Origin: Podarcis cretensis
Taxonomy: Eukaryota
Assembly (NCBI GenBank): GCA_951804945.1
Contig: OX638155.1
Location: forward strand, 29,326,001-29,390,000
DNA length: 64,000 bases
Reading direction: 5' to 3'
Part shown: positions 1-64,000 of the stretch, piece after piece
How the letters are laid out: each line of letters starts with the position of its first letter
Position numbering within the stretch: position 1 is the stretch's first letter
The notes under the pieces: generated by a model
Told to the model about the DNA's origin: nothing
The model's database searches: none
Seen by the model: the letters and a program-made list of their open reading frames with translations, nothing else
Made by a program: the position numbers and the translations under genes

Positions 1-754
1 TTTTCTGCACTGTTATACACAAGCCAGGTGACAAGCTGCAGAAATGACGAAACATGCTTCTAAGATCACACATCCTATTATAATAATCCGGCTTGTGCCA
101 CTTATGCACTAGCCATCATTCAACCTGATTCATCGCCAAAAGCTCCCTAGGGAACGGGGGGGGGGGGCTTCCTGAGCTCTGCAGTGCTGCAGAGGGTATT
201 TAGGAGTGATTGGGTCTATGGGCCATTCCATCGCATCACCCCATAATGAGATCAGGGCCTCATCAGGACCACCAGCCCTGTCAATCTGGAAACCCTCCAG
301 AGCATTCTGGAATCCTTCAGATCTCATTCGTCTCCAAGGCTTAATTGTTCCTGCAGGGGGTTACTGTCACCACCATTTCAAATCTCACCAGGAAATGGTC
401 TGACTGTGACAATGGGCTTATCACACCCTTCCCCCCCCCCAAAAAAAAATATTCCATACCATCTCCTGCCCACTCTGTTGCAAAAGTCAGATCGAGTGCC
501 ACCCTACCCACTGTGGGTCAGTGATGTGTTGAGTCAGAGATAAGACAACTGTGATGGTCATAAATAGGTGTTCCTTGCATAGAAAGCTAACAGCTTGGGA
601 AGAAGGGTACTGGTGATGGTAAAAATATTTATAAGCTTGTCAGAAAAAGTGTTTTAAATATAGTTATGATCAGGTGCATGCCTTAACTAAAGTGTAGCAG
701 ATATATTAGTCAAGCTTTGCTTGAGACCTCATGGTTACAACAACTGACCTGGTA

Positions 755-759
<5 letters not shown>

Positions 760-790
<31 letters not shown>
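760..790. repeat. (TG)n microsatellite
   Basis: Direct TG run. Confidence 0.95.
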
Positions 791-794
<4 letters not shown>

Positions 795-1014
795 ATTGCA
801 CCTAGTCCCCATTGTCAGCACTTTGGCATCCAGCCCTTTAAGCCCATTTGGGAACTGCCATATCTTTGGCTTTCTCTCTGACCTTTGGACAACCCTTGTG
901 TGTGCTCATATCTCTTGACACGTTGCCTTTATAGGTATGGAACTCCTTTGCAAGAAACACGCAGACCAGCCCAGGAGCAAATGGCATGCTGGGGTGGTAA
1001 CGCTTCCCCGACCT

Positions 1015-1175
1015 CCTGGCTGCTGCGTTGCTGCTGCTTACCAGGAGGGGGAGCAGTGAGAATGTGGAGAGGTTGGCATGGTGCAAATCCACCTGAAGAA
1101 CTCCTGCTGGGGCATTTCCTCCATGCTGACCTCCTTGCCGCCTCACCTCTCCCTCCCAGTAAACAACTCAGTTGT
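1015..1175. mobile_element. Old palindromic MITE-like repeat; related partial copy at ~10440-10590
   Basis: TTACCAGGAGGGGG...GGTTGGCATGGTGCAAAT is an imperfect inverted repeat of ATTTCCTCCATGCTGACCTCC...CCCAGTAA; CCATGCTGACCTCC recurs near 10535. Confidence 0.4.
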
Positions 1176-1439
1176 TGGAGGCCAGGGACGTAAGTCCTGC
1201 CACTCCACCACGTCATCTGCTGCTAATCGCCCCCCTCCCCATCTCTTTCCCCCTTCGTTCAGCAGTGACAAAAGCAGTGGCAGTCAGCCCCAATGCTACC
1301 TGGCACCTACACGCTTGTTAGGCCTTGCTGGCCTTATAACTTCTACCAGTATATTGGATGGGCTTAAATGGCCAGAGCCAAGTGGTGTTTTGCTCCTGTG
1401 AGGCTCAGGGCATGCATGGTGTCTGCCTACACTCCCTAT

Positions 1440-2330
1440 TGTCCTCTGCTTAAACGGGCTAGATTTATTTACGATCCTCCTCCTGATGTATTCATCGCCA
1501 GGCTTGCAAACACCTAGTTAATCCATTTAGGCCCCCTCATCTCTGTTCATCCGCTCATAAACCTATTACCTCTGAGGTGCTGTGCTCAGAGACACAGGTG
1601 CCAGCCTGGTGCACAAAGCCCAATTGAGTTATGCGAGCAAGCTGTGTGGGGACCCCTCGCGTTCATGATTCAGGCCCACACGGGGGAATTGCTTGCGTTA
1701 CGTGGCAGAGACACTTTATTAAATATCGATTTAAATCACAGCCTTTAATAAAATCTGATCGGAGACCCCTTTTCACCTCCCCCCCTTTCCTCACCCCCCC
1801 CTTCCATCCTCCATCCCCACGCTCTGCCAACGGGGCCTGCCTGATGACAGTGGCGGCTCCGAAATAAATAGTTAGCAAGCAGCTCGATGGCAAACCCTTA
1901 TCAACAGTAATGAGGCATTTGTGATAATCGAGTGATGAAATGTAAATGGGCAGTAATGAGCACAATTACATCCACTGGGGAACCATCAAAGAGGCTTCTT
2001 TCCTCAGATAGATGAGCTGTTCCATTTGTCGCTGTCCATTGCTGGCTATGCTCGGAGAGCAGAGCGGCGGGAGGAGCTTGCTGGGAGGGAAAGAAAGAAG
2101 GGAGTGTGTTAGCAGAACAGGCTTGCTGACAATCAGGTAAAGAGAAACACACACCAGAGCGATTGCCTTTAATGCTACCTTAGATGGTTATCCTTTTCCT
2201 CCCCGCTTCCTCCACCCCTCCCCTGCTCCTCTAACTTGTGGTCCTTAGGGATGATTCGATTTGCCGAAACGTTTGAAAACTGCCTCATTGGTGCTAACTA
2301 GATTAAAGCCGAGCCTATGTCTGTCTGATA
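1440..2330. promoter_or_regulatory. Putative conserved non-coding element / developmental enhancer cluster
   Basis: Repeat-free, CpG-retaining and dense in homeodomain/TALE/TCF-like words (GATTTATTTACG, TAATCC, TGACAG, ATCAAAG). Conservation is inferred, not measured. Confidence 0.5.
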
Positions 2331-2702
2331 TACACTGGAAATATGCAGGGTGACTGCAATTGGCTTTCAGCTGGAACCGAGCTCCAGAACCCCGGGATGG
2401 TTGCCAGGGCTACTGCTTATGTCATCTTTGCGAAGCAAGGAGCTGGCGAGGAGAAATACTGACAGGCACAGGAAACCGGGTAACTCAGCACTTCGGTAAT
2501 CTTGACTGCTCAGTGTTAACAAAAATTGGTGCCTGCACGGTAGGAAAGGAATGCATGATCAAAGTGGCCTAATCCTGTCCAGGATTAAGGCAGGTAATTC
2601 CTGTGACTAAATAATTCTCGATACGAGGAAAGAAGCACACCAGAAAGGGGAAATTACACAGAGCACCACATTTTGGACTGTTGCCTCATTTATTTATGGG
2701 TG

Positions 2703-2935
2703 CTGGTGTAACATCGTGGCCAGGAGCCAGGAGGCAAGAAGAGCTCAGTTTGAACCTCATCTGTCAAGAGTTAGGTCACCTTTGGTTAGCCCTAAGTCTC
2801 TGAGTCCCCTACCTCCATCTGCATAATGCAGGGACTGAAACTCACTCTCCTACCTTACAGGGCTGTTGTTATGGGTTGCAATGAGATGACAAACACGCTT
2901 TGAACGTTGCAGTAGGTATTGCAGGCACTTTGAAG
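2703..2935 (+). mobile_element. Degenerate MIR/Ther1-like CORE SINE
   Basis: Decayed tRNA head, CTCCATCTGCATAATG core and CCTACCTTACAGGGCTGTTGTTATGGG. Confidence 0.5.
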
Positions 2936-3144
2936 GTTTGAAAACATTGTGCAAGCACCAGGAGTTTTTGTTATTGCCATCTTATTTATATGAAGGCTTG
3001 GGGGATAGAAATAAAAATAAAAATGCATATTCCCATTCAGATATTGTTGCATTGTTGAATCTTCCACCTCTCACATTAGCCCTTTCCACAAGCTTACACC
3101 CAGTTCACCCTCTATTCTCACATCTCTTCTGACTCATGACTTCA

Positions 3145-3663
3145 ACTACGTGGTGCTACCTTTGAAGGTGACCCAGAAACTGCAATTAATCCAGAATGCG
3201 GCAGCTAGACTGGTGACTGGGAGTGGCCGCCGGGACCACATAACACCGGTCTTGAGAAATCTGCATTGGCTCCCAGTACGTTTCCGAGCACAATTCAAAG
3301 TGTTGGTACTGACCTTTAAAGCCCTAAACGGCCTCGGACCTGTATACCTGAAGGAATGTCTCCACCCCCATCGTTCAGCCCAGACACTGAGATCCAGCGC
3401 CGAGGGCCTTCTGGCGGTTCCCTCATTGTGAGAAGTGAGGTTACAGGGAACCAGACAGAGGGCCTTCTCGGTAGTGGCGCCCACCCTGTGGAACACCCTC
3501 TCTTCAGATGTGAAGGAAATATGCAGCTATCCTATCTTTAAATGACATCTGAAGGCAGGGAAGTTTTTAATATCTCATGCTATACTGTTTTTAACACTTG
3601 ATTGGGAGCTGCCCAGAGTGGCTGGGGAAACTCAGCCAGATGGGCGGGGTATAAATAATAAAT

Positions 3664-3664
<1 letters not shown>
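3145..3664 (+). mobile_element. L2-clade LINE 3' fragment
   Basis: QLIQNAAARLVTG...HITPVLRNLHWLP...RAFSVVAPTLWN, the L2 ORF2 C-terminus, then 3' UTR and a (TAC)n(TAT)n tail. Confidence 0.9.
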
Positions 3665-3695
<31 letters not shown>

Positions 3696-3850
3696 TTATT
3701 ATTATTATAACTTTTACCCCACCCGACCAGCCCATACTCCACTTATTTTTTTGCCGGCCCTACCATTAGGCAAAGTCATGTGATGGATTCAGAAGGCAGG
3801 TGCTAGTACCAGTAGTAGCAGTACCAGCAGTACCAGCAGTAGCAGTACCA
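3662..3850. repeat. (TAC)n/(TAT)n tail and (GTAGCA/GTACCA)n simple repeat
   Basis: Visible at 3662-3708 and ~3803-3850. Confidence 0.85.
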
Positions 3851-5040
3851 ATTTCTATTTATTCATTCATAAACATAGTTTTATACTGCTATTACATAAA
3901 AAAAATTATCAAAGTGGGTTACAGCCAAAGTACATTAAACCATACAGTAAAAACCATACAAAAAAGAAGGAAATCAGATATCAATTAACCATTGTGGAGA
4001 GATGTTTTCTTTGTTGCCACTTATAAGTAGAATTGTTACTCAGGATTATTACTAATTTTTTTACATACTTTACCAGGATTTTAATCTCTTGGCCTAGTCT
4101 CATCAGAAATGGATAATGCAGAGACTGTACTTGTTTGCAGGTGTAAATCTAGTGAGACATTTTCGCTGTTACTATGGATTCAAGAGCTGCCTTAGTGTCC
4201 ATGCGCACATGAAATTGTCATGCCAAAACAGACCTGCGTCCAAACTGGAGTGTAAATTATGCACTATGTGTGCTGAACAAGAAAGTACGCACACTGTGTT
4301 GTCACAAGGCGTAGGGTGCTGATGAGACCAGCACTAAAGTGCAATGTGCTTTCAGATGGATCCCTTACATCAGTTGGGCGACTGGGATCTAGAAAAAGTG
4401 ATAAAATCACATTAGGAAACAAGTGAACTACATATTGCAATAGGGCTAGGTGAGAGAGAAGGAAGATGGCAAGAGACATCTTGTCTGGAGGACACCATGT
4501 CAGACATAGCACTTGCTCTGCCCTCTGTACTATTGGCTGAGGTGAATGGAATATCACACTTGAAAGCAAAGTATGCAGACCTTTGGTCTGGTACCCAACA
4601 CTTGCAGTGTGTGGATCACTGTGGACAATGCACACTTAGTTATAGGTATGGAAATGCCCTTTGATTAATCACTTCTTGTCAAATGCTTGGCATCTTTCAC
4701 ATGTGCTACTCATCCAACAACTGATCTACAAATGGGTGCCTTGAATAAATTGAGCTAATATTACACAATGGTACTCCAGGTAACACTAATCATATCATCT
4801 TGCATAAACCACAATAACTGATAGTGATGTTCTTAATTCATTCAAAACATTCTAGCGAATTGCTTAAAGTTATTTCAAAGATTGAAGGTTCCATATTGTG
4901 AAACCCGACTGCTCTCTGTAGTGTTCAGTTCTCAGTACAGTGCTGCCTCTTTGCTTCTCTTTTGCTTATCCCCATTGGTGCCTGTAGCAATTAAATGGAT
5001 AATGAGCCGAAGGCCAAACAGATCCTCCAATGTATTTGTA

Positions 5041-5282
5041 CAGTGGTACATTGGTTCTTGAATTTAAACCATTCTGGGAGTCTGTTCAACTCCCCAAATG
5101 GTTTGAAAACAAAGGCGTGGCTTCCGATTGGCTGTAGGAGCTTCCTGTACACAATTGGAAGCCGCGTTGGACATTCGGCTTCCAAAAACCGTTCTCAAAC
5201 CAGAACACTCACTTCTGGGTTTGCAGCGTTTGGGAGCCGATTTGTTCAGGAGCCAAGCCGTTCAACTACCAAGGTACCACTG
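5041..5282. mobile_element. Tc1/mariner-pogo (Tigger-like) MITE
   Basis: TIRs CAGTGGTACATTGG / CCAAGGTACCACTG with TA on both sides; internally similar to 19038-19288. Confidence 0.85.
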
Positions 5283-5557
5283 TATTTGGTTGCAAATTGG
5301 GTCCCTCCCTATGTCTTGATGAGGTGCCTTTTGAAATTTGCCCCAGCTCTCCAGCTCCTGTATTATTGGCCCACTCTTAATAAGATTTTAGTGTTCCCTT
5401 CTGATATGAGTGCCACTGAGCTGAATGATAGGAGTTTCTGGACAAATGAAAGGAAGTACTCAGGCAGTGCAAGTTATACTATAGAATTTGCTGACCACAG
5501 AACTTGGAGATGGTCACCAGCTTAAAAAGATAAAGATAAAGATAAAGGGTAGGTTTT

Positions 5558-5673
5558 CAGGAGCAGGGACCAAGCAACAGGAGCTCACCCGGTCATGGGG
5601 ATTCGAACCGCCGACCTTCTGATCGGCAAGTCCTAGGCTCTGTGGCTTAACCCACAGCGCTATCTGCGTCCCC
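5558..5673 (-). mobile_element. Sauria SINE 5' fragment
   Basis: Reverse complement of the tRNA-derived head (GGTTCGAATCCCC B-box), matching other copies. Confidence 0.85.
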
Positions 5674-6612
5674 AGCTTAGGAGATCAGATAAATTCATGA
5701 AGGAAAGGGCTATCAATGACTACTAGGCATGATGATTGCATGCTACCTCCTGAATCAGAGACAGCATAATTGGACAAAAATGGTGAAAAATTGTGCTCAT
5801 CACCATCGTGGAGCTTCCCAGAAACATCTGGTTAGCCACCTGGGGATAAAAGATGCTGGTCTGTTCCTGCAGGGCTTTTCTTAGGTTCTTATGCTTGGCA
5901 TCTTCAGTGACTCCACATAGAACATTCATATTTATCCATATTTGTTTTACCTGTGAGAATCACATGGAGATGCAAGAGAAGTAGGCATTTTTGATAACTA
6001 AAGTTCAGACAATGTGGCTTTAACTGTATCTATGAATCACCGAGGTCTTCTGCTTATTGGAAATTCATTAGCTATTAAATTATATTGGCTATTGACCTCA
6101 ATCCTCAAATGTAAGCAATAAGATTTCAATTGCACTGGTTTAAAAGCATTAAACTGTAGCAGCTGGCATTATTTCTGCTCGCTCTCATAGTCTTCTGTGC
6201 ATTCCACTTGATCGTAGCATTTTAAATAAAATGACGCTGTGTTAGGCATAATTTCAGAACTACCACCTTTTACGACATATTATTCACCCAGTGAGCTCAT
6301 GGCTTGTTGTGAACAGTAGTGTCTGGTTGCTGAAACCTGGTGGCCTAACATGAGACGGCTCTGTTATGCTAGCATTTCCTCTTGAATTTTTAAGACAGGA
6401 ACTATGTCATAGGGAAGTCACAGGGCCGCTGCAAAAATGACAGCTTTGTGTTAGGTTCTCCTCTGCCACTACATAATATGTAATACAACTTATTTATTTA
6501 TTACTTTGTGTCCTCCTGACATCATTATGCCACATACCCTGGTGATGTGGACTAGGGAAACAAGATGCATTGTGCAATGATGCCATTACATAAAGGTAAG
6601 CACCAGCATTCT

Positions 6613-6613
6613 A

Positions 6614-6664
<51 letters not shown>

Positions 6665-6990
6665 TTATACCCCACCCATCTGGCTGTGTTTCCCCAACCA
6701 CTCTGGCTGGCTCCCAATCGAGTGTTAAAAACAATACAGCATTAAATATTAAAAACTTCCCTAAGCAGGGCTGCCTTCAGATGTCTTTTAAAGATAAGAT
6801 AGCTGCTTATTTCCTTCACATCTGAAGGGAGGGCATTCCACAGGGTGGGTGCCACTACCAAGAAGGCCCTCTGCCTGGTTCCCTGTAACCTCACTTCTTG
6901 CAGCGAGGGAACCGCCAGAAGGCCCTCAGCACTGGATCTCAGTGTCTGGGCTGAATGATGGGGGAGGAGATGCTCCTTCAGGTATACTAG
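6613..6990 (-). mobile_element. L2-clade LINE 3' fragment with (TAA)n tail
   Basis: Minus ORF VYLKEHL...RAFLVVAPTLWNALP; same family as 3145-3664. Confidence 0.9.
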
Positions 6991-8726
6991 ACGTTTCAAA
7001 GACAGAGGAATTTGATGTGGTTTGGTGACAACCTTAATCATGGACCTGACCAGTGTCTTATGTATTGATGGTAATTTATCTCATTCTTCTGAAATAGAAG
7101 CTAAAGGTTTGGATAGTTTCAGTGATGGTGGAAAAGGTCCCTCTTTCCTGTGATGAAATCGGCCAATCCCCCCCTCCCCCTGTTTAGTAAAATCTGGAGC
7201 ACAGATCATTATAGTGCCTTTGGCAGCTAATTTGAACATCAGTGACTCAACTTTGAGAAGGAGCTTTTTCTGCCCTAAAGAATATCTCAGAGTTTTCCGA
7301 CTGCAGTAATTGAAAAATCCCCAAACACTCGCTCACGGAGGAGATGCACATTACTGCAGGAACAGTCTACAAATTGTAAAGTATTCAATTTACATTCCCA
7401 CCACCTCAGGGCAGTTGAGAAGAATTTATATCTTCAGAAACCTTTGAACTAACAAAAGATAAGATTCAACAGCAAGGTCTACTTGCATAAAGATTTTTTT
7501 TATTTTTTTTAAAGCTCCCTTCATTTTTGTTCTGAAGGAAATATCTTGTTGAAACTGAGGTTAAAGTCATTTACCTGGAACTTACGAAAGCACTGCAGAG
7601 AGGAAGAAATGAGTTATGGACATGCTTGTGATTCCTGAATTGTGGCTAATCAAGGGAGCTTTTCATGGTTATCCAGGTGTGGCCGCCACATCAAATAGCC
7701 ACTGGACTTCATTGTGTATGGGTAGCCATTTTGTGTGTGGAAGCAACATCCATGTTCAGGTCATTTTAAACACAAGCTGCCCTCAACATATCACATCACA
7801 GCATTTGAGGCCCATTTAGTGGTTTTTCCTAAAATGAAGTCCACAAGAAAACAGTTAGGCTGTAGAATGTATTGCTTTGCAGATAAATCCAAAATTTAAT
7901 GCAAATTCTATTCATTTCCGAACACAAAAGCCAAAAGATCCCCATAAACAATGTCAGTGCAGTTATTTATTAACAAGTGTAAATAAAATAAATAATCATT
8001 TAGGAAAAATGAGATGTAGTTCCACGATGGATTGTGTCTGCTAAAAGATTGCATATCTTTAAGAGTCAATGGAGATTTTTTTCTGTAACTTGCAAATCTT
8101 GAGATCATGAAGGAGCTGCTCGGTTATGTTGTTTTGCCATCGTGATGTTTCTCTCATAATTTACATTACTATCACCTCATATCCACTTTCCTTATAAAGC
8201 AGGGGTGGATAGCCTGAGACCTTCCAGAAGTTTCTGGACTACAACTCCTCTCATCCATGATCATAAGCCATTCTTGCTGAGGTTCCATGAATGACTAGAG
8301 AGCCTATGCTCCATTGCAAAAGTCTTCAAAATCATTTGAAGAACTACTGTGTTTCTGTTTGCACATTGTTTTGAGAAGTACAAAAAAGCAGACTCTCATT
8401 AAAACACAAACTTAATTTCTTACCCATCACCAAGTAAAGTTTACTCATGGCTGAATCCCACTGAAACCAATAAAAACAAATTGTCCATAGCTTACTCAAG
8501 ACCGTCTGCTTTTAGTTGGGCATAATTAGGATAAACTTTTGCTAGATTAGGGTGACAATGAAGTTCTTCTTAAATGATGTTGCCATAACTTCTTACTTGC
8601 AGGAAAGGTGATATTTTTGCATCTCTCACTCCAACAAATCTGAAAAGTCCTTGTCCCATTAAAAAATATGCTGCAAAGTTGGGAGTTTCTTCCAGAAGAA
8701 AACATTTGAGGAATTTTAAAGAATGT

Positions 8727-8805
8727 CTAGGCATGTGGACAGATCTGTCAATTCTGGTTTCTCTCAGTTTATCCTTTTCCTAGGGACCTGGCTACATTAG
8801 TTGTT

Positions 8806-8844
<39 letters not shown>

Positions 8845-9015
8845 TAAAAAGCATTTTAAATGCATTGTAACACTGTGACACCAGATGGCGCTGTAGAATT
8901 CCATCTTTTGGCAACGTGATTTCCCATTATGAGGTTTACAACTCATTTTCCTGAAACATTTTTTAATGTGTCTAGATCCAGCCTTAAATTCAGTTCTTCA
9001 CATTTCCACATCCGT

Positions 9016-9055
<40 letters not shown>

Positions 9056-9345
9056 AGTTCTCTTGAAATCCACCAGCACTGGGGTGCATTTTTTTCCTCA
9101 TATACACATTCTTGTAAAGCAATTTTCCTTAATATACCACATTTTTTATATTATTCTCACTAATATATACAATTTATGCACACTTTACCCTAATATATTA
9201 ATTCTGAACACATTACTTGTCTGGAGAGCTGCCCGGCAAAATTTGGAGAACTGCAGATTTCAAAGAGCAGATGTGTTTCAGAAAGAGTGAATTAGGTGGG
9301 CTCGCCTTTAAGTGCAAGTTGAATCTAATTTCTCCCATATCCCTA
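8727..9345. mobile_element. Old dispersed repeat, probably a non-autonomous DNA transposon; related copies at ~54012-54545 and ~55087-55500
   Basis: Shared GATCTGTCAATT(C/T)TGGTT...CTCAG...CAGTTCT...CACATTT...GGAGAACTGCA blocks; TAGGGA-like termini. Confidence 0.55.
8877..8893 (+). promoter_or_regulatory. CTCF-like motif inside a repeat
   Basis: GACACCAGATGGCGCTG resembles the CTCF core CCASYAGRKGGCRS. Confidence 0.35.
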
Positions 9346-11574
9346 GGATCCTACTGAAATTTTTCAGGACTATTATTGCATACCCTCAGGTTGTTCTCAG
9401 ATTTTACTGAAGGGTGTGTATGTGTGTGCACGCGCGTGTGCGTGTGCCTATTTCATCACAGGGCAAAGCAGCCCTTTCTACCACCAGGAAGGCTTCTATG
9501 CCAGAAGAGTGAGATAAATGCTTGACAATGGATAAACACTAAGTTCATGATTAAGGACAGAGAGAAAATTAGAATCTTCTGCAGCATTTTTCAAAGTGGT
9601 CTCTGGGTGAGTGTGAATGGGCTCTTCACACAAACAACTCTACAAATAGCTGCTTATGCAGTCCAGGTGTTCTGTAACAACTGCAGTATGATATTCCCCC
9701 CCCCCTTTTGTTTCATTGCCATTTGACCTCACTTATTACCTTTCCCCCTCCCTGTACCTTGTAATTTGTTAATCTAATTTAGGTTCAGATTTTCACTTTA
9801 GCAACCCTGTGGATTGGGGTGGGGTGGGGTGGGGTAAAGTACGATCAGATAAAGACTGCAGATCCACTGTTATAATGGAAATGACTTGATTGGTCTAATG
9901 ATACATAAAATTATTCTTTCATTTTCCTGCAGAAAAATAATATAAACTTGGAATAAAGAGGAAGGAAAATACAATACTCCAGTATAATACTTAGAAAATA
10001 ATATGAATTGCAAATCATATAAAAACAGCATTATAATTCTGTTGGTAAAGCACTGGGACTTGTTTGAATGAGACTCCTAGGGTGCCTATTTCCTTCTCTT
10101 TCTAATTATGTCTAGCCCACTCAGTTTTCAAAAAGAATTTCTAACCTCCATAGCATTTTGGAATAAAGATCATAGTTTCTTAGCTTGTGCATGTGACCAA
10201 GTTAGAGTGTGTGTGTGCATGCATACATACCCACACAGCAAATACACATGTGTACATACACATCTGCCACCTGAGGAGCACACACCATGCATCTGATGAA
10301 GTGGAGTCTAATCCACAACAGTTTATGTGATAAAAAAAGGTACTTGCAGAATTGTACTTTTGTGAATTCCAAGATACACTGATTTGATTTGCACCTGCCA
10401 GACTCAGAAGCAATTCACGGTATGGGGCAGAGATGCTATGCTAGCTTCCTGGCAGGTGAGTTGCTTGCCAAGAGATAGGTGCAGTGCAAACACACCAGCA
10501 GAGCCAGCTTGACACTCCTGCTGCTGTGTTTGCACCATGCTGACCTCCCTGTCACCCCTCCCCTCTACTTCCCCTCCTGGTAAGTGACAGAGACCCACCT
10601 CTCAAGAAGCTAGCATAATGAGTGCCCAAGAGCTGCTTCTGCCCAGATGAACTTACAGACTACAATATGATTCTTTCGTACATCCCAAATGCAGTTGTGG
10701 GCTGAAAAATATACCTCAATATACACTTTAAAGTGTGCTTTTGAGGAAGTTCAATTTGGGGACAAAATGTGTAGTATTCAATTTAGAGTAGACACATTGA
10801 TTTCAATAGTTTTACTCTAACACCCAGCATGTTTAAAAATATGTATTTAAATGTTTATTTCAATGAATGTTTTTCAAAGGACTAAAACAAGCACTGAGTA
10901 ATGCATAAGCAGATGGAAGTGACTTATGGGTGAACATAAGCAAAAGTGATTCAGACTAAAAATAGACTAATTTGTCCATATTTACCACAGTATATCTGCT
11001 ACTCTGTAGGATGCCAGAACCCTCTTTGTTGTTTTTGAGTCATAGGTATGGATGTGTTCAGTCTGGTGGACCATAACTTTTGCATCCTTTATGATAAGTA
11101 TACTTGTTGTTCATCGGCTAGTGAAACCCAGCTCATAGTTGCAACCTGCTGCACAAGGGGCCACACGAAGGCTGTCATGTGAGAGAAAGTTGTGTGATAA
11201 GTGGTTTGTCTGAAATGGCCTCCATTGTGGTTCTGTTGATATCAGTCGTGTCATCATGTATCAAACAGATCTTGGCATACCCTGAACTTGAAATGTTCAA
11301 GACCCAATACACAGACAACTTCGCTTAACTCTGGTGGAGATTTACACCTTCATTTTTCTGCCTGACTAGTTAACAACACAAATATTATACTCCCTGTCCC
11401 TGTTCTCTTTCTTCATTCACTGCCCATTTCCTTCATCTTGTGCGCCCTGAAATTATTGCCCTATGGTTTATTCCCTCCTCCCTTTTGTTCCAAGTGTTTC
11501 ACTTCCCTCCATCACTCTCTCTTTTTAGATCAGCATGCATATTTTAGTGAGAAGAAACATTGGAGTTTGCAGGA

Positions 11575-11946
11575 AAAAGGTAAAGGACCCCTGGACTCTT
11601 AAGCCCAGTCAAAGGCGACTATGGGGTTGCGGCGCTCATCTTGCTTTCAGGCCGAGGGAGCCGGCGTTTGTTCACAGGCAGCTTTCCGGGTCATGTGGCC
11701 AGCATGTCTAAACTGCTTCTGGCATAACGGAATACCATGACAGAAACCAGAGTGCACGGAAATGCTGTTTACCTTCCCATCACAGCGGTACCTATTTATC
11801 TACTTGCACTGGCGTGCTTTCAAACTGCTATGCTGGCAGGAGCTGGGACAGAGCAACGGGAGCTCACTCCATCAAGGGGACTCAAACCGCCAACCTTCTG
11901 ATCAGTAAGCCCAAGAGGCTCAGTGGTTTAGACCACAGCACTACCC
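11575..11946 (-). mobile_element. Sauria SINE (older subfamily)
   Basis: AAAGGT tail at left, conserved CCTATTTATCTACTTGCAC body, tRNA head at right. Confidence 0.9.
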
Positions 11947-12008
11947 AGCACTACCCATCTGTGTGTGTGAGAGAGAGAGAGATGGAAAATATATATAAAC
12001 CACAGTAA

Positions 12009-12366
12009 AGGTAAAGGTACCCCTGCCCGTACGGGCCAGTCTTGACAGACTCTGGGGTTGTGCGCCCATCTCACTTAAGAGGCCAGGGGCCAGCGCTGTC
12101 CGGAGACACTTCCGGGTCACATGGCCAGCGTGACATCGCTGCTCTGGCCAGAGTCAGAGCCGCACACGGAAACGCCATTTACCTTCCCGCTGGTAAGCGG
12201 TCCCTATTTATCTACTTGCACCCGGAGGTGCTTTCGAACTGCTAGGTTGGCAGGCGCTGGGACTGAGCAGCGGGAGCGCACCCCGCCGCAGGGATTCGAA
12301 CCGCCGACCTTTCGATCGGCAAGCCCTAGGTGCTGAGGCTTTAACCCACAGCGCCACCTGCGTCCC
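12009..12366 (-). mobile_element. Sauria SINE, young subfamily, full length
   Basis: 12-bp TSD AAACCACAGTAA (11997-12008, 12367-12378); near-identical to 33329-33686 and 49644-50008. Confidence 0.95.
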
Positions 12367-12951
12367 AAACCACAGTAAGACAGACATCTTAATAAGTTGT
12401 ATGCACTGTGCAGAGAAGGTGTCACCTTTAGGAGAGGTCTTGCATCATTTCCCATTACAAGTCCCATGACAAGGGGTCACCCAACAGAAAGGTAAGGAAT
12501 TTGACCAAACCAATTAAAAGAAAGGCTATCAATCGCACACTCCCGACTCCAAAGCGCCCCCCCCCCCGCCTCTGAATTAGTAAAGAATTCTAATTGTTCT
12601 GTGTTCAGTATCAATAGCAGCTAGGGTTACAAGGTCTAACACCTCATTCAGTTCAAGAAACTAGTAATAGACACACTAGCACCATTCTTGCTAGGTAGGA
12701 AGTGGTCTTTCCCTTCCTGTGCCCCCCACCTTGTCCTGATCAAAGGCCATTCCATGTAATTGCTGATCTAATGATATCCTTTCACTTTGACTGGGTTTTG
12801 CATTTGTACAGGAAAGGGAGGGAAAGAACAAAAGAAGGAAGGAGAAACTAATTTTATTCAATCCTCCCTAGAACGATGCAATTACCCATAAGAATATCCA
12901 ATGCTGATTATTATGTGGAAAACTAAAGGAAGTTTTCTAATGCAATCATTG

Positions 12952-13385
12952 TGTCAGGGAACTGCCATCAGGGCCGGAGGGAGAGAGCGGGCTCCAGAGG
13001 GATTCCAGATAGCGTCCCGGGATGGGGAGAGGCAGCCCATCTTCTGGGGAAGGGAATCAGTGTAGCACCAGTGGAGAAGGGGGGCAGATGGGGGAATCGG
13101 CGAGGCGGTCCCATGACTCCTTGCCGGGGACCAGCGGGGAGAGTAAGGGTCCTCCGCTGCCCACACCCTCCTTGCGCAGAAGGCTTCCGTGCAGGGAGAG
13201 TAGGAGGAGACTAGGTGTCAAAGAGCTTCTTTGCTGGAAGAAGTTCAAGAAACGCCCACTGACAGATTCTGCCAGTGATTGAGACAGCCACGGGCGAGTG
13301 GCTGTCCGGACAGAAGAGGTTCACCCAGGCAACCCAGCCAGGTGTAGCGCCGGTTTACGCACAAGCAACCCCTGGAACCATTACA
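12952..13385. mobile_element. Solo LTR (probably Gypsy)
   Basis: TGT...ACA termini, 434 bp, flanked by 5-bp TSD CATTG (12947-12951, 13386-13390); GC-rich relative to flanks. Confidence 0.7.
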
Positions 13386-13477
13386 CATTGATTTTGCGTT
13401 ATTTGGTTGTGTGTGTGTGTGTGTCGTATTTTTGTGAGGTTTGTGTGTGTGAGAGAGGAAGGGTGGTGGTGGTGGTA

Positions 13478-13880
13478 TAGAAATTGATAAATGTTTCTAT
13501 TAACTAATAACCCAGGAATCAACAGTCTTATAAAACTGGGTTTATTCAGCCCAGGAAAATTAGGCAATCCATCATGACTGATTTGTTCACGTTTTCCCCC
13601 TGCAAATAAGTGAGATGAAAACTTTAAAACCAATAAGATAATGCACTTAACAAATTCAGCTGAGAGAGATGGATAAAGTAAGACGCCACTGGCATCGGTT
13701 AAGGAAAATCTGTCGTGTTTCCAATTATTTGAGCAGATTTTGTATCCCCCATTTGCTGCCAGACTGACTGCATCCCTCTCCCCCCCCCCGCCACCACCCG
13801 CCACACTTTCTCCCCTCTTCCAAACCAGATCATCTGATCTTAAATCAGAACAAGCTCATCATATCGCACTATGAAAGGCC
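13478..13880. promoter_or_regulatory. Putative conserved non-coding element
   Basis: Unique, motif-rich sequence next to an N block. Confidence 0.35.
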
Positions 13881-13882
13881 AA

Positions 13883-14014
13883 NNNNNNNNNNNNNNNNNN
13901 NNNNNNNNNNNNNNNNNNNNNNNNNNNNNNNNNNNNNNNNNNNNNNNNNNNNNNNNNNNNNNNNNNNNNNNNNNNNNNNNNNNNNNNNNNNNNNNNNNNN
14001 NNNNNNNNNNNNNN
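13883..14014. other. N block (132 nt)
   Basis: Run of N. Confidence 0.99.
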
Positions 14015-14524
14015 TTTCCCTGGCTGAGCTTAGAGAATGCTATTAGGTATTACTATTGATGGTGCTTAACTGGGGAACACCAGCTGAATGCTAGGACTGG
14101 GACCATGGGATCCAAAGTTGTGCTGGGTTGCCCCCACTGCCGCTGCTTATTCCCCTATGATACGTATTGTCTGATCTTTTCGAGGATAATCTGTCAGGTG
14201 ATTTTACAAAATGTAAATTCAGAGGACGCTGCCACTTAGGGAAGCACAATGGGGAGAGCGGGGGAATGGGAAACTCTTGCTAGGATCTTCAAACGTCCCT
14301 TGGGAAACCTTAAGACCAAATTGATGTAGATTTAGCAGCATGTAGGTGAGATAAGAAAAGATTTCTAACTCTGAAAGCAAAGCCGAAATAACCAGTTTGC
14401 TAGGCGTACTCTAAAGCAGGTTCCCAACTTGACTGGAGGATGTAATTACCAGATGGTTTGGCAACTTTGTTTCTGCTGCTCTTTTTGATGTTAAGAGCTG
14501 TTCGACAGTGGAACACGCTCCCAC

Positions 14525-14780
14525 AAGAAGAGTTTGAAAAAGAGTTTGGATTTGATATCCCGCTTTATCACTACCTTAAGGAGTCTCAAAGTGGCTAACA
14601 TTCTCCTTTCCTTTCCTCCCCCACAATAAACACTCTGTGAGGTGAGTGGGGCTGAGAGACTTCAGAGAAGTGTGACTGGCCCAAGGTCACCCAGCAGTTG
14701 CATGTGGAGGAGCAGAGACGCGAATCCGGTTCACCAGATTACGAGTCTACTGCTCTTAACCACTATACCACACTGGCTCT
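14525..14780 (-). mobile_element. tRNA/MIR-derived squamate SINE (Squam3-like)
   Basis: Reverse complement starts AGAGCCAGTGTGGTATAGTGGTTAAGAGC and ends in a (CTT)n tail; near-identical to 33036-33287. Confidence 0.8.
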
Positions 14781-14840
14781 ATCATGAGAGGTGGTAGACT
14801 CTCGTTCCTTGGAGACTTTTAAGCAGAGGTTGGATGGCCA

Positions 14841-15356
14841 CAGCAGTGTAGCTAGCCGCTCAAGTGCCTGGTGCAGGGGCATGTCCTGCAGCTGGGGGCG
14901 GGGCGATCCATGCACATGGGGGCAGGGCGAGCCTCTTCGACGCTTGGAACCTCTCCACCGCCTCCCCCTCAGCTGTAGGGTGGCTGAGGGAGAGGCAGTA
15001 GGCAGATACAAGTCCTACACTGCTGTTTCAGGCAGCGCAGAACCTGCAGGCGCCTAAGCCACCACGTCACTCCTAAAAAGTTTCGTGAGCCCAATTTTTA
15101 AAAAACTCATTTTGTCACGCCCCCTCAGTGATGACACCCAGGGTGGACTGCACCCCCCCCCGTGTCCTCTTCATAGCTGTCAACTTTCAGATTAGAAAAT
15201 AAGGGATCAGCAGCCTCAACTGTCCCAGGGACAGTCTACGGGATATCTAACAATCCGGGATACCAGCGGGAAGCAGTGGGAAACGGCACTGGAATAAGGG
15301 AATTTCCCACAAAAAAAGGGAAGGTTGACAGCTATGGTCCCCTTCCTCTGCCACTG
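14841..15356. mobile_element. hAT-type MITE
   Basis: 8-bp TSD GATGGCCA (14833-14840, 15357-15364); CAG...CTG ends. Confidence 0.7.
15172..15336. mobile_element. hAT MITE (CATAGCTGTCAAC family), short form, nested
   Basis: TIRs CATAGCTGTCAAC / GTTGACAGCTATG; TSD GTCCTCTT / GTCCCCTT. Confidence 0.85.
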
Positions 15357-16551
15357 GATGGCCATCTGTCATGTATGATATAGTTGAGAATCCTGCATTG
15401 CAGATGGCCTGCAGAGTCTACTTCCAATTCTACAGTTCTATGCCATTTGTCGCCATATATAAAGTGAAACAGGTAAACTCAGTCTCCAGCCTTACACTAG
15501 ATGTGTCAGTGTCTAACAGTCAAGCTATGTACACATTCGCGCCTTAAAACGCAGCAAGCTCATTCTTCAAATGTACACACCACACCGTAACTGAGAAGTT
15601 AATGTGACTTAGGTTTTCAAATTGGATAGAAGCTGGTTTGATGGAAAATGCATCAACCAATTGGGTATACTTATGACTGGAGGAGCGGCTGTTCCTCTGC
15701 CCCATACACACCCAATGTGCACATGCACCTCAGTAAAAAGTGATCAGGATATTCACATTAATTGAATGAATTGCTATGTCGCTGGCTGAGGCCCTGAAGC
15801 AATCTGTAAGAGTTCATCGCTTCAGAAAGCTGACACAAAGTTGAGTGAACTGCAAGTCCAGAAATGATTTTAGCAATGTTTAGACCTTTTCCAAATTAAG
15901 CTAGGATTCAGGAATGCAGAGCCGAACAAATTCATGGAAAATAAAGGCATGGAACGGGGGATATCTGCTCATCCATATTTGTGTAGACTAGGCACCATCA
16001 GCTGGCATTATCAGATAGCTTCAGGAGCCACTGCCAGTAGTGAGGTCTGCCATGGACATTGACACCAGCCGGAGCTGCTTCGTCAGGCTGCCATGGTTAT
16101 GTCTACTATCGTAGTTTTCTCAAAATTCAGTGTCTTAAAAATCCAGCCATTCTGGGGCATTGTGGGTAAAAAATGGCCACGGTCACAAAAATATGGCAGC
16201 CACCATGCTTTTTTCTTTTACCCACAATGCTCTGAAACAATGGAACTTCTGGAGGCGCTGCATTTTTTGGGGGGGGGGGAGTTAAAGACGGTAGCCTTCA
16301 ACAAGGGGCCCCCAGTCCTTGATCTGCTTTTGGCTTCAGGAATGAGCAAAAACTTGAACTTGTTTCCCTGCATCTCAAAAACCAGCATGTACCACATTGG
16401 TACTATACAAAATACAGAAATGCAGAGATCTGCCAATGGACAAATATGCATGTGGGAAAAGCTGTGACCCAAATGCACGGAGGGGATGGAGACATGCAAC
16501 GCATCCAACATGATCAGAGAAGGGTGTTTTGATGGGTGAAGTTTACACCAC

Positions 16552-16553
16552 TA

Positions 16554-16611
<58 letters not shown>
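16552..16611. repeat. (AC)n(AG)n microsatellite
   Basis: Direct. Confidence 0.95.
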
Positions 16612-16614
<3 letters not shown>

Positions 16615-16929
16615 ACCTGGACTGTTGCTCTGCCCCTATTAAATAGCTGAATTATTGGTTCTGATTTGCTATGGTTTGAGATGTAGAGCATCAGTGAGCA
16701 TATTTTCTGCTCTTTGGCCTAACTGAACTGCTGGATTTGCTTTGGTGCTAGCAAGGTCTGCTTGAGCAACCTCCTAATGTGATTATAATATCTACTCTTC
16801 TGCTTGTATTGTGGTATTATTTCTTGTTATGTTCTCTGAAGCAAAATACTCCCAGGATAATGGCTGCAAGAAGCTGCATTGTAATCATTTCAGAAAGTTA
16901 AAAAAAACACACAACACAACCTCAAACAA

Positions 16930-18790
16930 ATACAGTCTACATTAGTTCTGTTTGAGGTCACAGGAAGAAATCCTGATTTTCCCAGCATATAGATATTTGC
17001 TTTTGCGTCTCCTTTCCAGCTGAGATTGATGCCGGCAAGTAAAGGGATTTGAATGCATATTGGCCTACTCTCTTTGCTGCTTTGATTTGCCGGTGAGCCA
17101 AGCAGAACACAATTAGTGCATATTGACACCTTTGCAGGAAGTGCTCATAAGGGAAAATAGGAAATTGAAAACGGCCTTTCAAAAGATGGGAGGAAAATCC
17201 TGCCTTGCTTAAATAAATGGAGAGAGGGAGAGAGGCAGCGAAATGCTCCGTCAGGATATTTGTATTTCTATATCATTTAGGAAAATCCTATTATAGCTTT
17301 AGCCACAGAAGCATTCCTGGTGTGCAAGATAGAGGCAGTTCATAAAAATACATAGTGTTTTGCAGCGGGAAAATAGGACAACCTATTGCTTTCTGTGGAT
17401 GGCTGCGTTACACCCCAGTTCCCATCAATAGAACATAATCTCATTGCAGCAAGCGGTGCTCAATATCAAGGAAACACGGGTACCATAAGGTACTGCAGAC
17501 TGCCAGATACCTAAAGGACACAAAGCTTTGTGTTATAACAAGGGACAATACCTCCACAACAAGGCTTTGTACCGTGGAGTGGCACTGCATAGGTGTATGT
17601 CTGCGTGTCTATGGAGTGCACATTGCTTTCTTGTCTTCCCAAACCGTATCTCTAATTCAGCTGCTGCTGCAATGTCAACCATCCAATGAATCCCTCCTCA
17701 ATTAGTGCCAAATTAGATGCCTGCTGTTAGTGGAGTCCTGCCGCACCCAGAGTCTTGGGACCACGGCTTCTGCACACGTGGCAATAATATGTAAACCGGG
17801 TCACCTCCTGATCACATCATCTTCTGAAAAAGAAAAAGAAAAAACCCTGTGCACATTGTGTGTTTCACTCTTTTTCCATCAGTGCAAAAGCACCAGAAGG
17901 AGAGTTAAGTTTGGTTGTGCAGCTATCCCAATGATTAAAATATAATAGGCTAATGAGATTACAAAAGCTGATTGTGAACAAGACCAATTGTGTTAATTGG
18001 AGCCTCCTNNNNNNNNNNNNNNNNNNNNNNNNNNNNNNNNNNNNNNNNNNNNNNNNNNNNNNNNNNNNNNNNNNNNNNNNNNNNNNNNNNNNNNNNNNNN
18101 NNNNNNNNNNNNNNNNNNNNNNNNNNNNNNNNNNNNNNNNNNNNNNNATAACTGCTGACATTAATCTTGATTACTTTAGTTAAAATAAATAGTTTTACTT
18201 GGGCGGCTTTCAGAAAATACATTAGGGGTGAATGTTATATGTTCGGGGGTGGGTGGGAGAAAATGGGAAGATCTTTATATATATATATGACTTTTTTTAA
18301 AAAAACTGTTTGCCTTTTAATATTTTGTTTGCCAAGGATCGAAAGTGAAGTGCCTGTGTCTTAGGTGAGAGGAACCTTTGTAATTGCTGCTTTGTTCCGT
18401 TCCTTTATTTCCTGCTGTTGGGAAGTATAAAAGGTGTATCTATCCCTAAACAGTTTAGCTCTCCCACCACCCCAGCCCCACTTCTTTCATGGTGAAAGAG
18501 CCTTCACTAAGCCGAACATCAATGCCATTGAACACGCAACTGGCAAGAACTCAGAAGCCAAATAATATTAGCGGAAGCATCGATAAACGGTTTGTTTATG
18601 CAAAGTTGGCACACAAGTATTCTGACTGTTTCACGCTCCAGCTGCTAGTACTAACACACCCGACTATAAAAGTGCTTTCTCATAGAAGTCATTTATTTTT
18701 TATGTGGGATTAATGTACTCAGGATGGTTCCGTAAAGCACAGAGTGACACGAAGCCACCAGCCAAAATTAATGCTGCAATATATTAGAGG
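16930..18790. promoter_or_regulatory. Cluster of putative CNEs around an N block
   Basis: TE-free and rich in TAAT/TGATT/ACAAT words. Conservation is inferred. Confidence 0.35.
18009..18147. other. N block (139 nt)
   Basis: Run of N. Confidence 0.99.
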
Positions 18791-19037
18791 GAAACTGGAG
18801 CTTAGCAGCATGATCCAAGCTATACTTGCTCAGAAATATAAGCAATGTTTTCAGGGGGAAATTGCCACGAGTTGGTTCATGCATTTGATGTGATATCTGT
18901 GGTAGTCCATTCATACAAGCAAGCTGTCATGTGTGTGTTTGTTGATCACATACATATATTACCCAGGGCAGGTTGCAAAATAACAAGCAAACAAAAGTTT
19001 ATTAATTGGGGAAAGTAGCCTCAAAACAATTCAAATA

Positions 19038-19288
19038 CAGTCATACTTTGGTTGATGAACATCTTGCGACTCGAACGTTTAAGCTCCCAAAAGCCTCAAA
19101 CCCAGAAGTGAGTGTTCCGGTTTGTGAATGTTCTTTGGAACCTGAACGTCCGACCTGGCTTCTGTGGCTTCCAATTGAGTGCAGGAAACTCCTGCAGCCA
19201 ATCAGAAGCCACGTCTTGATTTTCGAACATTTTCGGAAGTCGAACGGACTTGCAGAACAGTTTCCCTTCATCAACCAAGGTATGACTG
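19038..19288. mobile_element. Tigger-like MITE
   Basis: TIRs CAGTCATACTTTGGTTGATGAA / TTCATCAACCAAGGTATGACTG; TA TSD. Confidence 0.85.
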
Positions 19289-19539
19289 TAATCAAAATCA
19301 CAGACTATGATGTTTACATAGGTGGGTAAATCAAGAATTCCTCAGAGTTTTAGGCAGTGCTTTTTTCTGTGGGTACGCAGGGATACGCATATCCCTAAAC
19401 ATTTTGTGGATCTAATGAGAGAAGAAACTAAAATTTTGTTTTGAAAAATGTTTCTTCTCTAGCACGGTGAATCATCAGTTCCATTGCTACCCCCGATGGC
19501 GGCTTCATTTCCTGTCATGCTGTTAGCACTGGTTTTAGA

Positions 19540-19850
19540 TAAAAAGGCATGCCTCAGCATGTCTTTGACACATATACAGTGTTGACACAAGATGCACATG
19601 TAGAGACAGGGAGTTCTAAAGCCTGGGTGCCACCACAGAGAAGGCCTTCTTGCACACTAGTGCCCTACAAAACTGCCGAGGGTGGTGGAATGGGTTAAAA
19701 GACCTACTACACTAGTTTGCATGGGAGTAGATGATATTTCAGGTATCCAGGACCCAAGTCATTTAGGGAAATATATGTCAAAGTCAGGGTTTTGAGCTGG
19801 ACCCAGATGCAACTATGAAGTCCCTAACAACTCTCTCAGAATTGGTGTAA
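19540..19850 (-). mobile_element. Old L2 fragment
   Basis: GGTGCCACCACAGAGAAGGCC and TTCAGGTATCCAGGACCCAAG...TTTAGGG resemble the L2 copies in reverse complement. Confidence 0.5.
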
Positions 19851-19899
19851 TATGAGATCTACCAGTCATAATGAACATGTATCTGACAATTAGGTCTTA

Positions 19900-20355
19900 C
19901 TTCCTTCGTTGGACTGGTCATGTTGTGCAGATGCCTGATTATCGTCTTCCAAAGTTACTACTCTATTTCAAAATTAAAAATGGAAAGTGCAATGCTGGTG
20001 GTCAACAAAAGAGGTTTAAAGACTCTCTCAAGGCAAATGTTAAAAAATGTAGTATAAACACCAACAATTGGGAAACACTGTCCTGCAAGCACTCAATTGG
20101 AGAACAGTCTTTACCAAAGGTGTCATGGGCTTTGAAGACACTCAGGATGATAATGAGAAACGTGCTAAGAGGAAGGCATGCTTGGCAAACCCTCACCATG
20201 ATCAACTCCCACCTGGAAATCTATGTCCCCACTGCGGAAGGATGTGTGGATCCAGAATTGGCCTCCACAGTCACTTATGGATTCACTGTTAAAACCGTGT
20301 TCATGGAAGACAATCTTACTCAGCTGCAAGTGATCGCTTAAGAAGAAGAAGAAGA
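19900..20355 (+). mobile_element. RTE-clade LINE 3' fragment with C-terminal C2H2 finger
   Basis: LRWTGHVVQMPDYRLPK...GGQQKRFKDSLK; frameshifted CPHCGRMCGSRIGLHSHLWIH; (GAA)n tail. Confidence 0.85.
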
Positions 20356-20711
20356 CTTCCAGGTATTCATTCAGATGAGATAATGTCAACAGGTGTAGGT
20401 AGTGTGACAAGCTACACACGTTGACATTTCTTATTTAAAACTATTAAAGGAGCAGAAGCCCTGTTCTCTTTTACATCTGCGCAGCCCAGTCTTACATCTA
20501 AGTCAGAGATTCAGGACTGCTACATAAGGCAAGGATTGGTTCAGACATGCATTTTCATCACTTGATTGCTTGCATGTGTGAATGGGCCCCCATGGATATC
20601 ACACCCGAATTAGGGGCAAATGGTGCATGTGAGCAGCATCATGGTTGCAGTTTGGAAGCACATGAAGAAGGCAGCAGCTCCATGTGGCAGGTTTTTGTGT
20701 AAAGCAGCTGC

Positions 20712-20747
<36 letters not shown>

Positions 20748-21485
20748 AATGTGTATATCGCCCTATACCAGTCAGTCTCAGAGCGGCTCACAACACCAAG
20801 TTACAGTATACAAAGCACAAAATGCACAATAAAAACAATCAAAGCACAAAATACATAATAAAATATGAAATAAAAGTAGTTTTGATGTTCCAGCATAACC
20901 TGTGGGGATAACCAGGGGTTGTTGTTGTTGTTGTTGTTGTGGTTGTAAAACTGCTTAATTTGCACAGACAACCATTTCACATGAACAGCCTGCAACACCC
21001 TGCCCCATTAAAAGTTTGCAGAATAATTACCAAAACATAAAATCAGTCAGTGTGTCTGCCCTCCACTGTATGGCAGATGTAACCAGTTGACTGGCACTTC
21101 TGAACGATTCCACTGATAGTTACAGAATGCAGAATTTATGAGAAATGGCCTGAGAGACAGCTGAGAAACTGAGTGTTCAAATCAACTATGTGGATAGTGT
21201 CATTATATAGTTCAGTCATTCCCTGGCACTGGACTCTAATGGCAATAGCTTAAAGATCTGTTTATTACGCACACGGAAACTGCTCTTCAGGGGTTTTTTT
21301 GAGCAGGAACTGAGGAGAACTGAGTTCCCTTACCTTTTTAAAATTAAATAATATTTTTCTGTCTGCGAGGCCTGGAATGGGATATACACCTAATGTCTGA
21401 GCCAAAATTCCATCTATATCTGTAAGCAATAAAACTGTGGTCATTTCTAATCCAGACCATTGTCTGCTTTAGTTTATTAATCATA

Positions 21486-21866
21486 GGTAAAGGTAAAGGA
21501 CCCCTGGACGGTTAAGTCCAGTCAAAGGTGACTTTGGGGTGCGGCGCTCATTTCCGCTTTCAGGCCGAGGGAACTGGCATTTGTCCACAGACAGCTTTCT
21601 GGGTCATGTGGCCGGCATGACTAAACTGATTCTGGTGCGACAGGACACTGTGGCGAGAGCCACAGCACACAGAAACGCTGCTTACCTTCCCGCCACAGCG
21701 GTACCTGTTTATCTACTTGCACTGGTGTGCTTTTGAATTGCTAGGTTGGCAGGAGCTGGGACAGAGCAACAGGAGCACACCCCGTTGTGCGGATTCGAAC
21801 TGCCAACCTTCTGATCTGCAAGCCCAAGAGGCTCCATGGTTTAGACCACAGCACCACCCGCTCCCA
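21486..21866 (-). mobile_element. Sauria SINE
   Basis: Full body; probable TSD TTTATTAATCATA / TTTATTAATTATA. Confidence 0.9.
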
Positions 21867-22240
21867 CTTTATTAATTATAACTTATATTGAGCCACTGCC
21901 CAGTGCAGGGTGTGTGGCACTTTGACTGGCCCCACCATAAATAAACAAATTGGCAAACTTTGTGGTGAGTTCCCCCACCATTTCCCCCACAGAAAAAAAC
22001 CACTACTGCTCTTCATTGTATATCTCAGGGGGGTTGTAATGCACCTGCTTGAGAGAAAAGCCTCTGTTTGCTTTGACTACCTGTAACGAAACCTCTATTA
22101 AGTGAACAGTGCCTCTTGAGTGTCCGCAAACTGGAACTTCTGTGGAGCTCCTGAACAGGCAGATATTCTGGGTTTCACACTCAGGTTGGTCAGACCATAC
22201 GTGGCATACTGTGTCCAGTTCTAGACATCACAGTTGAAGA

Positions 22241-22746
22241 CATAGCTGTCAACTTACAGATTTGAAAATAAGGGACCAGCAGCCTCGAAAATAAGGGATT
22301 TTGCTATTGTGAAGAGTTACATACATTGGTAGGACTGACAGATGCTGTCAATCCGGCTTGAAGCGGTTGTGGCGCGGCGGCAGCCGTTGAAGTGCCACCC
22401 TTCTGCGTCCCTCCCCATCCCCTCCTCTTCCTCCTCCCTCAGGCCACCTCCTCAGCTGCCACCACCGCTGCCGCCTCCAGGCTCGTGGGCGGTGTGGGCG
22501 AGAGTCTCCCTCCCTCCCCCCGTCTCTCTCGGGCGGGAAGGGCCGATGGAACTCCTTGCGCCAGGACGACGGCGCCAGCGCGCGGTCTCTCTTGCTGCGG
22601 AGGACCCTGAGCCACTGCTTCCCTCCCGAGCCGAGCAAGCATGAAACCCAGGAAATTTAAGGGAAATCATCAATAAGGGACAGCAGCGGGACACGGCGCT
22701 GGGATAAGGGAGTTTCCCGCCAAATAAGGGACGGTTGACAGCTATG
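22241..22746. mobile_element. hAT MITE (CATAGCTGTCAAC family), long form with GC-rich interior
   Basis: Perfect 13-bp TIRs, perfect 8-bp TSD GTTGAAGA (22233-22240, 22747-22754), subterminal AATAAGGGA repeats; inserted in a CR1-like remnant. Confidence 0.9.
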
Positions 22747-24444
22747 GTTGAAGACCATTATATTCATCTCCACACATAGACGTATTTCCTGAACCAATGG
22801 GAGGGTGAATAAGTCAGCAAGTCATACCCTCAACCTCGCTGGAGTTGTTATAGTAACCCAGCGCACTTGGCACCCTCATCTCAGCACATCCAGACGTGGG
22901 GGACATACTCTTCAAGAAGTGAGCAAAAGCACTGTGTAATTTAACTCATTTGTTCACATTACACCAGCACCTGTTCAACCCCTCCCCTTGCCCTGTCCAA
23001 CTTCGCCTTTTTAATCGTTTGTTTGCTTTAGAATTTAAAGTTTGTTTGCTTTAACATTGTAAACCACTGTGGGTGCCTTGGCAGAAAGATGACATATAAA
23101 TGCAATCAATCAATCAATCAATCAATCAAGATATAAGCTTCTTTTCTGCATGGGACTCTGCCCATTCGCTGAAACCCAGGTCATGTGCATTGATGCAGTT
23201 ACATAAAGTTTGATTGACTTTTCGCTTTAATTTGCAAGTCTCTCGGTGTGTGGCTTCTTTGCCTTCCCTTTCCCTTCCTTCCCTCTGCTCCTTTTATTTC
23301 CCAAATAAAATTCTTATAGTTTGTGACATTTGGCTTCATTGGTTTTAAAAGGCAATTTTCTGGAATTTCTCATTCAAATCATCCCCGTTTGTTAGACTAC
23401 ATGGTTATTAATCCTTGTTTTCTAAGAGATAGTTCCCCAGGTTGTGGAAGACTGTGAGTTGCCTGGGCTTTGGAAAAGTAAATCCAAATCTCTGTGCTAT
23501 TTAACATTTCTAGAGCTGGAATTTAAGAGAGAGATCCTTTTCTGTCCAGATTTTCAATTTTTTGAAATATGGCAACCCTATACATGGAGATATTTTCAAG
23601 CACAAAATGGAGCATTCCCCACTTTCTATTCCATGTCTTGATGAAGGAGATTCATTCATTTGCTTCAGATGTTCGTTGGAGAAGAGCGTCAACCATTACA
23701 GTGTCAACCATTACAGCCCTTTGTTTAATTCTGCCATGAATGCCATTGCCCAGTAACCAAAATAAAAACCACCCTGCTCTCTTCCAACATTGGAATAGAA
23801 CAATTTGTAATAAGTGTTTGCTCTGTATATCGTGCATATGTATTTGCTCTATATTTTCTGCACAGCTGTTGCATCTTTAAAAGGTACATTAGAGGTTGAT
23901 AAGCCTTTTCTGGGGCCCTTGCTGTGCTCTGTGCAAGACTAGCTTGGAGTTTCAAAGCTCATGCACATTTCTTAGGGGTCTGGCAGCGTCCCAGAACAGC
24001 AGTGTCTACTAAACCAGTCTGACTTCAGCAAACACGGATTGATCCTTTCTAGTTGTGAGCTAGAATCATTTCCCTCAGCGGGGCCACTGCTTTAATCATG
24101 TACTTTAAGCACAAGAAGAATGACAAATTTTACAGTGATAATCTCATAGGCACAGGGGCTTTCTTTTTAGAAAAGGGATTCATTAAGCCAGTAGCTACAT
24201 TGAAGAGGCTAAAAAACACAGAAAAAATAGGCAATGCAAAAAAGAAAGAGAGCCATGTTTTACTATCATTATTATTATAATTCAACACACTATGCTTTCC
24301 TTGACTTTAAAATGTATTTGTGATCCCCCAAACCAGCAGGCGTAGGGAGTAAATATGGGAGGAGTGAGCAAGGAACTGCAGTACTTGGGAGGAAACGTGA
24401 CCTTAAAAAATATAGGACAGTATTCATCCTCTCAATTCTGTACA

Positions 24445-24750
24445 GTGGTTTGAATCCCCGTTATGGGATGAGCTCCCATTGCTTAGTCCCTGCTCCTGCC
24501 AACCTAGCAGTTCAGAAGCACGTCAAAGTGCAAGTAGATAAATAGGTACCACTCTGGCAGGAAGGTAAAAAGCATTTCCATGCACTGCTCTGGTTCGCCA
24601 GAAGCGGCTTGGTCATGCTGGCCAGATGACCTGGAAGCTGTCAGCAGACAAATGCCAGCTCCCTCAGCCAGTAAGGCGAGATGAGCGCTGCAACCCCAGA
24701 GTCGTCCGCGACTGGACTTAACGGTCAGGAGTCCCTTTACCTTTACCTTT
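24445..24750 (+). mobile_element. Sauria SINE, 5'-truncated
   Basis: Body plus (ACCTTT)n tail. Confidence 0.9.
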
Positions 24751-25332
24751 AAGATATAAGGGTGTTTGTTACCAATTAGTCAAAGAAGAAGAGGAAGAGG
24801 AAGAAAAAGGCAGAAAAGGCTGAGGGTGCCATGTTTTTATTTATGATTTAACACACTAGGGCTGCATTTGGACATGGGGACCCTGGCACCAACTATAGGG
24901 GGCCCTGGGTATCTTGGGCACCCACACAGTGGGGCTCCAACATGACTTCCAGTTTCTTCCTGCCAGGCCTCTGACATGACTTCCAGTAGAAACCGGAAGT
25001 CATGTTTAAGGTGTCATGAGACATTGGATGTGACCTCTGAGGTTCCGTGAGGCCTCAGAAGGGACCTCCAAGGCCCTCTCATACCTCCAACACGACTTCC
25101 AGTAGAAACTGAAAGATGTCATGTTACAATGTGGCTGCCACTGGGCACCCAACATCTGGGGCCCAAGTCAACACCCCTGCATGGGGATTATTTTGTTAGT
25201 TTTCCTGGTTAAAGTCCCTTTTACACCGCAGTACTTGTTCCATTATCGAACTGCAGCTTTTTTTTGACCGATATACGACCAATAGTGCTAAATTTTAAAC
25301 AGCAGGAAAGAAATGTATGGTGGGGATACCAC

Positions 25333-25473
25333 CTCAAATGTGAAATTACTGTTGGAATTCTGCCTTGGTCAGAGGGATGTGCCAGTCTTCCAGGCACCGG
25401 CAGATATTCCTCGGTGACCTCCTGGCTGCTACTCCGCTGATAAGCAGGCGAGGTCTCGGCGATTTTTCTCAGG
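25333..25473 (-). other. Candidate 141-nt exon or CNE
   Basis: Minus-strand TTTTTCTCACAG acceptor, open frame LRKIAETSPAYQRSSSQEVTEEYLPVPGRLAHPSDQGRIPTVISHL, weak AG/GTGGTA donor; peptide not recognised. Confidence 0.2.
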
Positions 25474-25711
25474 CTGTGAGAAAAACACACCGTTCCTTCT
25501 CTCTCCCCTTTGGTGTCCCCCAGGGAGGGGAAAGAAGCAGACAGAAATCTATTTACATCTTTTATTTCTGTCTTTCACTTCAGTACAGAGAAAACATGTC
25601 TGCACACAACAGCAGTAAGAATAAACTCCACCCATGTACTTCCAGTACAGGTCATATGGCACACACACTGAGCTAACATCCGGTGCTCAATACAGAATGG
25701 ACTGCCCCTTT

Positions 25712-25725
25712 GTTTCCATGGCAAC
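25712..25725. promoter_or_regulatory. RFX X-box
   Basis: GTTTCCATGGCAAC matches the X-box consensus. Confidence 0.5.
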
Positions 25726-26045
25726 AGTCACCCACATCCTGTTTGGCTTTCCAGCCACAAGCAGCTGACTGAGCTGCTAGAGCCTTTGCTTGCTGCTGCA
25801 TTGCTGCTTTAGAATAACAATTACAACACCTGCCTCCCCAACCCCTGCCAATTTTTCTGGTTAAGGTGGTTGCAAATCTATTTGTTTTTCTGGAACGCCC
25901 ATTATCTTTCCCCAACACCACCCTTCATAGCAGCACTAGATAAAGGTGTTGTCGGATCCACCTCATTCAGAGATTCAAATGTTGGATCTGAATTGTACTA
26001 GTCTGGGTACATGCACCCTACCTGCCCACAGACTGTTTCACCAAA

Positions 26046-26638
26046 GTGGTGCATGCTCTAGTTATCTCCCGCTTGGACTACTGCAATGCGCTCTACATGG
26101 GGCTACCTTTGAAGGTGACTTGGAAACTGCAATTAATCCAGAATGCGGCAGCTAGACTGGTGACTGGGAGCGGCTGCTGGGACCATATAACACCGGTCCT
26201 GAGAGATCTGCATTGGCTCCCAGTATGTTTCCGAGCACAATCCAAAGAGTTGGTCTGACATTTAAAGCCCTAAATGGCCTCAGTCCTGTATACCTGAAGG
26301 AGCGTCTCCTCCCCCATCATCCAGCCCAGACACTGAGGTCCAGTGCCAAGGGCCTTCTGGCGATTCCCTTGCTGCGAGAAGTGAGGTTACAGGGAACCAG
26401 GCAGAGGGCCTTCTCGGTAGTGGCGCCCGCCCTGTGGAATGCCCTCCCAGCAGATGTCAAGGAAATAAGCAGCTATTCTATTTTTAAAATACATCTCAAG
26501 GCAGCCCTGTTTAGGGAAGTTTTTAATGTCTGATGCTGTATTGTTTTTTAATATTCGGTGGAAGCTGCCCAGAGTGGCTGGGGAAACCCAGCCAGATGGG
26601 CGGGGTATAAATAATAAATTATTATATATTATTATATA
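26046..26638 (+). mobile_element. L2-clade LINE 3' fragment
   Basis: VHALVISRLDYCNALYMGLP...LHWLP (frameshift) ...FKIHLKAALF; same 3' UTR as the other L2 copies. Confidence 0.92.
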
Positions 26639-27776
26639 TGAGTGACCCCACTTGGAAGGAAATGCCTAGTATTAGATAACACCATTCACTGAAACAAAAT
26701 TCACTGTGGACAACATTCGAAAACTTTCTAATGATGCTTTCTGGTATTAGTTTTGTTCTGTTCCTATTCATAAGGAGGCCCCGCAGAACTCATGGAAAAG
26801 CAATTACTTTAGTTATATAGCTTGGCATAGAACAACGTCAACATGTCTAGCAGTTTTCTTTATCTTAGTTCCCTTTAGAAATAAATCAGAGATGACAGTC
26901 CAAGGAAAAGATTAACACTTTTTGGAGTTTCGGGGAGAAGAAACACTGACACACTTGCTATTTATAGTGCCTGTGCTGTTTGTGACTTTGAACAGACGAA
27001 AAGCCTCACATTGTATTTTTTTCCAAGCACATGCCAAGCATGAAGGGATACCAGACTAAAAACCTTCCTTGGTGACATCATTCTGAATGATCCGCTAATG
27101 TTCCCTGCAGCAAAATATCCACAAAGGTCATGGCAGTTTGCTTTAGTAGCTGAAATCCATTTGCTATTCTGCATGCGATAGATTTGGATGAAGGGATGGC
27201 CGCCTTCCTGTCTTCGGTGTAAGAGAAGTTCTCAAGCTAAGTGAGTCAAATCTTTGTAAACAAAAATTAAGCAGATCTGATTAGAAGGAATGGGCAGGGG
27301 ACTGCAACTCTGAAGGAAGGATAAAATGACACATCCATTTTCTCAGATTACTTTCTTTCCTTTTATTCCTTTCTTTGGGTGTGTTTATTTCTGTATTTCC
27401 TGTCGTGATTAATTAGAAGACAGAAGCTCTTAAAGAATGGCAGTGTTTATAAATGAAAGTCTTGAAATAAAGGTTATCTCAGCATTGCAAAGCTCAACCT
27501 TTTGTCATTTTCAGAAATACAACATTGCTCTGATCCAGGACCCGAACTGAACTAGTGCAGGTTATCAAACTGAAAGTAGTTGTCATAATTGCTGGGTGAA
27601 ATTCATGGGTTTTTTAAAAAACTCTTTAGGCTCTTTGCATTGATGGGGGAAATAATCTAACAATTTACATTCCATTGAGGCTGATTTTTTTTATGTTTCC
27701 TTAGTTTCCTTAAGTACATTTTATTTTTCAGCACAGCAGTTGTAGTATTCTAATTTATTTTATTTCTATATATATG

Positions 27777-27922
27777 CAGTGCTTTTTTTCTGGGGGGACG
27801 CAGGGCTACGCACACCCCTAACCATTTTGCGAATCTAAGTTTGGCCGCATTGAGGGGCAGTATTTCAATATGAGTAGAAAACTGAGAGTACCCCTAAACA
27901 TTTTTAAAGGAAAAAATCACTA
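27777..27922. mobile_element. Short hAT-like MITE; partial copy at ~19355-19415
   Basis: CAGTGCTTTTTTTC...GAAAAAATCACTA imperfect TIRs; shared ACGCAGGG.TACGCA...CCCTAA. Confidence 0.6.
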
Positions 27923-27929
27923 TACATAC

Positions 27930-27975
<46 letters not shown>

Positions 27976-28786
27976 ATATAGCCAAGGATCAATGGATGAA
28001 CTTGAATTAAATATGGACCAAATGCGAACCTTTGTTTTTTAAAGGAATTAATGTGAATTGGAATTAGTTCCTTTTTGGACACGTTGAACTTGAACTATAG
28101 CTAGTTCCTTCTGACAATAAACTTTCCAGGCTCTGTTTCTGATCTAGAGCCCAACATGCACTAGAGCTCCTTCATATGTGAGTATATTTGCCACTTAATT
28201 GTCCCACTATATGGAGAAGCACTTGTCTTTGGGGCAGCTCTGGAGCTCCTATAGTCTCAAATCATCCCTAGATCAGGCAAATATTTTTTATGGTTTGTTG
28301 GGTAGTTTCCAAACATGAGATGCAGAAGTATGCTTCCCAATTTCTGAACTCTGGTTGGGAGCAGTAACTCCCAAAATGTGGAATAATGAAGAACAACAAG
28401 AGCTCAAATGTGGAGCCGATTTCATCCCACTCTCTGTATATCCATAATTTGAACATTTAGTTCAAGATGAAAATATTTGTTTGGGGAATAATTCCAGGGC
28501 TGATTCATAATAGCCAAAATTATGTGAGCTACTACTTCCTGTGTTATGTACTGAAGTTCTCACCCTGGGCCAGCAGGGGGATACTGTAGATAGTTATGCA
28601 AATGAAGGATCGAAAAGTGACGTTCAGTGATGCGTTTTAGAAAATGGCAACAGTTGCATTGTTCTGGAGCTCTATATAAGCAGGCTGACTAAGCTCCTCA
28701 GCCTAGTTCTGTTCTGGCATCTGAATAAAGAAGAGCTGTTTAAAGAATCGCTGTGTCGTCTGACATGTTCGCCCACAACTTAACAC

Positions 28787-28804
28787 TGGCGACGAGGATG
28801 GGAT
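28787..28804 (+). promoter_or_regulatory. Primer-binding site, tRNA-Ser(GCT)
   Basis: TGGCGACGAGGATGGGAT is complementary to ...AUCCCAUCCUCGUCGCCA. Confidence 0.8.
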
Positions 28805-28967
28805 CGATGGACATCAGAGCACAGCCAGATGCAGCCACCCTCTGAGCAAAGCTGAATCACTGAGCTGAATCACTGAGCGAAATCACTGAACAGAACCAAT
28901 TCAGAGCTGACTTTTCTGGCTAGAGCACGGTGTTCCATCCATCGCCCTTCACGCCGGCATCGGAATC

Positions 28968-30600
28968 ATGGCTTCACTTGTGCCTCTACCGCTGTTTGCG
29001 CCAGCCTCTGAATCATGGGACTCCTACCTCGCTCGGTTCGACTGCTACCTCCAAGCCAACAAGCTGACAGAAGTATCAAAGGAGCAGAAGCGGGGTCTAT
29101 TCCTCAGCCTCTGTGGGCCTGAGGTGTTTGAGACGGCCCGAGCATTGGTTGCACCTGAAGCAGTCCAGGTAACACTGTGGGACACGATCCAAGAGAAGCT
29201 CCGCAACCACTACGCACCAAAGCCGTCCAAGATTGCTGCCCGCCATGCGTTTTACCACCAGAACCAGGCAGAGGGAGAGTAAATCAACAACTACACCACC
29301 GCCCTGCGACAGGCTGCAATGCACTGCGAGTTCTGAGACTTAGACAATGCCCTGATGGATTGAATCGTCTGTGGGGTCCGGGACATCCATCTGCAATGGC
29401 GTCTCCTCGCCAAGCCAGACCTCACGCTGCAGAAAGCCATTGAGGAGGCTGTGGCCTCGGAAGGAGATCCGCAAGGCCAGCAGCTCGTGTCTTGCTAGGG
29501 AGCCAGTTCCAGTGCATCATGAAGAGGCCAGCAGTGATGAGGCATCCTCCAGTGAAGATGATGATGTGCACCAAACAAAGCGGGAGTGCAGGAAGTTCCA
29601 ACAGAAGTCCAAGGGCCAACCAGAATGCGCCGGCTGTGGAGGCAACCATTCCCGTGCCAAGTGTCGATTCAGAGACGCCATCTGTCGGATGTGTTCCAGA
29701 AGGGGCCACATCGCTAAGGTCTGCCGATCAGCTCCATCTGACACCCCCCCTTCACCGACTTGCAAGTCCAAGTCTTCACTCCAGTCTGCCAAGGAAAGCT
29801 GTTTCGCTCTCACCAACTGCCGCTGCCCGTCTGGAACCACGATTGGCCAAACCGACTCGCCTACGCGATGCAAGCTGAACGTCACGGTGCTCATTGAAGG
29901 AGCTCCATGTGACATGGAGATTGACACCGGGTCTGCCCTGTCTATCGTGTCTTGGAGCACCATCAAAAGACTGGTACCCAGAGTGTCCAAAAGGCAACTC
30001 GACTCTCACCGAGACTACCAGGGAAAAGACATTCCCATGGTAGGCGTTGGCCGGTTCTGGATTGCCTTCAAGGATTTTTCGGGCCTGCTCCGACTGGTGG
30101 TGGTTGAAGGTCAGCGGCCAAGCCTCCTAGGGCTAGACTTGTTTGATGCCCTCGGCCTGGAAGTCACCGGTATCAACTGCATCTCTAACGCAGAGACTGA
30201 GGGTCTGGTCAAAGACTTTGCCGAGGTTTTCGACGGCACTTTGGGGCAATATACAGGTACGCCCATCTCCTTTAGCCTTGATCCACAAGTCGCTCCCATC
30301 AAGCTAAAGCCACGGAGGGTTCCCTTTGCTCTCAAGGCAAAGGTGGACGAACAACTGGACAAGCTGATCGCCCAAGGAGTTTTGGAGCCGGTTGACCACG
30401 CCAAGTGGGAAACCCCCATCGTCACGGCTGTCAAGCCAGACGGGTCGGTGAGAATCTGCGCTGACTACAAGTGCACAATCAACAAGGCACTTCAGCAGCA
30501 CGCTTATCCGGTTCCTGTTGTCCAACACCTGCTGCATTCCCTGGGTGAGGGTAAGGTCTTCGCTAAGCTGGACCTTGCCCAAGCCTATCAACAACTGCCC
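28968..30600 (+). pseudogene. Gypsy gag-pro-partial RT, disrupted
   Basis: WDSYLARFDCYL gag; zinc knuckles CAGCGGNHSRAKC and CRMCSRRGHIAKVC; protease IDTGSA; RT VRICADYK...FAKLDLAQAYQQL; several stops and frameshifts. Confidence 0.9.
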
Positions 30601-31793
30601 ATTGTTCTGGAGCTCTGTATAAGCAGGCTGACTGAGCTCCTCAGCCTAGTTCTGTTCTGGCATCTGAATAAAGAAGAGCTGTTAAAAGAATCGCTGTGTC
30701 GTCTGACATGTTCACCCGCAACTTAACATCCTGCAAGTAGTTTAACATGTGGAGCAGACACTGGATTCTGTATGAAATGGAACAGTGATTTATTTACTCT
30801 TTTTAATGAACTTAAATATTAATGTGACATTTTGTAATATTTCCAATATATATTATTACAGATAGTGAACTAACAGGAAGAACCAAGAAAAAAATGCTTA
30901 GTGCAAATCTTTTACTGAAATCCTTTAAGTGCTGAAGTTCCCACTTTGTGCTTCACATCCTAAGTATATATTTCTGGGTACCTAAATGATTCTGTAGATG
31001 TATCTGATCTTTTCTGAGGAAAGCAGCAAGATGGAATTTTTAAAAATGGCACAAAACTGCTGTGGGTCAAAACTAAAGACCAAAACCCCCCCACGCAAAT
31101 CCAGTTGCTTCCATTATCGGAGTATGGATTGATTAACAATTGTCTTTCACAATAAATAAATAAATATTTTGAGGAAAGGGGAATTTGGCATGTTCATCTC
31201 AGCCCTAATAAGGACTGTCTTTTGAAATGTAACTGGCCAGATTAAGCAATTGCGTATGTACAGAAAGCAATGGTCCTTAATAGCTAGGTGGTTTTTCCTT
31301 ATGATTTCTTGGAATGTTCTCCTCATTTAGTTGAGGATGTCAAAGGAATTTATTGGCAAGGGCACTTCACCTGAGTGGTAGTGAAATGTTGGCGGCCAAT
31401 GGAGATTGGAAGCAATGTGATTTTTCTCAGTGGGTATATTCTGATTGTCGTCTCCTCTTAGAAAAGTCTCCTTCCTTTTTTCTTCAAATCTCTGATGGTC
31501 ACTAAGACTTCACTACAGTTCAGGTGAAGTAGTCTTCTGAATACATTGTTTTGACATTTTCATCTAAATTAGGTTAAATAGTGATGTTGTCCCCCAAGCA
31601 TACATTCATCTATATAATGAGGGGCAAGAGCTCCCTGCTGCTGCAATGAAATGTCACACACGCTTGGAGCATGTTGTTGGAAGCTTATCAAAAAGCAGAT
31701 GCTAAATTTAAAAGTAAATAAAACTCAACCATCACAAACAGAAAGGATTGCTTGCATTTAATCTCAGGGGGGAATTTTGCTCTGTTTCACCAA

Positions 31794-32182
31794 AGTAAAG
31801 GTAAAAGAGTAAAGGACCCCTGGGCGGTTAAGTCCAGTCAAAAGCAACTATGGGGTTGCAGCGCTCATCTCGCTTTCAGGCCAAGGGAGCCGGTGTTTGT
31901 CCACAGACAGCTTTCCGGGTCATGTGGCCAGCATGACTAAAATGCTTCTGGTGCAACAGGACACTGTGATGGAAACCAGAGCGCATGGAAATGCTGTTTA
32001 CCTTCCCACCATAGTGGTACCTATTTATTTACTTGTACCAGCATGCTTTCGAACTGCTAGGTTGGCAGGAGCTAGGACAGAGCAACGGGAGCTCACTCTA
32101 TCGCAGGGATTTGGACTGCCAACCTTCTGATCGGCAAGCCCAAGAGGCTCAGTGGTTTAGACCACAGCGCCACCCGCATCCC
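31794..32182 (-). mobile_element. Sauria SINE
   Basis: Full body; TSD TGTTTCACCA (31783-31792, 32185-32194). Confidence 0.9.
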
Positions 32183-32277
32183 ATTGTTTCACCATACCTC
32201 TGAGTTGATCCTAAAGCTAGGGAAGGGCATCAACTCATGCAAGCGGGCTGCATGATGTAGGAACCAGAAACTTAATA

Positions 32278-32503
32278 CAGTGGTACCTCAGGTTACATAC
32301 GCTTCAGGTTACAGACTCCACTAACCCAGAAATAGTGCTTCAGGTTAAGAACTTTGCTTCGGGAAGAGAACAGAAATCATGCTCCGGCGGTGCGGCAGCA
32401 GCAGGAGGCCCCATTAGCTAAAGTGGTGCTTCAGGTTAAGAACAGTTTCAGGTTAAGTACGGACCTCTGGAACGAATTAAGTTCTTAACCTGAGGTACCA
32501 CTG
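32278..32503. mobile_element. Tigger-like MITE
   Basis: TIRs CAGTGGTACCTCAGGTTA / TAACCTGAGGTACCACTG; TA TSD; internal CTTCAGGTTA repeats; sister copy at 41295-41525. Confidence 0.92.
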
Positions 32504-33035
32504 TAGTGATGTTTAAGGAATTTAGTTATTCCAAATCCTGGTATCAACTGGCCTGCACAAGCATTTACACTTGGAACTTCCATGTACTTCCATGCCCACC
32601 CGTGTGGGATGTAACATAAGCAGTCAAGTACAACACTTCCTGTTTGCCCAGAGTGCACATGCAAGGGCGTGTTACTCCACAGCCTTCCTGTCACACCTGG
32701 TCTGGAGCTTCCTCCCTCTGCGTGTGACCAGGTAGGTGGGCGTGACCCTGGGAGACCACATAAAAGGGTCTGGCCATGCAGCCTTCTTCTCTCTTGAGGC
32801 CATGCTCTCCTGATACTGATGTATTTTGCTGTCTGCTGGCTCTCAGCCAACAGAACATGGGCTCATTCCCATATGGGATGAACTCAAACCCTCTACTGTA
32901 ACTCTAAGCTAAAGCCTGCCATCAGGGATCCAACTGTGAACTGAATGTTATACTTTTAAAAGAAGATTGTTCTGTCTTTATTCTTTTTAGGAGGGATAAA
33001 AGGGGACTTACCAGGAACAGAACCCAATCGAGACA

Positions 33036-33287
33036 AAAGAAGAAGAAGAGTTTGGATTTGATATCCCGCTTTATCACTACCCTAAGGAGTCTCAAAGCAG
33101 CTAACATTCTCCTTTCCCTTCCTCCCCCACAACAAACACTCTGTGAGGTGAGTGAGGCTGAGAGACTTCAGAGAAGTGTGACTAGCCCAAGGTCACCCAG
33201 CAGCTGCATGTGGAGGAGCGGAGACGCGAACCCAGTTCACCAGATTACAAGTCCACTGCTCTTAACCACTACACCACACTGGCTCTC
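33036..33287 (-). mobile_element. Squam3-like SINE
   Basis: Same family as 14525-14780. Confidence 0.8.
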
Positions 33288-33328
33288 AGTGTGGATTGCA
33301 AAACCAGATTGGATTGCTTAAGTAAAGA

Positions 33329-33686
33329 GTGGCGCTGTGGGTTAAAGCCTCAGCGCCTAGGACTTGCCGATCGAAAGGTCGGCGGTTCGAATCCCTGCGG
33401 CGGGGTGCGCTCCCACTGCTCGGTCCCAGCGCCTGCCAACCTAGCAGTTCGAAAGCACCTCCGGGTGCAAGTAGATAAATAGGGACCGCTTACCAGCGGG
33501 AAGGTAAACGGCGTTTCCGTGTGCGGCTCTGGCTCACCAGAGCAGCGATGTCACGCTGGCCACGTGACCCGGAAGTGTCTCCGGACAGCGCTGGCCCCTG
33601 GCCTCTTAAGTGAGATGGGCGCACAACCCCAGAGTCTGTCAAGACTGGCCCGTACGGGCAGGGGTACCTTTACCTTTACCTTTACC
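33329..33686 (+). mobile_element. Sauria SINE, young subfamily
   Basis: B-box GGTTCGAATCCC and (ACCTTT)n tail. Confidence 0.95.
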
Positions 33687-34863
33687 AACTAGCTTCCTGC
33701 TATATATTGGGGAATGCACTCTGCTTCTGACTCACAAGTGTGAGTTAGGAAGGATACTATTAAATCAATATATCCACTCCTAGTATCTACAACATTGCCA
33801 CAACCCAGAGCACCACATCTGCTCTGAGGGACTGGGGCTACCTCAGGATGGTTTTAGCAGATGCACAGGCGGAGGAGGGGACAGGTTCCCTTGTGCATGG
33901 ATTCTTGTGCATGGAACAAGTTACTTAGTGGTACATTGGTTACAATCCCTGATCTGTAACCCTTTGACTACTTTGTGGATTGAAACTGAGTGATACCCTG
34001 GATTTCACATTTCTCTTTATGTCATGACACCTTTCTCAAACTTATCAAGATAACACTTGATTACATTTAAAAGGTTCGATTTTACATTCACACTGTGCTT
34101 TCCTGTTGCAATAATACTCAGAGTAGCTCACAATTCAAAAATATGCTATACAAAAACAATGACCGCTCCCCACTTAAAACGGGGGGCGCCCTTTGCGGGG
34201 ACGCGTGCAGCCCTGGATCTGGAGTGGCCCCATCAGCATAGGCTTTGCCTTCCCTCAGGTGGGATACCTGGAGATCCCCGCCTACCCCAGTGAGTTGTCC
34301 AATCCCACCTGGGGGAAGCGTTGCCAGGGAAACCAGGCCAGGTAGGGGGAGGGATTACCTGCCCACACAATAGAGGGTGGATCTTAATTGTTAATCCTCA
34401 CTTGGCTCCAGAGCTTCTCCTGGAAGGACGTTGCTGTACTTCCTTGCTCCAAAAGGTAAGCCTGGGGCCTTTGGCCTCCCCCCCCCCCCCCGCGATTGGG
34501 TTCCAAAGGCTAGGGGGGGGGGGTTTAATGGATTCCAGGATCCCCTTTTAAAAAGGGGATCCTTTTCCCTAGGCGGGCCCTGATGCCCTGGGGTGCTGGG
34601 CGATGGCATGGGGGCCCCTCTGGCTGCCCCCCCATGCCTGCGGGGGCGTGTGGGCCGCGGGGGGGAGGCAACGCCACACGTGGCCCCTTCCCCTTTCCCT
34701 GCTAGGCCTGGCGCCCCTGGGGTGCGGTGGGTGGTGGCGGAGGGGGTCCCCGGCCACCCCCCAGGGCCTTTGTGGCCTCCAGGCGGCCTTTTTTAGGCCG
34801 CAGGGAGGCCTGCCGCGTTTTGGGGGCCTTACTAGGCCTCGGGGGGGCTCCGCCGGCCTAATC

Positions 34864-35765
34864 GGGCCTTGGGCGGCCCCGGAGCCTCCCCTGGGCGGCA
34901 GGGGCCTTCCTGCCGCCCCCGCGATTGCCGGGGGGGCACAGGCCGCGCCGTGTGGCCTCCCCCCGGCTCCAGAGGCCTAGCTAGGCCTCAGAGAGGCCTG
35001 GCTGGGCCTCGGGAGGCTCCGCGGCCTAAGCGGGCCTTGGGCGGCCCCGGAGCCTCCCCTGGGCGGCGGGGGCCTTTCTGCCGCCCTCGCGATTGCCGGG
35101 GGGGCACAGGCCGCGCCGTGTGGCCTCCCCCCGGCTCCAGAGGCCTAGCTAGGCCTCAGAGAGGCCTGGCTGGGCCTCGGGAGGCTCCGCGGCCTAAGCG
35201 GGCCTTGGGCGGCCCCGGAGCCTCCCCTGGGCGGCGGGGGCCTTTCTGCCACCCTCGCGATTGCCGGGGGGGCGCAGGCCGTGCCGTGTGGCCTCCCCCC
35301 GGCTCCAGAGGCCTAGCTAGGCCTCAGAGAGGCCTGGCTGGGCCTCGGGAGGCTCCGCGGCCTAAGCGGGCCTTGGGCGGCCCCGGAGCCTCCCCTGGGC
35401 GGCGGGGGCCTTTCTGCCGCCCTCGCGATTGCCGGGGGGGCGCAGGCCGCGCCGTGTGGCCTCCCCCCGGCTCCAGAGGCCTAGCTAGGCCTCAGAGAGG
35501 CCTGGCTGGGCCTCGGGAGGCTCCGCGGCCTAAGCGGGCCTTGGGCGGCCCCGGAGCCTCCCCTGGGCGGCGGGGGCCTTTCTGCCACCCTCGCGATTGC
35601 CGGGGGGGCGCAGGCCGTGCCGTGTGGCCTCCCCCCGGCTCCAGAGGCCTAGCTAGGCCTCAGAGAGGCCTGGCTGGGCCTCGGGAGGCTCCGAGGCCTA
35701 ATCTGGCCTTGGCTGGCCCCGGAGCCTCCCCTGGGTGGCGGGGGCCTTCCTGTCGCCCCCGCGAT
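34864..35765. repeat. 168-bp GC-rich tandem repeat, ~5.4 copies
   Basis: Units start at 34864, 35032, 35200, 35368, 35536 and 35704; each full unit carries the palindrome GAGGCCTAGCTAGGCCTC. Confidence 0.97.
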
Positions 35766-36484
35766 CCTGCCTCCCCCGGCTGCAGAGGCCGCTGGCAACT
35801 CTGAACCTCCCCTGGGCAGCAGGGGGGATCTCTGCAGCCGGTGGGTATACCCCCCTGAGTCGGCCCCGGGGGACAGTGTGGGCCCCTGCTTGCCCCACCC
35901 CCCCTCAAACTGTGTGGCGGGGGGGTGGAGCCACATCACGGGGCCCTGCCAACCCACTGTAGGACTGGTCTCTGTTGGGGGCGTGCAGGGCCTGCTTGGG
36001 GGTGGCCCCATGTCTGCAGCCATTTCAATGGTGACCGCATGGCGGCAGCCATTGCGCTGGTGGCCACATGGCGGCAGCCATCCTGGATCTGGCCGCATGG
36101 CAGCGGTCATGCCTCGGTGGTCCTCAGGCACACCTATAGCCTCATTAGGTACGTATTGGTTTTACATATCACCACCATGACTTGCCAGCAGGTGCAGTGG
36201 ACAGCAGGCATCGCGCTCATTATCGTCGAGGGGAGACCGCCAATGGACCTCAACTGAAATCTGTGCAGTGATTTTCTAAACTATTGCTTGTTATTTTGCA
36301 GCCTTCAGTAGCGATTCCTGCTGTGACTCAGTTCTTGCCTTATCTCCTCCCCTCCCATTATCTGTACCATTACCTTTATCACTAGTGTGTTTTTGCAAAT
36401 TGATAGCGGGCATTTCCTACCAATCATTGCCCCCCCCTTGTTTTCCGGATTCCCTAGCATACCCCACTCTATCAGCCCCACACC

Positions 36485-37740
36485 ATGCCGCCAAAGCGTC
36501 AGGCTGCTTCTCCTCCCCGCACCAGAAGGGGCACTGTAAGGGGCGCGCCCACCAAGCCTGCCCAGAGACAGGCGACTGGACAGCGGAAGGCGCGTCCAAC
36601 CAGGGAGGAGCAGGCCAAGCCCAGGAAGACCGCGCCCAAGAGGGCAGCGGCACCTAGAGGGTCTTCTGGGTCCATAAGCCCACTAGCCTTGGCAAGCCAC
36701 GCCCGTCTTGAGCGGCGGGATTCGCGCAGAGGGCGCTCTGTGTCACCTCACAGCCGCAGGCGAGGGCGCAGTAGCAGCTCCGCTGACCGCCGTGCTCAGG
36801 AAGCGGGATCACGCTCATCATCCGCATCCACCAGGCGCAGAGGTAGGTCCCCCCGTTCCAGCTCCTCTGACAGGTACAAGAGTGACAAGAGCCCTGAGTC
36901 GCGCAGATCGCGTCATCGCGGGAGGAAGCACCACAAATCCAGGAGGAGGGGCCACAAGTCCAAGAGGGACTCTCCTGGATCATCTAGTACCTCAGGTAGA
37001 TCCAGCTCCACTGATAGTGAACGGGGGGGGGGGGGAGCATCAAAGGCTATTGGGTTACAGGCCCCCACGCCCCAGGGCTGCCGCACTGGGTCTGGCGGTG
37101 CCGCACCGGAGGCACAGGCGTGAACATGGTGCTATCGCGCCATGCGGGGAGGAGGGCACTGACTCCAGAGGTAGAATTAGGAAATCCAACCACAAAAGAA
37201 CCGAGCAGCCCCCAGGCATTCGCCTGCGTGAGAAGTTGCGGGAACGCATCCTTAATGGGGAGTTCGTGGATTTGTTTGATCTGCTATCCCCTGCCGCTTC
37301 GACAGCCCTAAAATCTAAATCCGCCGAGCAGAAGGGGGGGGGGAAAGTGAGTGTTGAGCGTACCTTTCGTAATTGGCTCACTGCATATACCACTTATATG
37401 GGTATTATAGTCACTAGTTACCCTGACAGGGGTTGGCACCTGACCAACTACCTACTCATCATCCTAAAGGCTGAAGCCATGTCTGGGGGGGGAGGCGGCA
37501 CTCGCCTATGACCAGGCATTCAGGGAGCGGGCGGCAGAGGACGACACAGTTAGATGGGATATCAAAGATGATGACGTGTGGTCTGAGTTGGTTTCCCCGT
37601 TCTTCAAGAAAGGGCCCAACAATGTGAAACAGTCCAAATATCAATCCAAGGCCCCCTAGAGATCTTGCTGGGAGATCTTGCGAGCGCTGTAGTGGATCTC
37701 ACCCACCATCAAATGTATTTGGGGGAAGAAGCTTTTTCGA
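36485..37740 (+). pseudogene. DIRS/Ngaro ORF1 (gag-like), frameshifted at G-runs
   Basis: Arg/Ser-rich N-terminus, then RILNGEFVDLFDLL...FRNWLTAYTTY...ALAYDQAFRERAA...WD motifs typical of DIRS ORF1. Confidence 0.8.
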
Positions 37741-37849
37741 GGCTCCCGTGGATCAGGCACAGGCACATCTCATGACAAAAGAGAGGCCGGAGCCTCTACA
37801 GGCTCCTCTGGCGCTCAGCAAAGCAAAAACAATGCCCGCAAATAGTGTT

Positions 37850-39066
37850 CTCCTTTCCCTAGCCCCCTCACCCATATCTCTATCAGCAATGCTGCTTTTG
37901 TTACACCAGTACCCTAATAAAGAGGCAGCACATTGAGGAGGGCTTTAAGGAAGGCTTCCGCATCCCAGTGGTAGGCACCCCCTCATGCACCAATCCCCCC
38001 AACCAAAAGTCTGTCCGAGATATGCCACACATTGCCGAGAAGAAGATTACCAAAGAACGCTTGCTGGGGCGAGTGGCAGGTCCCTTCACAGAACCTCCAT
38101 TTCCAAACTTCATAGTGTCTCCACTAGGTATTGTACCTAAGAAGGCCCCAGGCGAGTTTCGATTAATACATAACCTTTCTTACCCAAGGGGTGGGTCAGT
38201 AAATGATGCCATTCCTCAAGAACAAGGCTCAGTCAAAAATGCATCTCTTGATCAGGCAATCAGGCTGGTTAGGGAGTGTGGCCCGGGCGCGCTCATGGCA
38301 AAATGTGACATCGAATCAGCCTTCCGTCTGTTACCAGTCCACCCCGGGGACTTCTGGTTGCATTTGTGGTATGGGCCATGAAACGCAGGTCAGGGTCCCA
38401 CCGCATTTCCCATTACGTCCAGCCAGCGGGCTCAGACGCGTGCGCTAGGGCGCTGGCATGCTTCATTCAGCTGGCAGCTGAATTGGGCATCCCATTGGCA
38501 GCGGACAAGACCGAAGGTCCAACCACTGTCATCTCATATCTGGGTATTGAACTGGATTCTGTGAGCCAAACCTCTCACCTGCCCCTGGCCAATCTTGCCT
38601 GCTGCCTAAGGAACAGCTACAGGTGCACTCTGACGCCTCTGGTCGCTTTGGCTTCGGCACTTACTTCAGGGGTCACTGGTGCGCGCAGCCTTGGCCGACA
38701 TCTTGGCATGAGGAGGGCATTACATGTGACTTAACTTTCCTTGAGTTTTCCCAATCCCGTGTTTGGGGGCACCTCCTCAAGGACACCAGGGTGTGCTTCT
38801 GGCCGGACAACCAGGCGGTGGTAAGAATCATTGCGAAGCAATCCGCAAAATCCAATAGGGTAATTCGCGCGCTCCGTCTCTTCGTGCTGGAATGTCTGAA
38901 AGGTAACATTTCCTTTTCTGCACGGTTCATCCCGGGCCTCAATAACGACATTGCAGATGCCCTGTCTCGCTTTCAGGTGGAGCGCTTTCGCGACCTAGCA
39001 CCCGAGGCCGATCAACTCCCAGAAGCCTTTCCGGAGGACCTCTGGGAAATTGGACGGGAGAAGTGA
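37850..39066 (+). pseudogene. DIRS-type reverse transcriptase and RNase H, with internal deletions
   Basis: SPLGIVPKKAPGEFRLIHNLSYP; MAKCDIESAFRLLPVHP; KTEGPTTVISYLGIELDS; RNase H SDASG, DNQAVV, NDIADALSR; LPxG and YxDD regions missing. Confidence 0.92.
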
Positions 39067-39971
39067 CAGCAGGAGTTCTGGGCGCCCTTGCACCATCAAC
39101 GCTGCGGTCCTACACCAGAGCATGGTCCCAATTCGAGGGGTTCAGAGATAAGTTTAGCTTACGTCGCAGGCGTACAGCTAAGGAGTCTGATGTTCTAAAA
39201 TATTTGGTTCACCTAAAGCGTAGGGGCATGGCCCTTAAAACCATCAGCCTGCACAAGGCCGCTATCTCCTACTTAAGCAACTGTTTTGGCTCCCAGACCC
39301 CTGTAACACTTTCCACGTAAGGAAGCTTATTGCAGGGTGGCGTCACTCCCACCTGCCCATTCCAGATAAGAGGAGGCCAGTAACCATAGAGATCCTCCGG
39401 CTGATCTGGGATGCGCTCCCCAGTATTTGCTGGTCCAACTATGAGGTCAGGCTCTTCAGGGCAGCCTTCTCCCTATCCTTCTTTGGTGCGCTCCGTATCG
39501 GGGAGTGCATAGGGGGCACATTGTCACCTCATCGCAGGGGCTTGTCTGTGGCTGATATCAACCTTGACAGGCGCATGATACAAGTCAAAATCCAAGCCTC
39601 CAAAAACCGATCAACTAGGTAGGGGTTCCACGCTAAGTCTAGCCTCCTCCCCACACACTGGACCATGCCCTGTCGCGGACACACGCAAATTCCTGAAGGT
39701 ACATCCTCCGGGGCCAGCCCCCCTCCTCATTCATGCATCAGGCCGCCCCATGACCCGTTGCCAATTTGTCTCAATATTGCGTAAGGCCATCCATGCTTGT
39801 GGAGGCGACCCGGCACAATTTTCCGGGCATTCCTTTCATATTGGTGCAGCAACCTCGGCAGCTGCGAGCGGCCTCCCGGCGGAACACATAAAAACAATGG
39901 GGCGGTGGCGTTCAGCTGCCTTCAAAGGCTATATTCGAAACAACCAGCAGACACTGACAGATACCATATAA
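39045..39971 (+). pseudogene. Tyrosine recombinase (phage-integrase family)
   Basis: LAPSTLRSYTRAW; FFGALRIGE (catalytic R); SK/TDQ; GHSFHIGAAT (HxxR with R>H); GRWRSAAFKGYIR (W, Y); two frameshifts. Confidence 0.92.
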
Positions 39972-40113
39972 TCCTTTCTTTCAGGCTCAACCCCCAAACA
40001 TGTGTGGATCTTTGGCCACAGCATAGTGCATTCGGTGGCCATCCATGCCACTACTGGTCCAGGCGGAGAACATCTTGGTCTGCAGCCAAAGATCTCCATT
40101 TCCTGGTTCGGCC

Positions 40114-40561
40114 AACGTGGAATGCGATGGGATGCCCTGCTCCCTTGGTTGCGTCACGAACTTGCGTTCCGCCATCCGCCAAACGCGGTTGTGCTCCACC
40201 TTGGCGAAAATGACTTGGTCGTGCAAACGTGGAATGCGATGGGATGCCCTGCTCCCTTGGTTGCGTCACGAACTTGCGTTCCGCCATCCGCCAAACGGGG
40301 TTGTGCTCCACCTTGGCGAAAATGACTTGGTCGTGCAAACGTGGAATGCGATGGGATGCCCTGCTCCCTTGGTTGCGTCACGAACTTGCGTTCCGCCATC
40401 CGCCAAACGCGGTTGTGCTCCACCTTGGCGAAAATGACGTGGTCGTGCAAACGTGGAATGCGATGGGATGCCCTGCTCCCTTGGTTGCGTCACAAACTTG
40501 CGTTCCGCCATCCGCCAAACGCGGTTGTGCTCCACCTTGGCGAAAATGACTTGGTCGCACA
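40114..40561. repeat. 112-bp tandem repeat x4
   Basis: AACGTGGAATGCG at 40114, 40226, 40338 and 40450. Confidence 0.97.
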
Positions 40562-40608
40562 AAAAAGCATAATTCTGATCAAAACAGCGATCGCGGACCT
40601 GGAAAGCG

Positions 40609-40700
40609 TACATGCCGCTCACCCCAACATCATGATTTTCTGGTCTGAAGGAGCTACATGCCGCTCACCCCAACATCATGATTTTCTGGTCTGAAGGAGC
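40609..40700. repeat. 46-bp tandem duplication
   Basis: TACATGCCGCTCACCCC...GAAGGAGC at 40609 and 40655. Confidence 0.95.
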
Positions 40701-40793
40701 TATGGTGGGCACCTATCAGACCGTGGTAACGAGCGTTGGCTGAGCGACATCAGGCATGGCCTGATTGACTGGTTGGAGGATGGCAAAGGGGAT

Positions 40794-41151
40794 TTTCAGA
40801 TGTAGGTAGTCTTGGCGGCGAGACCGCAATCTTTGCGGTATCAGGCCTTGGGCGGAATCCTTTAGTCCATCTTCCTCTTTGCGGCGGCGATACCAGGGTT
40901 CCCCGTTAAAGGGGTTTTTGAAGGGAGGCTTTGGCCGTACGCCGAAAGGTCGTCATTGCTCTCCCCTGCGGCGGCGTAACGGGGGCGGCTATCTCTGCTT
41001 GAACATATGTTCTCCAGAGCCGGCCCATCCCCCACACACACACTGGATAACCCTGATGCTCCCTAGGTCCCCGGCTGGGGACTAGGGAGGGAGAACGCCC
41101 AATGCCTGAGCCAAGGTCTACCCACATTTGAAATTTAATAAAGTTGTGGCC
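40794..41151 (+). ncRNA. Putative structured cis-RNA in the 3' region of the Ngaro element
   Basis: Nested helices 40794-40816/41110-41133, 40841-40854/41096-41109, 40894-40900/41049-41055 and 40901-40908/40977-40984, plus four hairpins, followed by AATAAA. Confidence 0.65.
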
Positions 41152-41294
41152 AATTTAATCCCATAGCACGTTGTCTAGAGTCGTTATTCCACATGACGGG
41201 GGGGACCACTCGGGATCTGGGGACTCCGCCTGTCCACGCAATATAAAATACAGAACACAATATAAAAGATGAACTACAAGATACTAAAATTATA

Positions 41295-41525
41295 TAGTGG
41301 TACCTCGGGTTACAGACGCTTCAGGTTACAGACGCTTCAGGTTACAGGTTCCGCTAACCCAGAAATAGTACCTTGGGTTAAGAACTTTGCTTCAGGATGA
41401 GAACAGAAATCGCGTGGCAGTAGTGGGAGGCCCCATTAGCTAAAGTGGTACCTCAGGTTAAGAACAATTTCAGATTAAGAACAGACCTCCAGAACAAATT
41501 AAGTTCTTAACCCAAGGTGCCACTG
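41295..41525. mobile_element. Tigger-like MITE
   Basis: Sister of 32278-32503; TA flanks. Confidence 0.9.
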
Positions 41526-42906
41526 TATATTAAATACAATCATATCATTAACAATTATATACCAGTTGTTGTTTCTTTTCCTATCCTCAGTGGGGTAGAG
41601 GCTCCAGAATTCTGACCCAGATACCCCAACACCATCCCAAAATGCTACCCCTACCCAGTATCCACCTAAGAGCAGCCATCCAAGGAACTAGCCTTGCACA
41701 TCTCTTGTCTCCCTTGGACAGTTTCAGACATTATTTGGCCATCATTCTGTGTCCCCGCTATCCCACTCTTCAACTGTTCACCCTTGGCTGAGAGCTGCAG
41801 AATGGGAGCCCTCTTCCTCTCACCAGTTAACTCATGCCCTTGCTAGGCACAACCCTTAAATAAAATACCTGAGGAGGTAGGAATTATCCCTCCCTGGTGA
41901 GATGTGTCTTGTTCCCTATTACCATCTGAAAATGTTCCTGTTCACTCAGGTGTTTAGTACCTGAAGGCAGGGTATGTACAGTCATCAGCTTGGAAATCAA
42001 TGTATATATTAGGGGATTGCATAGTCCCCAAGGTTCGCCTTATATCTGTGCATTTAAAAAAATTCTAATCTGTTTCTGAATCACTTTGTGCTCTCACCAC
42101 TTCAATCTCTGCTCCAGGTTCAGAACTGCTTTGTATGCAATATTCCCCATTCACTCTAATGAGGAAGCAAAAAGATGGCTATAACTTTTGGCCAAAGTGG
42201 TTGAACTTTACAGGCAGGGGAGTCCCTCCAAGGTAGATTGAACCTGCCAAATCATAGGCAGATTAATCCCGGAAGGGGGGGGGGGTTCTGCAAGAAATGG
42301 ATGCAATTTGTAAGCATGGTCACCCCATCTTAGGGTATGAAGCCCACCAATTTTCAGAATGATAGCTCATGTGGTCCTGCCATAATGGTAGACTTTATCA
42401 CTTTGGAGTGGGTACAACAGGGTAATTGGTGGTGGTGGAAATGCAGCAACCCCACCCCAGTGGATTTTGGGGAAACAGTGGAGATGCCTCCATTGACTTA
42501 TAAAGGGGATAGAGATGGAGGTGGTGGAGAAAAGATGATAATATAATGGGATCTTAGTTTACCCTTCAGAGAGCTGCAATTTTCAGCACCCTTAGCAAAC
42601 TGCAGTAACCAGGATTCTGTGTGTGCGCGCGCGCACGCGCTTTCAATATATGGTGTGTATGCAGCCTGAATCTCACACAGCATTACTGCTTCTGTTCTCT
42701 TCTGTGAAAAGTGTTGCAACTTGTTAGTCTTCTCTTCACTGAAGGGGGAGCCGTGATCTTGTGCGAGTTCGCAACGCCCGTGTTGCACAGCTACTATGGG
42801 CAGATATCTCATGTGAGCAATATTTTAAGCACAGGCACTTACCGTCTCTGTTGCCATGTGTTGCCGTGTGTCTACAACAGCACTGCTGTGTGTGTGTGTA
42901 GGAATA

Positions 42907-43152
42907 AAGGTAAAGGTAAAGGGACCCCTGACCATTAGGTCCAGTCGTGACCGACTCTGGGGTTGCGGCGCTCATCTTGCTTTATTGGCTGGGGGAGCTG
43001 CTGTACAGCTTCCGGGTCAAGTGGCCAGCATGACTAAGCCGCTTCTGGAGAACCAGAGCAGCACACAGAAACACCATTTACCTTCCCGACAGAGCAGTAC
43101 CTATTTATCTACTTGCACTTTGACGTGCTTTCGAACTGCTAGGTTGGCAGGA
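42907..43152 (-). mobile_element. Sauria SINE, 5'-truncated
   Basis: TSD GTGTGTAGGAATA (42894-42906, 43160-43172). Confidence 0.9.
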
Positions 43153-43349
43153 ATTCCTAGTGTGTAGGAATACTGATGCTAAAAAGCAGTATGGTCTATG
43201 TTGGGTACATCTGTCGATGCATTTACATCTGCAAGGGCAAGGTTGTGTTCATTCTAAAATAAAACACAATAAAATAAAACCTTGTACTTCAAACTTTACT
43301 TAACCAATTTCAGCAAAAGCTGCAAACCGGGTTGGCGGGGGGGAGGGCA

Positions 43350-43740
43350 TTGGGAAAGTCTTCAAGGCGGATGTCATTGGGGATTTTTTGTGCCCTTCAT
43401 TTTCATTCGCTCTAGATGCCTGCCCGATTGGTTTAACTGTGAGCAGCATATTACCAAGGACCTCTTGCATACAGTATATTAGCAGAATATTGATATAGCT
43501 GAAATGCTGTTGTGGGATTCATCACTGGGTAAATCCTCTGCTGTCTGCAGTTTTACAGAGCCGTTTAATTAGCAGTTTTATACCACCCTCCTATTCCTCT
43601 CATTAAATTAATTAATAATTAAGTTCGAATATAGGCATCTTTAATGTCACAATTATATTTCAGTTTTATGGTCACCAGAGTTTTAACTCATTAGCCTGGG
43701 CGCTCATAAACCATAGCTCTGCAGAAAAGCTGGCTGAGGC
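43350..43740. promoter_or_regulatory. Putative CNE
   Basis: Dense TAAT/TTAATTA/TTTTAT homeodomain words in unique sequence. Confidence 0.35.
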
Positions 43741-44883
43741 TGTGTCATACAGGTATGCTGCCTTTAGGTGGGTGGCATTTAAATGTTGCTCTCAGTATGG
43801 CTGACTTCTCAACTCTAAGAAACTGTTTTCTGGGGCCCTGGCAGTTATGGCCAAACAAACAGGCCAACAAGGGTGCAAGGCTCAGGATCAAACCATGGGT
43901 GGCAATTCAGGGTGTGCTCTCAATGCAGCACTTATTCCATTTGTCTGTTTAAGGCAGGAATGGGGACATCACTGGATATTGTTGGACTCTAATTCCAATC
44001 AGCCCCAGCCAACATGGCCGAAGGGATTATGGGAGTTGTAGTTCAATGACCTCTGGAGGACAACAGGTTCCTCTTCCCCAGTTTAATGGTTTCCTGTCAG
44101 ATTGTAGTAACGTTTAAATTCTTATTTACTTACAAAGGTATTTATTGCTTGTCTTTCTATCAAAGACCCTCAAGGCAGCTTATGATTAAAACATGAACCA
44201 TATGAAACAACCCAAGAGAAAAATGTGAAGTAGACAAAATAAAATTTACAGGAGATAAAATTTAGCCAGAGACCATTTAAATTTAAATGTACACATACCT
44301 GGAGAAATTAATATATGCTGGTGTGAAGGTGATGGAAGAGAAACATAATTCCTGTATCACCAGGTATCTTTCTCAGGTACAGTTGCCACTCAATGACACC
44401 GGGGGGGGGTGGGTTGGGTATTTTTTGAGGTCAGGTGGTAAAGCTATCTGGGTCAAACAACAAAGATTTAGAGGAAAACAAACAAAAAAAAGTTTTGTTA
44501 AGATTTATGGAAATTCCCTGAGGGCTGGGAAAAGCCCAACTATTACCTCATACGCATTGGAAAAATAGCTGAATTTTCCCATTTTTTCTTAACTTTCAGG
44601 GAATTTCCTTAGATTCCCTTTGTTTCAACAGCAAGGATGCCCTCAAATGTATTGCCTCATTGTCAGTACTGAAGTGAGATTTGACTGCTAGTCAATCAAC
44701 TTATCTATATGGGATTGGGTGGGAACGCCATTTCCACCATCACCCTGGGCAGCAAAATTGGACTGGTTCTGTCCAGCAGATTGCTGCTAGAAATCTGAAA
44801 GATAAAGGCAGAGGGACAGAATTCACATAATGAAAGTCTGTAGCATTTTCATGGGAGGAGCCTATGTTGCTTCTGTTCTAGAG

Positions 44884-45262
44884 TAGGGTTACCAGACGTC
44901 CCTGGTTCCCGGGGACAGTCCCCAGATTTGCAAATCTGTCCCTGGGAAACATGGCAGCGGCAGCCTCAGCAGCCTGGAGCCAGCCTGGTAGCACAGTTGG
45001 CTCTAGCTGGCTTCAGGAGCCGCTCGCTGCCATGGGGCCCGCCATTTTTCCTCGCCGGAAGTCCCCATATGATGTGTCTTGTGCACAACACATCATGTGA
45101 GGACTTCTGGTGAGGAAAAATGGCAGGCACCACGGCAGCGAGCAGCGAGCAGCTCCTGAAGCCAGCCAGAGCCAATTGCTCTACCAGGCTGGCTCCGGGC
45201 TGCTGACTGCCGCTGCCACTGCTGAAGGGGAACTGTGGATGTCCGGCGGTACAGATCTCCTG
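44884..45262. mobile_element. hAT-like MITE remnant with a long internal palindrome
   Basis: TAGGGTTACCAGACGTCCC terminus; 44951-45076 is an inverted repeat of 45087-45220. Confidence 0.7.
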
Positions 45263-47513
45263 CCCCCTTCCCCTTTGTTTATATATATATATATATACAT
45301 AGCCAAGATCTTACAATAAAGTCTATTCACAAGTAAACGACATGAAACAAAGGCCTTCCCACTGCTAATCAAAAGCTTCCTGTTTGTAGTTTAACCCATT
45401 TTGTTGCTCTTCTGGTCAGCTTGAATCACAAATTAATGCTCCTTTAAATCTTAGTCAACATGCAAAATTCAGTTGCTTTATGAGCATTCTCCAAGTCCTC
45501 TTGGGGATTATGTATATTGCCCAAGAAATGTGCACAATTCATGAAATGACTCTGTCTGCATTCTCCATGAGGCCTGATGAATGTGCACAATGGTCGGTTG
45601 TTATGAACATTAACTGCTCTACTTGCATTCCCTCTCTCTCTCACACATATATATGATGGCTATCTCAGCAACAGCATTTAATACTTTACAATATGTTGCT
45701 CATCGTTTTTATATGTAGTGTATTTTTCATCCATTATCCCTGATTAAACCAGCTTTGTTGAAAAGGCAAAACCAAACATGGCTTTGAAATTGTTCTTATT
45801 TAATTTTACTAGCCTTCATGTAACCCAGGATAACACTAATTATCTCTTTAGTGTGGCTCGTATTTCTAATGTAATTCATATGTAAATTGTAATTTAATTC
45901 ATATGGGCATGTTTGCATTCTTTGCGTATGCTCCGCTAAGAGCACAAATGCTGAATTAGAACTGTTTGGAAATCAAAACGGGATGTTGCCTTTCTTTTCT
46001 GAATTGTCTTTGATTTGTTTTGGCTTGCTGTTTGTGTAGCAACGGCATGTCTCATTCGTTCTGATTTGAAAGAAGTGACTGGCATTCCTAAGCTGTGGAA
46101 CACCTACAATGGGATTTCCTGCTGTGTGTTTTCGAAGCCCAATTCCCATTTTATATTCCACATGACAACGAGCTTGTGAAGACATGAATTAGGTGTCTTC
46201 AAGCTTGCAACTAGTTGTGGCCTTTTTTCATGGGATCCACTAGCAAACACCATAAGTCTGGGGTAGTCAAAATGGTGCCCTCCAGATTTTGTTGGACTAC
46301 AATGCCCATCATTCCTAGCCAGCATGGTCAATGGACAGGAATGATGGGAGTTGTAGTCTCATCACATCTGGAGGGCACCCCATGGGCTACTCCTGTCTTA
46401 AATGATCTTTGAGTTCTGCACCCAGTTCTAGGCCTTGTTCTGATTCATGCTCAGAGTGTTTCTAATTCACATCACCGTCATGTTGTGGATGGACCCAGCA
46501 TCTCCTCATGACCTCCAATGGTCATGCACCAGGGCAGAAGGTTCTGTCTAGATGAATCTTCACAAATGTGGGAGACAGGCCAAGGCATCTAACTAAAGGT
46601 ATCTGCAAAACTCAGTAAGACCCAGCCTGGGGGAAGATCTTCCACTGTCATTAGCCAGCCCTCTTATCTTCTATAGCATCATTTTAATTTTGGTTTGTTT
46701 CTTTAGCTTTAACTGGCATAGTGCAAAAGCCACACTACCAGATGTCCAAGTACCTAGGCATGCATCTGGAATTATTAAATGTTTCCGCAGTCATTTTCTT
46801 TATTCATATGTTCCTTTATGTTTCTAATTCCCTGCGTTAAAATATTTTTTGTGGGCAAGGACTAGGAGATCTCAATAAAATTGATATTGATGTTTGCTCT
46901 CCAGTGGCCATCTGGGCGCACATGCATGAGTTCTAATACAGTTGCCCATAACCACAGGAATCAATACACAGAAGTATATGCAACTGTCCATTAATGTTGC
47001 AGCTATGGAGAGACATATTGACCCCACTAATTCTTAAAATCTAGACATGTGGATATCAGAGATGCATACGGATTTGAATGCATTTCTCTATGAGCTCCAA
47101 CTTTAGTTTAATTAAGAAGAAGGGCTAGTGTGGTGTAATAGTTAAAACACAAAACTTGAGAGGGTGGGGTTCAAATCTCTTTGCAGCTGTAAAACTCAAT
47201 GGGTGACCTTAGGGCCATTACAAGCTTAGTTGGCAGGTCCCTTCCTGCTGACTGAATTTTAAAAAATCCTAAAGCATTTCTGAGCAGAACAATTCTGAAT
47301 GTGTTTACTCAGAAGTAATCTCCAGTGTGTTTAGGAATGTACTCAACAAAACCATTCAGAACTGAGACGTTGGCCACTTTGCCAAATCCAGCCAAACTAG
47401 ATGCAGCAAACTCCTTTTCCCTTTTGCTGTAGACATTTCTTCTGACATGATGGGGATCTATTTGTAGAATCCATGTGTTCTAATGACTCTCTTCCTATAA
47501 ATCCTCTTGAAAT

Positions 47514-47551
<38 letters not shown>

Positions 47552-47600
47552 TTGAAAGAGGAAGAGAAGGGGGAAGAAGAAGACGACCAGCCAGTTATAT

Positions 47601-47650
47601 GTTGTTGTTGTTGTTGTTTAGTTGTGTCCGACTCTTCGTGACCCCATGGA
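47601..47650 (-). mobile_element. 50-bp BovB 3' tail insertion
   Basis: Reverse complement CCATGGGGTCACGAAGAGTCGGACACAACTAAAC(AAC)n; 10-bp TSD CCAGTTATAT. Confidence 0.88.
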
Positions 47651-47743
47651 CCAGTTATATACCCCATTGGTCATACTGCATGGAGGCATTCAAATTTGGG
47701 GCTACATAGCTTGCGACTCATCAAACTGAGTGCAGATTATGTA

Positions 47744-47945
47744 CGGTGGTGTAGTGGTTAGACTGTTGGACCTGGGAACTCAGGGTTCAAATCCCTCCCC
47801 CCAGCAATGAAGCTCACTGGGTGAGCTTGAGCCAGTCACTGCCTCTCAGCCTAACCTAACTTGCAGCGTTGTTGTCAGAATTAAATGAGGAGGGAAAGAA
47901 CTTTTAGATCCTTGGAGAAAAAGGTGGAATATAAATAAATAAAAC
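47744..47945 (+). mobile_element. MIR/Squam3-like SINE (older)
   Basis: GGTGTAGTGGTTAGA A-box, GGGTTCAAATCCC B-box, CORE-like body and ATAA tail. Confidence 0.7.
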
Positions 47946-48141
47946 CAGGGACCAGTGTTTTATTATAAGATGGTAGAGAAGCCCCACTCTCCTAATTTCC
48001 TGCTACAGTCCTCTTAGCCACTGTTTGGAGAAGATGATGAGGCTGATATTGGGGTGAGTCAGAGAGTGGTGAGAGTTGTGAATTCTCCTAAGGGCACCCC
48101 TTTCCCTTCCATAAATCAAGCTCTGCAAAAAAAACATGGCA

Positions 48142-48927
48142 GTTGCGTGTGTAGGTCCCCAGGCCACCCCTCAAATAATTTCACACATAACACGTAATTT
48201 TAGTTTTGGTTTTTGGGCACTATTTTGGCCACAACTTTATTAAAATACAAAATCAGTGAGTGGTTGTTTAGACATTGGTTATGACTATCTGTCCCCCCGC
48301 CTGGGACAGAACTGACATACCGAGGTCCGATCGGAAGCCAGTAGAAGGGAAAGTCAAAATTGGAGATCATTTGAGCTAAGCGTCGGACCCACACCGCTCA
48401 CCCCAGCAGCTCCCCAAGGCTTGCCGGCCCTGGTCCCATGACAGGGATTGGACGAAATCGTGGCAAGCCCCAGGATTCCTTTAACAGAATTCCCTTTAGC
48501 GCAATAGGAGGGGCAGGCACAGCCTATCCTGACCCCTCCACCACCAGCATTTTATAACCAGTGCCTAACAGCAACCTTACAAGTTGTGACAAATTGCTAA
48601 GTAGTAGGCAAAAACCAAATGGCACAGCCAATCAGCCAAATGGCAAAATTCCTACTAGGCCCCTGCATCAAGGCAGGCGACCCCATGACAGGCAAAGCAA
48701 GGTCAACCGGAAAAGAGGGCGGGCGGGCGGATGATCCAATGCACTCTGCAAAAGAGAAAGAGAAACAGTGCCCCAATATTTAAAGACTATGGTCCCACCC
48801 ACCCAACTTGCAACATACAATTTGCCCCAGCAACCCGGTTATCCAATCAAAGTACCAGGCAACAACCATTAACCTGCCTGGCAACAATAGGGCTGGCCCG
48901 GCAGCCCACACCGCAACACACGCTCTC
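48142..48927 (-). mobile_element. Non-coding Ngaro-related element (non-autonomous copy or solo repeat)
   Basis: In reverse complement it begins AAT|GA and ends CTGGGGAC...CACGCAA like 34161-41242; it shares AATAAAGTTGTGGCCAA and CCAATGYCTRA. Confidence 0.7.
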
Positions 48928-49236
48928 ATTTAATTGGAGAATGTGCTTTATCAAGCAGGCCACAGCACAGGTGGTGTGGCGGCCCACAAGTTGCATAGGT
49001 CTGCTTTCAGTGATCATTTGAAATAATCAGAAGTATTTTAAGCTTTGGTTTTATGTGTGGCTTTCCTTGTTATATGCAGACATTAAAAGGAACTGGCAGG
49101 CTCAAGAGATGGGAGATGCATTGGCTCCTTCTGACACGTCGGGGATGAATCCAGTCGTATAAAATAATAGGCAGACCTACACACTGTCAAACACATCATG
49201 ACAACATAAGAACTGTCCAAAACTATTTTCAATAAT

Positions 49237-49384
49237 NNNNNNNNNNNNNNNNNNNNNNNNNNNNNNNNNNNNNNNNNNNNNNNNNNNNNNNNNNNNNNNN
49301 NNNNNNNNNNNNNNNNNNNNNNNNNNNNNNNNNNNNNNNNNNNNNNNNNNNNNNNNNNNNNNNNNNNNNNNNNNNNNNNNNNNN
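49237..49384. other. N block (148 nt)
   Basis: Run of N. Confidence 0.99.
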
Positions 49385-49643
49385 TTTAAGGGCAGATTGG
49401 CTACCTGAATGTCCCAGGACCTTGCAGATGAAGGAAAAGGGTAGACGTACCATAAATCTAGATTATAGGCAAAGGAGATGAGTAGAAAAGTAAATGTGTG
49501 CCAAGCTACTGCCAAACATACCATGTGAACTCAGGCATGGGGAGGGGAGGAGAGAGGGAGTGTTCTTATTTCATGAATGCTCTTGAATGGCTGAACCACT
49601 CTTGATCTGTTCTTGAATGGAGGAAGCACTCTTGTTTAATTAA

Positions 49644-50008
49644 AGGTAAAGGTAAAGGTACCCCTGCCCGTACGGGCCAGTCTTGACAGACTCTGGGGTT
49701 GTGCGCCCATCTCACTTAAGAGGCCAGGGGCCAGCGCTGTCCGGAGACACTTCCGGGTCACGTGGCCAGCGTGACATCGCTGCTCTGGCGAGCCAGAGCC
49801 GCACACGGAAACGCCGTTTACCTTCCCGCTGGTAAGCGGTCCCTATTTATCTACTTGCACCTGGAGGTGCTTTCGAACTGCTAGGTTGGCAGGCGTTGGG
49901 ACCGAGCAGCGGGAGTGCACCCCGCCGCAGGGATTCGAACCGCCGACCTTTCGATCGGCAAGTCCTAGGCGCTGAGGCTTTAACCCACAGCGCCACCTGC
50001 GTCCCGTC
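49644..50008 (-). mobile_element. Sauria SINE, young subfamily, full length
   Basis: 13-bp TSD CTTGTTTAATTAA (49631-49643, 50009-50021). Confidence 0.95.
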
Positions 50009-50242
50009 CTTGTTTAATTAATCACCCATTAAAAACTACACTTGCAGTGTTGTGCTTCACTTGCAGATACATGTCTACTCAAAAGTAGATTTCATTCAGT
50101 TCAATGGGGCTTGCTCCCAGGAAAGTTGGTATAGGATGGAAACCTTAATCATACTGAATCGTTCCTACTAATTTCCTAGGAAATTGCCTTGCACTTCAGA
50201 ACATCTAATCTAGTGCTCCTGAAAGTTGCATACACTAGGACT

Positions 50243-50377
50243 CAGGCATGGCCAAATGTGGCCCTCCAGATGTTTTGGGACTACAATTCCCATCACCCCT
50301 GACCACTGGTCTGTTAGCTAGGGATGATGGGAGTTGTAGTCCAAAAACAGCTGGAGGCCCAAGGTTGGGAAACACTG
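50243..50377. mobile_element. ~135-bp palindromic hAT-like MITE; other copies at ~8200-8290, 43955-44081, 46258-46395, 53400-53535, 62380-62520
   Basis: Internal inverted repeat GGACTACAATTCCCATCA...GATGGGAGTTGTAGTCC shared among copies. Confidence 0.8.
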
Positions 50378-50999
50378 GACTAGAACTCCAAAATAAATGA
50401 ATAAAAGTCAACATTTGCTATATTGAAAACCAAGTATAATGCTATGCTTAATACTCCAAAATTCAATAAAAGCTTGAAATTCTACTGAAGAATCCTCTTT
50501 GTGTTGCCCATCAACTGGGGGGGGGGGGACAACCACCTCAAATATTTTATTGGGGCAGCAAAGCCCCCATGGCCCCTAGAAGTTGGCTCCTATGTCTGAA
50601 GTGCCAAAATATTCCCCATGCCTGGACTATAGTGTTGCACCTTTGATCATTCTCTCTTTCCTTTGATTCAAAAAATTATTATACAGTAGCACTGACTGGG
50701 CACATCACCACATATGTCGATAATCTTCTGCATGGGTCAGGGCAATTCATTTTTATACTACCTTTCCATAATTGCTGTGCAAGAAGTACTTTGCATGTAA
50801 ATTAAAAGTGTGTGTGTGTGTGTGTGTGTGTGTGTACACATGCACATTCAGATATATATGTACACACATATATGTACACACATATCTATTTCCATGGCTT
50901 CAAGGGAGATTTAAGCTTCTTTTTCCAAATATATACCTACCAATATATCATGGGGGACAAAGAGAACAAGTCAAAAATTCTATTGGACTAGTGCAAACT

Positions 51000-51830
51000 C
51001 CATGCAGATGATTATACATTTTTGTTTTTATCACAGACAGATATTAGAAGTTTGCCTTTGCATTGCTTCTAGTGTTATAATCTGGTGTGGAATTCTACAT
51101 CGAATTGTTTGCTTTTGCAGTCTAGATGTGGGTACAGGGATTATAAAATGTTTTGTTGATCGGCTTGAGCAAAATACAAAAACTTGGTTAGTCACCGAAG
51201 GATTTTCCAAAGGAAGAGCAAGTTTTTAATCCTCCGCCCATCCTCACCCCCTTTACACTTTTCATTTGCAGGTAGCTGCATATCTGGTAAGTGTTCCTCA
51301 AGGGTGTTTCAAAGTCTGATTTCCAATTATGTAAATCAAAGTGGCTAGGGCAGCATTATCTAAGATTAATTAAAAAAGAAATCACCTTTTATACAAAGCT
51401 TCGGAGCAACATTTTAAACACATAGCGTTGGATTACTCAACACAGAGGCACCACAGACATTTTCTCCTTTTGACGTGCTGTACTCCTGTTTTAAGTTCTC
51501 GATTTCAACCCACAAGTTACTATTTCGGTAAATGTTTTCAAAAGTATTAGCACTAAGCCAAAATATTCTCACTCTCGTTTTAATCAGTAGTTTTGAAAAT
51601 CTGCCCTCCGGCACTAATAAACTAGAACTGAAATTTAGGAGACGAGAACTGTGCCTGTGTAGTTTAATGGAAAGCTCCTGGTTACATTAATGGGGGGAAA
51701 AACTTTAATCATTTCAGGAAAGTTTCTTAAAAATAACTGTGGTAATTTATTACCCAAGTTTGCATGCCTGCACAGACTGCTGTTTAGATGTAACAGTGGC
51801 TAATCTATTATGTGCAATGGTGACTTTCTG
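51000..51830. promoter_or_regulatory. Putative conserved intronic region around the candidate microexon
   Basis: TE-free and motif-rich; one TGCATG (RBFOX word) at ~51761. Confidence 0.35.
51272..51286 (+). CDS. Candidate 15-nt microexon (GTAGCTGCATATCTG)
   Basis: Branch-like CTCAC at 51243-51247, polypyrimidine tract, TGCAG acceptor, consensus CTG/GTAAGT donor; length is a multiple of 3. Confidence 0.45.
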
Positions 51831-51895
51831 CTTGTCTATTCTCTTCCCCCATCCAATACTGTTCTGAGGGTTATTCTGATCCTGATCTTCTAGAG

Positions 51896-52263
51896 CAGGG
51901 GTGTCCAACAGATCGATCGCGGGCTCCTTTTCCTTTGTTTTTGCCTAAGAGCACCCAGCTCCAGCCCCTCTCCCCTCACTGCATTTTCTCCTGATCTCTG
52001 AATTAGAAGACGGAGTTTTTGCTGTGTGTCAGATTGCTTCCACAGCGATCTTTTGGTGAGCAACTAATCCCTTTCCCCCTTTATTTTTTTGTGAACCCCC
52101 CAAAACTGAAACTTTTCTCCCCGTAGCCCAATAAAACGGGGCACTTCCCCTCTCACAAAAAGCACTGCAACTTTGACCTGAACCCCAATAAAACGGGGGT
52201 AGATTACTTCCAGTTTTTAACTCTGTGAGTAGATCACAGTCTCCTGGAAGTTGGCCACTCCTG
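51896..52263. mobile_element. hAT-Charlie-type MITE
   Basis: TIRs CAGGGGTGTCCAAC / GTTGGCCACTCCTG; TSD TTCTAGAG / TTCTAGAA (NTCTAGAN target). Confidence 0.85.
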
Positions 52264-53007
52264 TTCTAGAATGGACTGGGGGCATGCAGGTCGGGGGGGG
52301 GGAGAAAGCCCTATTTCTGCTAACAGGAGTCCTTGTGCTGGATCCTGCTAGTCATAGGAGCCAATGCCTAGGGGTTGAGGTCCCTTTGTTCCCCCAATAA
52401 AATATTTGAGGTGTCTCCCCCCCCCCCCAGGTAGATGGGCATTGCCATTCAATTGGTGTGTGCCACATCATGTGATCTGTTATGCAGGTTGGAGCTTGCC
52501 TGTTGTCCCCCCAATATTTTATTCAAGTTGGCACCCCTTTCGCTAGTCAAATGGGTTTGTTAAATCTGGCCTGTAGCCCATTCAAAAGGACAACAATGAT
52601 GTTGGGGTAATGTGGAGAAATAGATTCTGACACGTGGAAGTTCTCCAAAAGTACATAGATGCCAATATCTTGGGCTTGTGCTCTTGAAGTTCACATCTAG
52701 CATTCATGGCCAGGTCACTTCACAGGGATTTTCCAAAATCAAATATCCATGTGTGAATTAGACCTACCCAATCCCCAGGAGCGATTGTGTGAATTGGGAA
52801 CAGCAACTTTTTGTCAGTAAAGATGCAGAAAAATACATCTCAGGCTTATCATTAAAACACTGTCAAAGAAAGAAGGGTCCTTCAGAAAACGGACATCTAG
52901 TACCAATATAGTTGGTTTTCTGAATCACCTACTCATTTGACTTTTTCTTCCTCATTGGCCCCCACTAGTAAGGGCCAGGGTAGTTTAAAACTTAGGGATG
53001 TCTGCTA

Positions 53008-53353
53008 AAAGGGACCCCTGACCATTAGGTCCAGTTGTGACCGACTCTGGGGTTGCGGCACTCATCTCGCTTTATTGGCCGAGGAAGCCGGCGTACAGCT
53101 TCTTGGGTCATGTGGCCAGAATGACTAAGCCGCTTCTGGCGAACCAGAGCAGTGCACGGAAACACCATTTACCTTCCTACTGGAGCGCTACCTATTTATC
53201 TACTTGCACTTTGACGTGCTTTCGAACTGCTAGGTTGGCAGGAGCAGGGACTGAGCAATGGGAGCTCACCCCGTCGCGGGGATTCGAACCACTGACCTTC
53301 TGATCGGCAAGTCCTAGGCTCTGTGGTTTAACCCACAGCGCCACCCGCATCCC
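53008..53353 (-). mobile_element. Sauria SINE with 45-bp flanking duplication
   Basis: Flanks 52963-53007 and 53354-53398 match at 41 of 45 positions. Confidence 0.92.
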
Positions 53354-54424
53354 CACTAATAAGGGCCAGGGTAGTTTAAGACTTAGGGTTGCCTGCTACA
53401 CTTCCCCAATTTGGGGATCTCCACATGCTGTTGGCCCATGACTCCCACCATCTCTGACCATTGACTATGGTGTCTTGTGCCCATAGAGGTTGGGAGCCTA
53501 TTGGCATCTCGAGGGCACTGGGTTGGGAAAGTCTGGGTTAGAGTGTCAGATTAGGACTGTTGAGTGAACTTGGGCCAGTGACTACCTCTTGGTCTAATAG
53601 ATTTCAACAGGTTTGTTGAGATGATAAAATGGGTAGTGGTTGTGGTGCCCCAATTCCTTGGAAGACAGGTGAGATATATAATTAGACCACAATGATACAT
53701 ACACATACCTGGGAGCAAGCTCAACTGAGCAGTCAGGAAAAGGACTCCATGTGTGTTTATTTATTCATATCTAAAATATTACACCTCACCTTTTCTCATA
53801 TTGTTCAAACAATATTCTCATATTGATAAGCAAAGAAGTCAGACAGAATTCCTATATACCAAATCCAAACATTTTTAGTGATTCACAAATGACTCCAATA
53901 CACAGAATTGTGCATATAGCTGTCATTTTCCTTTTGCTTGAATGCCTTGCATTGAAGAGTGAAGTGTACATATGCTCTTGCTCTTTGGTTTCAAACACGT
54001 TATTGTTCATTACTAAGGATGGAAGGATAAGTCAGTTTCTGCTCCCTCAGTTTCTCATCTTTTCCATCTTGAACTCAGATCTCCACATTTCTGCAGCAAT
54101 TTCCAATTATCATCATAATCACCATCATCATTTTTTTAAAAAACAAACAAACCAAAAACCAAAATCCTCATGAAAATCCTTTGGCATTTTAGTTCAAATC
54201 ATTCCTAATCAACAAAATGTTGTATATGGCTTCAATAAAAGTGCACATATTTGCAAGCAATTTCACCCCATATCCTGCATTTTTAATGTTATTTCCATTA
54301 ATATATTCATTTTTGGACACTTTCTTCTAATCTGTGCATTTTTATTAACTTTAGTTGGAGAACTGCATCCTGTTTCATTATGTTTTTGTATATGCTGGAA
54401 TCTGCCCAGAGTGGCAGGGTACAA

Positions 54425-54459
<35 letters not shown>

Positions 54460-54529
54460 GAAGTGAGAATTATGAAAGATAGCTATCTTTCAGTTCTCAT
54501 ATTGTGTTGGAAGGTGGGCATTTCATAAG

Positions 54530-54960
54530 TTTAGTTTTAATTGTGAAATGATCTTAATCTCCAATAAATGCCATTCGATTTGTAAGCAGATTCCTATTAT
54601 TGTTATTGTTATTTTACATTTTGTGCAAAAACAATTGGCTTTAATGAGCATTTTGGAAGCCTCATTTGTGCCTCCCTGTTCATCTGTTCCAAGGTTGGCT
54701 ATACAGGTGATTACCCAGTGTAGCACCTGGAGCTCTTCCACATCATCCTAGGTAAAATATGCAAGCTGGAAGTGCTCTGGCAGAATTCTGCCTGGTCCTC
54801 TTCTTTTCGAGACAGGCCCTCAGGCCTTAGCAGCCTTTAATCAGCTGTAACTGGAGTGAAGCTGTCAGCTCTTTGCTTGCACCGTGTCAGCTTTAGTATT
54901 ACTTAGAGCATTCCTGACAATACAGATTTAACAGGCAACCTGTGGGGTGGCAAAGCATCT
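54530..54960. promoter_or_regulatory. Putative CNE
   Basis: Unique, motif-rich (TGTCAG x2, TAAT, ATTGTT). Confidence 0.3.
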
Positions 54961-55887
54961 TTTTCATAGATGAAACTTTCCAGAGCTATAGCATCAACAG
55001 CTATGCCAAGGTTGTCAATGCTTGGCCTGGAAAGATGCTCTGTTGTGTCCAATAGCTGCAAGGCAATGAAAAACTTAAGCAGCAGCTAGGGACGGAAGGA
55101 TCTGTCAATTTTGGTTCTCTCAGCTTCTCATTTCTCCAATTTTAAAGTCAGTTCTCTACATTACCACCACAGCAATTCCCCCTTTTTAAGAAATAAAATA
55201 AAAAATAAAATCCTCATGAAAATTCACCAGCATTTTAGGACAGATTTCTCCCAAAAAGTATAATTTTCAATGCAGTTTTGTCTAATGTACACCTTTTCCA
55301 AGCCATTTCCCTTAATATAATGCATTTTTATTTTTATTTTTTCACTAATATATTCCCATTTTTGCACTCTTTCCCATAATATAGTCATTTTTGGAAACAC
55401 CGTTTGGCTGGAGAACTGCATTACAAAATTCAGATACGTGCATGAAGGCTAGCTATGTTTCAATTTGTGATATGTTTTGGAAAGTGCAAACTGGAACAGA
55501 GGTAAATTCTACTGTATTTTGTTCTATTTTTATTGTAAGCCACCATGAGTTGGTTTTTCCCTATATTCCCTCATGGGCCAGGTGTAAGAATTGGGTAGAG
55601 CAATAGCTGCGACTGTTATCTCTGCCTACATTCCAGCTATGCAAAATTCAGGTGTGTTCCTGCATCCCTCCCTCCATACCCTCCATCCAGGCAAGCAAGA
55701 GACATGTGTTCAAAGATACCTTCTAACCAGGCAAAAGCACTGGAGGAGGATGTGGAACAGGACTGGTTTGGTGTGTATCCTGAGGAGAGGGAAAGATCTG
55801 AGGGCTGTACAGAGATGCCTAGAGGGCCATATTTGGTCTTAGGCATTGAAGTTAGGGTAGCAAAAATGCAGCTTGGAAGCTCAAATC

Positions 55888-55943
<56 letters not shown>

Positions 55944-56559
55944 GAATATATATATGAGAGAATGACATTCTTCTTAAGAAATTAATCCAAAGTCCAGACT
56001 TTAATATTCACAAACTTCTAATTTCCAAACAACTGTATTTTCCTCTCTTTCCTGAGCTCAACACTCAGCCTTCTGTATCTCAATTAGGCCAAACCTTGCA
56101 GCTCCTATGAGAGATTTCCACTTTCATCTTCTCCTTCAGTTTTGCTCTCTTTCTTCCAAGCAGGAGAAGCACTCCGACACTCTATTCCACTTAGCAGTAT
56201 TCACAGTGGATTATAAAACACAGTAATCTTGCATCACATAAAATAGAGCCTCTCCCTCACTAGATACCTCCCATTTGACCATTAGCCAATCACATGAAAA
56301 CTACTAGAGAATTCTCTAGAATTCAGTTACCAACCAATTATATTTAAACACATAATAATGCATACACCCACTTACAATTTCAGTGGATTAAATTACTATT
56401 CTCAACATTAGGGGGAGTCTCCACTCGAACAAAGGCCCTTCCATTCACAGAATGACTTTTTTCACCTTAGAATCCAATCTAACATTGCCATTTGGCGTGC
56501 TGGGTTAGCCTGGGACAAAGACTTCTCTTCGTGGAACACTTTAAAAAAAGAAAAGAAAA

Positions 56560-57560
56560 CACTTTTAGTCAAGTCAGTGTACGGTTGGTGGGTTGTTTAT
56601 AAACCAATTAGCTGTGAAAGATAATTTGTCTCCAAGAGCAAGATTCAAAGCCAGGGGAAACCGACTGACGGAGAAAAATGGCAGAAGGGAGGTTAATATG
56701 TTGACAGACTCAAAGGCAGATATGTCTCGGCCTGTACTCTCAATGAGCATAGTTCACCGAGCAGGCCTTGATCTGTGCCTTCGACAACAACACAATAACA
56801 ACAGTGAAGCAAGGAGAGGGTACAGGGCCCTTTTTGGCAAAAGGTTTTCGTACGCTGCTGTGGGGCTGACCAGATAGAGATTTTCACGCTATTTGAGGCA
56901 AGCGGGCTCCCCGCCTGAGACTTATTGTCATTTGCAACTGCAGCGTTTATGCTGAGCTTTGTCCCTCTTTCAGCTGGTGACAATGGGGCAGGCTCCAGGC
57001 ACCTTGTTTTCCTAGCCCGAGGGAGGAAGTGACAGAAGGCCGGCCTTATTTACCTTCATGGCTTCCCCCATGTAATCTGGTTAATCAGGTGGCTAATCAA
57101 GGACACAGAGCATCCCCTCGCACTAGGCATGTACAATGATGGCTCATTCATAGTCAATACAATGGAGTGCTTAAGTCATTCCATGCCTTGCCAAAGACAT
57201 TTTTCTTCTGCTTTGTTTGGTCACTCGAGAGAGTTCTTTGCCCTCCCCTCTCCACCCCTTTCTTCGTGCAGGCATATGTTCCCGCTCCACCCCATTGCAG
57301 CTGGACGGGTGGGAGGGGGAGCAGCTCTCCAGTTTTGTGTTGTTTTATTAGAAGGCAATGAATCAATTTAGTGGCAGTGTGATGCGGAGGGTTAAAGTAG
57401 TCTCTGCATGTGTGCATACATTAGCGCTCTGCTATTTGAAGTCTTAATAGCAAGGTGACCTCAGAGACAACAGTGCTCGTCCTAACTTTCCTCGGCAATC
57501 TGGCAAGCGTGAAAGAAAACAAGCCAATGTTTCAGGACTCAAAGAGATGCATAAAGCAGA
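56560..57560. promoter_or_regulatory. Putative CNE cluster
   Basis: TE-free, CpG-retaining, with TGACAG, TAATC and ACAAT words. Confidence 0.35.
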
Positions 57561-57564
57561 CTTC

Positions 57565-57603
<39 letters not shown>

Positions 57604-59499
57604 TGTGTGATGCATTGGAGAAACCCTTTAATGTAGAAAATGGATGCTAGTGTCTTAAGGTACATCCAGTTCAGGCATTCTTAGTGACTTTTCACTGATG
57701 TTGCAACAGGATAATTGAAATCTGAACAGGCTTCAGAAACACAGAAAAAAATTACTCCATATATTTTCTACCGTAATATCAAGAAAGGCAGTGAAAGGGA
57801 TTTGTGTGTGCGTGTTGGGGAAGCAGGTGAGGTTTCTAGGCTTCACACAGAATTAAGAGATGTACAGAAGGGAGAATTTCTCAGCAAATGCTGACTCTCA
57901 GTAGCATCGTGCTGCAGGAGAAACTGCTGAAACAGTGTCCCTATGTGAAAGGCTGGTTGAAAGAAGGCAGTGCTTTTGAAACTTTTTACACAATTACACA
58001 ATTTTACACATTCCGATAACAATGGCCCATGTGCAAAAACAGGCTATCATTTACAGGATCCACTCTTGACGAATGTACAGAATCCCTAGAGGAGTCTGCT
58101 ACATGGAGAAGGAAAAGACCAAAAAGAGACACTTAATAGCATAGTATCGGCCATATACTTGTACAACAGTGTGTGCACTGCCTAGTGCTTTTCCCTTGCT
58201 CTGTTGGCTTGCCAACATTACCCCAACAGAAACAACAGCATCAAAGCCAATTTGTATTGAAGACAAGTAACAACTGGGAGCCAGGACTCATTGGAGTAAC
58301 AAGGCAGGAAGTTTCATTTCACCCTGACAGTAGCCACTTCCCGGGAAACAAGACCATCTCCCTCCACATCATCCACCCTCCTTTTCATTAGCACCTTTAC
58401 AACACATTATCCTTCTCCTAATCCTCTGGCCATTTTAGGGATTGGGGGTCATTAGTGCACTTGCAGCGTTGATCTTATTGTGCTGGAGGTGTGAATTGAT
58501 CATCAAAATGACAACTGGTGACAGGCATGCTCTATTGGTTTCCTCCTTTGATTCTTGATTGCACATTAATAGTTTGGAGGGTGTGATGCACTGCTTTTGT
58601 AAAGCCTACACAATTCAATTTGGAACCCCTACAACCCCCCCCCCCCCATTTTGTGTATACTTCCATGAGAGGCCTTACCTTGATGAATTTGTGAAATAAA
58701 ATATAAACCGTGTGAAATAAGGAGCTTGCCAAGACCACTTTACTGGAGTCTAGTGACCCTCTCTCCATTCTTTCACCACACACTTAGGAGGATAGACTTT
58801 TGTATTTGGAAAAAGTGGTGGTAGTGGCCTTGTAGGGTAGCTTGATGAGGAAGTAGGTTTGCCTCAGGCTACCTTATTTTCTGCCTCAGGACAGAATATA
58901 GATTTGAAACAATGATCTCCTGATTCTTAATCCACTTTCATAGCTACTGGAAGTAGTGGGACTCATTTCAATATAGCTAGCATAGAAAACTCAGTCCTGA
59001 TCAACTGTCTTCATCACAAGCAAATGCATTGTGGTGTTTCTTCAGCCGAAAGGGCCATTTACTCTAGGGGTTGTGTGCTGGTGGTTGGTTGAGGCAGGAG
59101 CAAAAGTATGGAGCTCTTACCTTTCCAGCAGGCTATATCTAGTCACAGAAGAGCCAAGGATTGCTACAAACACACCCTTCCTTCCTTCCATCCATCCATC
59201 CACCCATCCAAACGAGCAAGCAAGAGGCATTATTAAGGTTCAAGAATACATTCCAGCCAGACAAAAGCAACCCAGAATGAGCAGAGCAGTCCTGGAGAAG
59301 GCAGCAACATGGCCTGGGGACAGTCTCAAGGGCCACACAGAGGAAAACATTTGGCCCCTGGGGCCTAAAACCATTTGCTTAACCTAGCATCTATTACATG
59401 CATATTGACTGCAACTGATTTTTTTTAAGAAAAACATTCTATTGCAAGCAGCTTTTTTGGTGCAGGGAAATTATTATCAAACCCCACCCAAGAGGAACA

Positions 59500-60115
59500 T
59501 TTCTCACCTTTCCCAACCTGCCGGCTGTTAAAGAAGGTGCATTTCTCACCAGGCAAAGGTGATCAAAGAAAACCACATAATGCTATGGAAATCAATCTTG
59601 ATCAAATGATGATAATTAATCTTCATCATGAGTGACATTCCCACCCTTCCTGTGGTATCATGAGCCCCCAAACTACTCAGGTCACTTGTGTGGGCTCTCT
59701 TTCTTTCTCTCTTATTTCAAATGCTGCCTTTGATGAAGATGACATGGGAATCTCTAATTATTTTAATGGGGCTAATTAGAGAATGATATACATTCATTAT
59801 TATGGAGAATGCCCAGAATAGATTGCCTCTCAAAGCTGCATGGCTTGCTACTTTTAGTGTGTAGCGTCTTTCCCAAAGTAAATGAGATTTTTTTCCTCTG
59901 GTCCACAAGGAAACTGTACTGTAGTTGAAAGATTTTGTGGCTAAATTGGAATCACCCTTTCAGCAAAAAGTAGTCAATGACACTTTTGAATTACTTGGTG
60001 TCCTCCTGATTCATACAGTGTATCTCATAACAAGAATTGTATTTAGTAATTATATAATTAGAGCTGCATTGAATGGTCTTCAATTTCAATATCTGCCTCA
60101 AAATCAGCACATTTG
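59500..60115. promoter_or_regulatory. Putative CNE
   Basis: GATCAAAG (TCF-like) and several TAATTA words in unique sequence. Confidence 0.3.
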
Positions 60116-60324
60116 AACCATGCAGAAAAATATCTACCCTACATTGTGTGTTTTTATATTTTTATTGTCCATTTATTCCTCTTGCTGCTTCTTGACATAC
60201 TTTCCCTACCTTTTTGAGGTGGGTGTAGGGGCTCACATTTTTCACCCCACCATACAGATGTGGAACTGTATTGCAAAATTTGGAGAACTATGACTCTTGA
60301 AGGACAACTGAGTTTAGGTTTCCG

Positions 60325-60806
60325 TGCAGAGACATCACCTTGCCAACAAAGGTCCGTATAGTAAAAGCTATGGTTTTTCCAGTAGTAATGTATGGAAGTG
60401 AGAGCTGGACCATAAGGAAGGCTGATTGCCGAAGAATTGATGCTTTTGGATTATGGTGTTGGAGGAGACTCTTGAGAGTCCCATGGACTGCAAGAGGATC
60501 AAACCTATCCATTCTTAAGGAAATCAGCCCTGAGTGCTCACTGGAAGGACAGATTGTGAAGCTGAGGCTCCAATACTTTGGCCACCTCATGAGAAGAGAA
60601 GACTCCCTGGAAAAGACCCTGATTTTGGGAAAGATGGAGGGCACGAGAAGGGGACGACAGAGGACGAGATGGTTGGACAGTGTTCTCGAAGCTACCAGCA
60701 TGAGTTTGACCAAACTGTGGGAGGCAGTGGAAGACAGGAGTGCCTGGCATGCTCTGGTCCATGGGGTCACAAAGAGTCGGACACGACTAAACGACTAAAC
60801 AACAAT
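60325..60806 (+). mobile_element. BovB (RTE) LINE 3' fragment
   Basis: PTKVRIVKAMVFPVVMYGSESWTI...WCWRRLLRVPWTAR...YFGHLMRR...HGVTKSRTRLND; (AAC)n tail. Confidence 0.95.
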
Positions 60807-63800
60807 TGCTCAAGAAGTGAGAATTAAGCAGCTTCACCTTTAAATGCTAGGAGAATTGCATTTCACTTCCAACCATAGTTGCAGCCTGTTTCTGAACAAA
60901 ATGTGAAACTTTAGGAAACTTGTTCACTCCCAAACCTCAGAACTCAAGAACAGATCAAAGGCTCATCTACCCCAGCATCTTAGTCAGTCAAAATAGACAA
61001 CCAAGTGCCAATGGGAGGAGGACAAGGAGGACATGAGCACAGCAGCACTTACCTCACTTGTGTTGTCATATAAATGGGAATAATTGTGGAGGTGAGATGT
61101 TAGAATTAAGTGGGAGACAAAAAGAGAACATGAACTCTGAGAACACCTGAGTTTTGAGATTTGGAATCTAGGCATAATACATTTATTTTGTCCATGGTGT
61201 TCGAATAAAGAGGTCTCATTTGTGTCATCCGAAAGACACCATGGCAAAGATTCAGATAATTTTGAAACAGAACAAAATTAATTGTCTTCACGCAAACACA
61301 CATACACACTTCTGATATTGTATTCAAGAAGGGGGGGGGGAGCTAAAATAACAAGACAACAGGACTTTTGAAGGCAGGAAGGAACATCAGAAGGAAAGGT
61401 ACTAACAGCAATTCCATTATGCCAAAAAAACAAAGCAAAACCTCTTAATGTAGCTACTGTCAAGTGGCATATGAAAAGCACTTCTTGCATGGTTTCAAGG
61501 GCACTGTAACTTGCCTGTGCCAAATTGAACAATTTAATGAGAACAGACAGCACAGTTTGTTAAAGGAATAACATTGAATTAAGGGCATTGACTAGGAGAT
61601 TGGGTGACTTCCATCCATTAACTTCTATTAGTATCTCTGGCATTTTAATTGTCCTCCAACTATACATCCAGAAAACTCCGTTCCTCATAGCAGGGTATTG
61701 ATAGGAGACAGGTACCCTGAGCCTGTGTTTCATGTTTAGGAGCTAAACAGCAATTCTTCATGTTCAGACTTTCCTGAAATGTATGGCTCTCCTATACAAA
61801 GAGATGCATGTACGCTGCTGCTTCTGTCATTGAAAATAACAGGGAACCCTACACACTATGGAGATCCATGTGCCTATCAGATCACTGGCAGAGTTCTGGA
61901 TCAGATCCACTTGGCTGTCCTGAATGTGTCTGGCAAGTTGTTGTCGCTGACTTAATAAGGCAAACATACTTGGAATGCCTACACCTTCTTATTTAAGCTC
62001 AACAGAGGAATCTAGGAAGACTCATAGCTCAATATTGCCATGTTGGCTGCCATGGCTCTCCAGGGTTTCAGGCAAGGTAGTTTTTCTAACTCTACCTTAC
62101 CTGGAGGTGCTGAAGATTGAGCCCAGGGCCCTCTGTATGGAGATCAGAAGCTGTAAGCCTAAGCTCTGACCCTTCCATATTATTCTTTGGAATTTAAGAA
62201 ACAGAGATGTGGAATTTGTGGAATAATATGGAACTGGAATAACATGGAATGCTGAATAATTGTCCAGTTGCTCATACTCATTGAGAGGAGTGGGTTTTCA
62301 GAATAAGTGCATATTCTCTTTAATTAAAGCAGCACTTTTTAAAACGTGGAAACTCAGCTTGCTTTATGGTGTTTTATTTCAGGGTTTCCAAATCTGAGTT
62401 TCCAGCTGTTTTTGAACTACAACTCCCATCTTCCCTAGCTAGCAGGTCCAGTGGTCAGGGATGGTGAGAATTGTCATTGTCATGCCAAAGCAGCTGTAGA
62501 CCCAAGTTTCGGAAATCCTGGTTTATCTCACATGTCTATAAAAAAATCAGATTTTTACCCAATTAAAATAAATATAAAAGTGAGTCCTCTGCTGCCTGCC
62601 ATAGTGAGGTCAAAGGCAAATTTCTGAGCATCTCCAGAGCATGGAAAGGTATGATAATTTGGTGCGAGGATGCATGTTATGCCAGAGTTGGGTTGAGGAG
62701 GCAGGACTAGAAAGGCCTGTGCTACTCAACTCCTGCAGCCCACTCTCCCCATTTTTGTGGTGCCCCCTCCCTGAGATATGGCACACATGGCAGCTTTATG
62801 GTTGAGTATATATATATTTGCCTGAACATAGAATTGACTCTAATAATTTTTCTGTGTAGCTGGGTGGCAAAACTTGTTACTGGCAGCTAAAGGCCAGGCT
62901 GCCACTACAAATAGACTTAGCTTGGTTGCTATGGGCAGGGTTGGACAGAGAAAGACAGTGATATGTAGAGATCTGGTGTGCACATGGAAGTGATGGGAAA
63001 TTTGAGGTTTTTGTGTTTCAGGTCAATGGGATCCAGGGGTGAGGTAAGGTATAGGTTCCTTGTGGGACCTGAAGAAAGGAGTAGATCAGAAAGCCCTCTC
63101 ACAACCCCTCTAAACATGTGGCCTCTGAGGTACTGACCAATTTTCCCTGGATGGCTTACCCTACTTAGAAGCTAGTTATGTTGGGAGTAAAAAAATTTCA
63201 GCCCAGTTGTGTTTAGTTGTAGATCCTTTTATAAGTAGCTAATAAATTGTTGCCCTAGCTCACTCAAACAGTTGTGTCTCAATTCATTCTCTGGGGTGTG
63301 CCCACAAATGGATCATAGTGACCACATGTTTCTTTGACAGGAAACCTTAGAGTTTGGGGGTTTTTTTAGGACTGAAATGGTTAACAGGACAGACATCTTC
63401 TTGTTTTGTCAGTTTCAGTTAGAGACATCTTATTTTTAAGTCTCTTCAAAGTGATATTTGCTTTCTTCCCTTTGACAAGCTGTGTTCTCACTTCATATAA
63501 TCCAAAAGGGCTGTGATCTTTTCTCAGACAAAATGACAACTGAAGTCTTGTCTATACAGATTACATTAAGGGGATCACACAGTATTGGAACATTCCAGGA
63601 TCATCAAGAAAAGTGATAACAGTTATTTAAGATAAATGTAGTCACTGATTCCTATTTTTCTGCCACCAAAGTCATTACAACTATTCAAACAGAAGATTAA
63701 AGAAAGCAATGGCCCAAAGCTCTGAAATGTCTTAGGAAAGAACAAACTGTAAATGGAGCATCTGCCTCATTGGATATGTAAAAGGAAAGTGAATAATTTA

Positions 63801-64000
63801 AGTATTGGTTGGAAAGAGAGGACATTCAGAAAAAAGAGGGAGAAAGTGTCCATCAGATCTAACAGCGTAAGGAAGTAATTGATAGGGCTGTGCAGAGGCA
63901 TAACCCCTGCTGATTCACCCTGGAGTCCTGATACGAGGCCCCTGGATTGGGAAGACCACATTCAGGAGATGTGGAATCAGTCAAGAAAAAGGAGGGACTG

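Follow-up and report, generated by a model that had tools for sequence, protein, structure and literature searches.

A young, defective Ngaro copy in a lizard genome and the repeat loss of its hydrolase-bearing family

Results

The insertion at positions 34161..41242 of the window, a 64,000-nucleotide stretch of Podarcis cretensis DNA, is, with a probability of about 0.85, a young member of a hydrolase-bearing Ngaro family, a defective copy that likely lost its tail through a homology-driven join of two repeats, B1 and B2. Ngaro elements carry split direct repeats in the order A1…B1-A2-B2, and DIRS1-like elements carry an ITR and an ICR. Beyond B1, canonical copies of the lizard family have a further 853 nt, made up of A2, a spacer of 182 nt and B2. 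The window copy has only A1 and one B and, as first noticed from its letters, no second copy of either end lies within it.

Boundaries and parts of the window copy

The boundaries proposed by the sequence-only reading are real: the orthologous site is empty, with a single CAAT, in three other organisms (runs X5, X9 and X12, one junction contig apiece), the left flank running into the right flank within each contig. In the 482-nt X5 contig, bases 1-402 correspond to 33759-34160 and bases 399-482 to 41239-41322; the flanks occupy bases 1-413 and 410-496 of the 501-nt X9 contig; and the 187-nt X12 contig matches up to 34157 with bases 1-111 and from 41241 with bases 113-186, its core carrying one substitution. 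There is thus one CAAT and no target duplication. Run X1 (organism A), whose right flank has a coverage hole, covers the left junction only, at 0 differences. Probes for the two ends gave 40 matches each: those to the 5′ probe all start near 34158-34161, and those to the 3′ probe all stop at 41241-41242 or close by (query 522-534). The empty site bears out the single CAAT described earlier, but the core shared by the family is AA. Of 100 copies that retain both ends, just 30 have a left flank with CAAT as its last letters; positions −3/−2 are AA in 97 and 96, position −5 is a purine in 95, and a T precedes GACC in 98. The right end is AAT in 52 and AAA in 45 and, given this variation, the T before GACC appears to derive from the element and not from the target. 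The family target is RNAAW with an AA core. At the left junction (CAAT, 34157..34160, forward strand, as are all features below), which the empty-site contigs cover, the AA core is 34158-34159 and T34160 is likely element-derived; at the right junction (CAAT, 41239..41242) the AA core is followed by the third base of the target.

Repeat A1 (34161..34420, 260 nt) is identical or nearly so to A2 of canonical copies. The 5′ internal region holds a GC-rich tandem array of about 5.5 copies of a 168-bp unit (34854..35825). It is followed by ORF1 in four pieces (36458..37842), gag-like by position and without a Pfam match, by a reverse transcriptase (RT)/RNase H remnant in four pieces (37628..39063) with two inherited deletions common to sibling copies, by a tyrosine recombinase (YR) remnant in three pieces (38946..39968), and by an SGNH/GDSL hydrolase remnant (39972..40802) with tandem duplications of 112 bp (40104-40551) and 46 bp (40609-40700). 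The copy is defective, all four ORFs being split or duplication-bearing. The single repeat B (40835..41242) contains AATAAA at 41137-41142. Just before it lies a remnant of the hairpin found upstream of B1 (40819..40839), which has suffered a 13-nt loss seen in 0 of 53 other long copies, and thus private to the window copy, and is joined at GCGGT (40835-40839), the candidate breakpoint of the tail loss. Over 5,139 columns the window copy has 6 private deletions and 10 private substitutions.

An ITR and an ICR had both been reported as missing. A long ITR and an ICR are indeed lacking, but "no ITR" was too strong, as 28 of 39 columns (72%) are complementary between 34193-34230 and 41203-41241. 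This sub-terminal complement is the stem of the B/A junction hairpin, which canonical copies carry too; its 3′ arm (34193..34230) is complementary to the end of B, where the 5′ arm (41203..41241) lies. Near 40953, 8 nt that are the reverse complement of the junction were considered as an ICR, but the match does not extend and was set aside as chance.

Assignment to the Ngaro elements

RT was recognized in sibling L166 (RVT_1, E=4e-11), and the window copy retains pieces of it at 73-95% identity. It is followed by what we take to be an RNase H motif; Pfam gave no RNase H match after RT, and some homologues are called ribonuclease H in UniRef. The RT/RH ORF runs straight into the recombinase, detected as Phage_integrase in L166 (E=1.3e-6) and as Phage_int_SAM_1 in the window copy (E=5.4e-5). 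After it comes a hydrolase ORF (Lipase_GDSL_2, E=4.6e-7; 31.0 bits, just below the curated cut-off of 32.9), and an SGNH hydrolase ORF in this place is a feature of amphibian-type Ngaro elements. Of the 321 homologues, the 120 listed are lizard, amphibian and other proteins that are unnamed or generically named. A Pfam search of five ORFs of L166 gave no methyltransferase at E<=0.05, and neither the ITR plus ICR and methyltransferase domain of DIRS1-like elements nor a PAT-like methyltransferase was found. Canonical A1…B1-A2-spacer-B2 repeats (hereafter B-A-B) are present in the family, in 20 of 54 long copies (from 55 motif sites, 1 without an element) and in 5 of 6 junction-only loci. The window copy itself lacks split direct repeats and is classed as a defective derivative, not a complete element.

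Repeat loss has occurred many times in the family

The remaining 34 of the 54 long copies have a single B, and on chromosome C1, 77 of 95 copies are solo A-spacer-B units and 3 are B-A-B. A canonical majority had been named in advance as the observation that would refute a repeat-free element. There is no such majority, yet this does not signal a repeat-free lineage: the low B-A-B share reflects heavy repeat loss, since 34 of 40 RT-intact copies from other Ngaro families of the same genome are B-A-B and 6 are single-B. Among the six closest siblings, which share the three inherited deletions of the window copy, four are B-A-B and two single-B. Judged by A+B, the window copy is nearest to L189 (single-B, 0.15%) and L156 (B-A-B), two copies that differ from one another at 0 positions across these repeats. 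Single-B copies are scattered over the copy tree, with 8 changes, and grouped in 0% of 200 bootstrap trees (AU p=0.042), on a tree of about 650 columns in which few branches are supported (6 of 55 starred), only 3 changes are forced and the bootstrap is not fully settled. They occur in three inherited-deletion classes (+++, ++D and DDD) and in two that are partly scored, each time alongside B-A-B copies. Single-B copies are polyphyletic and have arisen repeatedly.

The sequence-only reading had offered two explanations, a distinct terminal architecture, with an RNA fold in place of the repeats, and a B1xB2 recombinant. The canonical siblings and the scatter of single-B copies support the second. 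A self-propagating Ngaro that pairs its ends instead of using split repeats could point to the 34 single-B copies among 54 and to the complementarity of the ends at 28 of 39 columns, but we consider it scarcely credible, and largely already refuted: there is no single-B clade, each deletion class also contains B-A-B copies, canonical copies have this fold too, as their ordinary junction hairpin, and an RNA running from inside A to near the poly(A) signal would presumably not include both arms. Repeat loss in Ngaro copies is, moreover, already published, and the claim of a repeat-free architecture falls. It is also very improbable that B1-A2-spacer-B2 was collapsed during assembly of the window locus. 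B1 and B2 are near-identical and just 442 nt apart, and B is not bridged by read contigs; against this, 26 internal junctions were resolved in the window family and 34 in the others, many with 100% identical repeats, and the 13-nt loss at the start of B is private.

Timing and route of the probable tail loss

The loss of A2-spacer-B2 would have occurred by a homology-driven join of B1 to B2, and would have left the window copy unable to rebuild its own ends. At 40835-40839 the join may be a single 866-nt step from the hairpin before B1 to the start of B2. Since B1 equals B2, with no fixed diagnostic sites between them, a crossover cannot be mapped. Deletions at the start of B were found in 3 of 34 single-B and 0 of 20 B-A-B copies, too few to count.

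We lean slightly towards recombination after insertion, and give somewhat less than an even chance to a jump of the reverse transcriptase. The B-A-B share is 12 of 19 among copies with a nearest-neighbour distance under 0.5% and 3 of 15 above 2% (Fisher p=0.017; Mann-Whitney p=0.046), although the successive bins (12/19, 3/11, 8/14, 3/15) are not monotonic and are confounded with subfamily. Single-B and solo copies might instead be made at replication or integration, by a jump from B2 to B1, by use of the poly(A) site in B1, or by joining of a regenerated B to B1 and not to B2. This alternative, which concerns the route only, falls a little short of even odds in our judgement. It fits at least as well as recombination with the similar single-B share of full-length and truncated copies (10/16 and 15/25; Fisher p=1.0) and with the 7 single-B copies already present among the 19 of the youngest bin. 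The identity of L189 to the B-A-B copy L156 across A+B, the 13 solos that C1, which is 9.4% of the genome, by itself contributes to the youngest bin, the ratio of private deletions to substitutions in the window copy, and the closer resemblance of the join region to what directly precedes B2 than to what precedes B1 also speak for it. Against it stand the richness of young copies in B-A-B, the B-A-B predominance among RT-intact copies of other families, and the solo LTRs of ERVs, which, in the part of the source available, also show a deletion rate that falls with age (PMC4335370). The excess of solos was dropped as an argument against recombination, because many more solos are also expected if the rate scales with the spacing of the repeats. 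Splicing into AG/GT runs of the spacer was rejected as a source of solos, which join A straight to spacer base 1.

A C-rich tract marks the end of A

Among 35 elements, representing about four independent lineages of one genome, 33 have a tract of four CCC runs at offset −2 to 0 relative to the point where A1/A2 identity stops, against a background of 3e-5 per nt. The exceptions are L209, without the strict motif, and L247, with the tract at offset 11; within the window family, 12 of 103 copies have lost the motif. Its loop letters vary between lineages of 55-87% RT identity while the four runs of three stay, and on the minus strand the tract is predicted to form a G-quadruplex. Deletions that start in A cluster beside it, 25 of 28 starting within the last 44 nt (A217-258). 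All 24 mapped landing sites differ, and the 0 shared breakpoints led us to reject a multiplication of short copies. Copy L158 has an extra G and a repeat of A236-260 at the end of A1. A1 and A2 share lineage alleles up to nt 231 in 15 of 16 elements covering those sites, and lineage-site differences between B1 and B2 were seen in 1 of 26. The junction hairpin has z-scores of −4.1 to −6.3 in seven of nine representatives and of −0.6 and −1.3, not significant, in the other two. None of 26 internal junctions was of the permuted type (A-spacer-B-A-internal-B) expected from a two-junction circle opened at either junction. An ENE-like fold of the spacer is not supported: searching Rfam with 1,401 nt of L159 gave nothing at E<=1, and the predicted folds of seven spacers were mutually inconsistent.

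The position of this tract, the clustered deletions, the identity of the A and B pairs, the absence of permuted copies and the junction hairpin suggest a replication cycle. An RNA would begin close to the end of A1, near A236, reach to the poly(A) site of B2 and serve as the template for minus-strand DNA. Priming at the start of B1 would give a plus strand that copies B1-A2, about 670 nt, and halts at the G-quadruplex on the A2/spacer border, and this strong-stop DNA would jump to the minus strand at its 3′ end. The still single-stranded, hairpin-folded B/A junction would then be used by the recombinase to enter an RNAAW target, and both termini would be copies of a single B1-A2 block. We give this cycle as a whole roughly even odds. 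The end-of-A2 tract could instead be a protein-binding or promoter element and no polymerase stop, such as a GC box, a CACCC box or a poly(C)-binding site. This explanation, which bears on the replication cycle only, we regard as rather unlikely. The tracts do include CCCGCCC or CCACCC words, and the downstream half of the spacer is visibly conserved across families, which indicates that the spacer has other functions. Against it, the loop letters change while the four C-runs stay, and in lineages with A repeats that do not align to those of the window family the tract starts no more than 2 nt from where A1/A2 identity stops. A binding site also leaves the truncation joins just upstream unexplained.

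Discussion

The quadruplex-type tract at the end of A, the clustered truncations, the full-length repeat identity and the absence of permuted copies yield a concrete model that simple assays can test. We tentatively extend it, at slightly under even odds, to split-direct-repeat retrotransposons generally: these might rebuild both ends from a single plus-strand B1-A2 strong-stop DNA, its 3′ end being set by a minus-strand G-quadruplex, and full, single-B, solo and A-joined truncated copies would be alternative products of one cycle. If so, the fossil copies in a genome map that replication cycle, and a DNA structure would define the end of a retroelement repeat. In the literature available to our search we found no paper on a quadruplex or strong-stop DNA in Ngaro or DIRS elements, and a test of the replication cycle for DIRS-1 only and for no split-repeat element; part of the present picture may already be described by Goodwin and Poulter (2004) and by Poulter and Butler (2015). 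For annotation, roughly 800-900 solo units in the lizard genome belong to this one family and resemble solo LTRs, and a library entry built by majority rule would be without repeats.

The closest known systems are DIRS-53_XT and DIRS-54_XT of Xenopus, which, in the accessible part of their description, likewise have gag-like, RT/RH, YR and SGNH ORFs in the same order and A1…B1-A2-B2 repeats, 100% identical in young copies (PMC9210276). The lizard family differs in its A of 260 nt, B of 411 nt and unique 182-nt spacer. Many Xenopus Ngaro-like copies are without all or part of the repeats, and the DIRS-54_XT consensus is without them though some copies have them (PMC9210276). In its accessible part that account does not separate single-B copies from other losses, although its Table S2 may list them, and does not mention a target motif, a truncation pattern or a G-tract (PMC9210276). 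Solo AB repeats of a Cafeteria Ngaro (PMC8547959) and SIRE, which consists of A2, unique sequence and B2 of VIPER (PMC6681497), are, as far as the available text of these sources goes, ascribed to recombination between 5′ and 3′ repeats or left open in origin. The window copy is the reciprocal product, with the inside kept and A2-spacer-B2 lost; solos make up about 80% of the lizard family copies on C1. Dictyostelium DIRS-1, also a YR retrotransposon, rebuilds its ends from an internal junction template, the ICR, which was shown to be essential, shares a short core at insertion and has mostly single-stranded cDNA, according to the portion of the source available (PMC7192593). Its LTRs are inverted and it carries an ICR and a methyltransferase domain, whereas the lizard family has direct repeats, no methyltransferase match, and a shared core of 2 nt with a free third base. 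The solo LTRs of ERVs, as described in the available part of PMC4335370, arise by crossover of identical repeats; in the lizard family, by contrast, the two pairs of repeats yield a solo and a single-B product, and there is neither an integrase nor a target duplication.

The insertion at 34161-41242 and its empty site

The insertion at 34161-41242, a GC-rich island of 7,082 nt in a genome of 1.5 Gb, contains no N (the window has 419, all of them outside 34101-41300). Four sequencing runs out of 24 listed were examined for the orthologous site. In contigs from three other organisms (X5, X9 and X12) the two flanks adjoin directly across one core, as an empty site, and the fourth run (X1, organism A) contains the left junction. 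We conclude that this is a genuine, recent insertion that left no target duplication. Its boundaries recurred in 40 matches for each end probe, and self-comparison agreed with the earlier observation that no second copy of either end is present within 34161-41242. High-copy repeats occupy 33600-33800 in the left flank (depth table). A very high-copy MITE-like element with inverted ends (41292-41530) begins 50 nt right of the insertion, and its left part is also found in the empty-site contigs.

The window copy retains remnants of a gag-like ORF, RT/RH, tyrosine recombinase and SGNH hydrolase, each broken compared with the natural sibling L166, and it carries tandem duplications of 168, 112 and 46 bp. 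Among the matches listed, the closest named RT homologues belong to lacertid lizards (83% for a protein of Zootoca), which makes a lacertid the probable host. The target consensus, drawn from 100 copies in which both ends are present, was R-N-A-A-W, and the element's own GCAAT junction repeats this pattern. The left end is T in 98 copies and the right end is AAT in 52 or AAA in 45; thus the exchanged core is AA. CAAT, previously taken as the crossover core, did not hold up, as its C was seen in 30 of the 100 copies and is incidental.

An ordinary defective Ngaro derivative

Canonical (B-A-B) copies of the family consist of A1 (260 nt), the internal region, B1 (411 nt), A2, a 182-nt spacer and B2; single-B copies lack A2-spacer-B2. 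Exact-pattern searches, which miss mutated copies and older ones most, returned 974 genome-wide matches for the B end (control 7), 895 for A-to-spacer, 55 for internal sequence adjoining B and 25 for the B|A junction. On one chromosome, C1, all 95 elements behind 98 B-end matches were classified as 77 solo A-spacer-B units, 5 single-B, 3 B-A-B and 10 other, which scales to about 820 solos genome-wide. Solo AB units are already in print (PMC8547959; PMC6681497). Of the long-copy sites (all 55 examined), 20 are B-A-B, 34 are single-B (the window copy among them) and one holds no element. Some family copies are neighbours: L098 is 6 kb from L099 and oppositely oriented, L045 and L047, on opposite strands 37 kb from each other, share near-identical flanks (a local inverted duplication), and L078 and L079 overlap.

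The window copy has three inherited deletions, of which two lie in RT/RH, in common with four B-A-B copies (L156, L157, L159 and L160) and two single-B copies (L189 and L194); with L162 and L158 added, these copies show nested inherited RT/RH deletions. Therefore an RT-defective lineage with canonical ends kept multiplying, presumably copied in trans, and single-B copies split off from it. The sequence-only reading had described the window copy largely correctly, and its proposal of a repeat-free architecture is not supported, given that canonical siblings share the inherited deletions. We class the window copy as an ordinary Ngaro derivative that is defective.

In a tree built from 59 long copies (A+B, 653 columns), 8 changes are required to explain the distribution of single-B, with only 3 changes forced by supported branches; a single-B clade appeared in 0 of 200 bootstrap trees and was weakly rejected by an AU test (p=0.042). 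We also inspected 40 copies from other families, picked from 76 RT matches (query, another family's protein) to be mostly of intact frame and spread over identity groups. Six were single-B and 34 B-A-B (two with a shortened B2, one in which no A1 was found); thus tail loss is common to all Ngaro families sampled. The same RT search had 2,609 candidates. Young elements with intact RT frames and repeats that are ~100% identical form at least 10 RT clusters (L209-L248, many contigs), and Ngaro appears very active in this genome. Four copies (L234, L239, L240 and L242) lie inside 186-bp or 178-bp satellite arrays.

The two ends of the window copy can pair in 28 of 39 aligned columns and correspond to the outer stem of a hairpin predicted at the B|A junction of canonical copies (z=-4.2; 0 of 200 shuffles as good). 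Of 9 representatives, 7 gave z scores of -4.1 to -6.3 for this hairpin, and in 2 it was not significant. An RNA fold substituting for the repeats was not borne out, the stem being present in canonical copies too; the predicted end-to-end pairing belongs to the normal element and does not replace its repeats.

A C-tract and a candidate replication cycle

The A2/spacer border opens with four CCC runs separated by 1-3 nt loops. This motif has a background frequency of 3e-5 per nt. Measured from the point where A1/A2 identity stops, its start falls at offset -2 to 0 in 33 of 35 elements (42 given minus 7 without an A pair), which represent about four lineages of 55-87% RT identity, all from one genome. 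The A of the window's family aligned with no other lineage's A. Of 103 copies of that family, 91 retain the motif; in the window copy it is gone along with the spacer. We take the minus strand of the tract to be a textbook compact G-quadruplex (predicted); in each of the 8 representatives its G4Hunter-type score (1.75-1.9) ranks within the 0.8% most extreme windows. By eye, families with differing A repeats show conservation of the spacer's 3' half and of the bases that open B (for example L159:9074-9255 and L225 ori 8074-8234), and a search with L159 gave no Rfam match. This stretch precedes B2 alone and may thus promote or protect transcripts that end there.

The deletion tally covers those that begin within A or up to 310 nt beyond it, setting aside purely internal deletions and five direct A-to-B joins (A ends at 164-250). 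Of the 30 counted, 28 start in A, 25 of them at A217-258. Their junctions have overlaps of 0-9 nt or short inserts, and all 24 mapped landing sites differ, 14 lying no more than 1,000 nt upstream of the B1 end, a pattern much like that of 5'-truncated cDNAs. Of 16 informative elements, 15 have the same lineage alleles in A1 and A2 as far as nt 231, and 25 of 26 show no difference between B1 and B2 at lineage sites; each cycle therefore seems to reset both repeat pairs. L100 (C1:62.94 Mb), whose A1 matches a different lineage at nt 228 and 231 while its A2 keeps its own alleles, is possibly a two-template product. No permuted copies were found at 26 internal junctions. In L158, A1 ends with an additional G followed by A236-260 repeated, which is the one hint that a capped transcript may start near A236.

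From these patterns we infer one cycle that would join the C-tract, the A-end deletions, allele resetting, the absence of permuted copies and L158. The plus strand would copy B1-A2 from the minus cDNA, stall at the predicted quadruplex and jump to the cDNA 3' end, by homology if the cDNA is complete and by microhomology if it is short. The single-stranded junction would then fold and be used by the recombinase; the internal junction, already double-stranded by then, would not be. The main rival to a quadruplex stall is a protein-binding role of the C-tract. The model had no match in the part of the literature searched. The main interest of the finding lies in this testable model.

Route of tail loss

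Among long copies grouped by nearest-neighbour distance, the B-A-B share was 12/19 (<0.5%), 3/11, 8/14 and 3/15 (>2%), with p=0.017 for the first versus the last bin. The higher share in the youngest bin favours loss after insertion, at a rate dropping with repeat divergence, and we assign post-insertion recombination a probability of roughly 55%. That the tail was instead lost at replication is nearly as likely: the youngest bin already holds many single-B copies, and their share is the same among truncated (15/25) and full-length (10/16) elements. A 13-nt loss where B begins is unique to the window copy. The sequence before its join is closer to the spacer/B2 border than to the B1 border, so the copy may have arisen in a single step that led from the pre-B1 hairpin into B2, but it has five other private deletions.

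By either route, the window copy should be a dead end because it has no internal B|A junction, the ICR being essential in DIRS-1 (PMC7192593). Post-insertion recombination has a parallel in ERVs, in which the rate of such loss is reported to fall as repeats diverge (PMC4335370), similar to the B-A-B trend here. Xenopus Ngaro copies likewise lose repeats (PMC9210276), as do those of the window's family.

What the first reader, a model, noticed from the sequence alone, without database searches (positions are those of the whole stretch)
40794..41151. Large multi-branched fold at the 3' end of a tyrosine-recombinase retrotransposon
Seen: nearly all ~340 nt between the hydrolase ORF and the polyA signal can be paired into one nested fold. 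Closing stems are TTTCAGATGTAGGTAG-TCTTGGC (40794-40816) with 41110-41133 (two G-U, one mismatch) and TCAGGCCTTGGGCG with CGCCCAATGCCTGA. Inner stems are CAGGGTT/AACCCTG and CCCCGTTA/TAACGGGG. Hairpins are ACCGCA-ATCTT-TGCGGT, CTTTGGC-CGTAC-GCCGAAAG, GAACATATGTTC and CTCCCTAGGTCCCC-GGCT-GGGGACTAGGGAG. Known: DIRS/Ngaro elements have no tRNA PBS and their priming is poorly understood. Inference: this is a cis-acting RT-recruitment, priming or packaging RNA, functionally analogous to hepadnaviral epsilon or a retron ncRNA.
Basis: partly seen in the sequence, partly recalled or inferred. Interest (0 to 1): 0.85.

Follow-up and report, generated by a model that had tools for sequence, protein, structure and literature searches.

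The report
Structured terminal repeat of Ngaro retrotransposon
The unusually stable fold is real, but most of it lies in the element's 3' terminal repeat, which also occurs in the genome in vastly more copies than the coding part; two of its helices recur in a distant relative, so it is probably a replication signal, though no function has been shown.

Summary
The fold exists. Window 40794-41133 folds at -159.9 kcal/mol, z -6.07 against dinucleotide shuffles, while coding windows of the same element give z -1.2 to +2.2.

The excess stability comes from a few helices:
- a 23-bp outer stem, 40794-40816 with 41110-41133;
- a 14-bp mid stem, 40841-54 with 41096-41109;
- three hairpins.

The interior alone is unremarkable (z -1.39).

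New context: 40835-41242 is a sharply bounded repeat with about 100-300 times the summed read depth of the hydrolase region. A public contig joins its end to 34161, the element's 5' start. I read it as the 'B' split direct repeat of a degraded Ngaro-type element, also present as short solo or non-autonomous units, as SIRE is for VIPER.

A diverged relative in the window (48147-48610, minus strand) keeps the mid stem with four two-sided changes, and keeps the terminal hairpin. That supports a conserved structure. It does not show RT priming.

Both strands fold about equally well. Rfam has no match.

First-stage notes on other pieces of this genome mention structured DIRS/Ngaro solo repeats.

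Verdict: a plausible cis-acting replication domain, function unproven, moderate interest.

The parts
34161..41242 (+). Degraded Ngaro-type tyrosine-recombinase retrotransposon copy: gag-like ORF, RT-like and RNase H-like pieces, YR, SGNH-like hydrolase. CAAT stands at both junctions (34157-34160 and 41239-41242).
   Evidence: ORFs. YR N-terminal SAM-like domain from Pfam. Hydrolase homologues. The 3' end is set by the depth drop and divergent flanks at 41241/2. The 5' end is set by a contig that joins 41242 to the letters of 34161-34187.
40002..40805 (+). Remnant of the SGNH-type hydrolase ORF. It is broken by five 112-nt tandem units, a 46-nt duplication and a frame change. Stop codon at 40803-40805.
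40794..40816 (+). 5' arm of the outer closing stem. It overlaps the hydrolase stop codon and lies in the low-copy internal part of the element, outside the repeat module.
   Evidence: Pair probability 0.98-1.0. Duplex -31.2 kcal/mol against -16.9 +/- 2.4 for shuffled arms, 0 of 1000. Depth profile.
40823..40839 (+). Hairpin ACCGCAA-TCT-TTGCGGT. The boundary of the high-copy module (40835) falls inside it.
   Evidence: (probability 0.92)
40835..41242 (+). High-copy repeat module, read as the 'B' split direct repeat. Depth steps are sharp at both ends. Most other copies carry a further ~39 nt near 40875.
   Evidence: Summed depth is about 5e4-2e5 (X6) and 2e4-9e4 (X11), against 5e2-1e3 and about 1e2 for 40700-40819, and about 15 in the flank. 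1762 and 1402 contigs were laid.
40841..40854 (+). 5' arm of the conserved mid stem.
41001..41012 (+). Palindromic hairpin GAACATATGTTC.
   Evidence: probability 1.0
41059..41089 (+). Terminal 13-bp hairpin. The family shows pair 41064:41084 as U-A, U-G (the majority) and C-G.
41096..41109 (+). 3' arm of the conserved mid stem.
   Evidence: its best partner in the upstream 336 nt is 40840-40855; 2 of 1000 shuffles do as well.
41110..41133 (+). 3' arm of the outer closing stem, inside the repeat module.
41134..41153 (+). Conserved block holding AATAAA (41137-41142). It is identical over 20 nt in locus 2 and recognisable in locus 3. It is a presumed poly(A) signal about 100 nt before the element's end.
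   Evidence: No RNA ends were seen there (table 6).
34161..34187 (+). Start of the element ('A' repeat). These letters follow position 41242 in a contig of run X1, giving a B-to-A junction.
48147..48610 (-). Locus 2, a diverged solo-type relative of the module. It has the same poly(A) block, the CACGCAA end motif, the mid stem 48568-48554 with 48282-48268, and the terminal hairpin within about 48310-48288.
   Evidence: nhmmer E 5.5e-6
21367..21464 (+). Locus 3, an old fragment of a related 3' end. Only the poly(A) block and the CTAATGTCTGAGCCAA segment are kept. No mid stem was found.

Best explanation
Identity. The fold is the 3' terminal repeat (the 'B' split direct repeat, 40835-41242) of a degraded Ngaro-type retrotransposon, together with the last ~40 nt of the element's internal region.

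Anatomy. On the sense strand it forms a closed domain that ends 3 nt before a conserved AAUAAA block. Three things hold it together:
- a conserved 14-15 bp long-range stem;
- a conserved terminal hairpin;
- in the copy that follows the hydrolase gene, an extra 23-bp stem whose 5' arm lies outside the repeat.

Function (inferred). I think it is a cis-acting replication signal of the element's genomic RNA. It would mark the 3' end of the template for the element's own RT or Gag, for template recognition or packaging, and perhaps as the place where minus-strand synthesis starts. Short A-B units that carry the same module are either solo remnants or passengers copied in trans, as SIRE is to VIPER.

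Shown: the fold, the repeat boundaries, the B-to-A junction, and structural conservation in one relative.
Inferred: that RNA is the active strand, and any role in replication.
For: - Stability: z -6.07 against -1.2 to +2.2 in coding windows. The same fold is kept in the 543-nt context 40700-41242, z -3.49.
- The outer and mid stems are far beyond shuffled arms, 0 of 1000 and 2 of 1000.
- In locus 2 the arm homologous by nhmmer (E 5.5e-6) finds its best partner at the homologous upstream place, 14 of 15 pairs, 3 of 1000 shuffles. Four pairs changed on both sides and one changed to G-U.
- RNAalifold picks this stem as the closing helix, covariation term -11.75.
- The terminal hairpin is kept in locus 2, with three two-sided changes by my own alignment.
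- In the family, 41084 is G in 93-98% of depth and 41064 is C in 9-25%. So U-A, U-G and C-G all occur, and U-G pairs only on the sense strand.
- The module has sharp boundaries and very high copy number.
- The B-to-A junction contig fits the split-direct-repeat layout.
- AATAAA lies about 100 nt inside the element's end, as the less-than-full-length-RNA models need.
- The primer of DIRS elements is unknown, and a 3' hairpin was proposed for DIRS-1 (PMC7192593).
Against: - The minus strand folds nearly as well, as RNA (z -5.17) and as DNA (z -4.95 against -5.32).
- The interior is no better than shuffles.
- The two majority differences of the family (40918 C, 40934 A) break interior MFE pairs of this copy. 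Listed variants are not depleted in paired positions.
- The strongest stem has one arm outside the repeat and is absent from locus 2. It cannot form in the second B copy or in solo units.
- Comparative evidence rests on one diverged relative, 52% identical overall, and on summed variant tables without linkage.
- RNA reads cover the module on both strands, run into the flanks, and show no ends at the presumed poly(A) site.
- This window copy has no A2-B2 after B.
Confidence: 0.4

Rival explanations
1. DNA-level signal. The inverted segments act in DNA or in the single-stranded cDNA. They could be paired binding sites for the tyrosine recombinase or accessory proteins. Or they could be a fold-back in the linear single-stranded cDNA that helps second-strand priming or circle formation.
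For: - Both strands fold about equally well, also with DNA parameters.
- Inverted repeats recognised by one protein also co-vary, which would explain without RNA.
- DIRS-1 amplifies through linear single-stranded cDNA (PMC7192593).
- The module is a terminal repeat next to the recombination junction.
Against: - The arms are 240-265 nt apart, unlike known recombinase core sites.
- G-U pairs in conserved helices favour the sense strand: locus 2 position 5, 41064:41084 in the family majority, and two in the outer stem.
- The mismatches sit at different positions in the two loci.
Confidence: 0.22
2. No function. The complementarity is a historical accident in the family's founder, such as an inverted duplication from template switching. 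It was then copied passively, and the module is abundant only because solo repeats pile up.
For: - The interior is unremarkable.
- Family variants are not depleted in stems.
- The outer stem is not kept in locus 2, and nothing is kept in locus 3.
- Solo A-B units can arise by recombination between repeats.
Against: - The mid stem and hairpin survive, with two-sided changes, in a relative that is otherwise only ~52% identical. Neutral decay would not give that.
Confidence: 0.2
3. Poly(A)-site control. The outer stem forms only where B follows the internal region (B1) and not where B follows A (B2). The two identical AAUAAA copies in one transcript would then sit in different structures. That would let transcription read through B1, as the split-direct-repeat model needs, and end in B2.
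For: - The 5' arm of the outer stem lies outside the repeat.
- The stem ends 3 nt before AAUAAA.
- Without that arm, 41119-41130 can pair locally with 41139-41150 (consensus helix).
- The conserved end of A (..GTCACAACTTTG) is complementary to TAAAGTTGTGGC (by eye; 7 of 300 shuffles for the X6 form).
- A contig carries the B-to-A junction.
Against: - No RNA 3' ends were seen.
- It is unknown whether X1 is RNA.
- The alternative pairings would hide, not expose, the B2 signal.
- The pairing of the A end is not significant for the X23 form, 102 of 300.
Confidence: 0.1

Closest known systems
Split direct repeats (A1 ... B1-A2-B2) of Ngaro, PAT and VIPER elements, e.g. DIRS-53_XT of Xenopus with A 236 bp and B 152 bp (PMC9210276; Goodwin and Poulter 2004 as cited there)
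   Same: A terminal non-coding repeat follows YR and the SGNH hydrolase ORF. A B-to-A junction is seen in a public contig. The gene order is gag, RT/RH, YR, hydrolase.
   Different: The B module here is longer (~408 nt). The window copy ends after a single B, with no A2-B2. No conserved secondary structure has been described for these repeats in the papers I could read.
SIRE, the short interspersed element of Trypanosoma cruzi, which equals the A2+B2 repeats of VIPER (PMC6681497)
   Same: A short unit made of the terminal repeats of a YR retrotransposon is far more abundant than the coding element. There is the same open question of solo remnant against trans-mobilised passenger.
   Different: The host is a vertebrate and the superfamily is Ngaro-type. 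The A part of the short units was seen only as 30-nt loose ends. Copy numbers here are only depth ratios.
DIRS-1 3' hairpin (positions 4792-4805), proposed as a self-primer, and the internal complementary region (PMC7192593)
   Same: A structure near the 3' end of the RNA of a YR retrotransposon whose primer is unknown. The RNA is shorter than the element.
   Different: The DIRS-1 hairpin is a small local stem at the very 3' end. Here the structure is a ~270-340 nt domain closed by long-range stems upstream of the poly(A) signal. There are no inverted terminal repeats or ICR here.
3' UTR stem-loops of stringent-type LINEs, shared with their partner SINEs (established knowledge, not tested here)
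   Same: A structured 3' end is shared between a low-copy autonomous element and a high-copy short element.
   Different: LINEs use target-primed reverse transcription with an endonuclease. The structures there are short single stem-loops. No trans-mobilisation is shown here.
Hepadnaviral epsilon and retron msr/msd RNA
   Same: Structured RNA linked to a reverse transcriptase.
   Different: Epsilon is a ~60-nt bulged stem-loop that templates protein priming by a terminal-protein domain. Retron RNA primes from a branching G flanked by short inverted repeats. Neither anatomy nor a matching protein domain is present, and Rfam gives no match.

Membership tests
Ngaro-type YR retrotransposon | Encodes a tyrosine recombinase | tested here: met
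   ORF 39063-39320 matches Phage_int_SAM_1, E 1.9e-5, 25.3 bits, above the curated cut-off of 22.3. The catalytic part is fragmented and was not matched by Pfam.
Ngaro-type YR retrotransposon | Encodes RT and RNase H upstream of YR, with no methyltransferase domain | tested here: inconclusive
   The ORF pieces 37968-39066 have no Pfam or PDB sequence match. The Atlas nearest clusters are unnamed eukaryotic ones; the nearest named is RVT_1 at 0.88, a lead only. I recognise the PKK..FRLIHNLS..VND motif as DIRS-type RT from memory.
Ngaro-type YR retrotransposon | SGNH hydrolase ORF after YR (amphibian-type Ngaro) | tested here: met
   The 73-aa N-terminal piece has 453 relatives at E<=1e-3, best 53% identity. 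The C-terminal piece aligns with the end of P0008, E 2e-8. GHS and GENDL motifs are present.
Ngaro-type YR retrotransposon | Split direct repeats A1 ... B1-A2-B2 | tested here: inconclusive
   No A2 or B2 follows B in the window, and there is no 5'/3' repeat above the shuffle level. But a contig in run X1 joins 41242 to the letters of 34161-34187. Most copies of B are preceded by a different conserved sequence.
Any Rfam family (including HBV epsilon and retron RNAs, if curated) | Covariance-model match | tested here: not met
   cmscan of 33000-43000 at E<=1 gave no match in 40794-41242.
tRNA-derived SINE | tRNA-like head with a Pol III promoter | tested here: not met
   ARAGORN finds no tRNA-like gene in 33000-50000. 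The A/B-box resemblance of the upstream loose end is by eye only.

The most novel reading that the evidence does not exclude
The B repeat carries the first defined cis-replication element of tyrosine-recombinase retrotransposons. It would be a conserved long-range-closed RNA domain recognised by the element's RT or Gag. That would explain why thousands of short A-B units carrying it spread in trans. An additional context-specific outer stem would tell the upstream B copy from the downstream one, so that transcription reads through the first poly(A) signal.
Probability: 0.15. Interest if true: 0.75.

Novelty: new variant of a known kind. Interest (0 to 1): 0.45.

Why it matters
How DIRS, Ngaro, PAT and VIPER elements choose their template and prime reverse transcription is unknown (PMC7192593). 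A bounded module of ~270-340 nt with two conserved helices, shared by a coding element and a very abundant short repeat, gives a concrete object to test. It can be probed, mutated in natural copies, and searched for cDNA start sites.

It also offers a vertebrate parallel to the VIPER/SIRE pair. If it proves to be only a decaying inverted repeat, then the finding is an ordinary terminal repeat of a dead transposon.

Tried and rejected
The 3' flanks of the 150 hydrolase relatives could therefore not be fetched, and the planned cross-family covariation test was not possible.
- Pattern scans of metagenome, genome and viral collections found nothing related. The two metagenome hits (L001, L002) are bacterial chance matches.
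- The search for related loci with the RT piece in viral contigs found nothing.
- Paper text search for four motifs found nothing.
- Rfam gave no match. There is no tRNA-like head. The bacterial promoter/terminator scan is irrelevant and empty.
- No significant 5'/3' terminal direct or inverted repeat exists in this copy. Local scores of 19-23 compare with a shuffle mean of 19.6 and maximum of 33. I dropped the idea of DIRS-type ITRs.
- The A-region alignment with locus 2 is unconvincing.
- The three-locus consensus fold is uninformative, -23 kcal/mol with covariation -1.3.
- Pairing of the conserved A end with the poly(A) block is attractive by eye but only weakly supported.
- The search of earlier findings by sequence was blank, which means nothing.
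Variants were judged one by one instead.

Full report
**What is there**

The window holds a degraded tyrosine-recombinase retroelement on the + strand.
- ORF pieces run in this order: a basic gag-like ORF (36485-), RT-like and RNase H-like pieces (37968-39066), a recombinase (39063-39971) and an SGNH-type hydrolase (40002-40805).
- The recombinase N-terminal domain passes Pfam's cut-off (Phage_int_SAM_1).
- The hydrolase N-terminal piece has 453 relatives at E<=1e-3. Its last 34 residues align with the C-terminus of homologue P0008. This fixes the stop codon at 40803-40805.
- The RT pieces are not recognised by Pfam or by PDB sequences. The Atlas gives only a lead.
- The copy is dead. The hydrolase carries five 112-nt tandem units and a 46-nt duplication. 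A 168-nt GC-rich tandem array sits in the 5' part.

**Check of the fold**

| Stretch | Strand, model | Energy (kcal/mol) | z |
|---|---|---|---|
| 40794-41133 | +, RNA | -159.9 (shuffles -126.5 +/- 5.5) | -6.07 |
| 40794-41133 | -, RNA | -155.0 | -5.17 |
| 40794-41133 | +, DNA | -77.0 | -5.32 |
| 40794-41133 | -, DNA | -74.4 | -4.95 |
| 40700-41242 (same fold kept) | +, RNA | -224.7 | -3.49 |
| 40841-41109 | +, RNA | -122.4 | -3.55 |
| 40835-41241 (module, no outer 5' arm) | +, RNA | -158.6 | -1.86 |
| 40855-41095 (interior) | +, RNA | -97.6 | -1.39 |

- 340-nt windows stepped through the coding part give z between -1.2 and +2.2 on the + strand. The 3' end therefore stands out within its own element.
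- The excess is carried by the closing helices.
- In the ensemble these have pair probabilities 0.88-1.0: the outer stem, the mid stem, hairpin 40823-39, the GAAC/GTTC hairpin and hairpin 41059-89.
Forcing the two inner stems gives -142.6 kcal/mol.
- Against shuffled arms, the outer duplex (-31.2 against -16.9 +/- 2.4) is beaten 0 times in 1000. The mid duplex is beaten 2 times in 1000.
- Folding energy does not name the strand or the molecule.
- Rfam has nothing here.

**The region is mostly a high-copy terminal repeat**

I laid contigs of three runs from three organisms, plus raw RNA reads, on 40700-41285.
- Summed depth jumps about 100-300 fold at 40835 and falls back at 41241/2.
  - X6: about 5e2-1e3 before the step, 5e4-2e5 inside, 17 in the flank.
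  - X11: about 1e2 before, 2e4-9e4 inside, 15 in the flank.
- 1762 and 1402 distinct contigs were laid. The tool warns that summed depth is not copy number, so I use only the order of magnitude.
- Beyond 41241/2 the contigs run into unrelated sequences (agreement 0.39-0.40). That marks the end of an insertion.
- One contig of run X1 continues with 27 letters identical to window 34161-34187. This fixes the element's 5' start and shows a 3'-end-to-5'-start junction.
- Before 40835 most copies carry a different, conserved sequence ending in GTCACAACTTTG (agreement 0.69-0.95).
- A contig of organism F bridges the hydrolase end into the module, with a 13-nt insertion. So the junction belongs to the coding family and is not an accident of this locus.
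- CAAT stands at both junctions of the window copy (34157-60 and 41239-42) and there is no target duplication. This fits recombinase integration through a short shared core; that reading is inference.
- My reading: 40835-41242 is the B repeat of a split-direct-repeat element (A1 ... B1-A2-B2; PMC9210276, PMC6681497).
  - The X1 junction is B1-A2.
  - The abundant units are A-B, the counterpart of T. cruzi SIRE, which equals A2+B2 of VIPER (PMC6681497).
  - The window copy itself ends after one B and shows no significant 5'/3' repeat. It is either a B1xB2 deletion product or a simpler form.
- First-stage notes on other pieces of this genome mention solo DIRS/Ngaro repeats and a structured ~550-nt unit. 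I could not see their sequences and used them as leads only.

**Comparative evidence**

The window itself holds two diverged relatives of the module:
- locus 2, 48147-48610 on the minus strand, E 5.5e-6;
- locus 3, an old fragment at 21367-21464, E 0.0017.

Locus 2 is only 52% identical to our copy overall. It shares a 20-nt block around AATAAA, the CACGCAA end motif and the CACAACTT motif upstream.

Mid stem in locus 2:
- Its segment homologous to our mid-stem 3' arm finds its best partner in the upstream 360 nt exactly at the homologous place. 14 of 15 positions pair, and 3 of 1000 shuffles do as well.
- Four pairs are changed on both sides, one is changed to G-U, and the single mismatch sits at a different position.
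- RNAalifold on the pair picks this stem as the closing helix, covariation term -11.75.

Other helices:
- The terminal hairpin is also kept in locus 2 (8 bp). By my own alignment it has three two-sided changes.
- The outer stem is not kept in locus 2. Locus 3 keeps no stem.

Within the high-copy family:
- Pair 41064:41084 occurs as U-A (this copy), U-G (the majority, G at 93-98%) and C-G (9-25%).
- The two majority differences 40918 C and 40934 A break interior MFE pairs of this copy.
- The listed variants are not depleted in paired positions. That is expected for dead copies and is not evidence either way.
- G-U pairs in conserved helices outnumber A.C about 4 to 2. This is a weak hint for the sense strand.

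**RNA evidence**

Raw RNA reads of organism F cover the module on both strands at low depth (65 reads). They include A-end-to-B junctions and run into the flanks. No pile-up of ends appears at the presumed poly(A) site, and there are no reads on the hydrolase end. This looks like passive transcription of scattered short units. Nothing is learned about the coding element's own RNA.

**Interpretation**

Shown:
- an exceptional closed fold;
- its coincidence with a bounded terminal repeat;
- structural conservation of two helices in one distant relative.

Inferred: function.
- I favour a cis-acting replication signal in the genomic RNA, for template recognition or packaging and possibly as the initiation site. 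Confidence 0.4.
- Three things point that way:
  - the structure is conserved while the sequence is not;
  - it ends 3 nt before a conserved AAUAAA block that lies ~100 nt inside the element's end;
  - the same module is shared by coding and short units.
- A DNA or cDNA-level role (0.22), no function (0.2) and poly(A)-site control by the context-specific outer stem (0.1) remain open.
- The analogies to epsilon and retron RNA are not supported by any feature tested.

**Limits**

- There is only one usable relative.
- The variant tables carry no linkage between sites.
- The kind of run X1 is unknown.
- There is no access to other copies of this genome.
- I built no consensus of the repeat family or of the element.

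Noticed in passing
window 34686-35825: About seven units (six listed register copies) of a 168-nt tandem repeat, 72-78% G+C, sit between the element's 5' start and the gag-like ORF. Each unit gives a weak, sub-threshold mir-879 match in Rfam, probably from a GC-rich hairpin.
   Followed up: no
window 40104-40700: Five 112-nt tandem units and a perfect 46-nt duplication lie inside the hydrolase ORF. The middle of the hydrolase seems to be missing between IMIFWSE and GGHLS.
   Followed up: partly
window 34157-34160 and 41239-41242: CAAT stands at both element/flank junctions, with no target-site duplication. The implied empty site reads ..ACAAAAACAAT|ATAAAATAC.., a possible recombinase crossover core.
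   Followed up: partly
window 41286-41400, also 32268-32364: A SINE-like repeat (GGTACCTCGGGTTACAGACGCTTCAGG...) lies about 45 nt downstream of the element. A second copy, 88-90% identical, lies 9 kb upstream.
   Followed up: no
window 48730-48790, minus strand: Upstream of locus 2 there is a polypyrimidine tract followed by CAG, like a 3' splice site. The solo-type unit may have been exonised as a terminal exon that uses the repeat's AATAAA.
   Followed up: no
window 40875-40880 (table 5c): Most copies of the high-copy family carry about 39 extra letters here, G-run ... CGTGAAGCGGTGACCCA ... C-run, themselves hairpin-like. This copy lacks them.
   Followed up: no
window 40812-40822, 40879-40892, 40966-40976: The motif GCGGCGGCG or GGCGGCG occurs three times within the fold. 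The family shows a GCG insertion polymorphism at 40967.
   Followed up: no
window 33624-33684 and 42905-42965: A 61-nt inverted pair, 87% complementary, lies 9.2 kb apart and brackets the element. These are probably two copies of another interspersed repeat.
   Followed up: no

What the first reader, a model, noticed from the sequence alone, without database searches (positions are those of the whole stretch)
48142..48927. Protein-free partner element keeps the same termini and stem architecture with different sequence
Seen (element on minus): the start AAT|GA, the end CTGGGGAC...CACGCAA and the polyA motif AATAAAGTTGTGGCCAA all match the 7-kb element. Its closing stem (TTAGGCACTGGTTAT.../...ATAACCAATGTCTAA; + coordinates 48552-48568 and 48268-48284) mirrors TCAGGCCTTGGGCG/CGCCCAATGCCTGA, with apparent compensatory change (GGCG/CGCC vs GTTAT/ATAAC). 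A small hairpin precedes the stem (48572-48586) and a GC hairpin sits just inside its 3' strand (48288-48310), as in the autonomous copy. It has further perfect inner stems: GGTCCGA/TCGGACC, GGCTTGCC/GGCAAGCC, GGAGGGG/CCCCTCC. Inference: a non-autonomous structured-RNA element mobilised by Ngaro RT/YR, defining the minimal cis-signals. Alternatively it is a solo A-B recombination product of another Ngaro family.
Basis: partly seen in the sequence, partly recalled or inferred. Interest (0 to 1): 0.85.

Follow-up and report, generated by a model that had tools for sequence, protein, structure and literature searches.

The report
ORF-less end-unit of a Ngaro-type retroelement
This 786-base stretch is one copy of a very abundant, protein-free lizard repeat that carries only the two ends and the folded 3' region of a tyrosine-recombinase (Ngaro-type) retrotransposon, a kind of remnant or parasite already known from other organisms.

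Summary
On the minus strand, window 48927 to 48142 begins AAT|GA and ends CTGGGGAC...CACGCAA. It carries AATAAAGTTGTGGCCAA about 100 nt from its end, as does the 7-kb YR retroelement at 34161-41242. Each motif occurs only in these two places, with about 0 expected by chance.

Both elements have a 14-15-bp long-range stem (0 of 2000 shuffles each). Four base pairs in it differ by compensating changes. I also found that both have imperfect terminal inverted complementarity.

Contigs from three lacertid DNA runs show a high-copy family, roughly 300 to 4700 times single-copy depth depending on the segment. Other copies begin to match exactly at 48142.

The element has no ORF over 79 aa. Neither element has split direct repeats (A1...B1A2B2) or an internal complementary region.

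My reading is that this is a single A-B end-unit of another Ngaro-type family, and that it is inert as it stands.

Both kinds are known: solo AB repeats in Cafeteria, and SIRE/VIPER in trypanosomes. Other windows of this genome carry unchecked first-stage notes of similar ORF-less units.

The parts
48142..48927 (-). The ORF-less unit itself (786 nt): GAGAGCG...CACGC-AAC. No ORF longer than 79 aa stop-to-stop.
   Evidence: High-copy depth covers this span.
48928..48930 (-). AAT trinucleotide at the 5' junction. Its counterpart at the 3' end is AAC at 48144-48142. This is the putative crossover core.
   Evidence: The big element has AAT at both junctions (34158-34160 and 41240-41242). The trinucleotide rule for DIRS-type elements is described in PMC7192593.
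48889..48917 (-). 5'-proximal arm of the terminal inverted complementarity. It starts GTTGCG, 10 nt inside the 5' end.
   Evidence: 24 of 30 positions complementary to the last 30 nt; 0 of 500 shuffles reach the score.
48142..48171 (-). 3'-terminal arm of the inverted complementarity. It includes the shared end motif CTGGGGAC...CACGCAA (48162-48143).
   Evidence: Contigs from other loci begin to match exactly at 48142 (records 4 and 13).
48524..48707 (-). Most abundant and most conserved module (about 4000-4700 times single-copy depth). It holds the 5' arm of the closing stem and a CCAAT-box-like GCTGATTGGCTG at 48636-48625. The promoter role is inferred only.
   Evidence: depth table. The CCAAT reading rests on my own knowledge of the NF-Y consensus and was not tested.
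48554..48568 (-). 5' arm of the long-range closing stem (TTAGGCACTGGTTAT).
48268..48282 (-). 3' arm of the closing stem (ATAACCAATGTCTAA). In most family copies the G-U pair at 48272 is G-C.
   Evidence: The majority variant 48272 A>G (plus strand) is seen.
48288..48310 (-). GC hairpin 6 nt before the 3' arm, homologous to 41062-41089 in the big element.
48225..48241 (-). Poly(A)-signal motif AATAAAGTTGTGGCCAA, identical in the big element.
48156..48339 (-). Second abundant module (about 3000-3900 times single-copy depth): GC hairpin, 3' arm, poly(A) motif and tail. It is the only block with detectable sequence homology to the big element (about 67% over 96 nt).
34161..41242 (+). The 7-kb YR retroelement used for comparison, from a different family. 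It has a gag-like ORF, RT/RH pieces, a YR N-terminal domain, and a faint GDSL-like region broken by a 112-bp tandem duplication. It has no split direct repeats.
40841..41241 (+). 3' domain of the big element: closing stem 40841-40854 / 41096-41109, GC hairpin, poly(A) motif 41137-41153, end motif 41217-41241.

Best explanation
Window 48927 to 48142 (minus strand) is one old, fixed copy of a high-copy, protein-free repeat of lacertid lizards. It is a single 'A-B' end-unit of a Ngaro-type tyrosine-recombinase retroelement family, and that family differs from the 7-kb element next to it. The unit carries one copy of every terminal cis-signal.

Shown:
- An AAT-type trinucleotide at each junction and no target-site duplication.
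- Imperfect inverted arms near both ends.
- A roughly 330-nt 3' domain closed by a covarying long-range stem.
- A poly(A) signal about 100 nt before the end.

Inferred mechanism:
- In the circular DNA intermediate the two ends abut (...CACGC-AAT-GA...). The inverted arms then flank the AAT crossover core used by the recombinase.
- The stem-closed 3' domain is the part of the RNA or cDNA that the element's reverse transcriptase or packaging machinery recognises.
- A single unit has no A1/A2 and B1/B2 redundancy. Its transcript would lack the promoter-upstream part and the last ~80 nt, so it could not rebuild its ends. This copy is therefore inert.
- It is a collapsed (solo) product. It arose either by recombination between the split repeats of a longer insertion at this site, or by integration of a resolved A-B circle.

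Whether that longer parent carried genes or was an ORF-less A-B-A-B element is not decided here.
For: - Motifs and spacing are shared only with the YR element, with about 0 expected by chance.
- Closing stems are significant in both elements (0 of 2000 shuffles), with four compensating pair changes. RNAalifold recovers the stem and the GC hairpin. Pair probabilities are 0.77-1.0. The family-majority variant turns the G-U pair into G-C.
- Terminal inverted complementarity is present in both elements (0 of 500 shuffles).
- AAT lies at both junctions of the big element, AAT and AAC lie at those of the small one, and neither has a target-site duplication.
- Copy number is high. Summed contig depth is 2.6e4-3.8e5 against about 80 for the single-copy flank in X1, with the same pattern in X5 and X6. 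Depth drops to single copy left of 48142, and contigs from other loci begin to match at 48142.
- There is no ORF over 79 aa and no Rfam or tRNA match.
- The big element is a YR retroelement: Phage_int_SAM_1 at E=1.9e-5; an RH piece 75% identical to a Podarcis muralis protein, with 3427 relatives; RVT_1 in relatives.
- No split direct repeats and no ICR in either element.
- Precedents exist: isolated AB repeats of Ngaro in Cafeteria (PMC8547959), and SIRE equal to A2+B2 of VIPER (PMC6681497).
Against: - No parent element carrying these A and B sequences was seen, so the 'A-B unit' label rests on analogy with the neighbour and with the literature.
- The neighbour itself lacks split direct repeats, which are the defining Ngaro feature. 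The repeat-based model may therefore not apply to this lineage.
- Depth along the unit is uneven by about tenfold. That fits a mosaic of modules shared among subfamilies better than a simple uniform solo repeat.
- One contig from another locus stays similar 26 nt beyond the proposed 5' end (record 8).
- Sequence homology to the big element is limited to about 96 nt at 67%.
Confidence: 0.55

Rival explanations
1. This is a true non-autonomous, SINE-like or SIRE-like Ngaro parasite. The ~790-bp ORF-less unit, or its A-B-A-B dimer, is transcribed, reverse-transcribed and integrated in trans by the RT and YR of autonomous Ngaro elements. The two conserved modules around the closing stem are the minimal cis-signals.
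For: - Copy number is in the hundreds to thousands, and the 3' end is sharp.
- Only two modules, 48156-48339 and 48524-48707, are kept at high copy. The 5' part and the interior of the stem domain vary between subfamilies, as expected if only the cis-signals are under selection.
- The closing stem covaries.
- SIRE/VIPER is a precedent (PMC6681497).
- First-stage notes report a 1419-nt ORF-less split-repeat element and a 794-bp sibling elsewhere in this genome. These are unchecked.
Against: - The monomer has no repeat redundancy and no ICR, so under the published model it cannot regenerate its ends.
- No evidence of independent insertion was obtainable. This copy is old and shared by at least two lineages about 0.7% apart.
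- RNA reads are few, lie on both strands and track DNA copy number.
Confidence: 0.33
2. The resemblance is incidental. The stretch is a solo LTR of an LTR retrotransposon or ERV, since it also reads TG...CA. Alternatively it is a LINE-mobilised SINE, or an unrelated repeat.
For: - If the frame is shifted by one base, both elements read TG...CA.
- CCAAT-like and TATA-like motifs followed by AATAAA resemble the U3-R-U5 order of an LTR.
Against: - There is no target-site duplication of 4-6 bp.
- Five independent motif and spacing features are shared specifically with the 3' end of a YR element, with 0 expected by chance.
- There is no tRNA, 7SL or 5S-like part, no A-tail and no 3' microsatellite.
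- The TATA-like motif is not kept in most copies. Many contigs diverge at 48556.
Confidence: 0.05

Closest known systems
Isolated (solo) AB repeats of Ngaro retrotransposons (Cafeteria burkhardae; Hackl et al. 2021, PMC8547959)
   Same: A stand-alone, ORF-less unit made of the terminal repeat parts of a YR retroelement, scattered in the genome. It is explained by recombination between 5' and 3' repeats, as for solo LTRs.
   Different: - In Cafeteria the full-length A1-[ORFs]-B1A2B2 parents with the same repeats were seen. Here no parent was seen.
- Copy number here is hundreds to thousands rather than a few.
- The host is a vertebrate.
SIRE / VIPER of Trypanosoma cruzi (Vazquez et al. 1999/2000; Ribeiro et al. 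2019, PMC6681497)
   Same: - A short, abundant, protein-free element that equals the A2+B2 end parts of a YR retroelement.
- The literature carries the same open question of whether it is mobilised in trans or is only a remnant.
   Different: - SIRE shares near-identical sequence with VIPER ends. Here the only coding element in view shares motifs, spacing and folds but little sequence (about 67% over 96 nt).
- The clade of YR elements is different.
Ngaro-like retrotransposons of vertebrates (Goodwin & Poulter 2004; Xenopus DIRS-53_XT, PMC9210276)
   Same: - Gene order gag, RT/RH, YR, then a hydrolase-like region in the 7-kb neighbour.
- No target-site duplication.
- Non-coding end regions of a few hundred bases.
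   Different: The defining split direct repeats (A1...B1A2B2; 236 and 152 bp in DIRS-53_XT) are absent from both elements in this window. Both instead have short, imperfect inverted complementarity between the ends.
DIRS1-like elements (inverted terminal repeats plus internal complementary region; PMC7192593)
   Same: - Inverted relation between the two ends.
- A species-specific trinucleotide at the circle junction that ends up on both sides of the insertion.
   Different: - No internal complementary region was found.
- The inverted arms are only 30-40 nt and about 75-80% matched.
- No methyltransferase domain was seen.
SINE/LINE pairs that share a 3' tail recognised by the LINE reverse transcriptase (for example eel UnaSINE1/UnaL2; own knowledge)
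   Same: A conserved, folded 3' module shared between a coding retroelement and a short non-coding one. This is a works-like analogy for the stem-closed 3' domain.
   Different: - The insertion chemistry is different: recombinase and circle versus target-primed reverse transcription.
- There is no pol III promoter, no A-tail or microsatellite, and no target-site duplication.

Membership tests
Ngaro-like YR retrotransposon (the 7-kb neighbour, and by extension the small unit's lineage) | Encodes a tyrosine recombinase | tested here: met
   Big element: Phage_int_SAM_1 at E=1.9e-5, above the curated cut-off. The catalytic half is broken by frameshifts. The small unit has no ORF.
Ngaro-like YR retrotransposon (the 7-kb neighbour, and by extension the small unit's lineage) | Encodes RT/RNase H placed before the recombinase | tested here: met
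   The RH-region piece at 38623-39063 finds 3427 relatives. The best is 75% identical (Podarcis muralis XP_028594215). Relatives carry RVT_1. The order is RT/RH, then YR.
Ngaro-like YR retrotransposon (the 7-kb neighbour, and by extension the small unit's lineage) | Split direct repeats A1-[internal]-B1-A2-B2 | tested here: not met
   A sensitive comparison of ends against interior finds no direct repeat in either the big or the small element. This could reflect secondary loss by B1/B2 or A1/A2 recombination, which is inferred only.
Ngaro-like YR retrotransposon (the 7-kb neighbour, and by extension the small unit's lineage) | Hydrolase (SGNH/GDSL) ORF after YR, as in vertebrate Ngaro, and no methyltransferase | tested here: inconclusive
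   Lipase_GDSL_2 scores only E=0.11 on 40341-40694. The region is disrupted by a 112-bp tandem duplication.
Ngaro-like YR retrotransposon (the 7-kb neighbour, and by extension the small unit's lineage) | Insertion without target-site duplication | tested here: met
   The flanks of both elements share only the AAT/AAC trinucleotide.
Solo AB repeat of a Ngaro element | Its two halves match the A and B repeats of a full-length coding family in the same genome | not testable with these tools
The metagenome, genome and viral scans gave nothing relevant.
Solo AB repeat of a Ngaro element | ORF-less unit bounded by the element's own termini | tested here: met
   The 3' boundary is confirmed by other copies. 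The 5' boundary is only approximately confirmed.
Non-autonomous YR retroelement (SIRE-like) | Multi-copy family with defined ends | tested here: met
   Depth is about 300-4700 times single copy in three DNA runs, with a sharp edge at 48142. The tool warns that summed depth is not an exact copy number.
Non-autonomous YR retroelement (SIRE-like) | Both ends shared with an autonomous partner | tested here: inconclusive
   With the only coding element in view, the small unit shares motifs, spacing and folds but not sequence. There is one 96-nt block at 67%, and the 5' ends are not alignable.
Non-autonomous YR retroelement (SIRE-like) | Evidence of independent transposition (empty sites, insertion polymorphism, replication-competent repeat structure) | tested here: not met
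   The monomer has no repeat redundancy. This copy is present at the orthologous site in runs X1 and X6. Empty sites could not be searched.
DIRS1-like element | Inverted terminal repeats plus an internal complementary region | tested here: not met
   Short inverted complementarity between the ends is present, but no ICR rises above the shuffled background.

The most novel reading that the evidence does not exclude
Lacertid lizards may carry a SINE-like, protein-free parasite of Ngaro retroelements with thousands of copies. Only two modules stay conserved across its subfamilies: the two arms of a covarying long-range stem with their neighbouring sequence, and the poly(A) signal with the tail. 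Those modules would then mark the minimal RNA/DNA signals that a eukaryotic YR retroelement's reverse transcriptase and recombinase recognise, something not yet defined for any Ngaro element.
Probability: 0.3. Interest if true: 0.6.

Novelty: new member of a known kind. Interest (0 to 1): 0.35.

Why it matters
YR retroelements (DIRS, PAT, Ngaro, VIPER) are the least understood retrotransposons. For Ngaro, no cis-acting signal has been defined experimentally. A short, abundant, ORF-less unit keeps the same termini, spacing and a covarying long-range stem as a distantly related coding element. That comparison points to the parts of the ends that are under constraint: the AAT junction, the inverted arms, the stem-closed 3' domain and the poly(A) motif. 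It therefore gives a compact substrate for retrotransposition or recombinase assays. The kind of object itself, a solo AB or SIRE-like unit, is already described, so the value is incremental: a vertebrate example and a candidate conserved structure.

Tried and rejected
Attempts to get other copies or a parent:
- The search for homologous proteins with the longest open frame of the 3' block (48203-48397, minus) found no candidate.
- The shared 20-mer in metagenome contigs gave two hits, both bacterial coding sequence matched by chance.
- A family-majority 24-mer found nothing in genome contigs or viral contigs.
- The search of earlier findings returned titles only, with no sequences.

Structures and families looked for and not found:
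- Split direct repeats and an ICR-like internal copy of the termini, in both elements. Nothing rose above shuffles.
- Known RNA families and tRNA-like parts.

Alignment and expression:
- A plain MAFFT alignment of the 3' domains mis-registers the 5' arms. An alignment cut at the stems works.
- The 5' ends of the two elements are not alignable.
- RNA-seq reads (X23) are few, lie on both strands and track DNA copy number, so they say nothing about the element's own transcript.

Readings considered and rejected:
- Solo LTR: no target-site duplication, and the shared features are specific to the 3' end of a YR element.
- LINE-dependent SINE: no tail and no pol III part.

Step deliberately left out:
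- I did not build a family consensus from the read variants. I only described single variants against the fold.

Full report
**What is there**

Read on the minus strand, window 48927 to 48142 (786 nt) is preceded by AAT (48930-48928). It starts GAGAGCG and ends CTGGGGACCTACACACGCAA followed by C. It has no coding capacity. The longest stop-free frame in either strand is 79 aa, and the longest on the element's own strand is 65 aa. A protein search with one of these frames found nothing. Rfam and ARAGORN find no known RNA.

**The comparison element**

Window 34161-41242 (plus strand) is a degraded 7-kb retroelement.
- It has a gag-like ORF and RT/RNase H pieces. The RNase H piece is 75% identical to a Podarcis muralis protein and has 3427 relatives in the library. 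Relatives carry RVT_1.
- It has a tyrosine-recombinase N-terminal domain, Phage_int_SAM_1 at E=1.9e-5.
- After the recombinase there is a faint GDSL-like region, E=0.11. A 112-bp tandem duplication breaks it.
- AAT lies at both junctions and there is no target-site duplication.
- The genome is evidently that of a lacertid lizard.

**Check of the observation**

Each shared feature was tested against the whole 64-kb window.

| Feature | Small element | Big element | Chance |
|---|---|---|---|
| AATAAAGTTGTGGCCAA | 48241-48225 | 41137-41153 | no other match with up to 3 mismatches |
| CTGGGGAC-N(4-20)-CACGCAA | 48162-48143 | 41217-41241 | 0 expected |
| CCAATGYCTRA-N(15-45)-AATAAA | present | present | 0 expected |
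| 3' arm to the end | 140 nt | about 145 nt | |
| Poly(A) motif to the end | 99 nt | 105 nt | |

The long-range stem is real in both elements.
- In the small one, 48568-48554 pairs with 48282-48268 in 14 of 15 positions (one G-U, one C-A mismatch). Pair probabilities are 0.77-1.0.
- In the big one, 40841-40854 pairs with 41096-41109 in 13 of 14 positions.
- None of 2000 shuffles of the upstream sequence reaches either value.
- The arms are homologous in sequence (TYAGGC..TGG and CCAATG.CT.A). Four pairs differ on both sides while staying paired.
- RNAalifold on an alignment cut at the stems recovers the closing stem and the GC hairpin, which sits 6 nt before the 3' arm in both elements.
- Whole-domain folds are only moderately better than shuffles, with z of -2.6 for each.
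- The interiors of the two domains cannot be aligned with confidence.
- The 'small hairpin' before the stem is a 4-bp feature of no weight.

**A further shared feature**

In both elements the last 30-40 nt are the imperfect reverse complement of a 5'-proximal segment that starts TTGCG. This segment lies at positions 11-40 in the small element and 34-73 in the big one. No shuffle out of 500 reaches either score. If the ends were joined in a circle, these arms would flank the AAT junction.

**Copy number and boundaries**

I laid Logan contigs of three DNA runs from different organisms on 46500-49230.
- Flank differences to the window are 0%, about 0.7% and about 1.5% for the three runs.
- The unique flank has word depth of about 80, 82 and 16.
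- Inside the element, summed depth is 2.6e4-3.8e5 in X1, which is roughly 300 to 4700 times single copy. The other two runs show the same profile.
- The tool warns that summed depth is not a copy number, so I use it only as an order of magnitude.
- Depth falls to single copy immediately left of 48142. Contigs from other loci begin to match exactly at 48142 (records 4 and 13).
- On the 5' side most matching contigs stop at 48926-48933. One stays similar to 48953, so that boundary is less firm.
- Beyond 48984 all DNA runs show zero depth. The tool says this cannot be interpreted.
- A contig bridging the 3' junction at single-copy depth is present in X1 and X6, so this insertion is old and shared.
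- Most matching contigs are 85-95% similar to this copy.
- Depth is uneven along the unit. The blocks 48156-48339 and 48524-48707 are about ten times more abundant than 48708-48891, and three to eight times more abundant than 48340-48523. Many contigs diverge at 48556, just inside the 5' arm.
- The family is therefore a set of subfamilies. They share two modules around the closing-stem arms and differ in the 5' part and in the interior of the stem domain.
- Of nine listed majority variants in the domain, six fall in unpaired positions of the MFE fold. Two turn G-U into G-C, one of them in the closing stem. One breaks an interior pair.

**What it is**

The unit has the termini, junction trinucleotide, 3' architecture and lack of target-site duplication of the YR retroelement beside it. 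It shares almost no sequence with that element: one 96-nt block at about 67%. So it belongs to another family of the same lineage.

Neither element has the split direct repeats (A1...B1A2B2) that define Ngaro, nor a DIRS-type internal complementary region. The published model for split-repeat elements needs that redundancy to rebuild the ends from a shortened transcript (PMC6681497). A lone A-B unit, with its poly(A) signal about 100 nt before its end, cannot do so.

The simplest account is that both elements in this window are collapsed forms.
- A-internal-B (the 7-kb element) would arise after loss of A2-B.
- A-B (the 786-nt unit) would arise after loss of the internal part.
- The route could be recombination between repeats, or integration of a resolved circle.

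This step is inferred, not shown.

**What remains open**

I could not decide whether the parent of this unit was a coding element (solo AB) or an ORF-less A-B-A-B element (a real non-autonomous family).
- That needs other copies in their context. No tool gave them.
- First-stage notes from other windows of the same genome mention a 794-bp sibling, a 1419-nt ORF-less split-repeat element and a GCAATGA core at three junctions of one Ngaro element. These are unchecked titles, and I used them only as leads.
- The AAT/GA junctions seen here are compatible with that GCAATGA core.

**Comparison with what is known**

- Isolated AB repeats of Ngaro elements are described in Cafeteria and likened to solo LTRs (PMC8547959).
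- SIRE of T. cruzi equals A2+B2 of VIPER, and the literature leaves open the same remnant-or-parasite question (PMC6681497).
- A trinucleotide at the circle junction that ends up on both sides of the insertion is described for DIRS-type elements (PMC7192593).
- The object is therefore a new member of a known kind.
- The part that seems not to be described is the conserved, covarying long-range stem that closes the 3' untranslated domain just before the poly(A) signal, together with the short inverted arms at the ends.

**Verdict**

Interest is moderate to low (0.35).

Noticed in passing
window 47604-47971: A separate, extremely abundant repeat lies just downstream of the unit. Summed depth is up to about 4e5, or thousands of times single copy. 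Loose-end consensus reads GGAGACCAGGGTTCAAATCCCCACT, which looks like a tRNA-derived SINE. It also attracts most of the RNA-seq reads. A single-copy stretch (47972-48063) separates it from the unit.
   Followed up: partly
window 33329-33684 and 49641-49996: Two 356-nt SINE-like copies, 99% complementary and in inverted orientation, lie 16 kb apart and bracket the region that holds both YR elements. Other copies of the same family in the window are only 80-92% alike.
   Followed up: no
window 34686-35825, 40104-40663, 40609-40700: The 7-kb element carries internal tandem arrays: six 168-bp units in its long 5' untranslated region, four 112-bp units inside the hydrolase-like region, and a perfect 46-bp duplication.
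   Followed up: no
window 40823-40839: A perfect 7-bp hairpin (ACCGCAA-TCT-TTGCGGT) sits directly before the closing stem of the big element. It repeats the CGCAA and TTGCG words of the element's own 3' end and 5' inverted arm. Whether this is a miniature junction-like sequence is unexplained.
   Followed up: partly
window 29371-30726: A 451-aa ORF with a faint aspartyl-protease match (E=0.008, below the cut-off). It is probably a remnant of an LTR-type retroelement.
   Followed up: no
window 48984-49230: All three DNA runs show zero contig depth here, next to the N run at 49237-49384. The reads tool states that such holes prove nothing. I left the N runs (13883-14014, 18009-18147, 49237-49384) untouched.
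   Followed up: no
window 48625-48636 and 48550-48556 (minus strand): A CCAAT-box-like GCTGATTGGCTG lies in the most conserved module. A TATAAAA lies about 80 nt downstream, within the inner end of the 5' stem arm. The TATA-like motif is not kept in most family copies, since contigs diverge at 48556.
   Followed up: partly
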